Source: an uncultured Planctomycetaceae bacterium (GTDB taxonomy: Bacteria; Planctomycetota; Planctomycetia; Isosphaerales; Isosphaeraceae). From it: a stretch of DNA of 64,000 bases. How positions within the stretch are numbered: position 1 is the stretch's first letter; each line of letters begins with the position of its first letter. Positions 1 to 64,000 of the stretch are shown here, piece after piece. Under the pieces are notes generated by a model. The model was not told the origin of the DNA. It did no database searches and saw nothing but the letters and a program-made list of their open reading frames with translations. The stretch is from contig CAWIAD010000001.1 of NCBI GenBank assembly GCA_963833985.1, forward strand, positions 3,232,001-3,296,000, given 5' to 3'. The position numbers and the translations under genes are program-made.

Positions 1-2149
1 CGGCGAGCGAAATGCTCATAGGCCATGCGGGCGTTCAGGTCGGGATCCTCGGGCTTCTCCTTGACCTGCCGCTCGAGCACGGAGAACTTGACCGGTTTCT
101 CCTCGTTCACCCGGGTGCGGATCGTCTTCACGACGCTGTCGAGGTAGACCAGGTATTCTTTCTCGAAGTCGGACTTGGCAACGCCGAAGCATTCCTTGAT
201 GGCCCGGTCGGTGGTGAGGCCGCGGCGATAGGCCATGAGCATCTTGATGAGCGCATCATCGCCGAACCGCTGGAGCATATAACGCGCGTAGAGCTGGGCC
301 TGGCAGTACGCCAGCTGGCGGTCTTCGGGCTCGTTGGGGCGGATGAACCCGAGGTTGATCGTGTCCAGGTTGAGCAGCTTGGATCGGCCGGGAACGCGCT
401 CCAGGAGCATCTTGTTCCACTCCTGGGGCCGCGGGTAGCCCTCGCTCTCGACGGCCAGGGCCTCGGTATACCAGTGGGGGATATTGAATTCCGTCTGTTG
501 CAAGGTGATGACGTGAACCACCTCGTGCTTGAGCACCCGGGCCCAGTTGAACGCCTGACGGGTGGCGCGCGGACTGGCCAGCGCAACGACCTTGCCTGTG
601 CAGGCGCCGACGGTGGGAATGAACGGCAGGCCGATCGTCCGGCCGCTGAACCACTGGTGATTCTTCATAATCTCGATCTTGGTCTTGCCTGGCGGCGCGT
701 AGCCGAAGCGCCCGGTGAGCTCCTGGTAGACCGATTCGAGGTACCGCCCCATGTACTTGCCCAGCAGGCTATCCTGCGTCGGATCGACCAGCACGCTGTA
801 ATGCGGCGTGTCGACCGGGATGTACGATTCCATGTGCTTGAGCACTTTCATCATGTTGTCGGCGCGGACGTTGAACGGGTCGGCGGCGAAGGCTTCATCG
901 AACAGGCTCCGCGCCTCGGTCTCGCGACCAATCTGCATGTAGAGCATGCCGAGGCCGATGGGGGCGTCGGCGCGGGTCGGGTCGGCCTGGGCGGCTTGCA
1001 GAAAGGCACGTTCGGCTGCGTGGTACTTGCGGCGGTCTGCCAGCCGTTCGCCGAGGGCGGCGTAGAACGCAGCCGGCCGGCGCGTCTGGGCCAGCACCTG
1101 GAGTTCGGCGGCGCCGCGCCCACGGGGTCCACCAGCAGCCGACACGAGGCCGCCAGCCGACCCAGGGTGTCCTCGTCGCGCGGGTTCTCTGCCACCGCCT
1201 TCTCGGCCGCCTTGCGGGCGTCGGTGAATCGCTCGTCGGAGATGTTGAGATCGCACAGCAGCACTTGCGCAGGGCCGTAGTGCGGATTGACCGCCAGCGC
1301 CCGCTCGGCCTTCGCCCGGCCGGCGGCCAGCCGGTAACCTTGCAGGTCCGCCTGGCCGAGCGTCACCAGAATCTCTGAAGCCAGCGGGTTGATCTGCTGC
1401 GCCCGCGCCAGCTCCTTCATGGCGGACCGCTCGTTGTAGCCGGCGAGGAAGAGCTTCCCTTCCAGCCATGGCGCCTGCCAGCAATTCGGATCGGCGCGGA
1501 GGGCGGCCTCGTAGATCTCGTTGATCACGTCGTTGAGCGAATCGGCCAGCTCTTCCCCGCGCGCCGTGGCGCGGTAATAGCGCTCGGCGGCCTGGCCGAC
1601 CAGCAGCAGGTTCTGCGCGTTGTTCGCCAGGTCCGGCGGCCGGCTGTTGTAGTGATCCACGAACCACTTGCACCCCTTCACCGCGTCCTCCAGCCGGCCG
1701 CGGGCCTCGAGCAGCCGGACGGCGATCCAGCGCCCACGCAGATGGTCCGGGCTGACGTCGAGGCATCGCTTCACCTCGGCGTCGGCTGCCACCCAGTCAC
1801 CTCTCTGGAAGCCGAGCTCGGCCAGCCGCGCCGCAACGTCCGCATTCTTCGGCTGCCGCGCGGCCAGCGCCTTGAGGCCCTCGATGGCCTTGTCAGCTTC
1901 GCCCTGGCTGGCCTGGCACTCGGCCTTGCCCAGCGCAATGGCCGCTTCGAGCTGGGGTGTCAGGCCATCCTTCTGCTTCTTCGCCTCGCTCTCGGCAGAC
2001 TGGTAGGCTTCCTGGGCCTCGGCATAGCGGCCGTTCTGCAACAGCCTCCGCGCCTGCTCCATGAGCTTGGCTTCCCCCGCCGGTTTCCCGGCCGGAGCCG
2101 CCGCCTGGGCCAGCACCGCCAGCACGGTCATCGCGATTGTGTATGTCAT
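1..2149 (-). CDS. Secreted TPR-repeat protein with Peptidase_MA-like zinc metallopeptidase domain (frameshift ~1115; runs off window start)
   Basis: ORF 851-2149 has a signal peptide and TPR-like helices. After a frame change near VDPVGAA the read continues ...FNWARVLKHEVVHVITLQQTEFNIPHWYTEALA (HExxH plus downstream E) to the window edge. Confidence 0.8.
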
Positions 2150-2440
2150 CCTGTCTCCTCCGGAGTTTGCTCAAACTCAACGTTACCAAAGCCCGGCGTG
2201 GAATGGCACCTCGCGCGGTGAAACGGCAGCCATTCCGTCGGCATGCGCCGTTACGCAAGTGGAGCTCCCGTTCTGGCCGCCACACAGAGTTTACGACGGA
2301 ATGGTCCCGGTCTCGCCATTCCTTCTCCAGCGACCTGGTCGATTGAGCCGGAATCCCACTCACGCCGACAGTCGTTGCGACCCATCCCGACCACGCCGTG
2401 GCGACACGGTGCTTCCCTCATTCGATCACGAGTCTTCACT

Positions 2441-2652
2441 GTGTCTCAACCGTGCGACCCCTGCGCAACCTGCGATTCGGACTGCTGGCTCTTCAGAATG
2501 GGTTGATCAGCCCGGGCCAGCGACTCACAGCCTTCCGGTCCTGGACACTCGAGAAGACCAGGACACTGGCCGACCTCCTTGAAGCGAGCGGCAACCTGGA
2601 CGCGGACGACCGCGGGGCCATCGAGGCCCTGGAGGCCCGGGATATAAAGCGG
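2441..2652 (+). pseudogene. N-terminal fragment of a planctomycete Ser/Thr kinase gene
   Basis: RNLRFGLLALQNGLISPGQRLTAFRSWTLEKTRTLADLLEASGNLDADDRGAIEALEAR aligns without gaps to the N-terminus of the kinase at 20351 (RSLLFGLLALQNGIIHQAALVAAFQAWTLAKDRPMAEILAEQGALDADDHALLESLVAR). No kinase domain follows. Confidence 0.8.
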
Positions 2653-2742
2653 AGTAGCTTTGCCGCGCAAGCAGCTTCGAGGCCACCAAGGCCAGATTCT
2701 TCTGGCGCAGACCGAGGCAGCGGCAGTTCGTACAATGATGTG

Positions 2743-3180
2743 ATGGCACGAAGACCATCTTTCTGCCACGGGATCAAGCGGGTCAAGATCTGCGCATGGC
2801 CCGCTGATGCCGTTGCGCCCGAGGAGCTTGCGAAGCAGGTCACCTATACAGGGAGCCCGAGGCACAAGACATACCCGTCACCAGCCGGGCCGCCGGCAAA
2901 GAGAGCTGACGCGGCCAAGTGCGACAAATACGCGACCCCCGACTGGCCCAAGCTCGGCTGCGCCCTTCGGAAGGCGATTCGGGCAGGGTGCGTGAGTGAG
3001 TTCCGGGGCAGGTTTCCATTCCGCGCATGGGTCTGGATTAATGGTGTTCTGCACGAGGCCCGGCTCACGAATGAAGTAACAGGCGACTATCACGGCTTTC
3101 CGCTCAATGACCCGAGTCAATACCCTGAACCACTTGAGCAAGTGGAGGCCGCACCGCGTGTCGAAATTCCTGTCGCTTAA
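2743..3180 (+). CDS. Small hypothetical protein (145 aa), putative two-histidine nuclease/toxin
   Basis: ATG at 2743, 6 nt after TACAAT. Motifs YTGSPRHK, KCD, FPFRAW, HEARL, GDYHGFP. Overlaps the next gene. Confidence 0.75.
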   Translation: MARRPSFCHGIKRVKICAWPADAVAPEELAKQVTYTGSPRHKTYPSPAGPPAKRADAAKCDKYATPDWPKLGCALRKAIRAGCVSEFRGRFPFRAWVWINGVLHEARLTNEVTGDYHGFPLNDPSQYPEPLEQVEAAPRVEIPVA

Positions 3181-4486
3181 GTCCGATCCCATCAGCCAAC
3201 CTGCCGCCGAGGATCCGCTCGAAAGGCAGAGCTGGTGCTCTCTGCGCATCCAGGTGGGGTCGCGCTTCGCATCCCGCCTCTGGGACAATACGCTTGAGGA
3301 CGAAAGGGACTTCCTGGATGTACCTGCATTCTCAATCGCCGAGTGGCTGGTCAAGAACTGGTGGTCCCTCTTTCACGAACTCTGCCCTGCGAACACAGTT
3401 CCAAAGCACCAGGTTCTTGGATCTTCGTGGCTGAGCTGGATAAGGCGCCATTGCCTTCGCTCCGCTGACTCGTCATTGTTTCTGCCCAAGCTGTATATCT
3501 ATACCGATGGCTACGACGTTCTCGCGGAATCCCATTCCGATCGGCCGGGATCGCTGCCGAACATGCCCGGTGAGTTTCTCAATGATGGAATTGTGGTGCT
3601 TGATGCCTGTGCTACCGAGGCAGCGCTGGCCAATTTTATCAATCAGATTCTTAATCGCGTTGAAGGAGTTGACAGCGAGCGGGTCACACGGGCGGCCGAA
3701 CAATGGCAAGCGATTCAGAATGCTGACGCAGCCGAGGCGGAGTTCTGTAAGCTGGCGGGACGGATGGGGCTGGATCCATACGACCCCCATGAGGTGTCCG
3801 ATCATCTCGCTGGCTTCTTCGAAGTGCTCGGAGACCCAGACCAGCCCCTGGTTCGCGATTTAACCGAGGCGACAAAGCCGGAATCGGTCGAGGCGCAGTG
3901 GAAATGGGTAACAGATGCCATCCACGAGCTTCATCTAGGCCCTCGATCGATCGAACTACCGTTCGACCTCCCTGTCGGTAACCGATCTCCTGCGGAATAT
4001 GGATACCAGCTTGCTCGGCGGGTTCGGGCTTCCGCTGAGGTTTCAGATAACCCGATCAAATCCGTTGAAAAAACAGCAAGCGCAGTAATAGGAAAAGCCT
4101 TCGAGGTGGTTGGCAGAAATCATATTCCTGGCCAAGAGATCAAAGCGATCGTTGGGCAAGCCGATTCCCGCAGGTTCGTCGTCGCTGGTCCGCAGAATCC
4201 GGTGTTCTACAATCAACGATTCATGACCGCTAGAGGCCTGTTTCATGCCCTCGCGACAAGCCAGCGAAGCGAAAGACTCGTGACCGGGGCCTACTCGTTG
4301 GATCAAAAGGCCTCTCGAGCCTTTGCCGCCGAATTTCTCGCCCCTCAGCAGGCGATCCTCAACAGGTTGACGAGAAGCATAGCGGATCCTGAAGCGGTTG
4401 ACAGCCTCAGCAGAGAATTCCAGGCCAGCTCTTATGTGATCCAATGGCAACTGGAAAACGCCGGCGTTACGCTCTCGTCCGATTAG
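3158..4486 (+). CDS. Hypothetical protein with C-terminal ImmA/IrrE (Peptidase_M78/DUF955)-like domain, HExxH degenerate
   Basis: GTG at 3158 with GGAGG 9 nt upstream. C-terminal QRFMTARGLFH ... QKASRAFAAEFLAP ... LSREFQAS..VI matches the IrrE-type RF..AHELGH / A..FAAEFL.P / LA..F.VS pattern. Confidence 0.8.
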   Translation: MSKFLSLKSDPISQPAAEDPLERQSWCSLRIQVGSRFASRLWDNTLEDERDFLDVPAFSIAEWLVKNWWSLFHELCPANTVPKHQVLGSSWLSWIRRHCLRSADSSLFLPKLYIYTDGYDVLAESHSDRPGSLPNMPGEFLNDGIVVLDACATEAALANFINQILNRVEGVDSERVTRAAEQWQAIQNADAAEAEFCKLAGRMGLDPYDPHEVSDHLAGFFEVLGDPDQPLVRDLTEATKPESVEAQWKWVTDAIHELHLGPRSIELPFDLPVGNRSPAEYGYQLARRVRASAEVSDNPIKSVEKTASAVIGKAFEVVGRNHIPGQEIKAIVGQADSRRFVVAGPQNPVFYNQRFMTARGLFHALATSQRSERLVTGAYSLDQKASRAFAAEFLAPQQAILNRLTRSIADPEAVDSLSREFQASSYVIQWQLENAGVTLSSD

Positions 4487-4685
4487 ATGCTCTGCGGCTG
4501 CTGGCCTTCACAGCATCTTCCCACTCCCATGAGCACCGAAGCAGTTCGTACTCGAACCCCCGGAATCGCAAGCACGGATGCAATGTGGAGCCCGGAATTC
4601 TGGTTCTTGCAAGAGGTGGCAGAAACGAGCGGAGAAGGAGTGAGTGGCTCCGCCGTTGCGTTTGATCATCCCGTTCACCCTGCGA

Positions 4686-5771
4686 TCATTCGGAGTGACG
4701 CCCCGGAGCCCCGTGCCGGACCTCGCGCAGCAGGTACGTTGTCTTGGCCTGAGACTCGTAGTACGTCCGCATGATCAGCTCGGACTGGATGCCCAGCAGG
4801 ATGCTCATCCCGCCGGCCAGGAAGAACATGACGGCCAGCGCGGGGAGCGGGGTCTCGACAAACGTCTTGTGGGGCAGATCGGCCGGCCACCAGAGATGAG
4901 GCCAGGGGAAGACCCACTTGAAGTAGATCATGGCGCAGAAGCAAAAGAGGGCCATGGCAACCGACCAGAGACCGATCCGGCCGAAAAAGTGGATGGGCCT
5001 CTGCGAGTACCTCTGGAGAAAGCGAATGAGAATGAGGTCGAGCACCACGTTGAACGTGCGACCCAGGCCATACTTCGTCTTGCCGGCCGTTCTGGGCCGG
5101 TGGTTCACCACCAGCTCGGTCACCCGAGCACCTTGCCAGGCGGCGAAGATGGGGATGAAGCGGTGCATCTCGCCGTAGAGCCGCACGCCGGCCAGTACCC
5201 GGCGGCGGTAGGCTTTCAGCGTGCAGCCGAAATCATGCAGCGCGACGCCCGAGATGCGGGAGACCAGGCGGTTGGCGATGCGCGAGGGAATCTTCCGGGA
5301 AAGCAGAGCGTCGTGGCGGTTGCGGCGCCAGCCCGAGACCACGTCGAAGCCCTCTTCCAGCTTCTCGAGCAGGCGGGGAATGTCGGCCGGGTCGTTCTGC
5401 CGGTCGCCGTCCATGGGCACGAGGATCGCGCCGCGCGCCTGGTCGAGCGCGGCCGACAGCGCGGCCGTCTGGCCGCAGTTCCTCCACAGGAAGATGACGT
5501 TCACGTGCTCGGGATCGTGCGCCAGGACCTTGTTCAGCTCCTCGGCGGTGCCGTCGGTTGAGCCGTCGTCGACGAAGATCAGCTCGTAGCGCAAGCTCAT
5601 GCGGCCGAGCACGGCATCCAGCTCCGCATGCAGCGATCCAACGTTGTCGACCTCGTTGAACACCGGGATGAGCACCGAGAGGTCGAGCATGGCGGACGGA
5701 TCGCCTTCCGGCGGCGGGCCACCGGCCCGTGTGTGTTGATCCTCATAGGCCGCAGGCACGGAGATGCTCAT
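4686..5771 (-). CDS. Glycosyltransferase family 2 (ArnC/DPM1-like polyprenol-phosphate glycosyltransferase)
   Basis: LSVLIPVFNE, FVDDGSTDGT, MDGDRQNDPADIP, DFGCTLKAYR, two C-terminal TM helices. Confidence 0.9.
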   Translation of the reverse strand: MSISVPAAYEDQHTRAGGPPPEGDPSAMLDLSVLIPVFNEVDNVGSLHAELDAVLGRMSLRYELIFVDDGSTDGTAEELNKVLAHDPEHVNVIFLWRNCGQTAALSAALDQARGAILVPMDGDRQNDPADIPRLLEKLEEGFDVVSGWRRNRHDALLSRKIPSRIANRLVSRISGVALHDFGCTLKAYRRRVLAGVRLYGEMHRFIPIFAAWQGARVTELVVNHRPRTAGKTKYGLGRTFNVVLDLILIRFLQRYSQRPIHFFGRIGLWSVAMALFCFCAMIYFKWVFPWPHLWWPADLPHKTFVETPLPALAVMFFLAGGMSILLGIQSELIMRTYYESQAKTTYLLREVRHGAPGRHSE

Positions 5772-5811
5772 GCGTTGTGCTTCTTCCCGAGGCAGGGCGT
5801 GACAGGGCCGC

Positions 5812-6729
5812 TCATCCCTTCATGTATTGCAGCAGGTAACGCCGGCTGATGATCAGCGAGTCGAGTCGCGCTTCGATCGATCCTTCGAAGGCCCGGTCCT
5901 CGACCTCGATGGCGACGTGGCCCGTGTAACCCGTATCGCTCAGGGCTCCGAAGAACGCACCCCAGCGAACATCGCCCAGGCCGGGGATCTTGGGTGTGTG
6001 CCAGAGCTTGGGATAGGAGAGGACGCCGTGCTGATCGAGCGCGCTTCGGTCGATTCGAGCGTCCTTGGCATGGACGTGGAAGATCCTGTCGCGGAACTCT
6101 TCCAGGGGCGCAAGGTAGTCCATTTGTTGCCAGATCATGTGTGAGGGGTCGAAATTGAGGCCGAAATGGGGGCTCGGGACGTCCTTGAACATGCGCCGCC
6201 AGATGGCCGGGGTGGTGGCCAGGTTCTTGCCGCCGGGCCACTCGTCCTGGGTGAAGAGCATGGGGCAGTTCTCGATGCCGATGTTCACACCCTTGCTCTC
6301 GGCGTGGGCGACGAGCGGCCGCCAGGTTTCCAGGAACCTTGGCCAGTTGGCCTCCACCGAGAGGGCCGGATCACGGCCCACGAACGAGTTCACCTGGCCC
6401 ACGCCCAGGGCAGCAGCCGCGTCGATCACGCGGTGGAGATGGCTGCTGGCGAGCTCGGCCTCGGCCGTCTCAGCGGAGAGCGGGTTGGGATAATAACCCA
6501 GTCCGGAGATTGACACCTGGTGGATCGCCAGCAGGTCCTGAATCTTCTCGATCGCGTCCAGGGAATGGTTGGTGACGTCGATGTGGGTGACGCCCGCGTA
6601 GCGCCTGTCGGCTTTCCCCGGTGGCCAGCACATCAGCTCGACGCTTGAGAACCCCGTTTTGTGGGCGAAGCTCAAGACCTGCTCGAGGGTATATTCCGGC
6701 ACGATGGCCGAGACGAAGCCGAGTTTCAT
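5812..6729 (-). CDS. Sugar phosphate isomerase/epimerase (AP_endonuc_2 TIM barrel)
   Basis: MKLGFVSAI start; metal-ligand motifs IENCPM, FDPSH, HVHAKD, IEVED. Confidence 0.9.
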
Positions 6730-6787
6730 GGTCCACCGCCCCAACAGAAACAGAATGCCTGAGACCCTGATTCGTGGGTCCATCTCA

Positions 6788-7696
6788 TCAAAATCGAAGC
6801 ACACCGAATGCGACGCCGACCAGCAGCCCGACCACGTGCGCGGCGTTAGCGATTGGCCCGACCATGCCGGTCATGCACACGAACAACCAGAAAAGCATCA
6901 TGCTGATCGTGCTCTGCGGCAAGATCATTCCCTGCTCCGGCTCGTACTGCCCCTTCATCCAGAGGTAACCGAAGAAGGCATAGGCCACGCCGGAAAGACC
7001 GCCGAAGACGTGCAAGCCGTCGTTGCTGGCCTTATCCATGTACACATACTGTCCCAGGTTCGAGAGCACGGCGGAGACAAGCACCAGGACCGCAAGCCTG
7101 AGCGTCCCCCGCCGGGTTTCGATCATCGTCCCTTCCAGGCTGATCGCCCACGTATTGAACAGGATGTGGAAGATCCCGAAATGGAGGAAGATGGGAGTGA
7201 CGAGCCGCCAGACCTGGCCCGCCATGATGGGCTTCAAGCCGTCATCGACATAGCCAAGCTCCGCGTCGGGGTGGATCGTCGTGATCATGAGGGCATTTTC
7301 GACCTCGCCCTCGATACCCCGTTTCGTATGCATAAGTATGAAGACAAGCGCGGAGATCAGAACGAGTGCCATGGTGAGCGGCCGGCGCCGCAGCCGCAGG
7401 CCCGTCCACTGGTCGGTCACATCCCGGAAGTTCTTACGAAATTCCCGCTCCTTGCGCGTCTCGGTACGGCGCACCTCATCGGCGGCGCGGGCCCCCTCCC
7501 GGAACCGCGGGTCATCGGGCTGGCGGATGAATGCGTCGAGCTCGGCGCGTGCCCCCGCGAGCTGGTCCTCATTGTATATCCAGACGAGCCAGCCGTCGGG
7601 CTGCTCATCGAAGCGGGCTTTCATCCCCTCAGCCAGCAGGTGATCAGACAGAATCTGGTGGTCGAGGTTTCTGGGCAGCGTGCCGATCTGGCGCAA
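6788..7696 (-). CDS. glpG: Rhomboid intramembrane serine protease with N-terminal cytoplasmic domain
   Basis: [23 protein letters not shown] (catalytic Ser), ANAAH (catalytic His). Probable TTG start MRQIGTL. Confidence 0.85.
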
Positions 7697-8087
7697 CGGT
7701 CTTTCCTCGGTCGGTTGACAAACGTCGGCAAGGCGCCGCACTGGCCGGGCCGGCAAGCACATCGGCTCAAGGCGCAACCTCACTTAGATTAACACAGGAT
7801 GCACTCCGGTACACCCATTCTCCGGTACCATCCGCCGGCCGGGCCCGTCACAGGCATCGGCCGAGGAGGTAAAATACTGCGACAGATGTCGGAATTGTCC
7901 GGGCGGGTTGGTTGGACTCGGATCCCCATGTTACGATATCCGGAAACTCCGACCGGTGGCACTTCGACGCCGGCCTGTTTTCCATGCCGGCGGGTGGGCA
8001 AAGCGACAACCCAACGGAATTCGGCGCAAATGATGATTCGTCGGTCACGGGCCCTTTCTTGAGATGGTGACGGGGGGACGACGCGCC

Positions 8088-8923
8088 ATGCCCAGCTCCG
8101 CACCCCGCTATCGGCTGGTGATCTTTGATACGATCGAGGATCCCCAGGAGTTGCGGCCAATGATCTGCAACATCACGGGCATGCACCAGACCGATGTGGT
8201 GCAGTGGCTGGCCCTGCGCCGGGAACCTGGCCCCAGCCGCTCGACGAGCCGACGGTCCGCAAGCTGCTGGACGGGCTCTACGAGTTCAAGGTTGCCGCCG
8301 AGGCCTGGAGGGTTGACCAGTTTCCCGATCTGAGTCCGCCGCGCTCCGTGCACCGGGCCGCCTGCCTGGATCAGGGACTGCGGATCGAGGGCCTGCGCGG
8401 TGAGCCGACCCACTGGGTGCCCTGGGACCGCGTCGAGCTGGTGTGCGCCGGCAAGATCGTGGGCGACGACGACATCCGCGACGTGCATCAGCAGGGCTGG
8501 CCATCCGCGGTGGTGGCCGGCATCCGTGCTTTGACATTCCTGGGACCGCGGCGCAGGGTCCGCACCGCCCGTACCCCGCGCCCTTCTCGTGAGCCGGTGT
8601 GCGAGGTGCTCGTTGTCCGTCGCGACCCCCGCATCACCTTCCGCGTGGTCGAGACCCAGATGAACTACGCCTACCTGGGCGACCGGCTGACAAGTTCCGC
8701 CGCGGAGAACTTTCCCATCTTCCTCGCCGACCTGTGCGCCCGGGCCGACCGCGCATACCTCACGTCCTCCACCCGCGCCTTGCTGGAACGGATCGACCCG
8801 GAAAAATATGAGTTCGCGTCGTCCGCGGCCCTGCTCGACTTCGCCACCCACCGCCTGCTCTGGAGCTGGTATCGCCGCGACAGCGAGGCCCAGAACCGCC
8901 CGCACCCGACTGACGGCGGGTAG
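8088..8923 (+). CDS. Hypothetical protein (frameshift ~8212)
   Basis: MPSSAPRYRLVIFD...VVQWLA joins the 8204-8923 ORF across one frame change. Codon usage looks coding. Confidence 0.65.
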
Positions 8924-9018
8924 ACCTGAGCGAGGCGACCGCCCCCCGGGGCCGGGGCGAGGCGGACCGGCCATCAGGACACTGGCCCCGAGACACCCAC
9001 CAGCCGAGAGGATCTCCG

Positions 9019-10554
9019 GTGAAACCATCGTACCGCTGGCTGGCCACGCTCTCCATTCTCATGCTGGTTTCCAGGCCCATCACCTTGGCCTCCGCACCAG
9101 CCGCCCGTTCCGATGGCGACCCGTCAGACGCGCTGACGACCCGCAACGGATCGGCGCCCATCACGGTGCCAGTCAAGGCGCTTGCCGAGAACCCCCACTA
9201 CTTCGGCGACGGCCGCGGCAGGGCCGTGTACCTGACGGGCTCGCATACCTGGAACAACCTTCAAGACTGGGGGACCGGAGGCTCCGTCCGGCCCCTGGAT
9301 TTCAAGGCCTATGTGCGGATGCTCGTCAAGAACCACCACAACTTCACTCTCCTGTGGATGACCGAACTGCCGGTGTTTCGCGGTCTGCCCAGCACCGCGA
9401 GCCACCCGCCCGATTTCACCGTCGCTCCCCACCCCTGGCCGCGAACCGGCCCCGGTATGGCCACCGACGGCAGGCCCAGGTTCGATCTGACGCGATTCGA
9501 CCCCGACTACTTCGGCCGCCTGCGCAGCAGGGTCGAGTTGCTGAACGCGGCCAGGATCTATGCGGGAGTCTACTTCTTCAGCGGCGAATGGCTGCACGCC
9601 TTCCGCTTCCCGGGCGACGGCTGCCCCTTCACCGGATCGAACAACGTGAACGGGATCGACGACGGCGGAGGCACACGCTCCGTGACGATGACGGCGCCCA
9701 ACGAGATCACGGCGATCCAGGACGCCTACGTGAAGAAGGTCGTCGATACGCTCAATGATCTGCCCAACGTGCTCTGGATCGTCTCCGAGGAAGCGCCGGC
9801 CGGCTCGAGGTGGTGGAATAGCCATCTGATCGCCCTCACCCGGACCTACGAGGCCGGCAAGCCGCGGCAGCACCCCATTGGCTATGCCGTCCTGGCCGAT
9901 ATGAAGGACGACGCTCTCGTCAACAGCGATGCCGACTGGATCGCTCCCGGGGCGCAGATCTCGGCGACGACGACATGCGGCAGCGGCCATCCCGCCTGCA
10001 AGGTCAACATTAACGATTCGGATCACAGCTACTTCGGCATGTGGAACGAATCCGCGCTGGCGAATCGCAATTACTTCTGGATGAACTTCACGAACGGCAA
10101 CCAGACGCTCTTCATGGACCCGTACGTCGTCTCATACCCGCGCCAGAACCGGAATCTCTGCCCATCGCCGGTGCAGGGAATCAGCGCGGCGCCCGACCCG
10201 CGCTGGGATCCCGTGCGCGCCACCATGGGCTACGTTCGCGGCTACGCGGAGCGCATGAAACTGGCAGCCATGACACCACGCCCGGCGCTCGCCTCCACGG
10301 GTCACGTGCTCGCCAGCAACGGCGGAGTGAGTCCGGAGCTTCTGGTGTACGCCCCGTCAGGAGGCCGGTTCACCGTGAACCTCACCACCATGAATCAGTC
10401 GTTCGCCGTGGAATGGATGAACCCGGAGACGGGCGCCACCAGCCGGGGGACCGACGTGCGGGGTGGGGCAACGCGGGCCTTCACTCCGCCGTTTGCCGGG
10501 GATGCGGTCCTTTATCTCAGCTCCGTGCCGTCCGGCCAGGCCCCGCGACCTTGA
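9019..10554 (+). CDS. Secreted glycoside-hydrolase-like protein (DUF6298/DUF4038-like) with C-terminal collagen-binding-type domain
   Basis: Signal peptide; NPHYFGDG, YLTGSHTW, DLPNVLW.VSEE; C-terminal VEWMNPETG...FTPPF..DAVLYL. Confidence 0.7.
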   Translation: MKPSYRWLATLSILMLVSRPITLASAPAARSDGDPSDALTTRNGSAPITVPVKALAENPHYFGDGRGRAVYLTGSHTWNNLQDWGTGGSVRPLDFKAYVRMLVKNHHNFTLLWMTELPVFRGLPSTASHPPDFTVAPHPWPRTGPGMATDGRPRFDLTRFDPDYFGRLRSRVELLNAARIYAGVYFFSGEWLHAFRFPGDGCPFTGSNNVNGIDDGGGTRSVTMTAPNEITAIQDAYVKKVVDTLNDLPNVLWIVSEEAPAGSRWWNSHLIALTRTYEAGKPRQHPIGYAVLADMKDDALVNSDADWIAPGAQISATTTCGSGHPACKVNINDSDHSYFGMWNESALANRNYFWMNFTNGNQTLFMDPYVVSYPRQNRNLCPSPVQGISAAPDPRWDPVRATMGYVRGYAERMKLAAMTPRPALASTGHVLASNGGVSPELLVYAPSGGRFTVNLTTMNQSFAVEWMNPETGATSRGTDVRGGATRAFTPPFAGDAVLYLSSVPSGQAPRP

Positions 10555-13500
10555 CCGCCATCGCGCGGCGCACCAGTGCCAAGGGTCTCTTGATCTCGAC
10601 CCTGGTAACGGCCGAACTCACATGCGGACCCGAGAACGCAACGCTGCCGGAACCAACCCGCGATATTGCCGCCAGCACCGCCGGCCGGGGCGCTGCCGCT
10701 GTCGTGGAGCAGGTCGTGAAGGCGGACATGGCTCCCGAACTTGCCACGGCACGAACGCGGTAGAAGTACGTGGTGCCTGCGATAAGGCCGGCAGAGTCCA
10801 CATCAGCGAGATTCGTGACACTGCTCGACAGTGTGGTCCAGGTGATCTGGTCCGTGCTCCGCTGGACAATGTAGTTTGTCGCGCCGGGGACAGCCTTCCA
10901 GGACAGGCGAATACGCCCGGGGGCAGTGGCCACGGCCGAGAGATCCAGAGGCGCCGGCAGCACGCAGGGCATCACGGCCAGCGCGGGATTGAAAAGAACA
11001 CCCTGAACCGGCACGGTGATGGTCTCGCCGTTTGTGTACCTCAGCGTGAGCCTGTAGGTATTGTCGAGCTGAGGCGAGGCCATGCCCAGGAACAGGTCCG
11101 CGGTGGTCGAGCCGGCCGGCCACAGGAGCACCATCGTGGACTCGCCCGCAGTTGCGGGATACGACCACACCTGGCCGCCCGGTGCGACGATCACGAGGCT
11201 TGCAATGGATGCCCCTGGGACAAGACCCGTGAGCTGGAGATGCAGGTCCTGAATCCCGTCGGGCGAAGGTTTGCCTGTGCCTGAGCCGGTGAGGTCGTGG
11301 CCATCCTGCCCGATCATCAGCGCCTGGACCCCCTGGGGGACGGAGCTGGTCCCGTTGATGTCCAGGAAGTTGCCGGCATACAGGCTGGGATAATCGTCGA
11401 CGTTGAAAGGGAAATACGTCTGTCCGTTGTAGGTCGTCGCGGCGACCGTGGATGCGACCATCCGGCCGTTGACGATTCCCTCGAAGACCTGGCCGGTCGG
11501 CTCGGCACGCGGTGTCGCGGAGCCGTCCGGGTTGATCGTGCCGGCATGGTTGCCTTGCACGGCGATCACGTTCTCCACCGGATCGACGAAAAGCGGAACA
11601 TTCCATCCCCCCTGGGCATTCTGGCCCCAGCCGGGAAGGTATCCGCCGACGCTCCAGACGTATCTCGGGCTGCCGTACGGCCCGGCCGGGTCGATGCCCA
11701 GGGTCTCGCCGATCGTCACCGTGGGCGGCGAGGAGCTCTCTGCCGGGTTGTTCCCCAGGCCGTAGGCGGAGAAGAGCGAGGCGAACGCGCTGGCCCACGA
11801 GCCACTGCCCGAAAGGAGGCTGGAATCCCACTCGAAGGTATTTCCCACCACCGAAGCTGTGTCGTAGACGCGCCCGGTACTCAGCGCCAGCTCGTTGGTT
11901 GCCGAGTAATAAGAGAGAAAATGCTCCACGCCAATCTGGATTCCCAGTGAGTTACGGAAGGTGTTGCCCTGGACGACCGTGCCCAGGTTGGGCAGGGTGG
12001 TCCAGTTCAGCGGCAGGTTGACCGCGGCGCCCGCGGTGGGTTGAGAGTTGCACCCGGCGCCGATGATCATGGCCACCTGCGGGAAGACGCCGGCGTAGAC
12101 GGCGCCGTAGCTGACCTGATTGCCGATGATCCGCGTGCCGTAGGTGTCGCCATCCAGCTTCAGCGCCGTCGAGGTCCGGTTCGCCAGGTTGATCGTGTTG
12201 TCCAGGAACGCGCTGTTCACGAACCCGGGCGTAACCTCGATTATCCAGTAGCCTCCCGCCGGCGGTCGGGGCAGGGCATCGGCCATGAGCAACTCCAGGT
12301 TGTTGCCGGGCCCGAACGGCACAGGCACCTGCTGGGCGACGCGGAACCACTGGCCGGCCGAGGCCAGATTCTCCGAGCCGTCGCTGTTCACGCCGGCGAG
12401 GATCGACACCATGAGCCCCGGACCGGTCAATGTTTGTGCCAGGCCCGCGCGGATCCCGGGCAGCACGATCACCAGGCCATCGGACGATTGGGCGCCCAGG
12501 CGCCCCGCGAAGACCACGGCGTTGTTCTCCTCGAGCATGACCTCAGGTGCATTGATCCCGCCGGTGAAGGTCTCGCTCGCCATACTGTAACCCACGTCGT
12601 TCCCTGTCGCCCCCGCGCCTCCTCCGAACATGTTGTCCTCGACTGTGTTGTTGGCCCCTCCTCCTGCGAAGTTCACGAGCCGGAACTCGGTTCCGGCCGG
12701 GTCTGACTGGGTCACGCTGTTCCCCTGGATGAGCACATCATGCGGCCCGCCCACAGCGATGGCCGCGAGGGAATACGTGGCGGCCAGGGCTCCCGTGAAG
12801 GCGTTGTTCGCAACCGTCCAGGGTCCGCCCACGAGGTTGATCGACCCACCCTGGAAGGAGCAGCCGGTAATGGTGCCGTAATCTCCAAACCAGCCTCCTC
12901 CGCCATCCGTCTGGACCAGCGGCATCGCCGGCTCGCCCACGTAGACCTGCCCGTTCGCGGCTGCCTGGACTTGCAAGGCGGCAAAGCTGCTACCGTTATA
13001 CGCCGGTGGCCCGTAAACGGCGAGGTTCTGAAGCGTGACCCACTGGGTACTCTGCGGGGTGTTCTGGTCGCCCGTGTCAATCACCGCGTGGCTGATCCCC
13101 GCGCTGTTCTGAGGGTCCCAGACCGCCGGCACCGTGCCCGCGGGGTTGCTCCAGACCGGCGCCCGGCAAACCGGATCGTGAATCCCGCCAGCGTTACCTG
13201 GATGTGCCGCACCGTGCCGGGCGGGAAGTTGACGTAGATGGCTCCCGTCGCCGTGGCGGGCCAGGGCGCGGTATTTCCGCCCGGTTGGTTCTGGTCAAAG
13301 AGGATCGTGACACCCTGGCCGATGATCGTCACCGAGTGGGTGATTTGCAGTGGCTGGTTGACGACGATCGTCTGGTTGGGCACGGTGGTGGAAAGGTAGA
13401 CCGTGCCCATGGGATTGCTGTTGCCGAGGTACGCATCCAGCTCCGCCTCTGTGGACGCGGTGGCCGTGCCCGCCTGAGCACTGTAGAGGAGGCCCAGATT

Positions 13501-14463
13501 GTATCCCGAACCCGCAGGCTTGAACGTCTTCACGAAGACGGCCGGGTTCCCCGGGATCGTGGCCTGGAAGGTCAGTGTCGCGGATGCACCGTTGCTGGGC
13601 GCCTCCGTGCGCAAGGGCGGGAAATAAAGCTCGACGGTTTTCGAGTTCTTGTAGATCGTGTCGAGGTGGTTGTGCGAGACCTCCGAGAGCAGGCTGTCCC
13701 ACTCGAGCCCGGCCTGGTCGCTGAGGGTGAAGACCAGCCCGCCACTGGTGCTGCTCCCCTGCCCGCCGCCTGTAAAATCGGCGGGGTTGAAGGTGGCTCC
13801 CCGCGGGGCTGTGACGGTCAGGTGGACCATACCCGGATGGCCCGTCGGATCGTCCTGTCCATGATCGGTCACCGTCATGCCGCCGGCCGTCGCGGCAGGG
13901 GGCGTGGCGATCGCGGCCACCGGCAGCGCGGCCGACCTGAGATGTTCCACCTGGAAGGTGTCTGAGTCGGTGATGGTCGTGTTCTGGTAATTGACGGTAA
14001 CGGTGAGCCAGTCGCCGTTTTGCAGGCCAACCAGCGGCCCGGTCGAGCCTCCCAGTGAGATCGGCGATCCCGTGCCGGCCGCCGGCGCCACGCTCTGCAC
14101 CTGGGGGTTGATGTAGAGGTCGCCCGTCGTTCCCGAGGATGCGACGAACTCCGCCATCGAATAGCCGTACTCGCCCAGACCGGGAACGTTGTTGCCGTTG
14201 GAGTTTGGCTGCGTTTGCCAGGCGAAGCTGCCGACTGCGGCTCCGCCCTCGGGTGTCACCAGGATCCGGTCCACGGTCCAGCCCGCGTGGATTCCCGAGA
14301 GCTGGAGGCCAAGGTCCTGGATGCCGTCGCCCCCCTGCGACGCGTCGGGGCCAACCAGGTCCACACCGGTTTGCCCCGGTGCGTCGCTGACCGTGAATGA
14401 GAGCAGCCTGCGTGATTCGAGTGGGCAGACGAGCGGCAGATACCGGCGGGTGCGCTGAGTCAT
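10517..14463 (-). CDS. Large secreted planctomycete surface protein: Planc_extracel motif, beta-helix region, FN3 domain (frameshift ~13160)
   Basis: N-terminal PLESRRLLS; parallel beta-helix-like repeats (NNAF, GNSV, DNTI, GNTF); FN3 motif LSW...ATNYIVQRS...TTYFYRVRA. Two ORFs joined by one frame change. Confidence 0.75.
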
Positions 14464-14605
14464 CGTGAGGCGTCCGGATTCGAGGAACAGCCTCCCTGGG
14501 AGATCTTCCTCAACTCCGTCTGAAGAACCCTGGAAACCCCGGTCATTCTAGCAGGAGCCTAGGATACGTCCGAAAGGATTCAAGGCTCCGCCAGGCTCGG
14601 CATTT

Positions 14606-14869
14606 CACGCACCGAACCACGAAATACACGAGTAACGTGGAAGACACGCACGGAACCACGAAATACACGAAAGGAATTCCAGGGAGCAGTCAACTGAGAG
14701 TCTCTCTGGATATAACCATCAGATTATCATATGAATATCAAATAGTTTATCCGGATACGAACACTCCTCTCTTGTTTCGTGTATTTCGTGTATTTCGTGG
14801 TGACCCCCTCTTCCTGGTGATCCATGGTGTCCCCTCTTCCTGGTGATCCGTTTTCGTGGTGATCCCCTC
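14606..14869. repeat. Intergenic repeat element built from CCACGAAATACACGAAA units in direct and inverted orientation
   Basis: 26-bp direct repeat at 14606-14631 and 14645-14670 (1 mismatch); inverted copy TTTCGTGTATTTCGTGTATTTCGTGGT at 14775-14801; 19-bp direct repeat CCCCTCTTCCTGGTGATCC at 14805 and 14831. Confidence 0.85.
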
Positions 14870-14914
14870 GAGGATGCGATGGTTGTCTCCGCGAAACGCG
14901 CCGGTCAGCGCGGC

Positions 14915-14943
14915 TTTCCAACCACGCGGGGGATTGCTAGACT
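14915..14943 (+). promoter_or_regulatory. Candidate sigma70 promoter for metK
   Basis: TTTCCA (14915-20), 17-bp spacer, TAGACT (14938-43) with extended -10 TG. Confidence 0.45.
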
Positions 14944-15119
14944 AAAGTGCCGACGTGTCGTGAGCGCCTGCGTGCAAGGATCGCCTTGATCCGGACCGCC
15001 GGAACGCACCCGGTGGTGGTGTTCGCGTGTCAAGCCCTCCCGTGTTCCACCAGCGCCGCTCTCCGCGAGCCACGATTTCATTGAACACCTCTGTTCCGAC
15101 TGCTAGGAGACAAGCTGCC

Positions 15120-16316
15120 GTGCCGAACCGAGACAACTACCTGTTCACGAGCGAATCGGTCTCGATGGGCCATCCCGACAAGATGGCCGACCAGATCTCT
15201 GACGGCATCCTTGATGCCATCCTGGCGCAAGATCCGCACGCCCGTGTGGCCTGTGAGAGTCTCCTGACCACGGGGCTGGTCTGCCTGGCCGGTGAGATCA
15301 CCACCAAGGCCATGGTCGACTACCCGACAATCGTGCGCCAGGTCGTCCGGGAAATCGGCTACACCTCCAGCGAGATGGGCTTCGACGCAACCACCTGCGC
15401 CGTGATGGTGGCCCTGGGCAAGCAGTCGCCCGATATCGCTCAGGGTGTGGACGAGAATTCCGAGGCGGGCAAGGACATTGGCGCCGGCGACCAGGGGATG
15501 ATGTTCGGCTTCGCCTGCAATGAGACGCCCGAGCTGATGCCCTTGCCGATCGCGCTGGCGCACCGTGTCATTCACCGCATCACCGAGCTGCGGCAGAGCG
15601 GCGAAATTCGCTGGCTGCGGCCGGACGCCAAGAGCCAGGTCACCATCGAGTACGACGGCTATACTCCTGTCCGGGTGGATACCGTGGTTGTTTCCACCCA
15701 GCATGCACCGGATGTCTCGCACGCCGAGATCGTCAAGACCATCACGCAGCAGGTGATCGAGCCGGTGATTCCATCGGAGCTGGTGAACGGATCGATCACC
15801 TACCACATCAACCCGACCGGCAAGTTCGTCATCGGCGGCCCGCACGGCGACTCGGGCGTGACCGGCCGCAAGATCATCGTCGACACCTACGGCGGCATGG
15901 GCCGGCACGGCGGCGGCGCCTTCAGCGGCAAGGACCCCACCAAGGTGGACCGCTCGGCCGCTTACATGGCCCGGTATGTCGCCAAGAACATCGTCGCCGC
16001 GGGCCTTGCCGAGCGCTGCGAGCTCCAGCTCGCCTACGCGATTGGCGTTTCCGAGCCGGTCAGCGTGCACGTGGATACGTTCGGCACCGGCCAGTTGCCG
16101 GACTCGGCCATCTCCGAGATTGTCCGCAAGGGCTTCCCGCTCACGCCCTCGGGCATTATCAAACATCTCGATTTGCGCCGGCCCATCTATCGCAAAACCG
16201 CCAGCGGAGGCCACTTCGGACGCTCCGAGCCGGAGTTCACCTGGGAACGGACTGACAAGGCTCAGCTCCTGCGCGACCTCAGCACCACCCTGGCCCGGGA
16301 GAGCACCCTGGTCTGA
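15120..16316 (+). CDS. metK: S-adenosylmethionine synthetase
   Basis: [49 protein letters not shown] start with AGGAG RBS. Confidence 0.98.
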
Positions 16317-16430
16317 GCCGGCGCGATCGGTCAAGATCACGGCCAAGCACGCGGAGGACGGGCGCCCGGAGCTTGCCGCCTGGCGGCAGACGTGCCGCTC
16401 GTCCCTTCGCCGCGAAATACAGGAAGAGCC

Positions 16431-17659
16431 ATGAGCACCGCGGGGGATCTCGAAGGCCGTGCCAGCGAGGCATTCGCCGAGCAGTACGGTTCCCGGCCCA
16501 CCGCCCTGGGGGTCGCACCCGGCCGCGTGGAACTGCTGGGCAACCATACCGACTACAACGGCGGCCTGGTGATGGCCGTGGCCATCGACCGCTTCACCGC
16601 GGTCGCGGGGCGGTCAATCCCCGGCCGCTCCTGCCGCGCCTATGCCCTGAACTTCAAACGGGCCGACACGTTTAACCTGGACGCACTGGAGCGGGACGCT
16701 TCGGGAGACTGGCCGAACTACGTCAAAGGAGTGGCCTGGGCCATCGCCGAGGCGCGGGGCGCCCGACTGAGCTCGGGCTTCGACCTGGCCATGGTCGGGA
16801 ACGTCCCCCTGGGCGCGGGGCTCTCCAGCTCGGCGAGCTTGCAGGCCGCACTGGCGTTCTTTCTGCTCCAGGCCGGCGTCGTGCCGGGTCAGGCCGCCGG
16901 GGACTATGAGGGCCAGGCCGCCGACCCCGCGGCATGGCGCTTGCCCAGGTTCTCAGGCGATCGGAGAACGCGTTCGTCGGCGTCGCCTCGGGACTGCTCG
17001 ACCAGTTTTCGAGCCTCTTCGGCAAGGCCCATCATGCGCTTTACCTTGATTGCCAGACACTCGAGCACGCACGTTTGCCGCTGGGTGAGCCTGGACCGGC
17101 AATCATCATCTGCGATTCGCTGACCACGCGCCGGCTTGCCGACGGCATGTACAATCGACGCCGCGCCGAGTGCGAGTCGGTCGTCGCCTACTTCCAGAAC
17201 CGGAAGGGCGCGGACGCCGTCCAGACGCTCCGGCAGGTGGACCTGGAGGAGCTCGAGGAGCACTGGGACCGGCTTGATCCTGTGGGCCGCAAGCGTGCGC
17301 GGCACGTCCTTACCGAGAACGAGCGGGTGCGCCAGGGTGCAAACCTTCTGCAAACGGGCGATCTGGCCGGCTTCGGCCGGCTGGTTTCTGCCTCGCACGC
17401 GTCCTCGCGCGACGACTTCGAGAACAGCTCCTCCGCGCTGGACGCCCTGGTGGAGGCCGCCGAGGCGAGCACGGGATTCCTGGGTGGCAAGCTTTCGGGT
17501 GCCGGCTGGGCGGGGTGCACAGTCAACCTTGTCCGCGCCGGGCAAGCCGATGATTTTGCGCAGAGCGTGCGCAGCCTGGCCGCCCGCGCACTCGGTGCCA
17601 CTCCGGAAATTCACATTTGCCGGGCCGCCGACGGCGCTCTCGGCCGCGCTCTCGCCTGA
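16431..17659 (+). CDS. galK: Galactokinase / GHMP sugar kinase (frameshift ~16930)
   Basis: APGRVELLGNHTDYN, VPLGAGLSSSA, GLLDQ, YNRRRAEC, SHASSRDDFE, SGAGWAG. Confidence 0.85.
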
Positions 17660-17721
17660 AACCTTGGCCCTGACCGGGCGGCTGGCTGCGCAGACCGCAG
17701 CCAGGGAGGCAGGTTCATCGC

Positions 17722-18177
17722 ATGATCTGGTCGCGGCTGCTGGCCGATGGCATCGTCGTCTTCCACGCCTGCTACGTGGGATTCGTCGTGTTTGGGCTGG
17801 CGGCAACCCTGGTCGGTGCGGTCTGCCGCTGGAGCTGGGTACGGAACATTTACTTCCGGGCAATTCACCTGGCCATGATTGCGATCGTGGTGGGCGAGGC
17901 AGTCACCGGCATCCCCTGCCCGCTCACCATCTGGGAGAAGCAACTGCGCACGCGCGCCGGCCAGGCCAGTTACCCGGGCGACTTCATCGGCCACTGGGTG
18001 CACCGTTTGATCTTTTACGATGTCCCGCCCTGGGTTTTCACATGGGCTTACATCGTCTTCGGCCTTGCGGTCGTGGCAACGTTCGTGCTGGCCCCACCCC
18101 GTCTTCCCGGCGGCCGCAAGCCGGGGGAACGCAAAGTCGCGGCGCGCTTGCGCGGCGGGTGTCGGACCCGAGATTGA
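17722..18177 (+). CDS. DUF2784-like membrane protein
   Basis: LADGIVVFH..YV.FVV.G, HL, CPLTIWE..LR..AG...Y.G.FI.HW pattern. Confidence 0.8.
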   Translation: MIWSRLLADGIVVFHACYVGFVVFGLAATLVGAVCRWSWVRNIYFRAIHLAMIAIVVGEAVTGIPCPLTIWEKQLRTRAGQASYPGDFIGHWVHRLIFYDVPPWVFTWAYIVFGLAVVATFVLAPPRLPGGRKPGERKVAARLRGGCRTRD

Positions 18178-18309
18178 CCTGCAAGAGGCTTCGGCCTATG
18201 ATCTCCGCCGCCCGCCCTGGATGAACCACCACGCGCCAGATCAATTGTGCCCTGCAAATGCGTCGGGGCTCGCCGATTGCTTCCTTCCAGCCAGGGATGG
18301 GGGTCGTCC

Positions 18310-19944
18310 ATGCCATTCATGCCGGGCCAGTCGGCCCTCGTCACGCCCGGGGTGACGGCTTCCCCCATCCGCTCACGCCGTCTGCCAGCCGTTCGATCGG
18401 AACCCTCGGTCCAGAACGAACTCCGGCACAAGGGCAAGTACCGAGCACTCTGGGCCTATCTCGCCGCTGTTCTCGGAGGCGTCGTCCTTGCGGGAGCCTG
18501 GCTCGTGCCCGAGACCGCCTTGAGTGCCTGGCTCGGCGGGTGCGCCGCTCTCCTGCTGGTGTACGCCGTCCGTACCCGGCGGCCCTTTTTGCCACTCTAT
18601 TGCGCCGGACTCGCCGGCCACCTCATCGGTTTTCATTGGGTCTACCAGACGGTCCATGTCTTCGGCGAGTTCGGACCTCCGGCGGCCGCGGCAGTCTTCG
18701 CGCTCTTCGTGGTCACGGGCGCGCTTCAGTTCCTGCTCTTCGCGCTGATCCACCATTTCCTGGATTCCGCGTTTGACGCCCTGGCACTGAGATCGGCGAC
18801 GGCGGTAGCACTCTCGGAACTGCTCATGCCCCGGCTTTTCCCCTGGCATTTCGGCCATACGCAAATTCATTTCACGCCGTTCGTGCAAATCGCGGGGCTC
18901 GGCGGTGCGATCACGGTCTCCTTCCTCATGTTCTGGATGGCGGAGGTCGTCGTCCGCGTCGTCATCGGCCAAGAGCGACGGAGAGCCTTTCTCGTGCCCG
19001 TCGGTGTCTCGGTGCTCGCGCTGGCATACGGGGCGGCAATGATCAGCCTGTTCAGTTCGCCCAAGGGCGTACCACAGGAAGTGGTGCTGGTGCAAGGCAA
19101 TGCCACACTCGCCGAGAAGCATGACCTCGCTTCCGCCGGGCAGAACCTGGTACGGATTTTTGAGCTGAGCAGGGCCGCCGCCCATCCCGGCTCCCTGGTC
19201 GTCTGGCCCGAGGGCGCGGTCCCGGCGTATATCCCGGCCAACATCGGTTCGGTGGGCCAGCCGCCCATGCTGCCCTGGTTCAACAACGGCTCGGCATTCC
19301 TCGTCGGCTCCTATGCGTTCCTGCCGGGCGAGCGGCGCTTCAATGCCGCCTTCGCGGTTCATCCGGATGGCGAGGTGCCGATGCCGTACTGCAAGCGAGT
19401 CCTCATCCCCTTCGGTGAGTTCATGCCTCTTGCGTCCTACTTCACGGGGCTTCAGGAGCTGAACGCCAGGGCCGGCGTCTTCAGCGCAGGGACGGAGGCC
19501 GCGGTCTTCGCCTACCCGATGCACCGGCCGGATGGGACAGCCTATTCCTTGAAGGTCTCACCGCTGATTTGCTATGAGGACACCCTTCCTTCGCTGGCCC
19601 GTGAGTCAGTCAGGAAGGGGGCCGAGCTGCTGGTGAACATCACGTCCGACACCTGGTTCGGCCGCTCGCTGGCCCTGCACCAGCATCACCTGATCGCGGC
19701 GTTCCGGGCGATCGAGAACCGGCGCTACCTGGTACGTGCCACCAACACGGGCCTGAGTGCCGTTGTCGACCCGCTCGGCAAGACCGTTGCGCGCATTCCT
19801 CCCTTCTCCGAAGGCGCGGCGACGGCCCAGGTAAGGCTCTTGAATTATCGCAGCCCTTATAGCACCTGGATCGGCGATAGCCCATGGTGGGCCTTGCTCA
19901 CGATCAGCATCGGCATGTTCGTCGTGAAGCGATGGCGCGGCTGA
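18310..19944 (+). CDS. lnt: Apolipoprotein N-acyltransferase
   Basis: N-terminal TM helices; nitrilase-fold triad WPE, K..L.PFGE, ICYED; RAIENRR, RATNTG.S. Start uncertain (18247-18319). Confidence 0.92.
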   Translation: MPFMPGQSALVTPGVTASPIRSRRLPAVRSEPSVQNELRHKGKYRALWAYLAAVLGGVVLAGAWLVPETALSAWLGGCAALLLVYAVRTRRPFLPLYCAGLAGHLIGFHWVYQTVHVFGEFGPPAAAAVFALFVVTGALQFLLFALIHHFLDSAFDALALRSATAVALSELLMPRLFPWHFGHTQIHFTPFVQIAGLGGAITVSFLMFWMAEVVVRVVIGQERRRAFLVPVGVSVLALAYGAAMISLFSSPKGVPQEVVLVQGNATLAEKHDLASAGQNLVRIFELSRAAAHPGSLVVWPEGAVPAYIPANIGSVGQPPMLPWFNNGSAFLVGSYAFLPGERRFNAAFAVHPDGEVPMPYCKRVLIPFGEFMPLASYFTGLQELNARAGVFSAGTEAAVFAYPMHRPDGTAYSLKVSPLICYEDTLPSLARESVRKGAELLVNITSDTWFGRSLALHQHHLIAAFRAIENRRYLVRATNTGLSAVVDPLGKTVARIPPFSEGAATAQVRLLNYRSPYSTWIGDSPWWALLTISIGMFVVKRWRG

Positions 19945-20006
19945 AACTTGCCTCTCGACCGGACCAGGCTCGATCCCTGAGCCCGGGTGCAAAACACCGT
20001 TCGAGC

Positions 20007-20024
20007 TCGTGATTGACGTCACGA
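20007..20024. promoter_or_regulatory. CRP/FNR-like palindrome
   Basis: TCGTGA-TTGACG-TCACGA, i.e. GTGA-N6-TCAC. Confidence 0.3.
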
Positions 20025-20350
20025 AGCACTTCGGCGGCCGGCTGAACACGCTGATTATTTTGGACAGGCATCGGCCAGGGTACTCGTTCCGGGGATCCGG
20101 GCCCGGGACCAGGCAGCGACACTCAGCCGTTGTTTTCGCGCGCATCCGATGGCCGCAAGTCTTTACCGGACGCGGAGAAAGCGACTATAAGCGCGCCGGG
20201 TTCGGATCCGGCGTCCAACTTTTCTACGTTTCCCCGACTGGTTCAATTAAATTCGATGGCGTGCGGACTCTCCCTTGCTTCTCCGGGACCTCGATCCAGG
20301 GGTCATGATCGCATCGTTGCCACATCGGACCGAGGCCGAAAGACTTCCCC

Positions 20351-23300
20351 ATGGTCAATCACGCCGAAGCATCCCGTAGCCTCCTCTTTGGCCTGCTCGC
20401 ACTTCAGAACGGAATCATTCACCAGGCCGCGCTGGTGGCCGCATTCCAGGCCTGGACGCTCGCGAAGGATCGCCCCATGGCCGAGATCCTGGCAGAGCAG
20501 GGGGCCCTGGACGCCGACGACCATGCACTCCTGGAATCGCTCGTGGCAAGGCACGTCCGGGCACACGGTGGAGATCCCGAGCGAAGCCTTGCGGACGTCG
20601 ACCTCGGCCGATCAACCCGGGAAAGCCTGATCAAGCTGGGCGATCCCGAGCTCGGCGCGACCCTCGGCCGCGTCCCGGCGGGCACGACCGAGGTGGGTGG
20701 AGTGGATCGGACCTCGAGCTACACGGTCGGCAGCGTCACATCCGACGGCCAGCGGTTCCGCATCTTGCGCCCGCACGCCCGAGGCGGCCTCGGTGCCGTC
20801 TACGTCGCGCTCGACGCCGAGCTGAACCGTGAGGTGGCGCTCAAGCAGATGCTCGACCGACATGCAGACGACCCGACCAGTCGGCAGCGGTTCGTACTCG
20901 AGGCCGAGGTGACCGGCGGGCTCGAGCACCCGGGGATTGTCCCGGTCTACGGACTGGGCGCCTATCATGACGGTCGTCCCTATTACGCCATGCGATTTGT
21001 CCGGGGAGACAGCCTGAAGGAGGCCATCGAGCAGTTTCATGCCTCGCGGTGCGGCGACGAGGATCCGGCCCGGAGTTCGCTCGAGCTGCGCAAGCTTCTC
21101 CGCCGCTTCGTGGATGTCTGCAACGCCATCGAATACGCGCACAGCCGGGGAGTGCTCCATCGGGACATCAAGCCGGGCAACATCATCGTGGGCAAGCACG
21201 GGGAAACGCTGCTCGTTGACTGGGGCCTGGCGAAACCGCTCGGCCGGAAGGAACCCGGGGCCCGGACCGAGGAGCGCACACTCGTCCCCTCCTCGGCAAG
21301 CGGCTCGGCGGAAACGCTGCCGGGATCCACCATGGGTACGCCGGCATACATGAGCCCCGAACAGGCCGCGGGCGATCTGGAACACCTCGGCCGGCGCTCC
21401 GACGTCTACAGCCTGGGTGCGACGCTCTATTGCCTGCTGACCGGCAGGCCGCCATTTGCGAGTGACGACCCCGGCGCGACGCTGAAGGCCGTGCAGAAGG
21501 GCGCGTTTCCCCGTCCCCGCAAGCTGGATCCAGGCATCGCCCGGGCGCTGGAGGAGGTCTGTCTCAAGGCGATGTCCACCTCGCCTGAGGATCGCTACTC
21601 CTCGCCCAGGGCACTCGCCGATGACATCGAACGGTGGATGGCCGACGAGCCGGTTCTGGCGTGGCGCGAGCCCTGGCCCGACCGAGCCCGCCGCTGGCTG
21701 GGGAGGCATCGTACGTTGATGACTGCCGCGGTCGTGGCCGCCACGGTGATCACCGCAGCGCTCGGCACCATCGCCGCTCTCGAGGCCCGGTCCAACCGCC
21801 AGCTTGCCGAGAAGAATGCCGAGATTCAGGGCGCTCGCGAGCGGGCTGAGCGGCGCGTTGGGCTTGCGCTGCGGGCAATCGAAAGTTTCCGCATGGCTGT
21901 GGATGAGAACGTTGACGTCAAGAACCGCCCTGACCTCACGCCGCTCCGCAAGACACTGCTCCGAGCGCCCAGGACTTCTACCAAGAACTTCGGCAGGATA
22001 TCGAATCCTCCGACGATGCGCATCCCGAGACACTGGGCCGGCTTGCCCAGGCTCTGCTGGGTCTCGCCGAGATCGCCGCGCAGATCGACTCGGTGCCGAA
22101 CGCCATGGCATCCTACCGGGAGGCGATCCGGCTGCTGACGCCGCTGGCACGGGAACAGTTCGACCCCGAGCTCCGGTCGCGGCTGTGCGCTCGCACTATG
22201 AGCTGGGCGCATTGCACTACCGTAGCAACTCGCCGGGCGAAGCGCTCGCCAGCTTCCAGCGCGCGTGCGAAATTCAGCGACCCTTGCTCGCCCAGCAACC
22301 GGGAATTGCGGAGCACCGCATCACACTCGCGAAATACATCAATGCTCTCGGAGTGCTTCATGCGAACGCAGAAAGGTTGGCGCAGGCCCGGGCTGAATAC
22401 GAGCAGGCACTGGGGCACGTCGCAGGGCTCACCGACACGCCCGGCAAAACAGAGGTACGGGCGGTTCTGGCCACGCTCCACAATAACCTCGCGGTCAACC
22501 ACCGCGATTCCGGCCGGCCTGCGGAGGCGATCGCCAGCTTCAAGACGGCCTGCGAGATCCAGCGCCTCGCTGCGCGACGATCCGGAGAACAGCAAGGACC
22601 AGAACACTCTCGCCGCCGTCCTCTTCAACCTGGGCGAGATCCAGCGGAGTGACGAGCGATTGAAAGACGAGTCGTTGGCCAGTTACAGGGAGGCGTCTGC
22701 CCTCTGGACCACATTGGCCCGCAAGCATCCCAGCGTTGCCGAATACCAGGAGAACCTCGGCAAGAATCACGGGCTGCTGGGTTACCTGCATCGCCTCGAG
22801 GGCCGTTACCCCGAGGCCAGGGACGAACTGACGAGGTGTCTCGAGATTCGTGAGGCCACGTTCCGGGAACACCCGACCGTCGCTTCCTACAAGATCGGCG
22901 TTGCCTGGACTCATTACAACCTCGGAATCGTCGCTCGCAAGCTCGGTCGACTACCGGATTCGCAGTCCCATCTCGAGCGGGCAGCGGAGCTATTCGGAGA
23001 ACTGGTGCGCGACACACCCGAGAATCTGTACAACTGGAACCTCCTGGGAAACGTCTTTGCCGCGCTGGGACAGACTCTCATGGATTCTGGAAGAGACGCG
23101 CAGGCGGTCGCCGCCTGCCAGCGGGCGATCGAGCATCAGCGCCGGGCGTTCGACAGGAACCCCACCCATGGCGACTACCGCAATGACCTGGGCTGGCATT
23201 ACCTTGGGTTGGCCGCGGTCCAGCGCAAGCTCCATCGACCGGCCGAGGCGGCCGAGTCCATCTCGCAATGCCTGAGCCTGCAAACGGCCGACGCTCGTCA

Positions 23301-23562
23301 GCTTCACGACGCGGCGCGCGGCCTCGCATCTTGCATCCCTCTGGTTTCCTTCGGGAGCTCGGCGCCGACGGCCGCAGAGCGGTTGGAGTACGACCGCCTT
23401 GCCGATCTTGCCATGGTTGCGCTGCGCCGCTCGATCGCCGCCGACCCTGGCGGCCCCGGAGGGATGGTCCGAGACCCCGACCTCAGGGCGCTGGGCTCTC
23501 GCTCCGACTTCCAGCAACTGGTCATGGACGCTGCCATGCCGAGCAACCCGTTCGCGCAGTGA
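20351..23562 (+). CDS. Hanks-type Ser/Thr protein kinase with TM helix and C-terminal TPR repeats (frameshifts ~21968, ~22190, ~22565)
   Basis: HARGGLG.VY, VALK, HRDIKPGN, DWGLAK, GTPAYMSPEQ, SDVYSLG; TPR ORFs continue in shifted frames to PSNPFAQ*. Confidence 0.9.
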
Positions 23563-23893
23563 TCCCGATCCGCCCAGGCCGAGACACGCACCGAGACGCC
23601 GGGCAAGCCAATGATGCCCGAGCCGGCGGGGTCAGACAATGGAGGTCAGCGATGGACTCTGACAGTGGTCGAAGCGTGCACGCGAGGCCCGATGAGGGCA
23701 AGCCCTGGGATAGCAGGAGGGATGACCACGGTTCCCCATGGAGTGCTTGTGTGGCAAGGACAATTGTGTCGATCATGATGAGAGTGGGAGAAGGCCAGGT
23801 ACGGGACGAGGAAAGTTGCAACGCGGCCTGGCAGCAGCTTCACATTTCCGAAGGACATCATCACTGGGCGATGCTCAAGGAAGCAGACCGGCC

Positions 23894-24313
23894 ATGACTT
23901 TCTACACGATCGGCTATGGCGGACGGGACCCCGAGGAGTTCCTCGGACTGCTTGCGGCGCACGGCGTGCGGGCCGTGGCTGATGTCCGGATTCGACCCGA
24001 GCGCGCCAGCATGGGCGCCTATACCCGGGCAAGGACGCCCGACAAGGGCATCGAGCACCTGCTCGCCAGTCGCGACATCGCGTATCATCCTATTCTCGAG
24101 CTGGGCAACCTGTTCTTGGATCGCGCGGACTGGCGCGTACCGTACCGGGAGTTGCTGGAGCGATGTGGCGACCTGCTCGTCACCCGCTTGCTCGATCTCC
24201 CGGCGCCGCTCTGCCTGCTCTGCGCGGAGAAGCGCGTGGCCGATTGCCATCGTCAGATGATTGCGGATCACATGGTCTGGTCACGCGGCTGGCAGGTCAC
24301 GCACATCGAGTGA
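23894..24313 (+). CDS. DUF488 family protein
   Basis: FYTIGYGGR...DVRIRP...ELGN...CLLCAE....CHR. Confidence 0.85.
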   Translation: MTFYTIGYGGRDPEEFLGLLAAHGVRAVADVRIRPERASMGAYTRARTPDKGIEHLLASRDIAYHPILELGNLFLDRADWRVPYRELLERCGDLLVTRLLDLPAPLCLLCAEKRVADCHRQMIADHMVWSRGWQVTHIE

Positions 24314-24350
24314 CCTGGCCACGGTGCGCTTGCGAGCGGCCGGTTCCGGC

Positions 24351-24896
24351 TCAGGCGCGGCCGATGCGCAGGGTCGCAACCATGCGCACCCAGCGGGAGT
24401 GGCGTTTCTCGCCCGGGACGACAAGCTGGAACGGACCGTCGCGGGCCGTGAGCGGCTGGCCATCGCGGCGGTCGGCCAGCAGGATCACTCTGTCGGTGAA
24501 GGCGGGGTCGATCTCGGGCAGGGCAAACACCGCGCGGTAGCCGTCAGACGCCTCGACCACCAGGTAGAGTGCCATGGCCTTGCCCCGGAGGTCGTTTCCC
24601 GTCGGGATGCCGGCTTTCTTGAGGATCTCGAACAGCGGCACACCCTCGTACTGCGATTCCTTGCCATCATGGGCCCGGGCCAGGACCGACTGGCGGGGGA
24701 GCTGCTGAAGCTCGGCTGCGGAAAGTACCAAGGGCCGGGCCACCTCACCCTCCAGCTTCAAGGCCGCGGGCGGCGGCGCGACCTGGGTGGTGGCGGATTG
24801 CTGCGATGCCGGCGTTGGCTCCAGGGCGGCCACACCGAGGCCCGCCGGGGCGGCCAGAGCAGCGATGAGGAAGCGAGCCAGCAGAGGGCGTCTCAA
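24351..24896 (-). CDS. Periplasmic molybdopterin-oxidoreductase-like domain protein
   Basis: TTG start with GGAGG RBS, signal peptide, YEGV.L, ASDGY, GPFQLVVPGEKRHSRWVR. Confidence 0.75.
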   Translation of the reverse strand: MRRPLLARFLIAALAAPAGLGVAALEPTPASQQSATTQVAPPPAALKLEGEVARPLVLSAAELQQLPRQSVLARAHDGKESQYEGVPLFEILKKAGIPTGNDLRGKAMALYLVVEASDGYRAVFALPEIDPAFTDRVILLADRRDGQPLTARDGPFQLVVPGEKRHSRWVRMVATLRIGRA

Positions 24897-24954
24897 GGCG
24901 GTCCTCCGGTCAACGGGTGAGTCGATCCAGCTTCCACTGGGGGGTGCAGGTGGG

Positions 24955-25694
24955 TCATGGCTTGGCGCTGGCAGGTCCGCGGTCGTGGCGAATGATGAGG
25001 CCTTCCTCCAGATACACGACGGTCTGGGCAATCCCGGTCGCGTGATCAGCAACCCTCTCCAGGTTGCGGGCCAGGTTCAGCAGCTCCAGCCACGCGTTGA
25101 TGCGCTCGGGCTGCGTGGTCAGGCCGGTCTTGAACTGTTTCCGCAAGGCGCGGTACCGGGTGTCGATGGCATCGTCGCCCGCGATCACGACCCGGGCAGA
25201 GGCCGCATCGCGACCGGCAAGGGCCGCGTAAGCGGCGCGTACCTGGGCCAGCACGTCACGCGCCATCTGCTGGAGAGCTTCCGGGATCGCCATCTCGCCT
25301 GCCTTGCGCGCAGCTTCCGGGCCCGCCTGGCCACGCGTAGCGCCAGGTCGGCAATCCGCTCCCAGTCGCGATTGACCTTGAGCACCGTGGCCATGCGCCT
25401 CAGGTCCGACGCGACCGGTTCGTAGAGCGCGAGAATCCGCAGGCATTCCTGTTCAATCCGCACTTCGCGGCGGTCGGACTCTTCTTCCTCGTCTTCCACC
25501 TCGCTGATGAGCTCGAAACGAGCTTCGCAGAGGGTCTGAACGCTCTTGTCGAGCGTATCGACGACCGCCTCCGCCAGGGAGAGCAGCTCGGACCAGATCT
25601 GATCCTGTTCGCGCAGGGAATGGCGGCCGGCCGGCGCCGGTTTCGACTCCGAACCAGGCGACTGGTTCGCCCCCATTCTGGGATCGGCTGCCAT
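24955..25694 (-). CDS. phoU: Phosphate signalling protein PhoU (frameshift ~25305)
   Basis: LYEPVASDLR, DWERIADLA, ARNLERVADHA..IA..VVY...G. Confidence 0.9.
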
Positions 25695-26151
25695 GATGGG
25701 AGTCCTTTCGTCGCGCGTCGTGGCGTCCTGACGTCAACAGTCGCTGTGCGCGTCGGCGGGACGCGCGAAATTCATTCTTCGTGCTCAGGGGCCAGTTTTC
25801 AAGGCTGTACGCGGCCGGACCGCCGCTGTCCTGCTTCCTTCGCGAAAAAAACATCACCCGGCAGCTCGTGGGAATTCTTCGTCAATGCACGTTGACATGA
25901 CGTAGTATAGGAGTAGAGAGAGTACCCGGTGGAACTCTCCGTGACGTGGACCCAGCCGGTGCCACGAGGTAATGTTCAAGCAGGAGGACTTGCACTGCCG
26001 ACGATGATGAACAGGAAGTCTGTCAGTGGATCAGGGAAGTCTTGAGCCAGGAATACAGTAAGAGTCCGAGCTATCGCCGCCGACGGGCGGTCATTCCTTT
26101 TCTCAACAACCCAGGTCGGGGCCGGGGATGCAACGAAGGCGTGCGTTCGGG

Positions 26152-26180
26152 CCGGTCGAGCCAAGCTCGGCCGGGCTTTT
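26152..26180 (+). terminator. Intrinsic terminator-like hairpin
   Basis: CCGGTCGAGC-caa-GCTCGGCCGG followed by GCTTTT. Confidence 0.55.
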
Positions 26181-26438
26181 CAGCCGTCGCGCATTCCCCA
26201 TTTCGGCAACGACCTGACCGCAGCGCCCGTTCGCCCGCCAGGCAGCCGATGCGCGCAACCCTCGACAGGAGGCCGCAGCCCCCTCGTTCGAAACCGATCA
26301 CGGGCCCGTGCCCGACACGGTGCACGCTGGCCTGCTCCGCCAAGAAACCGAGCAACCGGCACGGCCGGAAGGGCACCCGTGCGCTCCGGCTCCGCGCTGC
26401 CTGCTCTCCCTTTGCTTCAAATTCGAGAGGAGGAGAAT

Positions 26439-26711
26439 ATGAACCAACACACACTCGTTCGCATGTGGACGCTTTTTGGCACGGACAGCGGCAACGAGGT
26501 GGTGGACGACCGGCATATCGCTCTAGCCGATATCCCCACCGAGCTGACCTGGCAGGCCAGCCGATGCCACCTGAACGGCAACATCAAGGTCGTCAAGCTG
26601 ACCATCAGCCCCGAAGTGGAACAGCCGCCGGAGCCGAAGGACGATGACGAGCCCGAATTCTTCCCCGTCTACGGCATGCCGGACCTGAGCCGCTTCTACG
26701 ACGAGCTTTGA
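26439..26711 (+). CDS. Small acidic hypothetical protein (90 aa)
   Basis: Strong GAGGAGG RBS, G/C-ending codons, terminator directly downstream. Confidence 0.75.
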   Translation: MNQHTLVRMWTLFGTDSGNEVVDDRHIALADIPTELTWQASRCHLNGNIKVVKLTISPEVEQPPEPKDDDEPEFFPVYGMPDLSRFYDEL

Positions 26712-26732
26712 CACCGAATCTCCGCCTCGTCC

Positions 26733-26762
26733 GAAACCCGCCCCGCACAGGCGGGTTTCTTC
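26733..26762 (+). terminator. Intrinsic terminator
   Basis: GAAACCCGCC-loop-GGCGGGTTTC-TTC. Confidence 0.7.
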
Positions 26763-26790
26763 ATGCGCCGTGGTCGCCCTCATCTTCCTC

Positions 26791-26837
26791 TTGTACTTGC
26801 CTACGTCTGTCGGTAACATTGCCGACATTCGTAGGCA
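26791..26837 (+). promoter_or_regulatory. Promoter with two BlaI-type operators
   Basis: TTGTAC-17bp-TAACAT; palindromes TGCCTAC-gtct-GTCGGTA (26798-26815) and TGCCGAC-attc-GTAGGCA (26820-26837). Confidence 0.7.
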
Positions 26838-26909
26838 TTTTTCGTGGGCGATGGCCGTTCACGCCTGCGGACACTGGCATTCGCACAGGTCTCGTCCCGG
26901 AGCCAGCTC

Positions 26910-27323
26910 ATGACTGTGGAATCCGAGGATCGGGCGCCTCTGTCCGAGGCACAGATGGAGATCATGAACCTGGTCTGGGACCAGGGCGAGGTCACCGTGG
27001 CCGAGGTATGGAAGGCGCTCTCCGCGCGGCGGAGACTGGCGCGGAACACGGTGCAGACGATGATGGCGCGGCTCGAAGAGAAGGGCTGGCTGGTATGCCA
27101 GTCGGAGGGACACGCCTTCCGCTACCAGGCCGCGGTGCCGCGCCGGGATGTTCAGGGCATGATGGTGCGCCGGCTGCTGGACGCGGCGTTTGGCGGGTCG
27201 GCGGAGGGGCTGGTGTTGGCCCTGCTCGAAGGCCGGGGGATCTCGCTGCGCGAAGCCCAGCGCGTGCGTGCGCTGATCGAGCAAGCCGAGCAAGAGCGTG
27301 CGGGGAAGGGAGGCAAGCCATGA
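26910..27323 (+). CDS. BlaI/MecI/CopY family transcriptional repressor
   Basis: LSEAQMEIMNLVW...TV.EV...NTVQTMMARLEEKG; stop overlaps the M56 start (ATGA). Confidence 0.92.
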   Translation: MTVESEDRAPLSEAQMEIMNLVWDQGEVTVAEVWKALSARRRLARNTVQTMMARLEEKGWLVCQSEGHAFRYQAAVPRRDVQGMMVRRLLDAAFGGSAEGLVLALLEGRGISLREAQRVRALIEQAEQERAGKGGKP

Positions 27324-30300
27324 GCCTTGCCGACGAACTGATCCCCGGGACCGTCCAGCTTTCAGGAGTGGTGACCGGCCTGATCGCGACCGCGGGGCTG
27401 ATGGCTCTGATGTGCCGCCGGACCGGCGCCGCGGTGCACCATGCCATCTGGCTTTGCGCCCTCATCGGCACCCTGCTCAGCCCGCTGGCCCTCGTGGCTG
27501 CGGACCGGTCGGGCCTCAGGCTGACGACCATCTTGCTGGCTCGGCCCCAAGGTACCGCAAAGCCGAGCGCTCCAGACCTGACTCTTCAAGGGCCCGCTCC
27601 GCAGCCGGCGCAACCCGGGCTTCCGGATCGCCCCGCACTCCCAGCCGACCTGGCGATGCTCACCTCCCTGAACCCCTCTCCGGCAGGCGATCCGCCGGAG
27701 CGGGCGCCTGAGCTGGCACCGCTGTCGAGTTCGCTGGATCCGCCGCCCGCGGCCGCGCTGGCGAATGCTCCGCCCGCCGTGGAGCCGGATGCGCACGCCG
27801 CGGGCCGGCACGTCGACTGGCCCGCCGCGCTGGCTCCGGCCGCATTGAGCGTTTGGACGCTGGGGGTGCTGGTGCTCGCGGCCCGCTTCTGCGTTGGACT
27901 TTACAGGCTTCACGTCCTGCGGAGGTCAGCGCGCCCGGTGGACGAGCGCCGCATCCGACTCAGCCTGGAGGAGGCTCGCTCGCGGCTGGGGGTCGACCGT
28001 CTGCCGCCGATCGCGGTGTCGCCAGGCTTGAACACGCCGGTCGCGATCGGCCTGTTCCATTCTCTGGTTGTCTTGCCGGAGGGGTTGACCGAGACGCTCT
28101 CCACCAGGGCGCTGGGGGATATCCTGGTGCACGAATCGGCTCACATCCTGCGCCGCGATCCGCTCGTGGGGTTGCTCCAGCGCATCGCGGCGATGCTCTA
28201 CTGGCCGCACCCGCTGATCCACCTGCTGAACCGCCGGCTGGCACGAGCCAGGGAAGAGGTCTGCGACAACCACGTCCTGAGGCAGGGCGACGCTTGCGCT
28301 TTCGCCCGCACGCTGCTGGAGCTGGCGGAGTCCAGCCGGGGCAGTCGTCGCCTGGCTGGCTCGCTGCCCCTTTTGAACCCACGCTGGAAGCTGGAGGACC
28401 GGGTGGCCGGTCTGCTGGACCCGAGGAGGAAAGCCATGACACGGACGAAGGGATTCGAGATTGCAGGAATTGCCTTGCTGCTTTGTGCCACCGTCACGGC
28501 CCTGGCGGGCGTGCGGCTGGAGGCAAGGGACCGACCGGGCCTGCGCCAGGCCGAGGCCGAGACCTCTGCCTCCGCCTTCGCAGCCGAAGCGACGGCCAGC
28601 GATCATTCCCGGAAGATCACGGGGAGGGTGATCGAGGGGGCAACCGGCAAACCCGTGCAGAAGGCAAAGGTCCGCCTGGTCCGTCCCTGGAAGACAGACG
28701 GCACCGTGACGACCAGCGCGGAAGGCTCGTTCGCCATCACCTTCAGCAGCCCCCTGCTGCTGGACGAGGACATGATCGCGACGAGCCCGGATGGCCGGCT
28801 CATGGGAATCGCGACGCACCGCGTGCCGATCGACAGCCAGTCCGAACCGGAGCCCGTCGAGATCCGATTGCAGCCCGCCAGGGTTGTGAACGTCCGCGTC
28901 TGCGACGGTCGGGGCAATGCGGTTCGCCAGGCCACTGTCAAGGTCCTTGCCGACTGCGGTGGCATCGCCGAGGCCCGCACGGACGACGACGGCATGGCCC
29001 GCGTTCAGTACCCCGCGGGACGGCCCATCGACCATATCATCGCGCTCAAGTCAGGCGTGGGATTCGACTATTATGAGAACTTTGATTCCTGGCCCTCGCG
29101 TGCCAGGCCCAAGCCGCCCGATTTCGTGCTGCTGATCCTGGACGGCGCGCGTACGGGACGCATCAAGGCGGTGAACTCGGAGGGGAAGCCTGTCGCGGAC
29201 GTCCCGTTTTACGTCTTCATGATCCACAAAGAGAAGAAGCTCTCTTCCGCGAATCTCTCCGGCGCGGTGCTCTCCGCCACGACGGACGCAGCTGGGGTTG
29301 CCACATTCGACTGGCTCCCCGCCCGGACCGAGGACCCGGTGCAGGTGCTCTTGTGGCCGGGACCGTGGCATGCCACCATGCGATTCAATCTCGCCATGGA
29401 CGGGGCAAGTGCGGAAACGCAGGTTCGCCTGGTGCGTAAAGCCATACTGCGGGGCAAGGCGGTGCATCCCGACGGCAGCCCGGCGGCGGGCCTCCTGGTC
29501 AGGGCGGAAGGTCCCGGCAGGAACATGGACGACGAGCACGACCATGGTCACTCACGAACGGCGGCGGATGGAACCTACACCATCGCCGTGGCACCAGATC
29601 ACGCCTTCATGGTCGGAATCCACGATACGTCGTGGGCCGCGCAGCCTCACGAACGTCGTCCCCAGGCGTGAGGGAGAGACAGTCGAGCTTGCCGATCACC
29701 GGCTCGTCCGCGGCACGCTTGTGCAGGGGCGGATCACGCGGGCACCCGATGCGCGGCCCGTGGAGGGCCACTGGGTGTCGCTCGAGGAGAAAGGCGATCC
29801 GCTGCCGGGCGATTTCCAGCCGCTCAGCTTGGACAGTCGGCAGTGGCTCATGCGAACCACCCGGACCGACAAGGACGGCCGTTATTCGTTCCGCGTGGGG
29901 CCCGGCACGTACACGATGCACACCGTGAGCGGTGTCGTGAATCCGGAGACGCTCGCGATCGGTTCCGAGCCGACCATCACGCGGGATTATGTCTTCAGCG
30001 AACACGATGAACCGCGCGAGCAGCGCATCGAGGGGCTGGTGCGTGTGCGTACCGATGCAGGGCCGAAGCCGGTCGCCGATGCCATTGTCAGGGCGGCGAC
30101 CCGAAGTCCCGTACACGAGTGGACGGCGCGAACCAGCGACGGCGGCAAGTTCTCGATCTCGACATCGAGCGACATCGTGGCCTTCTACGCCCATGACCGC
30201 GACGGCAACCGCGCCGGGTTCGCCGAGATGCCCGGGGACGGGCAAGCGCTCACTATCGACCTCGAGAAGGCCGCATCCATCTATGGCCGGGTCGTCGATC

Positions 30301-32447
30301 AGCACGCCCGGCCGCTCGCCAACCGCACGGTCCAGGTTCAACTTTACCCCGGCATGAAGCTTCGTGCCCCCGCGAAATTCCGGCTGGAGATGCGGACCGA
30401 CTCCAAGGGCCGGTACCTCTTTTCCGGAATTGTGGTCGGCGGCGGCTGCGAGTTGACGGCTTATGAACCGGACCTGCATGCCCCGTATGGACCCGGATAC
30501 GTCAACAAGTCTTCGTTCGCGATCAAGACGCCGGAACGGCTGGTCCAGCCCGATATCGTGCTGCCAGTGGAGGAGAAAGGCGGGGACCCCGAACCGGGAC
30601 CTCAAGGCGCCCGGCCGCGATCCGTTCCCAGCGGCCCGACCCGCTCAGAGATCGCGGACCTGATCCGGGCGATCGGCCGCGACCCGGTTTCCGCCGAGCT
30701 CGCGGGCCGGATCGCGGCGCTCTTTCATCCCCGCGTCCTCTGGACCGTCGACTTCGCGCGGATGAAGCAGTTGGCGACCGATCCCGCGGCCGTGCGGCAG
30801 CTCGACGGACTGGCACAGCAGGTTCAGGGCAAGCCGCTCGACACCATCTCCCTCGTTCACATGGCAATGCGTGATCACGCTGGTTACGACGAGGCGATGA
30901 TGACGTGGATGTTACGGGAGTGGGTCGGCATGGAGAAGCAGCCGGTCGTGGCAATTCGGGGAACCGTGGTGGATGCCGAGAACCGCCAGCCGATCCCATT
31001 TCCACGCGTCTTCTCGGGTGATCGCAGTGCGGTGGCTGATCAGAATGGTCGCTTCCAGATCCCGGTGCGCATGAACGCCCTGGCCGACGGCGTTGCTCTC
31101 TGGATCGATGCCGAGGGCCACGCGTCGGGGCAGTACCTGGCGCGGCAGGCCGATGGGCTGACAATTCCTCTCCGCCGCGACGTTCCGTTCTTCGGCAAGG
31201 TCGTGGATCAGGTCGGCGCGCCGGTGGAAGGTGCCGAGGTCCGCGCGAGCGTGGCTGGAGCGCTCATGGTCCTGGGTGATACGAAGCCCGAGGAGTTCCG
31301 TCATGGCAGCCACGGCATCTTCCAGGTCCGCACTGACCGCGAAGGCCGGTTCTCGTTCCTGGGTGTGCCGGAGATTGATTCACCTGCGGCGCGGGCTCGA
31401 AACCTGGAAGAGGATCTCCTCCGGACTCTCGCCAGGGATCATGAATTCAACAATCCGCGCTGGCCCTTCACGATCAAGGTCAGGGACGTGGCTGGAAAGA
31501 CCTTGAGCGACCTCACCCTGTCCATTCGGGCTAAGGGCACGTCCGATCCAAACGATCTCAGTGCAATAGTCAATGCCAGGCGCGGCGTGATTGACGTCGA
31601 CTCGTCGAAAAGGATGATCCAGTTCGGGCTCGATGACGCCGAGATACAGGCCTTCAAACCAGGTGTAATCGACCGCGACCAGGAAAAGGACTCGATGGGG
31701 ATTGACCTCATCGGCGACGTGAAGTTGCAGACGCACGGCGATCGCACACACGTGAACGCTGACCAGGTGGAGATTCCCTTGCCGGCAGACTGGAATATCG
31801 AGCCCGTCAAACTCCCGGTCCATCTGGAAGTGAGCCATCCCCGTTTCCAGACCGCGAGCGTCTCCGCCACAGCCCCTACCAGCGCCGACGCCGCACCGCT
31901 CATCCGGCTGGAACCGGGAGCGGCCATCACGGCCCAGGTCTTCGACGAGAAGAACCATCCCGTGGACGATGCCATGGTCCAGGTGCGCGATTTCGAGCGT
32001 GGGCAGTCTCTGGTGACCGCATTCACGAATCGCGAAGGTATGTGCCACACGCCGGCCAGTCTCAAGCCTGGGCGGCACTGGATCGTGGTTCAGTCCGCGA
32101 ACCATGCCGCGGCGTGGCGGACGATCCTGGCCGGCGAGGTCCTCTCGGCCCACCAGTTCATCCTCGAGCCGGGTGAGTTCATCATAGGCAAGGTCGTGAG
32201 CGCGGGCGGCGATGCCGTCGCGGGCGCGGCGGTGGGCTGGGCTCAGCCGGTCACGCAGGACCCCCGATCAGGTCGATCGCCCGAGCTTGACACCATGACC
32301 GCCGCCGGAGTCGACGGCACCTTCCGGCTTGGTCCCTTGCCGCCCGGCGAGTTCGTCATCACTGCCGTGGCCCGTTCACCTCGGTGGGTCGGGAAGGTCT
32401 CCGCCAGGGCCGGGGCAACCGCCGTGATCACCCTCTCTCCGGAGTGA
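27320..32447 (+). CDS. BlaR1-like M56 metallopeptidase fused to carboxypeptidase-regulatory-like repeats (frameshift ~29645)
   Basis: ILVHESAHILRRD, YWPHPL, REEVCD; repeated G.V.D..G.PV..A.V ... TD..GRF units. Confidence 0.88.
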
Positions 32448-32449
32448 TC

Positions 32450-32850
32450 ACGGCTCACGGGACTGCCCTCCGGATCAACGACGTGCCGCTGATGTGGAGC
32501 GCGGCATTCGGAGAGTCGTCCACTCAAGGTCCAACATGCAAAAGCAGGGGGTTGCGGCTCACGATCTCGGCATCAGGCCATCCACTCTCGCCATCCACAT
32601 AGACCTGATAGATCATGGGAAGAGCGGGGGGCACGCGTTCCGGTGTGAACTCGCCCCGCTCGTCGGTCGTGGCCACGCTCAATCCGCGGTTTCCCGAGCC
32701 GGCGGCGACCTGGGCCTGAGCGACTGGCTGATCCCTGCCCTGCACCAGCCGACCCCTGATCGTCGTTCCCGGAACAACCTCGATCGCGGGCAGTTCGAAT
32801 GCGCGAGCCAGTCCGGAATCGTGGTTCGCTCGCTCCAGGGCTCTCCTAAT
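32450..32850 (-). pseudogene. Fragment of another carboxypeptidase-regulatory-repeat gene
   Basis: AFELPAIEVVPGTTIRGRLVQGRDQPVAQAQV...TTDERGEF, then a stop and a shifted ISG-HVVDPEGSPV; no credible start. Confidence 0.6.
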
Positions 32851-33034
32851 TTAGAAAACGCGATGGACGTTTTGTCCCTTCGGGATAAGTGCCGGCAGGC
32901 GGGCGCGATCGCTTTGTTTATCCGGGAGCGCGCGGGGGGAATCAAGAAAGTGTCGCGTCACCGCGCGGCCGGTACCTGGAGTCCGGGCCGCAGTCCCGGA
33001 CAACCGCAGTCCGGCACTCTGCGATGTACCGGCT

Positions 33035-36000
33035 TCACGAATCGCGACGGACCGTGACCGGCTCATGGCCGCCCGATTCAACCGGCCGCCGGTGAGTCAT
33101 CGATCGCCTGGGCGGCGGGATCGGTCCGCCCGCTTCGGGACCATGCGCCAGCAGGATCGTCTGCGCGGGTGGTGCAACCTGAACCCCCAGGCGTGCGGCC
33201 TGCTCGAGAATCTCCCGGTTCAGTTCATCGCGGGCCGCCAGTTCCTCGGAGCCGCTGGCAACGGTGAAGTAGACGTTCACCAGCAGGTCGACGGTCGTAC
33301 TATTCAGGGTGTGGATGTAGATGTCGGCCCTGCCGGCGCAGATGCGGGGATGGTCCTGGGTGTAGCCGCGCAGGCTGTCGCGCAGCGCGATCAGCCGGTC
33401 GGCGGGGGTATCGTAAGCGACGCTCACGAAGGTTTTGTAACGCCGCATGTTGCGTGCACCCCGGTTGTCGATCGAGACGTTGGCGATGATCGAGTTGGGA
33501 ATCGTGATCAGCGAGTCGTCGGGCGTGCGCAGCTTCGTCGACCGGAAGCCCACGCTCTCGACCATGCCCTCCATCCCGCTGACGACGATCGAATCACCGA
33601 TCCGGAACGGGTGCTCGCCGATCAGCAGCAGGGTCCCGAAGAAATTCTTGAGCGTATCCTGCGCGGCCAGAGAGGCGGCCAGTCCCACCAGGCCAAGACC
33701 GGCCAGCAGCCGCGCCACCCATTCGCCGCTGCCCAGCAAGTAAACCTCCCACGACACGGCCACGATGAGCATGACCAGCTTGAGGACCCGCGCGGTCGTG
33801 GGCACGATCATATCGCTGAGGTTGCGGCGGTGTTGCAGATGTTCGCTGTGGGCGTAGACTGCCATGCTCAGATCAAGCAGGCGGAGGGCCATCCAGGCCA
33901 GCAAGCCGATCCAGAGGAACTTCAGAACAGGCAGGATTGTCCCCCAGACGGCGACCGGCAAGTCGAGCGGAGGCAATTGTGCCACGGCAAGGAAGAGGGC
34001 AAGCTGCCAGGCCAGCGGCCTGAGCTTGGCGTGCACGAACTCGTCGCTGAGATCGAACCGCGCCCTGCGCAGGCAGCGTCGGACCAACCGGTCCAGCACG
34101 CGAGAAACGATCCAGGCCATGCCGCCCGCCAGAATCAGCACCACCGCCAAGCCCACCCACTGGTAGAGGGCGAGCCCCATCACCGGAGCCTGGACCCAGT
34201 ACGGCAGCACTTGCCTTAGCCAGATGCCCAGACCGGCCGCGCTGGCCGGGCGGAACGAGGCCCCGGACGGGTAGAGGAGCGTGCCATGGCTCGGTGATTG
34301 CTCCAGCGCGGCGAGGAACATCGTCTCGATCTGCCGGGTGGTCTCGGCCGTGAACAGCCAGTCGCGCCTGGCCTCTTCGCCAGCAGTCGGCTCCAGGCTG
34401 ATCCGTCCCAGCGGGCCGCGATAGAAGACAAAACGCGGCCCTTCAACCTCGTTGGGAATCTCCTGCAAGTGCACGGGGCCGATCTGGTCGATCACGAACT
34501 TCAGCTTGCGCAAGCATCGGTCCAATATCGGTGCGGGCGCGGATCGGGATCGAACCCAGGTCGATGGCGCGCGCAGCCTGCGCATCGTCGCCGCGGTCCG
34601 CGGCACGCAGAAACGTGCGCACGGTCTGCCGCGCGGAGCCATAGCGCGAGGCCTGATCCTTGCGAGACTTTTCAGCGGGAGAGAGACGGTCGAACATCTC
34701 GGGAACCCGCGCGATCGTCTCGACATCGAACCGCCAGCAGCTGTCGGCTTGCGGTGCCAGCGTCACCTGCCACGGGTTTTCCGAGCCGAAGGTCTGCGGC
34801 TCGGCGTTCCAGGAATCCGGCACGGACACCAGCTCGATGTTCAGGTGCTGGAGCACCGCGTCCAGCTTGGCGGCAAGGCGCAAGCCCACTGCGATCCTGT
34901 CGGCTTCGGCAACCTCCTTGAGGCTCAGGCACGAGAGCACCAGCCGCGTGCGGGCATCATCAAGCTCCAGATCGTCCATGGCCTCGAGAAACGTTTGCAA
35001 GGTTGCCCGTGGCGAGGCCAGATCGCGAGGCACTCTCTGGGGCGGAGGCGTCTGCTCCGCGCCTGGCTCGGCCAGGGAACTGGCGTCAATCATGACCCCC
35101 AGGAACTCGTAGCGGGGGTCGGGCGGCGCCTTGCGGAAGCCCTCGACCAGCGCGTCCAGGTTGTACAGAGTGGCCCTGCTGAACAGCCATGCGTCCTTGT
35201 CGTCGGCCTGGCTGACCCGGTCGATCATGATCCGCCCGCGGTGGTTGGAATGCCAGATATAACGCGAGCCGTGGGGATCGCTGATGATCTCCTGAGGGTA
35301 CACGAACCCGCAGCGCTCGATCACGAAGGCCAGTTTGCGCGCCATTTCCGGCCCCCGCACGGCACGCAGTTTGGGGGCAACGTCGCGGAGATCAAGGCAG
35401 CGGGCCGCCGCCGAGAAGTTGCGCCGGGCCACGTCGCTCAGGAACGTGCGCATCGTGCTCTCGGGGTCTGTGCGTCCCGGGGCCAGCTTCATCCGCGACT
35501 CCTGGCTTGGACGCTGCGTGCGAAAGTTCTCCAGCCGCATGGAGGCGATTTGCCTGACCGTGCGGGCATCGAACCGCCATTTTCCGTCTGGCTGTCGCTC
35601 CAGCACGATATGCATTGGATCGCGATCCACGATCACGAAGGACCGGGCCGGTGAGTCCGGATCGTCGGAGACCGAGTAAAGTGCAATGTCCTGGCTGTTG
35701 ACGATCGAGTTCAGTTCGTGGGCCATGAGCGCAGCGTCACGCTCGTTCACCTTCGTGCCCACCTCGCGGTAGTTCAGACAGTCGATCGCGTTGGCCACAA
35801 GCTCAGGAGCCAGGTCGTAGCAATAAATGGCGAAGTAGAAGGTTTCGAGCATCCGCCGAGGCGTCGTACGATCATTCCAGCGGGCAATATCCGCCGCCGA
35901 CCGGCGCGGCACCGGCACCTGGAAGCCGAATGCTGGCTGGCTTGCGCCCTGAACGGTGGCCGACCCGATGCCCTGGGCATGTGCAAGGTCGTTGCAGCCT

Positions 36001-36062
36001 TGAAGTACCAGCAAAAGGCCCAGCAGGCGGCTGGCCCCAAGCGGGAATGGAACCGTGCGCAT
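33035..36062 (-). CDS. MscS-family mechanosensitive channel with large repeated periplasmic N-terminal region (frameshift ~34510)
   Basis: GLAASLAAQDTLKNFFG, PFRIGD, G.VESVGFRSTKLRT, IPNS. Confidence 0.88.
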
Positions 36063-36265
36063 CAGGCATCCTTGCCCTGGCATGGAAAGCTGAAGACGTG
36101 CTTCCGGCACGTCGGAAGCGGCAGGACACGCGTCCGTGCATTCGCCACAGCATAGAACTTCGACCGTTTATCACAAGGCGAAATTGCCCGTCACGGCTGT
36201 CCACCCGGGTGGTGCGCTTCCCGCGGGGGACTGCCTGGAACCGAGGCCGCGCAAAGAGCACAGCG

Positions 36266-37213
36266 TCAGTGTGCTTCGTCTGCGGTTTCGGCCCGGTGCT
36301 CCTCCGCGTAGGCGTCATCTTCGGGAAGATAGCCCAGCACCTCGGCAGCGTCGGTAAGGTCCCACCTCGTACCGTGATTGCGCGACACGCCGTTGACCAC
36401 CAGGAATGAGCGGTCCTCGATCTCGGCCTCCACCGCGGCGTCGAAGAGCTGAACCAGGTCGTGGTTGGAAAGCCACATCCTCCTGGCCCAGTCATCCGGC
36501 AAGCTCTCTGCTCGGTTACGTCCCTCTTGCACCCAGCCGATCCGCAGCGCCACGAACGTGAGGTCGAACGCCAGGGCGAGGCTTCTGCCCAGCCGCTCGC
36601 CGACCAGCTTGAGCATGCCGTAATCGTTGCCCGGCCTGGGTGCAAGATCGACGCTGATCATCTCCTCGTCAAGATGCTTGTAGCCGCCCATGACGTGGTT
36701 CGAGCTGGCAAAAACAATCCGGTCCACGCCCGCCAGGGCAGCCGCGTTGAAGACGTTGGCCATCGCGTCAAGGTTATGCGGAATCAGATCCTCCAGCGCG
36801 CAGGTCTCATCGGAGTTCGCTGCCAGATGCACCACGGCATCGACGCCGTGAAAATGTGTGATCCAGTCCTCGTCCATGACGCTCAGATCGGCCCGGAAAA
36901 CGTCGTCATCGTCGGGGCCAGGGTTGGCGTCCAGGAGGATCAGGTCGTAAACATCTTCCCAGGCGGCCCGCAACTTTCGGCCAATGTTGCCACATGCCCC
37001 TGTTATCAGCACAACCCTTGGCTCGCTATCGACTTCCAGATCAAGCGAGTCGTCCGTCTGAAGATCGTCGTCCTCGTCGTCGAAGTCATCATCCTGATCG
37101 TCGTCGAGGTCTTCGGGATCGAGAATCGGCAGGTCGCTCCTGGAATCGCGGTGAGCGTGGAGTTTGCGTGCTTCACCTTCCTCTTCCTCTTCGGCGGACC
37201 AGTCGGGACACAT
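36266..37213 (-). CDS. NAD-dependent epimerase/dehydratase (uronate-dehydrogenase-like) with acidic N-terminal extension
   Basis: VLITGACGNIG, VVHLAA, FASSNH, YGMLK. Confidence 0.85.
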   Translation of the reverse strand: MCPDWSAEEEEEGEARKLHAHRDSRSDLPILDPEDLDDDQDDDFDDEDDDLQTDDSLDLEVDSEPRVVLITGACGNIGRKLRAAWEDVYDLILLDANPGPDDDDVFRADLSVMDEDWITHFHGVDAVVHLAANSDETCALEDLIPHNLDAMANVFNAAALAGVDRIVFASSNHVMGGYKHLDEEMISVDLAPRPGNDYGMLKLVGERLGRSLALAFDLTFVALRIGWVQEGRNRAESLPDDWARRMWLSNHDLVQLFDAAVEAEIEDRSFLVVNGVSRNHGTRWDLTDAAEVLGYLPEDDAYAEEHRAETADEAH

Positions 37214-37478
37214 AAGGATCGTCCTTTCTTTGAGCTCGAAGTGAGGCTGGCTGGGCGCGACCCGCTCGCGCGATCCGTAGTATTGGGTAGAAAGCAGTCT
37301 ACCATCTTTTCAAATCTTCGACACGTGCCAGATCGGGAACACACGGCGTTGCCCGCGCCGTGCTGCACAGTCCTGCCTAGACCCTGCCGCGGTCTCTCGA
37401 TACCGTGAACATTGAAAATCCCCGAGCCGGTCGCATGTGAAGCCGGATCCGCACGACCAATCAGCCAGAGATGCACGG

Positions 37479-40400
37479 ATGTCTCACTCGAGCGGCGTGC
37501 GGCGAGATGCCTTGAACTGGTTGGACCGCACGCGAGGCCGGTTCCGACGAGAGGCGTTTGTACGCGCCGGCCGGACCGGTGCGCTTACCTTGCTGGTAAT
37601 ACTCGGCTTGATGGCTCTCTGGCGGTACGCCGGGGAAAGCCGGCTCGGCCATATCAGGCTCACGAACTACGGTCCCGCGCTCCGCGTCCTGGTGCAGGAC
37701 GAGAGCGGCAAGCAGACGATTGGCGAGGCGCTGGACCTGGTCTCGCAAGTCACGCTGGGTTTGCCCGACGGCGAATACCGGCTGCTAGTCAGCGGTACTG
37801 GCCGCATGGGCCAGACGCTCCGGCTCGCCGTCAATCGGGGCGAGACGATCGAGTACACGCTCTCGCTCGACGAAGGTCGCATGCTCGGCCGCTATCCGGA
37901 CGGAACCCCATACTCTGGAATTGGCGATCCTCCGCGTGATGAGCCGATGCCGTTCGCGATCATCACCACGGCCCTGGAACTGACGCCCGGCAAGTTTGAC
38001 CTGGTCGAGTTCAACGGCAGGAGCATGCTGCGCCGCGACTCCGCCACGGGGAAAATACTCTGGGACACCGCCAACCCTGACAATGCGTTTCATCCGGCCC
38101 ATGACCCTGCCCAGTGGGTGAGGCGGATTCCCGCACTCCGCGGGGGCATGCACTTCATCGAACCGGCCACCGACCTGGATGGCGACGGCACACGTGACGT
38201 GCTCGTCGAGGTCGAATACTCGTGCGCGTTCCTGGCACTTTCCGGCAAGGACGGCTTGATGCTCTGGAATCACGTCGCGGCAGTCGACGGCTCCGGTGGT
38301 CCGCAGCCGGAGGGACCAAGCTTGCCCGGACCTCTCCGGAATGCCAGCAGGCAAAGCTCCGTCATCGGCCGGCCCTCCATCGAAGACGTGGATGGCGACG
38401 GCGCACCAGACGTACTCGCCACCATGGTTTTTCACGAATTCGACTCCGAAGTCGAGCGGCGCACCGGCAAGCCGCGAACGAATGCGGACCCTGCCTTTTC
38501 CTGGCGCGTGATCCAGGCAATCTCGGGCCGGACGGGCCGCCGACTCTGGTCCTGTCCCGTCGATCCCGGCTTCTCGCTGATCCAGGCGCGCTACTGGGAT
38601 CACCCGGCGACCCTCGTGCGCGGCCGGCAGCCGGCGATGATCTGGATGCTGGACGGAACAAAGGTCACGCGCATCGACCCGGCCAGCGGCAAGCCTCGAT
38701 CCGGATCATTCGATCTTGGCGTTGCGCCCGTGCGGCCGCTCCAGTTTGCCGATCTCGACGGCGATGGCGAACCTGAGATCCTGGCGCTGGGGCCGGGACC
38801 GATGGTCAAGCAGCAGACGCTCACGGCCGTCTCGGCTCGCGACGGCAAGCCACGCTGGGCCGCCACCATCCGTGCGGAGTATCCCCAGCAAGGAGGCTGG
38901 ATGCCGCGGCACGAGTGGCCGTGGCTCGTTGATGTGGACGACGACGGCAGGACCGAGATCCTGGTTCCCGACACCGGCCCGCTGACGCCGGCGGCAAGCG
39001 CTCGCGGCCTGGCGATGCTCGACGGCTCGAGTGGACAGCCGCGCTGGGTGCGGCGAATTCAGCTCGAAACCAAGGCAAACGATGGAATGGAACATCTGCT
39101 CGAGTCTCCTGACCTCGACGGCGACGGCTGCCGCGAGCTGGTCGCGGTCTCAAGATGCGACGGGCGCGACCCGCCCACCACGCCCAGGGACCCGCGAATC
39201 GAGCCGAAGCGGTTATACGTCGACCTGCTTGCGGGCAAGGATGGTCATCTGCTCTGGACCTGGCATGTCGACCTGTCGGAGAACAAGTACCCTCACATCT
39301 TTGCGCCGCGGTGGTGGGGACGCGGGCCGGACGGATGGCCGTTCCTGGCCGTGCCGATGGGTGGTAAAGATCCGGACGGCAACGAGTTCAACCAGCCGTC
39401 CTCGCAGTTTCAGGCGCCGATCGTCCATGTCCTGGAAGCAACGACCGGACGCCTCGTGCATGAGGTCCTCGGACTCAGGCAGACCAGGACGGCCGACCTG
39501 GATGGTGACGGCATCATCGACCTCTGGGGAGAGGCCGACGGCCAGCTCCAGGCGTTTCGCGGTGCGCCGCCGGAGGCGTGGCGGGCGCTCGGGCAATACG
39601 CACCAGCCGGTAATGAGACCCAACCCCCTGGTCTTGACCAGTCGCGCAGAGCCGCCGATCTCGATGGCGACGGCATCGCCGATGTCCTCGGCATGGGACC
39701 GCGGGTTGGATACTCTCCGGGGGACTCGACGAGCGATTCGAGGGGATCACGCACGGCGATTGCCCGTTCGGGCAAGGACGGGCATCTGCTCTGGAAGACC
39801 GTGCTCGACCCCTCGCGGTTCTGGCTGCTTCCCGAGCACGCCCGGAGTTATAGCCTGAGCGCCTCTCCAGCGCCGGCCGGCGATCTGGACGGCGATGGCA
39901 CACCCGACATCCTGGTGCAGAAGCAGACGCAGGACGTGACCGAGATCGGTCGCAGGTCCGCGACCCTGCCTCTGCAAGTTCTCTCTGGCCGCGACGGCCG
40001 GCCGCTCTGGTCGGCCGGGCCGTTGCCGCTCGGATTCGAGGCTTATGGGTACTCCCAGATCCACTCACTTTCACTTCGGGTCATCAAGCCGGGCTCACCG
40101 CCCGACCTGGTGGTTCTGCACCGCAGCCCCTTCCTGGCCGCGAGTCCCAGGCCGTTTGTACCATCGCCCTGGGCACCCGCGCAGACGCGACTGGCGCGGG
40201 TGTCGGGGCGGACCGGGCTGGTGGTCTGGGACATCGCCATGGAGGAGCAACCGCAAGGCCAGGATCCGGGGTTCCCTCTGCTTCCGCAGATCGCCGATCT
40301 CGATGGCGACGGCAGCCTGGACGCCCTGCTCTTGACGCGATCCACGTCTCAGGGCAACAACCGGGAGATTGGCATCAAGGCTGTCTCGCTCCGCGACGGC

Positions 40401-41792
40401 AAGGTGCTCTGGTCGAGAGGACCGCACCAGGATCATCCCACGCCCGAGATTCCCCAGATCGAGCTGGCTGCCGGCGGGAAAGGTCGCGACGCTCAGATCT
40501 TTGTCGCCGTCGAACCGGCGTCGCGGACCGGACACGAGCTGGTCGTGCAGGCGCTCTCGGGCCGCGACGGCAGCACGCGCTGGACCTGGCGCACAGGAAT
40601 GGGCGAGGGCGATCGTGGCTGGAGTGGAGGAATCGACGCGATCGCGCTCGATGGCCCGGGGAAAGACGGCGTCTGCGTGACCTATAGCAATAACCGGCGC
40701 GAGAGCCATATCGTTCTCCTGGACAGGCAGGGGCACGAGCGTGCCCACCACGATTTCCCCCCGGAGCCCAAACCTACGCAGTACTTTCCCCCGGTCTGGG
40801 ATACGATGCTCGACCTCGACGGCGACGGACGCGACGAGATCCTGCTCTGGTACAATCAGCGGCTGTACGCCTGGAAGAACGACCTCACGGAACTCTGGTC
40901 GCAACCGGCGCAGGACTGGCAGGTGCGCCGCTTCCTGCCGGCCAGGCTGGGCCAGCCGGGCACGCTCTTCATGGCTCCGGGCACGGCCCTGAACGCGATC
41001 ACTGGCCAGGCGCTCTGGGCTTACAAGTTCCCGCCACCGTACTGGGGCCATTCCGCCATGGTGCTCGAAACAGGGGACGACAGGCGGCTCCCCTTGCTCC
41101 TGTCCGCTGGACAGCATGCCAGCCTGTGTCGAGCGCCCTTGCCCACCACGCCCACGGGCAACTATCTTCCACTCGCAGGCGCACCCGTGCCGCCCGGCCT
41201 GACCCGCGAAGATCCCCGCTGGACGCGCCCGCTTCCCTGGACCAGGGTGGTGGTGCACGAACTCGGAACAAGGGGATTTCTGGCCCTTGCCGGTCTGGGC
41301 CTGGTGAATGTGGTCCTGCCGCTCATGGTGCTGCGGCTCCTCGCGCGCGGGCGGTTCAGCGTGCGCGTGCTCATGGCCTTGCCGGTCGCGGCCGCGGTGC
41401 CGCTGTCGCTGCTGCTGGTCCTGGAACCGTTCATGCCCGCGCAGTTCGGTCCGCTTGCGGCCCCGCCCAGGACAGTTTTCCTGCTGGCCACGATCGCCGG
41501 CATCCCGATCGCCACGTACGCGGCATTTGCTGGCTGGTGGCTGGTGGAAGGCCGCTGGAGGCGCCTGGCGTGGCTTGCCGCCGGCACCCTTCTGGCGACC
41601 GTCGCCGTGGCCGTGGCCTGGATGTGCATCGACGCCAGGAACATGCCGGCCATCGAGCACTACGGGCGGAAGAACTGGTTTCGCGCCGCCATTCCGGGTG
41701 CTTACGCGGCCGGGTTGCTTCTGCCTGCCGCCTGGGCTGTGTTCCGCGTCGATCGCTGGCTGCGCCGGGCGACACGAGACCCAGCGACCTGA
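37479..41792 (+). CDS. Large membrane-anchored FG-GAP/VCBS-repeat beta-propeller protein
   Basis: About 10 D[LV]D[GD]DG..[DE] motifs alternating with SG.DG..LW motifs; N-terminal TM helix and several C-terminal TM helices. Confidence 0.85.
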   Translation: MSHSSGVRRDALNWLDRTRGRFRREAFVRAGRTGALTLLVILGLMALWRYAGESRLGHIRLTNYGPALRVLVQDESGKQTIGEALDLVSQVTLGLPDGEYRLLVSGTGRMGQTLRLAVNRGETIEYTLSLDEGRMLGRYPDGTPYSGIGDPPRDEPMPFAIITTALELTPGKFDLVEFNGRSMLRRDSATGKILWDTANPDNAFHPAHDPAQWVRRIPALRGGMHFIEPATDLDGDGTRDVLVEVEYSCAFLALSGKDGLMLWNHVAAVDGSGGPQPEGPSLPGPLRNASRQSSVIGRPSIEDVDGDGAPDVLATMVFHEFDSEVERRTGKPRTNADPAFSWRVIQAISGRTGRRLWSCPVDPGFSLIQARYWDHPATLVRGRQPAMIWMLDGTKVTRIDPASGKPRSGSFDLGVAPVRPLQFADLDGDGEPEILALGPGPMVKQQTLTAVSARDGKPRWAATIRAEYPQQGGWMPRHEWPWLVDVDDDGRTEILVPDTGPLTPAASARGLAMLDGSSGQPRWVRRIQLETKANDGMEHLLESPDLDGDGCRELVAVSRCDGRDPPTTPRDPRIEPKRLYVDLLAGKDGHLLWTWHVDLSENKYPHIFAPRWWGRGPDGWPFLAVPMGGKDPDGNEFNQPSSQFQAPIVHVLEATTGRLVHEVLGLRQTRTADLDGDGIIDLWGEADGQLQAFRGAPPEAWRALGQYAPAGNETQPPGLDQSRRAADLDGDGIADVLGMGPRVGYSPGDSTSDSRGSRTAIARSGKDGHLLWKTVLDPSRFWLLPEHARSYSLSASPAPAGDLDGDGTPDILVQKQTQDVTEIGRRSATLPLQVLSGRDGRPLWSAGPLPLGFEAYGYSQIHSLSLRVIKPGSPPDLVVLHRSPFLAASPRPFVPSPWAPAQTRLARVSGRTGLVVWDIAMEEQPQGQDPGFPLLPQIADLDGDGSLDALLLTRSTSQGNNREIGIKAVSLRDGKVLWSRGPHQDHPTPEIPQIELAAGGKGRDAQIFVAVEPASRTGHELVVQALSGRDGSTRWTWRTGMGEGDRGWSGGIDAIALDGPGKDGVCVTYSNNRRESHIVLLDRQGHERAHHDFPPEPKPTQYFPPVWDTMLDLDGDGRDEILLWYNQRLYAWKNDLTELWSQPAQDWQVRRFLPARLGQPGTLFMAPGTALNAITGQALWAYKFPPPYWGHSAMVLETGDDRRLPLLLSAGQHASLCRAPLPTTPTGNYLPLAGAPVPPGLTREDPRWTRPLPWTRVVVHELGTRGFLALAGLGLVNVVLPLMVLRLLARGRFSVRVLMALPVAAAVPLSLLLVLEPFMPAQFGPLAAPPRTVFLLATIAGIPIATYAAFAGWWLVEGRWRRLAWLAAGTLLATVAVAVAWMCIDARNMPAIEHYGRKNWFRAAIPGAYAAGLLLPAAWAVFRVDRWLRRATRDPAT

Positions 41793-41936
41793 TCCCTCCG
41801 TGTCCGTACCCGGCCCGGGCGAGCGTTCCGGCTCGTGAGCGCGAGGGCTACAATGGAAGCACGGTTCACGGGCCAGGGCGTGTCCGTGGCAAGTTCCGGA
41901 TTCCGCCCGGCGCGGAACGAATAGAGGAGCGCGATC

Positions 41937-42677
41937 ATGGCGACGGTACCTCGCCGGCAGCGAACGCTCGAGGTGGACTATCCGACGTCGGATGGCAAGC
42001 CCATGGCGGAAACGCTGCTCCACATGCAGGAGATGATCGATACCATCCAGGTGCTCGACGATTATTTCGCCGACCAGCCGAACGTCTACGTCTGCGGTAA
42101 TCTCCTGCTCTATTACGAGGAAGGCAACCCGCGCAAGAGCATCTCGCCCGACGTCCTGGTAGCGTTCGACGTGCCCAAGAAGCCTGAGCGTGAGTACTAC
42201 CTGGTCTGGAAGGAAGGGAAAGCCCCCGACTTCGTGGTCGAGATCACGTCGAAGACGACCAAGAACGTCGACTTGATCAAGAAGTTCGGGCTTTATCGTG
42301 ATGTCTTGAAGATTTCGGAATAATTTCTCTTCGATCCCCGGGCCGATTACCTGGCGCCGCGGCTCAAGGGATACTGTCTCGAGAATGGTGAGTACGTCGC
42401 CATCGAGCCGTTGGCCGGCCGGCTGCCCAGCCGGATACTCGGCCTGCATCTGGAATGCGACGGCGATCAGCTTCGAATCTTCGATCCGGCGTCGGGCGAG
42501 CGGTTGCTGACGCGGCAGGAAAGACTTGTCGCGGCCGATCATCGCGCCGCCAAAGCCGATCACCGCGCCGCGCAGTCGCTGGCCGCCCAGGAGCGACTGG
42601 TCGCGGAGAATGAGCGTCTCCGCCGCGAGATCGAAGCGCTCCGCGCTCGCTCGAACGAAACATCCACCGGCCATTGA
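41937..42677 (+). pseudogene. Uma2 (DUF820) family endonuclease with in-frame TAA at 42321
   Basis: YPTSDGKPMAET, SPDV.V, PDFVVEITS, SE*FLFDP (expected EYFLFDP); same frame continues to a coiled-coil tail. Confidence 0.8.
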
Positions 42678-42767
42678 CGCGTGCCGCCATGAATGAATTC
42701 ACGGCTCCCGGGGTTGCTCAACCGCATAGAATCTGTGCGGTAAGAGACAATCCCGTGGGGCCTGGTG

Positions 42768-43244
42768 ATGCGCTATCTCCTGTCCGCGAAGGTCAAACCT
42801 GAAGGTAAGGCTCGCTTGCTGCTGGCTCTGGAAAGCGGCAGCTTCGGTGCGGGTTTTCCTTATGGCGACCTGGGCGAGATGCTCTGCGCGGGGCGGGTTG
42901 ATTCCTCGGGCCTGATACGCTGGGTCGAGGTTTGCTACTGCCGAGAATACTACGGCGTGGCAATGCACGAGGAACTCCCCTACCTGGAAGAGTTCCTGAC
43001 CGAGATCGAGGTGTCCGACGTGCGCAGTCCGCGGTATTGCAAGGGCTACCCGGAATGCAATGACTGCGACTGCACTCGCAAGGTCCGCTTCGAGGGAGAG
43101 CCGCTACTGGATTATCTGCGGCGTGCGACCGGTTTGACCGAACGCGCAAGCACGAGCCCCGGGCGGCCGACTCGGTGGCTGGGCTGGCGCGGGCAAATCG
43201 ACCCCGAGGAAGACCGCAGAAACCAGCAAGGCGCCGGTGCCTGA
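42768..43244 (+). CDS. Cysteine-rich hypothetical protein
   Basis: WVEVCYC...EE.PY.EE...C.....CNDCDCT. Confidence 0.75.
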   Translation: MRYLLSAKVKPEGKARLLLALESGSFGAGFPYGDLGEMLCAGRVDSSGLIRWVEVCYCREYYGVAMHEELPYLEEFLTEIEVSDVRSPRYCKGYPECNDCDCTRKVRFEGEPLLDYLRRATGLTERASTSPGRPTRWLGWRGQIDPEEDRRNQQGAGA

Positions 43245-43273
43245 GAGGCCCGTGGGTTCGATCGCCCCGGCCA

Positions 43274-43969
43274 TCACCCGGGCAAACGGGGGACGACCGG
43301 GAGATCAGCGAAGTAGAACCCATCGCGCTCAACAATTGCGCCGATGGTCACCGGAATGGGCCCGCGAAAGTTCGGGCTCTGGTAGCAGAACGTATGAAAC
43401 TCCCCGCGCTCGCCGCAGGGATCGACGCTCTCCGGCAACTCGGCAAGCAGGCTGTGGCTGAACTCACGGCCCACGAAGCGGGGCTCAAGCTGCTGCGGGT
43501 CCACGCAAGTCAACACGGCCTTGATCCCGGCGCTCAGCATCTGCCTGGCCAGCGTGGGAGTGTCGCCGGCGGTCGTCCAGATGGGGAAAAGCGGGTCCAC
43601 GTCTGAGCCTTCCAGCAGCCGGACCCGGTAGGCCCGGATATCCTCCAGGAACAGGTCGCCAAAGGCGATGTGAGTGACGCCGGCGGTCCTGGCCGCGGTG
43701 ATCGCGGACTTCATTCGCTGCTCGTACACCTCGTTCGTGCAGGGGTAGGGGAGCCAGACGGGGAACAGAGGCAAGCCCGCCGCGTCCGCCTGCGCTTCGA
43801 CCAGCTCGCGCCGGACTGCGTGCATGGCCACCCGGTCGAACGCCTCGTTGAAGGTGGTCAGGAGCCCGGCGATCTCCACGTCGCCCCGCTGGCGCAGGAC
43901 ATGCAGCGCCCAGGCGCTGTCCTTGCCTGAGCTCCACGAGAGGAGAGTTTTCGGTCCTGGTCGGTTCAT
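43274..43969 (-). CDS. Dph6/MJ0570-like PP-loop ATP pyrophosphatase
   Basis: SWSSGKDS, FGDLFL, DPCGERGEFHTF. Confidence 0.88.
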   Translation of the reverse strand: MNRPGPKTLLSWSSGKDSAWALHVLRQRGDVEIAGLLTTFNEAFDRVAMHAVRRELVEAQADAAGLPLFPVWLPYPCTNEVYEQRMKSAITAARTAGVTHIAFGDLFLEDIRAYRVRLLEGSDVDPLFPIWTTAGDTPTLARQMLSAGIKAVLTCVDPQQLEPRFVGREFSHSLLAELPESVDPCGERGEFHTFCYQSPNFRGPIPVTIGAIVERDGFYFADLPVVPRLPG

Positions 43970-44042
43970 GAGGATCCTCTGCGCCCCGGCTGGGTGGGTC
44001 GCTGGTAGGGCAGGGGGTCCAGCCGGCAACCTCGCAAGGTCA

Positions 44043-45220
44043 TCAGTCCTCGGAAAGTTCGATTCCCAGCGATCTGTCTCTCTCCGGCCCTTCCAACCAG
44101 CTCAGCACCTTGCTGACCGCCTCGAGGAAGAAGAAATCGCCCCACATGACGGATTCGTCGACCCCGAGCTGCTTGTGAAAATGGTAGACTCCATGTTTCA
44201 GCACGCCTTCCCATTCCGGTTCTTCCCAGGCCAGGTAGCGATCGGTGCAGAGCGAGTCCAGGATGGTGAGCGTGGCGGCGCGGTAGCTGGAGGCCAGAGC
44301 CGGATCAACCGGCTCGATGCGGGCGGCCAGGGTCCACAGTCCGGAGGCGGCGATGGCCGCGGCCGAGCTATCGTCGATGCGGTCTGGTCCGTCGGGGACG
44401 TCGAAGTCCCAGGGGGGGACCAGGCTGCCGGGACAGGCGCCAGGTAATACTCGGCGTTCCGCCGGGCCACCTCCAGGTCGGCCGGATCGTGCGTGTAGGA
44501 ATGGACGGTACTGAAGCCGTAGAGCGACCAGGCCAGCCCGCGGGTCCATGCCGAATCGGCATGCAAACCTTGATGCGTCGACTGGCGCAGGAAACGGCCG
44601 GATTCCGGGTCGAAGATCCCCTCGTGCGCGGTCGAGCCGTCGGGCCGCACCAGGGTTGCCTCGGTGGTCCGGCAATGGGCGCAGGCCAGATCGAAGAGCG
44701 CCTGGTCGCCCGTCTTCCGGGCCGCCAGGAAGATGATCGGGACGTTCATCATGATGTCGATGAACAGGCTTTCCGGGCCGATGAACGAACGGAGGTATCG
44801 CCCCCGCGGATTGAACCGGAGAGCCAGCGTCCGCCCGGCCGCCACGAGCACATCTTGCAGACGCGCATCCCCGGTCGCCCGGTGCCAGGGGAGGTAGGTA
44901 TTCAGGAACAGGAAGCCCAGGTCGTGGACGTGGCGGTCGTGCTGGCGGTGCTCGAGCAAGCGGGAATAGTGTTCGGCCTGTTGCCGCCACCAACGTTCGC
45001 CGGTACGCTCGGCGATGAGCCACATCATTCCGGCGTGGAACCCGCCGCACCAGTCGGTCCAGAGCTCACCGCCATGTTGCCAGCGGCCACCCACGGTGTA
45101 GATGGGGAAGTAGTCCGGCGTGCGCTCGACGGTCCGGCGCACCTGGTTGGCCGCGAACTCGACGGCTCGTTCGAGACGGGGCTGCAAGGACGATGGATCA
45201 GCCTCTGACGGTCCGGCCAC
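44043..45220 (-). CDS. Glycoside hydrolase family 88 (unsaturated glucuronyl hydrolase-like; frameshift ~44440)
   Basis: WCGGF..G, HDLGF, IDIMMN, WTRG.AW..YGF, VPPWDF, DSSAAAIAA, WGDFFFLEA. Confidence 0.88.
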
Positions 45221-45393
45221 AGATCGGGCTCCTGTTTCGGGGTTGCTTCGAGACGGATCTTACCAGTGGCTTTGGCGCGGTTCCCAGACGAGAATGTTGC
45301 GGACCCCGAAGCCGCGAGGCAAGTGACGAGAGCGGCGGGCTCGGTAGCAGAAACCGAACGCGACGTTGCCGCAACCTATCCCGGAGCAATTCC

Positions 45394-46485
45394 ATGAACT
45401 TCGAAGAACTGCTCAAGTTTGCCGTCGACCAGGGGGCGTCGGACATCCACTTCCAGTCCGGCTCAGCGCCGCAGTTGCGTATCGGCGGCCTGATCCGCAA
45501 CGTGGAAAGCCCGGCCATAGACGTGATCGCCCTCCGCCAGTTTGCCGCGTCGATCGCGCCGCAGGCCATCGCCGAGGACCTCGACGGCGCGCTCTTCCGC
45601 GGGGCCCGGTTCTCGCGGAGCTTCAACGGGCAGGGCCGCTTCCGGTGCAGCCTGTACGGCCAGCGCGGCAATGCCGGCCTGGTCATGCACGTGGTCCCGG
45701 CCACGATCGCCACCCTCGAGCAGCTCAACCTGCCCCCCGTGCTCCGTGAGATCGCCCAGACGCGCCGCGGCATCACCCTCATCACCGGGCCGTCGGGCAC
45801 GGGGAAATCCACCACCCTGGCCGCCATGGTCGATCAGATCAATGAGACGCTCTACGGCAAGATCGTGACCATCGAGGACCCGATCGAGGTGCTGTATCCC
45901 CACAAGAAGTCGCTCATCGCCCAGCGCGAGATCGGTAGCGACGTGGCGTCGATGGCCGACGGGATCGAGCAGGCGATCGTGCAGGACGCCGATGTAATCG
46001 TCGCCGGCGAGTTGCGCGACGCCACCGCGGTACGGGCCGCGCTGCGTGCCGCCGAAACTGGCCACCAGGTCTTCGCGACCATGTCCAACGCGAACGCGCC
46101 GCAGGCGATCGAGCGTCTCATCGGCATGGTTTCCCCGGAGGAGAAACGGGCCGCCACGGCCCAGATTGCGGAGTTCGTCACGGGCATCATCGCTCAGAAA
46201 CTCGCCGCCACCAAGGACGGCAAGCGCCGGCCGGTCATCGAGATCCTGCGGGGCGGCCAGTACACTCAGCGATGTATTCTGGAGAACCGCTGGACCGACC
46301 TGAGCGGCTACCTGGGCAGCCGGCAGGCTGGCATGCAGCAGATGGAGCAGCACCTGCTCGAGCTCTACCAATCCGGAACCATCAGCGGCACCGAGGCCAT
46401 GAAGCTGGCCACCAATCCCGAGACCGTCGCCGAAGGCCTGCGCGCCATGCGCCGGGCGAGTACCGCGTCCAGCGGGCTGGTGTGA
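45394..46485 (+). CDS. PilT/PilU-family ATPase (divergent paralogue)
   Basis: ASDIH, GPSGTGKSTT, TIEDPIE, DVIVAGELRD, AAETGH. Confidence 0.88.
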   Translation: MNFEELLKFAVDQGASDIHFQSGSAPQLRIGGLIRNVESPAIDVIALRQFAASIAPQAIAEDLDGALFRGARFSRSFNGQGRFRCSLYGQRGNAGLVMHVVPATIATLEQLNLPPVLREIAQTRRGITLITGPSGTGKSTTLAAMVDQINETLYGKIVTIEDPIEVLYPHKKSLIAQREIGSDVASMADGIEQAIVQDADVIVAGELRDATAVRAALRAAETGHQVFATMSNANAPQAIERLIGMVSPEEKRAATAQIAEFVTGIIAQKLAATKDGKRRPVIEILRGGQYTQRCILENRWTDLSGYLGSRQAGMQQMEQHLLELYQSGTISGTEAMKLATNPETVAEGLRAMRRASTASSGLV

Positions 46486-46847
46486 CTCACTCGTATGCGT
46501 TTTCGGGGCGATGGCGACAAACCGAAAGGGCGGGGGGATGGCCGCTATCCAGCCCGGGCCATGCCAAGTCAGAAGATACGCTCCAGATAGCTTCAGTGTC
46601 GCGGACCGACGCACGCCAGACCGATCCAGGGCAGAGCCTGATGAAGTTGTTCAAACTCGTGTCGCAACGCTGAGGGGTCGAGCTGCGATCCGCGCAACAA
46701 ATGCTGATGCAGCTCGTGCGCCTGAAATCGTCCTGACCAGTTGAGTCTTCGGAATGTTCGGTGATTGACATGCCGATTTTGACCCCTCATGATCAACGCG
46801 TTTTCGTGAGACAATCAAATTCGCAGCCGCAAAGAAAAGGGGTTTTC

Positions 46848-47227
46848 ATGGAACAGGTACTTGGAATTGGCGGTATTTTTTTCAAAACGCGCGATCCCAA
46901 GGCACTCGCCGCCTGGTATCGCGAACACCTGGGCGTGCCGGTCGAATCAGAGCAAACCTACGGGGCTTTCACGTCTGCCGCGGCTGGAGAGCAGGCGGTT
47001 TGGTCTGCGTTCCCTGCGGACACCTCCTACTTCGGTTCGGGCCCGGCACCCTTCATGGTCAATTATCGCGTCCGGAACCTCGACGCCATGTTGGCTCAGC
47101 TCCGAGCTGCCGGGCGCAGGTAGACGACCGAGTCGAGGACTACGAGTTTGGCCGGTTCGGCTGGGCGACCGACCCGGAGGGCAACCGTTTCGAGCTATGG
47201 GAGCCGCGCCCACCCGAACAGGGGTAA
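46848..47227 (+). CDS. VOC/glyoxalase family protein (frameshift ~47115); integron-type cassette gene
   Basis: GIGGIFFK..DP..L..WY..HLG, FMVNYRV.NLD, FGRFGW..DPEGNRFELWEP. Confidence 0.88.
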
Positions 47228-47236
47228 GCGCACCGC

Positions 47237-47333
47237 GCCGAACCAACGGCTGAGGCTAACCAGGGCCGCCATCCTGTTTTTCGAGCTACAACGTTCTTGC
47301 AGGCGGCCCCAGCAGCTTGGGTGAGCGTTCCGC
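47237..47333 (+). mobile_element. Integron attC site (97 bp)
   Basis: R'' GCCGAAC starts 10 nt after the VOC stop; R' GTTCCGC; inner stems GCTG/CAGC and GGGCCGCC/GGCGGCCC around a central loop. Confidence 0.75.
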
Positions 47334-47677
47334 AGGCGCGCGTCGGTGTCCTCGGACCGCTGGTATGTTGGACCGAGATGCCCCTTATCTCAGCAGTCTG
47401 GCAAAGACCGGGACAGAGCGAATATCAGCCCCCTGGTGCGGACCACCTCACCGGTCCGACTTGCCCCGACCGGCGGTCGGATCGCCAGTACCAGCGGCGA
47501 TGAATGCAGGAAGCCGGGCCCCAGGTGGGCGCTCGGCACTGGGCCGGGGTGATGCCCGGGGTCGCAGGGATGGCGGCGCGGATAAGGGGACCGCCAGGCG
47601 GGAACCGGGGCCGTTCCCCCTCCTTGGCCTTCGGACCGCACTCGCCGGCTGGGCGTCGATCCCACCGACGACCCGGG

Positions 47678-47706
47678 TTGCTCGCTCGATCGAGCACCCC
47701 TATAAT
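47678..47706 (+). promoter_or_regulatory. Sigma70 promoter with palindromic operator
   Basis: TTGCTC (47678-83), 17 bp, TATAAT (47701-06); perfect palindrome GCTCGATCGAGC (47684-95) in the spacer. Confidence 0.7.
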
Positions 47707-47788
47707 CGCCCAGGGGGGCCGGAGAATCGAATCCTCGGCGCGCTGCACGCGGGATGTTCCGCAATCCGTCCGTATGGAGCTGGCTCAC

Positions 47789-48358
47789 ATGTGGTTCTAC
47801 TTATTTGGACGGAACGACCGACACCCCGACCCGACCAGCGAGATCCATCTCCTCGCGAAACTGGACGAGAGGGGAGAGGAGGTCTTTCTCAGGTTCCAGG
47901 CCAGAGATGATGCCCCTCTAAAGAACGCGGTCGAAGGGGAGCGTGTCTATCTCTGCACCCGTGAAGAGGGCCGATGGTCAATCCGCGGCGAGGCGGAAGT
48001 AGGCGGCCGGCCGATCCGGGGTGCGACCCCGCCCTCCATGGTCACGCTCTATGGCTCCATCGGCGATCGTCATTGGTGGCGGAGGCTCCAACGCGTTCGG
48101 CTCTACGAGGAGCCGAGGTCCGCGGCCGACCTCGGATTCGAGGAGGATATCTTACCTCCGGTCGGCCCGGCCCATGTGATCCGGGTCGCCGGGAGGCGGA
48201 ACGGCACGGCGGACGGTTGGCTCGAAGGGGACACCCGGAGCCCCCTGGATCGGCTCACGGCGGCGATGGATGCCGCCTGGGATGAGGGACGGGTGACGGA
48301 ACAGGCAGTCGACAAGGCGATTCGCAACTTCCGCGCGGGGCGGCCTTATGGCCGATGA
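47789..48358 (+). CDS. Hypothetical protein: EVE/ASCH (PUA-like) domain plus antitoxin-like C-terminal helices
   Basis: GGAG RBS; KNAVEGERVYLC...IRGEAEV...RLQRVRLYEEPRSAADL; tail LTAAMDAAWDEGRVTEQAVDKAIRNFR; overlaps the PIN gene by 11 nt. Confidence 0.6.
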   Translation: MWFYLFGRNDRHPDPTSEIHLLAKLDERGEEVFLRFQARDDAPLKNAVEGERVYLCTREEGRWSIRGEAEVGGRPIRGATPPSMVTLYGSIGDRHWWRRLQRVRLYEEPRSAADLGFEEDILPPVGPAHVIRVAGRRNGTADGWLEGDTRSPLDRLTAAMDAAWDEGRVTEQAVDKAIRNFRAGRPYGR

Positions 48359-48902
48359 TACGACCACGCCTCCGATCATCGCCCTCGATACGAACGCGCT
48401 CGTACAATCGATTCCGACGCGGGGCCGCTTCCGGCCGATGATCGAGGGGTTCGATGCCGGCCGCTTCCTGCTCGTCGTGTCCAACGAGATCCTCCTCGAA
48501 TACGAGGAGATCCTCAAGGCAATCGGCGGCCCGACGGCCTGGTCCGCATTCGAGTCGCTGCTGATCGCCCGCGCCACCTTCGTCAGGCGAGTTGATCCGA
48601 CGTACTTCTGGAAAGCGATCGTGCACGATCCCGACGACGACAATTCCGTCGACTCGGCCGTGCCCGGGGACGCCGATTGGATCGTGACCGAGGATACTCA
48701 TGACAACGTGCTCTTCCAGAAGACGCGCCTGACGGCCGCACGCTCCATCCGTCGCTCTTCATCGAGCGCGTATCTCAGCGCCCCGAACGAGGGGATTGCA
48801 CTCAGCTCAGGGGTTGCCCGATTCGGTCTGATCGACCCAAGCGTCTGGAGGAATTCCTGCGGCTCGATGCGTTTCTTGACGCTTGCCATCCCCGACCCGT
48901 GA
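48348..48902 (+). CDS. PIN-domain toxin (PIN_3/TIGR00305-like); 3' end frameshifted ~48740, true end uncertain
   Basis: IALDTNAL, VSNEILLEYEEIL, DPDDD, ADWIVTED; a typical LHPSLFIER ending lies in another frame. Confidence 0.8.
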   Translation: MADDTTTPPIIALDTNALVQSIPTRGRFRPMIEGFDAGRFLLVVSNEILLEYEEILKAIGGPTAWSAFESLLIARATFVRRVDPTYFWKAIVHDPDDDNSVDSAVPGDADWIVTEDTHDNVLFQKTRLTAARSIRRSSSSAYLSAPNEGIALSSGVARFGLIDPSVWRNSCGSMRFLTLAIPDP

Positions 48903-49064
48903 ACGGTGACACCTGCTCGATTTTATTGAATGGATGTACATGAGAACTCTTGCCCGCCAGGAACGCCGGCTTGTAGAATTCCTCGTGTCCGGGTGCTTCA
49001 TGGTTCAGGGTTTGCGTGGCTGCGTCGCTTGACCGGGGCGACCGCCAGGGCCGGAGGAAACGCG

Positions 49065-50617
49065 ATGCCGGAGCCGACCAGCACGACCGAGTCCAACCCG
49101 CTCCGCCAGGCCTTGCCGCGTGCGCGCGTGCCCGAGCCGTGCGCCATCGTCCTCTTCGGCGCGACGGGCGACCTGGCGCATCGCAAGCTGATGCCGGCGC
49201 TGTTTCATCTGGCACGCGGAGGCAATCTGCCCTCGGAATGCGCCATCGTCGGCTTTGCGCGGCGCGATTGGACCGATACCGACCTGCGGGCCGATTACGA
49301 GAAGACCCTGCGCAAGAATGGCGGGTCCGACTTCGACGAGATCTGGCCGCAATTCGCCAGCCGGCTCGTCTTCTCGCCCGGAACCTTCGACGACCTGGAG
49401 GCCTATCGCAAGCTCAAGGAAAAGCTCGAGGAGCTGGACCGGTCTCACGGCACGCGGGGCAACCGCATCTACTACCTGGCCGTCTCGCCGGAGTTCTTCG
49501 CGACGATCATCGACCACCTGGGCCAGGCCGGCCTGATCTACCCGTGGCAGCAAGAGACTCCCTGGAGCCGGGTGGTCATCGAGAAGCCGTTCGGCCGCGA
49601 CCTGAATAGCGCCGGGCGCTGAACCGCGACGTCTCCCGCGTACTCGAGGAGCGCCAGGTCTATCGCATCGACCATTACCTGGGCAAGGAGACGGTGCAGA
49701 ACATCCTGGCCTTCCGGTTCGGCAACAACATCTTCGAGCCGATCTGGAACCGCCGCCACGTCGGGGCTGTCCAGATCACGGTGGCCGAGGAAGTGGGCAT
49801 GGCCGGCGGCCGGGGCTCGTATTATGACACCGCGGGCGCCATCCGCGACATGGTCCAGAACCATATGATGCAGCTTTTGAGCCTGGTGGCCATGGAGCCG
49901 CCGGTGGACCTTTCGGCCGACGCGGTCCGCAACGAGAAGGTGAAGGTCCTGCAAGCCTTGCCCACGTGGCAGCCCGAGGATGTCTACCGCAACGTGGTCC
50001 GCGCCCAGTACACGGCCGGGTCCATCGAGGGGAGTGAGGTGCCCGGCTACCTTCAGGAGAAGGGCGTGGCCCCTGACTCGAAGACCTCGCCTTACGTTGC
50101 CATGAGGCTGGAGTTGAAGAGCTGGCGCTGGGGCGGCGTGCCGTTCTTCCTGCGCACGGGCAAGCGGCTCCCCAAGCGGGCCACCGAGATCGCCGTCCAG
50201 TTTCGCAAGCCGCCGACCGAGCTCTTCGAGACCGAGGGCGACGGCCACAGCGGCGCCAACCAGCTCGTCCTGCGGATTCAGCCCAATGAAGGCGCCAGCC
50301 TCTCCTTCGAGGCCAAGATCCCCGGCTCGCGCCGGCGGTTGCAGGAAGTGCGCATGGATTTCCGCTACGGGACCGCCTTCGCCCTGCCGCCTCCGGAAGC
50401 GTACGAGCGGCTGCTCCTGGACGTGATGCTCGGCGATCCGACCCTGTTCACACGCACCGACGAGGTGGAAAGCGCCTGGCGGTTCATCACGGAGATTCTC
50501 GACGCCTGGCAGCAGCCCAAGGCCCCTCCGCCCGTGGCATACCCGGCGGGAAGCTGGGGCCCGCCCGAGGCCGACAAGCTGCTCGAGGCTGACGGGGTAA
50601 CATGGCGCAGGCTCTAG
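49065..50617 (+). CDS. zwf: Glucose-6-phosphate 1-dehydrogenase (frameshift ~49615)
   Basis: FGATGDLA.RKL, IEKPFG, YRIDHYLGKETVQN, RDMVQNH, LRTGKR, AYERLL. Confidence 0.96.
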
Positions 50618-50651
50618 ACCGATGCGGTGGGCAATACCTGGGAGAACATCG

Positions 50652-51824
50652 ATGCCTGAGTCGACCACGGACGCCTTCCTTCAGGGCCAGGGCATTCCCG
50701 TTGCACTGGGGGAGATCGAATCCACGCTCGAGCACCTCTGGGGCCCGGCCGCCGAGGTGATCGGCGGACCAGAGCTGGAACATCCCCACGTCACGCGGAT
50801 CGTCCTCGCGGACCTCGTGATCGAGCGGCTCTGTGCCGACACCGAGATTCTTCGCCCCGTTGTGGAGGAGGTCATCGCCCGTCATCCCTGCCGGACCATT
50901 GTGGTGCGTTGCTCGGATGATACCCAGCGGCGGATCACCGCCGAGGTTTCGGCCGTCTGCCATCTGCCCGACCCCGAACTGCCGCAGGTCTGCTCCGAGC
51001 GGATCGTACTGCAAGCCGGCCCCAATGCCCTGGACCTCATCGCAGGAGCGGTGCGGCCCCTGCTCGAGGCCGACCTGCCGCTCGTTCTCTGGTGGACCAC
51101 CGACCCGAGAAACAATGAAGACCTCTTTCGCGACTTGGGCGACGAGTGCTCGCGGCTGCTGCTGGACCTGCCGGACCCCGGAACACCAGCGGCCGCGCTC
51201 CGCCTGGGCCTTGACCCGGCGATCTGCGCATGTAGCCGCGATACGGCGTGGTACGGACTGACACGCTGGCGCGAGCTGGTGGCCCAGTTCTTCGATCCGC
51301 CATGCCACCACGAGACCTTGAGCCGCGTCGATTCACTCCAGATCGAGGTCCTTTCGCCCCAGACTTCTGGACCACCTCGACTGGCTCTCTGGCTGGCGGC
51401 CTGGATGGCCGGACAGCTCGGCTGGAAACCCCAGGGTCAGCCGGTCAACGTACCCGCGGCTTCCGGAAGCAGCTTCCGGGCGGCGTTTCTTGGCCCCCTG
51501 GGAACCCTCGCCGTCGAGATCATCACCCGCGCCATTCCTTCCGACATGCCGGCGACACCCTGCATCACGGGCGTCTCGATCACCGCACGCGGGCCAGAAG
51601 GCGTCGAAAAGTTCCGCGTGAACCGTCCCTCTCCTGGCTCGCCGGACGTGAGCCTCTGCGCGGCGGCCCCCGACTACTGCCGCCTGCCCAGGATGGTCCG
51701 GGCCACCGAGCTTGACCCCGCGCGGCGGATCGCGGCCGCACTCGAATGCTCACGGTTCGACCGACCGTTCGAGAACGCGCGGCCCATCCTGCTCTGGCTG
51801 CTCGAGCACGTGGGAGAAGGTTGA
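50652..51824 (+). CDS. opcA: Glucose-6-phosphate dehydrogenase assembly protein OpcA
   Basis: IE..L..LW, RHPCR.I, VCSE.I.L, LL.ADLP..LWW, W..L..WRE..AQFFD; follows zwf. Confidence 0.88.
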   Translation: MPESTTDAFLQGQGIPVALGEIESTLEHLWGPAAEVIGGPELEHPHVTRIVLADLVIERLCADTEILRPVVEEVIARHPCRTIVVRCSDDTQRRITAEVSAVCHLPDPELPQVCSERIVLQAGPNALDLIAGAVRPLLEADLPLVLWWTTDPRNNEDLFRDLGDECSRLLLDLPDPGTPAAALRLGLDPAICACSRDTAWYGLTRWRELVAQFFDPPCHHETLSRVDSLQIEVLSPQTSGPPRLALWLAAWMAGQLGWKPQGQPVNVPAASGSSFRAAFLGPLGTLAVEIITRAIPSDMPATPCITGVSITARGPEGVEKFRVNRPSPGSPDVSLCAAAPDYCRLPRMVRATELDPARRIAAALECSRFDRPFENARPILLWLLEHVGEG

Positions 51825-51827
51825 TCG

Positions 51828-52304
51828 ATGGAGCTTGCCAACAGCGTCCACAGCCTGGTGCTGCTTGACGAGACTGATGCGTACAATCGAGACACGGCGA
51901 TCGAGGCAGCTCTGGCGCGGATGACCGCCGACGGCCTGTTCCCCGCGACACTCGTTCCCGAACTCAAGGACGCACTGATCCGCCGCGACGAGCTGGGGCC
52001 GACCGGCATCGGTGAAGGCGTGGCGATTCCGCACGCCTGGCACGCCGGTCTGGACCGCCTTGCATCTGCCCTGGCCGTGTCGCGCCGGGGGATCCACTAT
52101 CCCAGTCTCGATGGCGAGCCGGTTCATATTCTGGTCGTGATCATTACTCCGCCGGGCAAGGAGAGCGACGCGGCCAAGCAGAGCCTCCTGGACACCTGGC
52201 TGGGCCCTCTCCGCAACCCGGCCTTCCGTGCCGCGCTGCGGCAGGCAGCCTCCGCGGATGAGGTTCACGCGGTGCTCCGGTCCGAAAAGCGGGATTCCGG
52301 ATGA
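51828..52304 (+). CDS. PTS EIIA (fructose/Ntr-type) domain protein
   Basis: RDELGPTGIGEGVAIPH (phosphorylatable His), SLDGEPVH. Confidence 0.85.
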   Translation: MELANSVHSLVLLDETDAYNRDTAIEAALARMTADGLFPATLVPELKDALIRRDELGPTGIGEGVAIPHAWHAGLDRLASALAVSRRGIHYPSLDGEPVHILVVIITPPGKESDAAKQSLLDTWLGPLRNPAFRAALRQAASADEVHAVLRSEKRDSG

Positions 52305-52354
52305 ACGACTGACCGTGCTGGAGAGATCTGCGACCGCTGGTCGAGGAGGCGTCA

Positions 52355-53368
52355 TTGAGCTGGGCTGGTACGCCGTATCGTGTCGCCGTTGCACAGGCCG
52401 GCTCCATTCTCTTCGACTGCGAGCGGTCCGCCGAGAAGGCTGCCAGGCTGATCCGCGAGGCCGCGGACTCCGGTGCGCGTCTGGTCCTGCTTCCGGAGGC
52501 ATTCATACCAGGCTACCCCCGCGGACTGAGCTTTGGCATGACCGTGGGCAGCCGGACCCGGGAAGGGCGCGAGCTCTGGCAAATCTACTGGGAAAACGCG
52601 GTCGATGTGCCCGGCTCCGTGACCGAGATGCTCGGCGAGGCGGCGCGCCAGGGAAAGATCTTCGCGGCCGTCGGCGTGATCGAGCGCGATCTTGGCCGGA
52701 GCTTGGGAACACTGTATTGCACGCTGCTTTATTTCGGTGACGATGGCCGCCTGCTGGGCAAGCACCGGAAGCTCAAGCCGACCGGCTCGGAGCGTCTCAT
52801 CTGGGGCGAAGGAGACGGATCGACGCTCACAGTCCTGCCCACTGAACTCGGCCGTATCGGAGGCCTGATCTGCTGGGAAAACTACATGCCGCTAGCGCGG
52901 ATGGCCCTGTACGGCAAGGGAGTCGACATTTACCTGGCCCCGACCGCCGACGCTCGCGACACCTGGCAGGCCACGCTCCGCCACATCGCCTGCGAGGGCC
53001 GTTGCTACGTCCTGGGTGCCAACCAGTTCGTCACCCGCGACATGTACCCTGCCGACCTGCCGGGTGTCGACGAGTTGTCGGCTCAGCCGGAAGTTCTCTG
53101 CCGGGGCGGCAGCGTGATCGTCGGCCCGCTGGGCGAGGTCCTCACCGGCCCGGTGTACGACCGCGAGGATCTCCTCGTCGCCGAGATCGATCCGGCCGAG
53201 GTCACCCGCGCCCGGCTCGATTTCGACGTGGTCGGCCACTACTCCCGTCCTGATGTCTTCCGCCTCGAGGTTGACGAGACGCCGGGGATCGGCGTGAGCT
53301 TCGCCACTTCAGGACGGACTGGCCGCGACGACAAATCGAACGCGGGGACGACGGACCGGCGCGTGTGA
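52355..53368 (+). CDS. Nitrilase (carbon-nitrogen hydrolase)
   Basis: Triad LPEAFIPGYP, HRKLKPT, ICWENYMP; DVVGHYSRPD. Confidence 0.93.
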   Translation: MSWAGTPYRVAVAQAGSILFDCERSAEKAARLIREAADSGARLVLLPEAFIPGYPRGLSFGMTVGSRTREGRELWQIYWENAVDVPGSVTEMLGEAARQGKIFAAVGVIERDLGRSLGTLYCTLLYFGDDGRLLGKHRKLKPTGSERLIWGEGDGSTLTVLPTELGRIGGLICWENYMPLARMALYGKGVDIYLAPTADARDTWQATLRHIACEGRCYVLGANQFVTRDMYPADLPGVDELSAQPEVLCRGGSVIVGPLGEVLTGPVYDREDLLVAEIDPAEVTRARLDFDVVGHYSRPDVFRLEVDETPGIGVSFATSGRTGRDDKSNAGTTDRRV

Positions 53369-53380
53369 ACGGTTACTCAC

Positions 53381-54361
53381 TTATCTTCTCCGCGTTCGGG
53401 AGCCGGAGGACGAGGTGCGGCCGCCCGGGGCATCACTTCCGGCAGCCCCGGCCACGGCTTCCGCCGGGCGCGAGCCGTTGCGCCGGGCCAACCCGGGATT
53501 GACGAGGTTCCAGGTGCGGCCGTCGCTGACAAGCGTGATGGTCCCGCGCTCGTCGGTCCGCAGCAGGGGGACCTCGTTCCTGCGGAGCAACGAAAGTGTT
53601 TCCGAATGGGGGTGGCCGTAGTCGTTCCCCGCTCCCAGGCTGGCGACGGCCACTTCGGGCTGAACCAGGTCCAGCCAGTGCTGATCAGTGCCATTACGGC
53701 TGCCGTGATGCGCCAGCTTGAGGATGGTGCAATCGCGCGCCAGGCTGGCGCAGTGGACCAGCCACCAGTCGCGCTCGGCAGTCTCGCTGTCGCCAGTCAG
53801 GAGCACCGAGAAGCTTCCGTACGCCACCCGAACGCCGACCGAGTTGTTGTTCTCTTCCTGGTGGTCAACGGGCGGCTGCGGGAAGACGGTGAGGACCACC
53901 GAGCCGAGCTCGATCTTCCGCGGTTTCGCCGTGGGCGTCACTGCGGTGATCCCCTCCGCCTTCACGGTCTGGAGCAGCTTCAGATACATCTTGGTGGTGT
54001 GAGACGAGCCAGTGGCCAGGAAGTACCTGGGCTTGAACTCGCGGACCACCTGGTCCATGCCGCCGTAGTGGTCGCTATGGTGGTGCGAGACGATCACCAG
54101 ATCGATCGAGGTGATACCCTTTCGCCGTAGCAGCCTGGCCGCGCCGTCACGCGAGGGCCCTGCGTCCACCAGCGCGGTCTTACCTTCGGGAGACCGGATC
54201 AGGATCGAGTCCCCCTGGCCGATGTCCAGGAACTCGATCGACAAGGGCTTGGTCGCGCCGCCAGACCATCCTGAAAGCGGCTGCGCAGAACCGGTCGTGG
54301 CCAGGCCGCTGCCGAGCAGCCCGAGGACGAACAGGAGCCGCAGGGAACGGCAAACTCTCAC
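53381..54361 (-). CDS. Secreted ComEC/Rec2-type metallo-beta-lactamase-fold hydrolase
   Basis: Signal peptide; DIGQGDS, SHHHSDHYGG, LLTGD, KLAHHGS, YGHPH; no competence TM domain. Confidence 0.88.
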   Translation of the reverse strand: MRVCRSLRLLFVLGLLGSGLATTGSAQPLSGWSGGATKPLSIEFLDIGQGDSILIRSPEGKTALVDAGPSRDGAARLLRRKGITSIDLVIVSHHHSDHYGGMDQVVREFKPRYFLATGSSHTTKMYLKLLQTVKAEGITAVTPTAKPRKIELGSVVLTVFPQPPVDHQEENNNSVGVRVAYGSFSVLLTGDSETAERDWWLVHCASLARDCTILKLAHHGSRNGTDQHWLDLVQPEVAVASLGAGNDYGHPHSETLSLLRRNEVPLLRTDERGTITLVSDGRTWNLVNPGLARRNGSRPAEAVAGAAGSDAPGGRTSSSGSRTRRR

Positions 54362-54603
54362 AGCGTGATGTCCCCTCCGGGATCCGTCTTCCTCAGGTCT
54401 TGCTGCACGCGCCGGGTCTCCTCGGCAAGCTGGCGCGTGGCCTCTGCGTCGACCTCCAGCCTGAGGCTGAGTACGTCGCCGGCTTTCGCGCCGCGGGGCA
54501 GGAGAGCCCCTGGAAGATTGATTGGGGTGCCGTCGTCGGTGATGAGGACGGCGATGGCCTTCTGCTTGCCTTCAAAGCGATCGAGGGACACGCGCGTGGT
54601 CAC
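54358..54603 (-). CDS. DUF3006 family protein
   Basis: LDRFEG...AVL...LP..LLP.GAK.GDVL...D.EAT. Confidence 0.82.
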   Translation of the reverse strand: MTTRVSLDRFEGKQKAIAVLITDDGTPINLPGALLPRGAKAGDVLSLRLEVDAEATRQLAEETRRVQQDLRKTDPGGDITL

Positions 54604-54621
54604 GCCGTGGTCTCCTTGTGC

Positions 54622-55362
54622 TTACTTGATAACGATAGGTCGCTCTGCGAGCTGGGCCGGGCCGCTGCCCGCGGAATCGCGACGCGACGGAGCCGTGCTG
54701 CCGGCCACGCGCCGGGCCTGGAGGACAATGCGGCTGAGCTCGGAGTCGAGCTCCGAGCCGTTGCGGCCGGCAACGGCCAGTGCGTGCGTGCCGGAGGCGA
54801 GCGGAAAGAGGCCAGGCTCAGCCAGGGCCATCTTCAGCTCCCGGCGCTCGAAGAGGATTCCCTTGCGGTCCCAGACCTCGACCATGATCTTCTCGCCCGG
54901 CGACCAGTCGATCTCGAAGGGACGGTTCACGAACGCCGCCGTGAGGTCGTCCCTGCCCACGACCGCAAGGTTCTCGCCATAGTTCTTGCTTTCCCAGACG
55001 ACGGTCTGGGTGCCCTCCCCGACGATTTTCAAGACCCGCGCCTGGATATCGACCGTTCGTCCCGGCTTGAACAGCTTCGGATCAAGCTGGATCTCGCTGA
55101 TCGTGACCTTGTACGTCCCCGGCTGGCGGGGATCGTCGCCGAGCACTCCGGCGACGGCCGAGGCCAGCTTGCTCTTCAGGTCGTCTCCCCTTGGGTCGGC
55201 CACGGCATCCGGGGCCTTGCCCGAGCTCACGTTCCAGAGGGCCCGCATCAGGGGATAGTCTTTGAACACCCAGCCGCTCATGCCGGCCCCGCCGCCGGTA
55301 ATCAGCATCGCGACCAGGTAGATCAGCCGCCGGAACAGCGATTTCGGTTTGCGCGTAGACAC
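54622..55362 (-). CDS. Membrane-anchored hypothetical protein with possible C2-like domain
   Basis: GTG start with GAGGAG RBS; N-terminal TM helix; YKVTISEIQL...IMVEVWDRK. Confidence 0.7.
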   Translation of the reverse strand: MSTRKPKSLFRRLIYLVAMLITGGGAGMSGWVFKDYPLMRALWNVSSGKAPDAVADPRGDDLKSKLASAVAGVLGDDPRQPGTYKVTISEIQLDPKLFKPGRTVDIQARVLKIVGEGTQTVVWESKNYGENLAVVGRDDLTAAFVNRPFEIDWSPGEKIMVEVWDRKGILFERRELKMALAEPGLFPLASGTHALAVAGRNGSELDSELSRIVLQARRVAGSTAPSRRDSAGSGPAQLAERPIVIK

Positions 55363-55828
55363 CGCGAAACGCTCCTCATCCGTGAGACGTGGCCCGGCCG
55401 CCGGGACTCGGGGCCGCGACGCGAAGAGTTCCGATACCCCCGCCTGCAAAGAGATGGTGCGGTGAGATGAAGGGGAGTCCGCAGGGTTATAGCAGGGCAC
55501 ACGCTACGGTCAAGGCGAGTTCACAAAGGCCAGCTACTGTCCTGTCGCAGACCGTATGCGGTTCTCGCGATGGCTTGCTGCTCAAAATCTGCCCTCAGGG
55601 GAAAAGGGGTAATTATGGCGGGCTCATGGTCGTAACCAGGGACGGTCAAACGCTCGGCCCCCTTCGTGGGGCAAGATTCTGGGGCCTGTTGTGAAATTCG
55701 TCGACTCGTGCATAGTAAAGTGTTCAACTTTAGTATATATATAAATGTATGAGTAAGCTCGAAATCTTGTCCCACGACGGAAGGAATAAAGGTCCCGCCA
55801 GCAACGGCGAGTGCGGACAGATCTCAGC

Positions 55829-56566
55829 TCAATGCACGCCAGTTTCTACCTTGAGATCCTTGAACTCGGCGGACAGGGAGACGCTTGCGGTGTTGACTGC
55901 GGCCACGCCCACTTTGAGCGCGTCACCCCATCCGCGGACCGTCGCCGACCCGCGGATACTGTTCCAGTCTTCCCCATTCAGGCGGAACCACGCCCGGACG
56001 GTCGAACCTTGCCGCTCAAGGCGCAGGCGGATGGTCCCTTCATCGACCGCCGTGCCGGAGGAACCTGCCCTGGTGGCGCTCGCTCGCTGTTCAAAGTTGA
56101 CATAGTGCACAAGATCGTTGCCCCGCAGGATGGCCGCGCGCTCGAGTCGGATGAAGTTGTCTCGGTCGAGCCAGACCAGAAGGCCCGCACCGTGATAGGG
56201 CAGCGCGTAGTTCGTGGTCCGATCGCCGCCTGGCTCGAGTTTGCTGATGACCGTGACCTCGGCCGTGAAATCGCCCTCCACGGCCTGCAAGACCCGGGGC
56301 GCGCTCATCTTCCCGTACTCAACGCTCAGGTCATGAACGATCGCCGGCACCTCTATTCTCAGAGCCGCCCCGCCATTGATCACGCAATCGCCGGCCGGGT
56401 CGAACGCGTCACCCCAGCCAGCAACCGCGGCCACGGGACGCTCTTCCACCTTGGGGCCCAGGCGCCACGCCGCCACCATGGGCCCGAGCACAGCCTGGAA
56501 TAACCGAAAAGCCAGCAGGAAGACGATGCCCGCAAGTACCAGGCTGATCAGCTTGATTGGAGGCAT
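55829..56566 (-). CDS. DUF1349 / ConA-like lectin-fold protein
   Basis: APRVLQ.VEGDF.AEV, GAGLLVW.D..NFIRLE, LRLERQG, VGVAA. Confidence 0.8.
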   Translation of the reverse strand: MPPIKLISLVLAGIVFLLAFRLFQAVLGPMVAAWRLGPKVEERPVAAVAGWGDAFDPAGDCVINGGAALRIEVPAIVHDLSVEYGKMSAPRVLQAVEGDFTAEVTVISKLEPGGDRTTNYALPYHGAGLLVWLDRDNFIRLERAAILRGNDLVHYVNFEQRASATRAGSSGTAVDEGTIRLRLERQGSTVRAWFRLNGEDWNSIRGSATVRGWGDALKVGVAAVNTASVSLSAEFKDLKVETGVH

Positions 56567-56713
56567 GAAACGCTCCTTCGAAGCGAGCCCGACCGCCGAG
56601 CGCCCGCGAAGGGAAGGTCTCCAGAAGGACCGTGCGGATGGCTCGCCCCATTTTCTACACGAGCCTTCGTCATGCCGACCAGCAGATTCCCGGCAGAATT
56701 CACGAGCGGCCAC

Positions 56714-56771
56714 TTGACACCGTCCCAGCTCGAGATACTATGAGGCGGAGTACTATTGCTAGTAGTAGTAC
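56714..56771 (+). promoter_or_regulatory. Promoter with BlaI-type operators
   Basis: TTGACA-16bp-TACTAT; TACTAT-gaggc-GGAGTA (56736-52) and TACTAT-tgcta-GTAGTA (56751-67). Confidence 0.7.
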
Positions 56772-56809
56772 ACATGTCGGCTTCATGGTGTTCTTCGGAG
56801 GACTTGTTG

Positions 56810-57208
56810 ATGGCCCGCAAGTCGATCGACGCGCTGGGCGCCTTACAGAAGAGCGTGATGGACGTGGTGTGGGAGCTGGGCGAGGCGACGGTCGGCCAGG
56901 TGCGCGATCGGCTCAGTCGCGAGCCGCAGCCTGCTTACACGACCATCCTGTCGGTGCTGCAAAAGCTGGAGAAAGCCGGCTGGCTGACGCATCGTGCCGC
57001 GGGGCGAAGCTACGTCTACGTTCCCACCCGCAGCCGTGACGAGGCCGGCACCAGCACGCTCCGCACGTTCATCGACCGCGTGTTCCGCGGCGATCCGTTG
57101 CTGCTCTTCCAGCACCTGCTCGAGGACGAAGAGCTGAGCGACCAGGAGCTCCTGGCTCTCAGGGGCATGCTCGATGAAAAGCGGCGGAAGGAGAAACGCC
57201 ATGCGTGA
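56810..57208 (+). CDS. BlaI/MecI/CopY family transcriptional repressor
   Basis: LGALQ..VM.VVW...ATV..V...AYTTILSVLQKLEKAGW. Confidence 0.92.
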   Translation: MARKSIDALGALQKSVMDVVWELGEATVGQVRDRLSREPQPAYTTILSVLQKLEKAGWLTHRAAGRSYVYVPTRSRDEAGTSTLRTFIDRVFRGDPLLLFQHLLEDEELSDQELLALRGMLDEKRRKEKRHA

Positions 57209-57297
57209 GCAGACCAGAACGCCGCGTGCCCCGAAGTCTCGTCCGATCACATCGCCCATCAATTCTCGGATCATTCTTTCTCGAAAGGATGCTAGCC

Positions 57298-60200
57298 ATG
57301 AGTGAACTGCTCATCCCTGGTCGCTCGCTCCCCTGGGATCTGTCCTGGCAAGGGTCGGTTTTTCTGACTCTTGGACTGGCGGCCAGCCTGGCTCTCCGCG
57401 GACACGCGGCGCGGGCGCATCGTCTATTGATCCTGGCGATGATCGCCGCAATCGGCACGCCGCTTCTCGCCCAGGTGATCCGCCATCGCGGCTGGGGCCT
57501 GCTCGAAGCCTCTGTCGCGACAGCCGCGGACGTTCCGCAGCGGACGGCTCAGCCCAGCAACGCCGGAAGCCCTCGGGTGTTTGGCCCCGGGTCGTCCGCG
57601 CCGGCGGCAGAGGTCGCGCAGCTCGGCGGGCTGCCGGGCCATTCGCAGTCGGGGTTCCCGTCCGCGTTTGGGCAAGGTGGTCGGCCAACACAGGAGGTTC
57701 CTGCCAGCGTTCCCGCGATCCACTCCGAGCCGGGTTCGCGGGCGGTCTCGATCCACTGGAGCTCGATTGCGCTGGGCGGCTGGTTGCTCCTCGCCGTTCT
57801 CATGGCCCTGCGGTTTCTCGCCTCGCTGCTGCGGGGCATCGCCGTCGTCCGGGATTCGGCTCGGCTGGACGACGGCACGCTCACCGAGGCCAGCGGCCAG
57901 GCCGTGCGCCGGCTGGGCCTGGCGATGCGGCCCGCCTTGCGATCATCCGCATGGGTGCGCTGTCCGTCGGTCTGGTGCTGGTCGCGCAGGCCGACCTTGC
58001 TGGTGCCTCTCGGGATGAGCACGGCCGATCGCTCGATCGACTGGGTCGCGATCTTCTGTCATGAGCTGGCCCACTGGCAACGTCGCGATCATGTCTCGGC
58101 GCTCTTCGCCGAATTGCTCGTCTGCGCACTCCCCTGGAACCCGCTCGCCTGGTGGACCCGCAAGCGGCTGGGGCAGCTTGCCGAGATTGCCTGCGACGAC
58201 TGGGTGCTGGCCAGCGGCGCCGCGGGAACCGACTATGCGGCTTCGCTCCTGGAGCTCATCCCCCAGCACGGGCCGGTGCTGGCCCTTGCAGCGGTGTCGC
58301 ATCGCGGCGGACTGATCGGCCGGCTGCGGCACATCCTCGACGAGCGCCGGAGCAATCCGCGGATCGGCACCCGCTGGGCGATTCTGACAGGTGCGGGGAT
58401 GGCGCTGGCCGCCTCGGCCATTGCCCTGGCGCAGGCCCGGCCCCTGATACCGGCACCGGAGTTCAGCAATTCCCGTCCAGCCGACGATGAGACATCAAAG
58501 AAGGGTGATGTAATGGGCCATACCCTGGCCGGCCAGATCCTCGGCCCCGATGACAATCCGGTCGCGAACGCGACCGTCCTCTGGGTAGGCAATCGCAAGC
58601 CACCGGTCGCTTACGTGGCACTTCCGCGGGGAGACGAGCGGAGCAGGAATCCGGACATTGCCACGCTGGCCCGGGGCCAGACCGATGCCCAGGGGAAATT
58701 CCAGCTCTCGGCCAGGTTCGGTGAGGATGAGCTGACGCGGTACAACGGCATCCGCAGCAAGCTTGTCGTGACGGCACCCGGCGCGGGTATGTTCTCGAGG
58801 GAGCTGAGCGTCAAGGACGAGCAGTCCGAGGTGGTCGTTCGCCTTCCCGAGGAGGCCGTCGTCCACGGCCGCCTGCTCACGCCCGCCGGTCAGCCGGCGC
58901 GGGACGTTCGCGTGACGCTGGACGGTTTTCACAACGAGAAGGAGAAGACGGGGATGTACGTCGGCCTGCACGACAAGGACGACGCCTATCCTCCGTACTG
59001 GCCGCGATCGCAAAGGACCGACACCGGCGGCCGGTTCACGTTCCAGGGCATTCCTCGCGGGGCGCTGGCGACGCTCTCGTTCTGGCATCCCGATTTCGCG
59101 GTCGATGAGGTGAAGGTGGACACGGCGGAAGCCGGCGAGATCACGCCGTCGATGAAGGGCTTCGAGATCGTGCCCGTGAAGACGACCTTCACGCACTCGC
59201 TCGAGCCTCCGCGCCCGTGCAGGGCCGGGTGACCGACAAGGCGACCGGCAAGCCGCTGGCCGGCATGCTCGTGGAGATGATCCCGATGCGCCGGCACGGC
59301 GGCATGACCTTCTCGGCCCGGACCGACGCCGACGGCCGCTACCGCATCTCCGGCCACTCGACCGACGGCACGTACTTCACCACGGTCTTTCCCTCGGCCG
59401 ACTCGGGCTACCTCGACGGCAAGGACCTGCATCAGGGCTGGCCGGCCGGGGCGAAGTACCTTGAGGTCAACTTCGCACTCGAGAAGGGAAGGCTCGTGTC
59501 CGGACGCGTCATCGACCAGGGCTCGAAACAGCCGGTCTCCGGCGCGGCCGTAGTCTATCAGGCCGCTCCCAAGAATCCGAATAATACCGGCGATCACGAC
59601 CTTCGCAACACGGTGCTCACCGACCAAGCCGGCCAGTTCACGATCACCACGCTCCCCGGCCCGGGCGTCCTGGCAGTCGAGGCTCCAGACGAGAACTACA
59701 TCCGCTCGCCCCTCAAGAAGTATGCCTATCGCACCGTCTATCCTCACGGCCAGCTCGTGCTTGATGTTCCCAAGGACGGCACTCCCGCGCCAGTGGAGAT
59801 CGCCCTCCGCAAGGGTGTGACCCTGGAGGCGAAGGCGGTCGACCCGGATGGCCAGGTCGTGAAGGACGTGACGGCCATGTACCCGGGAATCGACGCGAAG
59901 CTCATCGACATCTGGAACCAGGGACAGGAGTTCACCGACGGCATGTTCCGGATTCCGGGCGCGGACCCGCAGCGAACCTACCGCGTCTTCTTTCTCAAGC
60001 CCGACCAGAAGCTGGGAGCCGTGGCCGAGCTGAAGGTTGATCCCAGGAACCCCGGCCCCATGACCGTCAAGCTCGAGCCCACGGCCACAATCAAGGGGAA
60101 GGTGGTCAACCCCGGCGGCGCTCCAGTGCAGGCCGTTCAGGTGACGCCTATGCTGGCGTACGACGCGCAACCCAGGGTGCTTTCGCGCGATGAGCGGATG

Positions 60201-60434
60201 GATCAAGAGCGGCTCCAGTTCTATAGCAACGTTCTGGGTCAGAAAAACTTTTATTTTCACGACCACGAGCTGAAGGACAGCGGGGAGTTTGCGTTCGAGG
60301 CGATGGTCCCCGGCGCCTGGTTCTCCATCAGCGCTGCATCCGGAAGCCGCGAGGGGAGTGTTTCCACCCCGGTGCTCAAACCTGGCCAGGTTTGCGACCT
60401 GGGCACGCTGACCTTGAAGGAGCGTGAGCAATGA
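57298..60434 (+). CDS. BlaR1-like M56 metallopeptidase with carboxypeptidase-regulatory-like repeats (frameshift ~59215)
   Basis: IFCHELAHWQRRD, PWNPL.W, E.ACDD, YA.SLL; GRVTD..TG.P..G repeats. Confidence 0.88.
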
Positions 60435-61821
60435 GCAAAGATGTTTCGATCCGTTGCTGGGAGCCGTATCAGCCGTCGTCCGATGCTCCCTGGAACGCGG
60501 CCCGCGCGGCGCACCTGCACCGCCGGGCCGGCCTGGGAGCGACCTGGGGCCAGATCGAGTACGACCTGGACGAAGGGTATGAGCCGTCGATCCGCCGCAT
60601 CCTCGATGGCGAGCCGACCGGACCTGGCGGTCAGCCGGCCAGCGAGTTCGCCGAGATTGTTCTGGCCATGGAGGACTCGGCGCTGCGGCGTCCGTCGATC
60701 GAGCGCGTGCAGATGCTCTGGCTCTACCGCCTCATCTTCACGCCTCACCCCCTGGCCGAGACCATGACCCTGGCCTGGCACTCGCACTACGCGACCAGCC
60801 AGGAGAAGGTCGATTCTCCCGAGCTCATGCTCGCGCAGAACCAGGCGATTCGACGGCTCTGGCGGGCGCCCATCAGCCAGCTGCACCGTATGATCCTGAG
60901 CGACGGAGCCATGCTTCGCTGGCTCGACGGCCTGAATAGCACCAAGGCCCAGCCGAACGAGAACCTGGCTCGCGAGTTCCTGGAACTCTTCGCGCTCGGC
61001 GAAGGCCACTATTCCGAGCACGACATCCGCGAGATCGCTCGGGCGCTCACGGGCTACCGCGAGATCGACTTTCAGAAGAAGCGCGACGGCTTCGATCCAG
61101 GCGATCATGACGACGGCTCCAAAACGATCTTTGGCCAGACCGGTCCGTGGGGCCGCGACGACGTGGTACGCATTGTCTCGCGCAGCCGGCTGCCGCCACA
61201 CACATCGCCCGCCGGCTCTACCGTACTTTCATTTCCGACACCGACGAGCCAGGCCCGGATCTGCTGGCTCCTCTGGCCGACGCCATGCGCACCAGGGGCG
61301 ATGTCGACGTGGCCCGGGGCATCGAGATCGTGCTGCGCTCCCGGCTCTTCCACGGTGCGGAGTGCCGGACAAAGCACGTCAAGAGCCCGGTCGCGCTGGC
61401 CCTCGGCGCCCTGCGCGCCATCGAGGCATTCGCACCGCCGCCCGACCTGGCGGATCTGGAGATCCACCTGACGCGCATGGGCCAGAGGCTCTTCTATCCG
61501 CCCAACGTCGCCGGCTGGCCGGGCGGCCTGGCCTGGCTGCGCGGCTCGACCGTGCTCGCGCGGGCCAGCTTCGCCGCCTGGCTGACGGACTCGTCGCCGG
61601 GACTCGGTACGGACCATTTCCTCAGCCTGGCGAAGCGGCGCTGCGGAGGGCGTCCGGAGGCCTGGCTCGATACGCTGGTCGTACTGCTGTGCGGAGCGGA
61701 GATCAGCCCGCAGACGAAGAAAGAAATCCTGGCTGCCGCTCAGTCCGAGGACAAGCCAGGTCGACAGTACGGGCGGATCCTGAGCCGGTTGCTGACGCTG
61801 CCGGAATTGCAGCTTGGTTGA
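60431..61821 (+). CDS. DUF1800 family protein (frameshift ~61188)
   Basis: AAHL.RRAG.G, WHSHYATS, PNENLAREFLELFALG, KSP, PPNVAGW. Confidence 0.9.
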
Positions 61822-61874
61822 CGTGTAAGACGTTGCCCGCCGAACCCTGTTCGTTCTATTCCGGAGAAACACTC

Positions 61875-63041
61875 ATGCTTTCACGTCGTGAACTCTTTCG
61901 ACATTCGGCGGGCATGCTGGCACTCGGTGCGACGGCGCCCGGAATGTGGCAGCGAGCCGCCCGTGCGGCCGAGGCGCGGGGCGATGCGCCGATACTTGTC
62001 GTGCTGGAGCTGAGCGGAGGTAACGATGGGCTGAACACGGTCATCCCCTTCACAGACGATGTGTATCACAAGAGCCGGCCAACGCTCAGGGTTGAGCCCG
62101 GCAAGGTCCTCAAGCTCGATCAGCACGTCGGACTCCATCCCGCGCTCAAGGAGTTGCATCGCCTCTACGAGGCGGGCGATCTGAGCGTCGTGCAAGGCGT
62201 AGGGTATCCGAACCCGAACCGCTCGCATTTCCGGTCGATGGAGATCTGGCAGACCGGGACGGTCGCACCCGCACCGCCTGCGGGCTGGCTGGGCCGGTTG
62301 AGCGATGCACACCCACGGCTGGAGCTGTGCCATGTCGGCCAGGGAACCGTGCCGCTGGCCGTGCAGGGGCGCAGGGTCGTGGCCCAGTCGCTGGCCAGCG
62401 CCGCAGCCTATCGGCTGCCGCCGGGGGCCGGACTGCCCTCGCGGTTCGGCGAGGCACCACGCGACAAGGTGATCGGTGCGATCCGCCAGCAGTACACGGC
62501 CTGTGCGGAGCTGGCCGGGCGGCTGGAGAGCCTGCGCGGAAGCAGCGGAGCGACGGCTGATGCCGAGACGTTGCCGGGCCGTCTGGAAACGATTCGCAAG
62601 CTGATCGAGGCCGATACGCCCTACCGCGTTTATTACACGGCCCAGCAAGGCTATGACACGCACGCCGTCCAGCGCTTTCCACACCAGCAGCTTCTCGAAA
62701 CCCTGGGCAAGGCCGTGGCCGGCTTCCTGTCCGATTTGAAGTCGAGCAAGCTCGATGAGCGTGTGGTGATCCTGATCTTCTCGGAGTTCGGCCGCCGGCT
62801 CAAGGAGAACGCCAACGGCGGCACCGATCACGGCACTGCCGCGCCGGTGCTGGTGGCGGGCCGCCCGGTGAAGGCGGGCCTCATTGGACCGTGTCCCGAT
62901 CTGACACATCTGGATGAAACGGGCGACCCACGCTACGCCGTCGATTTCCGGGACGTCTACGCCACGCTGCTGAGGCGCTGGCTGGACGTCGACCCGGCGC
63001 CCATCCTGGGAGAGCGGAATGCGGCGCTGCCCTTACTTTGA
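61875..63041 (+). CDS. DUF1501 family protein (Tat signal)
   Basis: SRRELF, LSGGNDGLNT, NRSHFRS, YDTH, SEFGRR..EN..GGTDHG. Confidence 0.92.
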   Translation: MLSRRELFRHSAGMLALGATAPGMWQRAARAAEARGDAPILVVLELSGGNDGLNTVIPFTDDVYHKSRPTLRVEPGKVLKLDQHVGLHPALKELHRLYEAGDLSVVQGVGYPNPNRSHFRSMEIWQTGTVAPAPPAGWLGRLSDAHPRLELCHVGQGTVPLAVQGRRVVAQSLASAAAYRLPPGAGLPSRFGEAPRDKVIGAIRQQYTACAELAGRLESLRGSSGATADAETLPGRLETIRKLIEADTPYRVYYTAQQGYDTHAVQRFPHQQLLETLGKAVAGFLSDLKSSKLDERVVILIFSEFGRRLKENANGGTDHGTAAPVLVAGRPVKAGLIGPCPDLTHLDETGDPRYAVDFRDVYATLLRRWLDVDPAPILGERNAALPLL

Positions 63042-63042
63042 G

Positions 63043-63090
63043 CGAGTCGCGAGTGAATCGTGGCCAGTGGGGAATGGTGAGGGTGAGTGG
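63043..63090. repeat. Degenerate heptamer tandem repeat
   Basis: Minus strand reads CCACTCA CCCTCA CCATTCC CCACTGG CCACGAT TCACTCG CGACTCG. Confidence 0.5.
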
Positions 63091-63163
63091 CGCATGCACG
63101 AATAACCAATGACGCGTGCGATGGGCGTTCCTCTACCCATTGCAAACCCGGAGGGACCGTTCC

Positions 63164-64000
63164 ATGGATTCGAACACACGGCAGGACGTTCGACGCTCGA
63201 CATTCGCGGGCCTGATTGGCCTGGGCGTCGGCGTCGGGCTGTCTGGCGTGCTCGCGTACGTCTTCGTCGGCCCGGCGGCGCTTCCGCCCGCCCTCGGCTT
63301 CAAGACGGCCGGTCAGCTTCCGAGGGCGCCCGTGGACGAGCCGGACGCGGCGAAGCGGGACGAACAGGCGCGGCGGACGGCCGACGCCTTCCTGGACGGA
63401 CTCGTCAAGAAGGACGCCGTCGCGTTGGCCTCGGTCTGTGGACACCCATTCCTGTGGGGCCGCCTGGACAGGCAGCGCGTGATCGATAACCCGGCCGAAC
63501 TCCGCCGCTGCTTTTCCGACGAGCTATTGCAGGGTTGGGAGCCGAAGATGTACGCGCCCCAGCGGAAATGGTCACCCTCACTCGTCCCGTCCGCGTTTTT
63601 CGACCGATTCGCCGATCACTTCGACGTCATGCCACGGGTCAAGGAGCAACTCGACGCGCTCCGCCTCAAGCCGTCCGACCGGATGATCGTGGACGAGGAA
63701 AGGGGGATGCTGATCGCGGTCCGCGCGACGGCGGATGGCCCGCGCGTGATCGCCCTCGTGCTCGGCGGGTTCCAGCCCCCGCCGTTCCGGCTGACGCGTG
63801 ACGTCATCTACGGCCGCAAGTTCGGGACGGCGCTGACGCTCGACCTGGTTCAGCCGAAGAAAGCGGGCAACCGGGCCGCCGTGCTCCAGCTCGTCAGCGA
63901 CACGTTTACCTCGGGGAAGGAGCCCATCTCGAACACGCTTTTCGCACGCCATCAGGGGCTAATCGATCTCGGCTACACCCTCGTGTTCGTCACCCATTCG
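63164..64000 (+). CDS. Membrane-anchored protein leading into an alpha/beta hydrolase domain (partial, runs off window end)
   Basis: Open frame from ATG 63164 (GGAGG RBS); TM helix; DVIYGRKFGTALTLDL..P...AVL..VS ... GYT.V.V.H. Confidence 0.7.
   Translation, partial: MDSNTRQDVRRSTFAGLIGLGVGVGLSGVLAYVFVGPAALPPALGFKTAGQLPRAPVDEPDAAKRDEQARRTADAFLDGLVKKDAVALASVCGHPFLWGRLDRQRVIDNPAELRRCFSDELLQGWEPKMYAPQRKWSPSLVPSAFFDRFADHFDVMPRVKEQLDALRLKPSDRMIVDEERGMLIAVRATADGPRVIALVLGGFQPPPFRLTRDVIYGRKFGTALTLDLVQPKKAGNRAAVLQLVSDTFTSGKEPISNTLFARHQGLIDLGYTLVFVTHS

Follow-up and report, generated by a model that had tools for sequence, protein, structure and literature searches.

In RosmerTA, the described system closest in layout to the locus considered here, the RmrT toxin is paired with a Zn-peptidase antitoxin, RmrA (Millman et al., bioRxiv 2022.05.11.491447; Ernits et al., PMC10440598). 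Statements on these and the other cited reports refer to the parts of their text that could be consulted. The RosmerTA antitoxin is a protease in which an N-terminal HTH is common, though not universal, and those parts of the two reports do not state by what means its protease domain neutralises the toxin or sets it free. Other relevant precedents come from single domains. The two histidines of the Ntox50 toxin YxiD (H447-H528) are 81 residues apart, the later one lying in an HxVP motif (PMC12700104), and those of MafB2 (H335-H409) are 74 apart (PMC9970974). In NsnC, the PB-BECR1 effector of Menshen, an H-R-H triad is found within a BECR domain (PMC12065111). The CdiI immunity proteins of Burkholderia dolosa (5FFP) and Enterobacter cloacae (4NTQ_B) have both been placed in the sPC4L fold (PMC9424270). 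Finally, in the peptidases PprI and CapP an arginine that binds ssDNA (R85 and R90 respectively) is situated seven residues before the first zinc-binding histidine (PMC10904395, PMC13228613).

The locus described here lies in a stretch of 64,000 nucleotides of planctomycete DNA (the window) and consists of two genes that very probably form a toxin-antitoxin pair. A preliminary description of this DNA had proposed a small RNase effector with a pseudo-protease antitoxin or sensor as partner.

Organisation, co-inheritance and mobility of the gene pair

Both genes are encoded on the plus strand. Gene 1 (2743-3180) specifies a predicted BECR-fold RNase toxin of 145 aa and gene 2 (3158-4486), which begins with a GTG at 3158, a predicted antitoxin of 442 aa. 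The features read at the outset were all found in the sequence: the genes overlap by 23 nt, the GGAGG ribosome binding site of gene 2 (3144-3148, plus strand) is contained within gene 1, and a -10 box, TACAAT (2731-2736, plus strand), lies 6 nt upstream of the ATG at 2743. The same is true of the motifs SPRHK (His41, 2863-2865) and GDYHGFP (His117, 3091-3093) in gene 1 and of IAEWLVKNWWSLFHE, in the N-terminal domain, and RFMTARGLFH in gene 2. The reported preference for A/T-ending codons is reflected in GC3 values of 0.65 (gene 1) and 0.61 (gene 2), below those of five flanking genes (0.81-0.87), with a genome median of 0.83 and 5th percentile of 0.66 (2,502 long ORFs). The flanking genes are on the minus strand as described, but a plus-strand orphan gene fragment (~2455-2700) intervenes between the left-hand one and gene 1. 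This fragment shows 38-58% identity by tblastn to 10 other places in the genome and 77% identity over 177 nt by blastn to one other place; it may correspond to the N-terminal part of a family of planctomycete Ser/Thr kinases.

From the position of the -10 box the transcript of gene 1 is likely to be leaderless. A TANNNT sequence ending 5-7 nt upstream of the start codon was present at 20 of 61 toxin loci (exactly 6 nt upstream at 18) against a mean of 2.0 and a maximum of 6 in a shuffled control, a count in which the 61 loci include close kin and the start codons were picked by rule. The box is absent from many distant toxin loci.

Homologues at E<=0.001 numbered 334 for one of the two genes and 165 for the other, mostly without names and with a few ImmA/IrrE labels on the gene 2 side only. 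That the two genes form one module, as was first suggested, is borne out by their co-occurrence. Searching with gene 2 identified 82 metagenome and viral loci, and in 60 of the 61 that had room upstream gene 1 preceded gene 2, the lone exception (L086) having a truncated partner. A search from the toxin side of 121 genomes of the order returned 29 match rows that reduced to 24 places, and gene 2 or its remnant was directly downstream of gene 1 in all 24. One intact partner without a toxin was seen (L173). The partner is broken in seven places, at which the toxin is split in five, partial in one and intact in one (L175, where the partner is split near residue 220, possibly through a sequencing error); because a number of the assemblies concerned are incomplete, some of the broken pairs may reflect sequencing errors. 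An Acidithiobacillus plasmid gene considered as a natural antitoxin made up of the N-terminal domain alone was rejected, the toxin upstream of it being a 42-codon remnant.

The pair was present in 21 of the 121 genomes of the order, in 6 of 13 of the genus and, with weak M78-only matches counted in, in 20 of 401 across the phylum. A second copy, 39% identical, is present in the same genome as the window, and others are carried on four proteobacterial plasmids and two viral contigs; two queries of 50,697 phage records gave no match, and a scan of genome contigs with a single protein query returned 1 locus. The two genes that flank the module here, 2.5 kb apart, are adjacent in 7 of 10 congener loci (~70-180 nt apart), and the module is therefore an insertion at this site. 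Comparison of the flanks places the DNA missing from the matching congener site, which includes the orphan fragment, at ~2225-4660. The insertion is recent, and the pair is patchily distributed among relatives and mobile. The ends of the insertion are not sharply defined, and terminal repeats bounding it were rejected since only short repeats at chance level were seen.

The putative toxin and its predicted plug

The gene 1 protein is basic (pI 9.2). In an alignment of 85 family members, thinned at 70% identity, His41, Cys60, Pro92 and Trp96 are invariant, while Glu105 and Tyr116 are each kept in 83, Lys42 in 78, His117 in 75 and Arg107 in 72; Tyr35 is also among the conserved residues. Both histidines had been singled out in the preliminary description, and this stands for His41 (85/85) but not, as an invariant residue, for His117, which is replaced by Lys in 10 members. 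The model of the protein (pLDDT 81) places a helix (69-80) ahead of an antiparallel sheet, with short strands near 84-87 and strands at 94-99, 102-110 and 115-121. Foldseek returned no match to this model at E<=0.001. In a wider structural search the best score was to YxiD, at a Z of 4.7 that falls in the range the tool rates uninformative (rmsd 3.1, 81 aligned), and MafB2 followed at Z 4.2. Further low-scoring matches were to several CdiA-CT toxins, RelE, HigB2 and BrnT, and CDI/Maf/LXG toxins occupy 7 of the top 10 rows, with RelE and HigB2 also among them. The nuclease-like fold first proposed is thus what the best matches return, BECR RNase toxins with the Ntox50 pair leading, albeit at weak Z scores.

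Searches by sequence gave little to set beside these matches. Neither gene 1 nor the alignments built on it could be assigned to a family in Pfam, NCBIfam, PADLOC or PHROGs; at E<=1 the Pfam Ntox50 model (PF15542) matched neither the window's protein nor any of 18 aligned members, and PADLOC likewise returned nothing at E<=1 for 18 members of the toxin family. Two matches of single members to ribosomal L22 (E 0.003-0.02) were taken as chance, a sequence search of solved structures produced chance matches only, and the nearest ESM Atlas clusters were without names and of low recognition value. Fusion of the toxin to secretion carriers was judged improbable. Of 8,000 candidates, eight gave longer matches, and in none of the eight was a carrier domain seen (a blank that the tool treats as weak evidence); these were long N-terminal extensions or frameshift-like joins of toxin and partner.

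His41 and His117 are 76 residues apart and the late motif reads HGFP. Because gene 1 falls outside Ntox50 by sequence, its RNase activity is something that we infer; we consider it probable that the protein is an RNase. His41 and His117 would then serve as its acid-base pair and, by analogy with YxiD and MafB2, tRNA would be the likeliest target of what is presumably a toxic activity. The invariant Cys60 is not accounted for by the BECR mechanism.

The conservation of this cysteine, in 85 of 85 family members and in all six proteins of the sister lineage described below, together with the weakness of the fold scores, would also suit a different reading, in which gene 1 is some other enzyme or a metal or redox switch (Cys60, His41, Glu105, His117) and the pair an enzyme with its regulator, the sPC4L domain of gene 2 sensing single-stranded nucleic acid. 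Domains of the sPC4/Whirly type have been proposed as sensors in Menshen and Shedu (PMC12065111). We regard this reading as very improbable, since the fold matches, weak as they are, converge on one superfamily, the spacing of the histidines fits the Ntox50 toxins, and the N-terminal domain of gene 2 is acidic and, in the predicted complex, already taken up by the toxin.

Gene 2 was modelled with high confidence (pLDDT 93) as three parts, all on the plus strand: an N-terminal domain (aa 1-165, 3158-3652) with a probable CdiI-like sPC4L/Whirly fold, a helical linker (aa 166-270, 3653-3967) and a C-terminal IrrE/CapP (M78) peptidase-like domain with an HTH (3968-4483) that is dead by sequence. 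The stretch of N-terminal domain that was earlier called unrecognised is present in the protein, and the domain can now be said to resemble immunity proteins of the CdiI/sPC4L type. Compared as part of the gene 2 model, residues 1-164 align to 5FFP in VIA-align with a Z of 7.3 (rmsd 3.7, 132 of 155 aligned), a score under 8 and below the tool's comfort level that is nevertheless well above the remaining rows, which include 4NTQ_B (Z 4.9) and Whirly and PurA structures (Z 4.4-4.5). The N-terminal 200 residues had no usable match in the ESM Atlas. Single-stranded nucleic-acid binders are also found within this fold.

Support for binding of the toxin by this domain came from modelling of the complex. 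The model of gene 2 aa 1-260 with gene 1 scored 0.87, compared with 0.07 for the best of 3 controls. Of 157 solved complexes 116 attain the mark used, as do 2 of 215 mismatched pairs, counts that apply roughly to the alignments used here. A CdiA-CT/CdiI complex with the same immunity fold has been solved (4NTQ), so the score could partly reflect likeness to it. Separate runs share at least 95% of contacts, the partner has a pLDDT of 91 and the modelled interface lies within gene 2 residues 12-227. In the model, loop 104-108 and strand 53-55 of gene 2 contact residues 56-58, 105 and 119 of the toxin, linker residues 192-196 grip the basic N-terminal arm of the toxin (Arg3-Pro5), and His41, Cys60, Glu105 and Arg107 of the toxin form part of the interface. 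The N-terminal domain and linker are therefore predicted to cover the conserved cleft of the toxin, with loop 104-108 inserted in it. The charges are matched, the basic toxin facing an N-terminal domain (pI 5.0) and a linker (pI 4.4) that are both acidic. The earlier view of gene 2 as a pseudo-protease antitoxin can be kept as far as a predicted antitoxin is concerned, but the part that blocks the toxin would be the N-terminal domain with the linker and not the pseudo-protease, which is outside the model.

The dead protease site, its intact sister lineage and possible triggers

The C-terminal domain (aa 271-442) is similar in structure to CapP (7T5T; Z 14.3, rmsd 3.1, 159 aligned), PprI (8SLN; Z 10.2) and PrpR (Z 8.7). 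The Pfam M78 model (E 0.032) did not reach its cut-off, and the PADLOC RmrA profiles (best E 7e-5) matched the M78 domain only. The domain is basic (pI 9.6) and the protein stops after the HTH, without a GAF domain.

The site at which HExxH would be expected (4232-4246, plus strand) reads RGLFH, Arg359 replacing the first histidine and Gly360 the catalytic glutamate as the preliminary description had noted; to this must be added the loss of the third zinc ligand, where Gln383 now stands. The register was set by alignment to the intact HEFCH and HEICH of sister proteins. The break is conserved, none of 98 gene 2 relatives having HExxH. Arg occupies the position of the first histidine in 92 of the 98, and Gly, Ser or Ala that of the glutamate in 82, while the second histidine is kept in 56. 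Gln stands for the third ligand in 96, and the Asn that follows that ligand has become Arg (Arg387) in 97. Arg290 (97), Arg354 (93) and Thr376 (92) are also kept. The position equivalent to the ssDNA-binding arginine of PprI and CapP, residue 352, is variable (Ser in 36, Asn in 26 and Gln in 11 of the 98). Sensing of ssDNA in the manner of these proteins was rejected on this ground and for want of a GAF domain.

Six loci (L037, L040, L150, L152, L146 and L148, the last two on plasmids) have the same layout with a complete HExxH and a third-ligand Glu. In hhalign the likeness to the dead family extends over the whole length for L037 (99%) and L152 (98%), and in L040 it is confined to the C-terminal domain. 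A small gene lies upstream at each locus, overlapping or adjacent, and all six of its products share with gene 1 Tyr35, His41, Cys60, Leu75 and a late H-[GA]-x-P. Pairwise scores of these toxins against the gene 1 profile are weak (3%, 19%, 51%), and for two of the six there is a weak similarity (E 1e-4 and 1e-3) to the C-terminal portion of NsnC from Menshen. In a 45-row tree of the M78 domain, in which the motif columns were kept and 8 rows, L152 among them, dropped out, the dead proteins formed one side of a branch with support of 100/99. In a quick tree of 26 full-length rows, for which the motif columns were taken out and only alternate dead rows were kept, the branch between dead and intact proteins had an SH-aLRT of 99. 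This result is favoured by the dead set having been gathered with its own profile. Since the remaining M78 proteins are active, a single loss from an active ancestor may be inferred, and since the sister lineage keeps its site intact in the same layout, the dead version seems to go back to a single old loss that has since been kept.

These findings bear on what the C-terminal domain does. As the modelled interface is complete within residues 12-227 and L175 has an intact toxin with a partner split near residue 220 (the possible sequencing error referred to above), the N-terminal half could do all the work, the dead peptidase being a structural relic kept for folding, stability or dimerisation. 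This is improbable in our view, because the former active-site residues are fixed at new values even in very distant members and the dead form has persisted as a single branch, neither of which is expected of a relic. We think it fairly likely instead that the dead domain has a regulatory binding role. The reading that we favour, with moderate confidence in the whole, is of a type II module in which a BECR-fold RNase would be the toxin, the immunity-like N-terminal domain and linker would block its active cleft, and the dead IrrE/CapP domain would be retained as a binding module through which gene 2 would free the toxin in response to a stimulus, for example infection by phage.

Evidence for a link with defence came from the genes surrounding the pair. 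The neighbourhood of 35 loci (226 genes within 6 kb, from a simple gene caller, with three near-duplicate loci omitted) was scanned with PADLOC at E<=1e-15, along with 18 control stretches (112 genes) from 8 genomes of the planctomycete phylum. Kinases (PD-T4-6 etc.), UvrD/GajB, ATPases matching mad3 only, CARF, HEAT and RtcR were set aside in test and control alike. Defence genes were found at 8 of 35 loci and 0 of 18 controls (Fisher p 0.027), or on a stricter count at 6 of 35 (p 0.07), kin among the loci not being independent. At one locus the pair is placed between hsdS and hsdR of a type I restriction operon (L030); the neighbours at the others are DruE-like and AriA-like genes (L034), SoFic (L038), a type I MTase and PtuA (L104), PtuAB (L110), a type IIG gene (L114), two CBASS cyclases with a type IIG gene (L115) and a methyl-directed REase (L121). 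At 27 of the 35 loci there was no defence neighbour within 6 kb, the closest relatives scanned (L001, L047, L055-L058, L076 and L087) had none, and the window's own copy is outside defence islands. Of the four copies on plasmids, two have annotated genes of the defence type as neighbours, one of these copies being directly downstream of dptFGH, and two do not. The enrichment in defence islands that had been anticipated is thus present to a modest degree and missing from the closest relatives; the link with defence is real for part of the family and modest. Linkage to Ser/Thr kinases was rejected, as 4 of 35 loci but also 2 of 18 controls have one. That phage defence is the main role of the pair seems to us an evenly balanced proposition.

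The setting of most loci, the window's included, among ordinary genes would suit another reading, by which the same pair is a selfish or general stress toxin-antitoxin system, not triggered by phage, in which the dead IrrE-HTH part acts as a DNA-binding autoregulator similar to PrpR of Mycobacterium. The domain is basic with an HTH at its end, it matches that transcription regulator, and the pair travels without a separate repressor gene. On the other hand, the equivalent HTH of PprI is reported to be partly buried and not of the promoter-binding kind (PMC10904395), the promoter has no operator-like inverted repeat among the repeats listed, and some copies are held in defence clusters. We judge autoregulation of this kind to be unlikely.

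A broader version of the phage-triggered reading takes in the sister lineage. The dead and intact families would together make up an anti-phage toxin-antitoxin superfamily, a polymorphic-toxin-type RNase joined with an immunity domain and an IrrE-type protease, with two designs of switch. In the ancestral design a working protease would free the RNase by cleaving its own antitoxin or some different target; in the widespread derived design the dead site would bind a phage molecule, as receptor or decoy, and this would cause release of the toxin without cutting. This we put forward tentatively, as a doubtful extension. The family provides a natural experiment, the same type of toxin and N-terminal domain being found with a protease site that is, by lineage, either intact or dead and re-conserved, and through the active-protease sister lineage the role of the M78 domain is open to direct test. 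The prediction is that the toxin is neutralised by a separate immunity-like domain, with the M78 domain serving as the switch. If this is true, a new family of RNase toxins would be added and immunity folds of the CDI type would be tied to resident toxin-antitoxin defence.

Comparison with known systems

As first reported, the pair corresponds to no named system, the weak match of the M78 domain to RmrA being the only one in Pfam, NCBIfam, PADLOC and PHROGs. No description of it was found in the literature searched, which was mainly non-subscription text without supplements, nor in the accessible text of PMC3482391 or bioRxiv 2026.10.19.760177; Dataset S1 of NetFlax (PMC10440598) could list the toxin with an ImmA node.

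Several known systems share one part of the locus. CapP/CapH and IrrE(PprI)/DdrO, whose peptidases are activated by ssDNA, have the peptidase and HTH fold of gene 2 (PMC13228613, PMC10904395), whereas gene 2 is without zinc ligands, catalytic Glu, GAF domain and conserved ssDNA-binding Arg, and no repressor partner is present here. The Ntox50 domains YxiD-CT and MafB2-CT are the top two fold matches of gene 1 and share with it two similarly spaced histidines, one early and the other late, within HxxP. Gene 1, by contrast, has no Pfam match, has an invariant Cys and is a stand-alone cytoplasmic gene where the Ntox50 toxins are the tip of a secreted protein. The sPC4L CdiI proteins (5FFP, 4NTQ_B) are probably like gene 2 aa 1-165 in fold and are like them in the predicted role of toxin plug, but are 7-8% identical to it, and the gene 2 domain is fused to a linker and M78-HTH part in a resident two-gene module. 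COG2856-Xre proteins that accompany PIN or RelE toxins also place an M78 domain beside a nuclease toxin; as far as the available text of PMC2701414 and PMC5499597 goes, these have an intact HExxH and an Xre HTH for cleavage, and no immunity-type domain is mentioned. Menshen is approached by the two sister-lineage toxins that weakly match the NsnC profile, yet it is a three-gene ParB/ATPase system (PMC12065111) and the window's own toxin has no NsnC match.

RosmerTA agrees with the present locus in having two genes, a toxin and a partner with an ImmA/IrrE (M78) domain. It differs in that gene 2 lacks HExxH (0/98) and has Gln as third ligand (96/98), and in that gene 2 aa 1-165 are modelled as an alpha/beta CdiI-like domain and not an HTH. 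The gene 1 family also matches no PADLOC RmrT model, which is a weak point of difference given the diversity of RmrT toxins. The pair is not filed under RosmerTA because the peptidase and N-terminal HTH features are absent. With the coupled two-gene operon and strict co-inheritance of a type II system, and the protein contact predicted by the model, it is best described as an undescribed RosmerTA-like toxin-antitoxin family.

Left flank of the module in the window

To the left of the module, on the minus strand, lies a TPR-containing gene (756-2149) with a frameshift near 1112-1127 relative to the single 474-codon frame of a congener. Sequence comparison with the congener gave 85-86% identity on either side of this frameshift, and the gene may represent either a pseudogene or an assembly error. 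The inserted DNA also contains, immediately upstream of the promoter, an orphan gene fragment (2455-2700) whose family is multi-copy. This fragment was not found beside the 16 other copies of the module that were tested.

Divergent, decayed, solo and joined copies

The genome from which the window derives carries a divergent second copy of the pair (locus L029, G000:C2:5254373-5256137), with a toxin 45% identical and a partner 39% identical to those of the window pair. A decayed copy consisting of a toxin remnant and a partner that ends after the N-terminal domain was seen on the Acidithiobacillus caldus plasmid pLAtc3 (locus L127, 5876-6699), where it adjoins an N-6 DNA methylase gene. At locus L173 (4512-5867, contig G405:C179) the partner gene is intact and stands without a toxin gene, a housekeeping gene lying directly upstream. 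The database proteins P0247-P0250 carry toxin and partner sequence in a single frame; these joins look like frameshift artefacts but may be natural fusions.

M78 partners and neighbouring defence genes

A partner of the dead lineage with a long branch (locus L013, 385-1878, genome G245) reads RDLHE and has kept the Asn of the E-x-x-A-N motif. It is a possible intermediate in the loss of the protease site. On the Azospirillum plasmid NZ_CP029830.1 (locus L147, 3834-6026) an M78 protein with an intact HExxH has an N-terminus of a different kind, and upstream of it is a 262-aa gene that may be GNAT-like. This is possibly another class of toxin paired with an M78 partner.

Two genes for CBASS-type cyclases, one on each strand, lie a few kb away from the pair at locus L115 (1494-4627). 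The other side of the pair has a type IIG restriction gene. Locus L030 (5386-12985, contig G355:C69) has a type I restriction-modification operon whose hsdS and hsdR genes flank the pair together with two small genes, all of these being encoded on the strand opposite to that operon.
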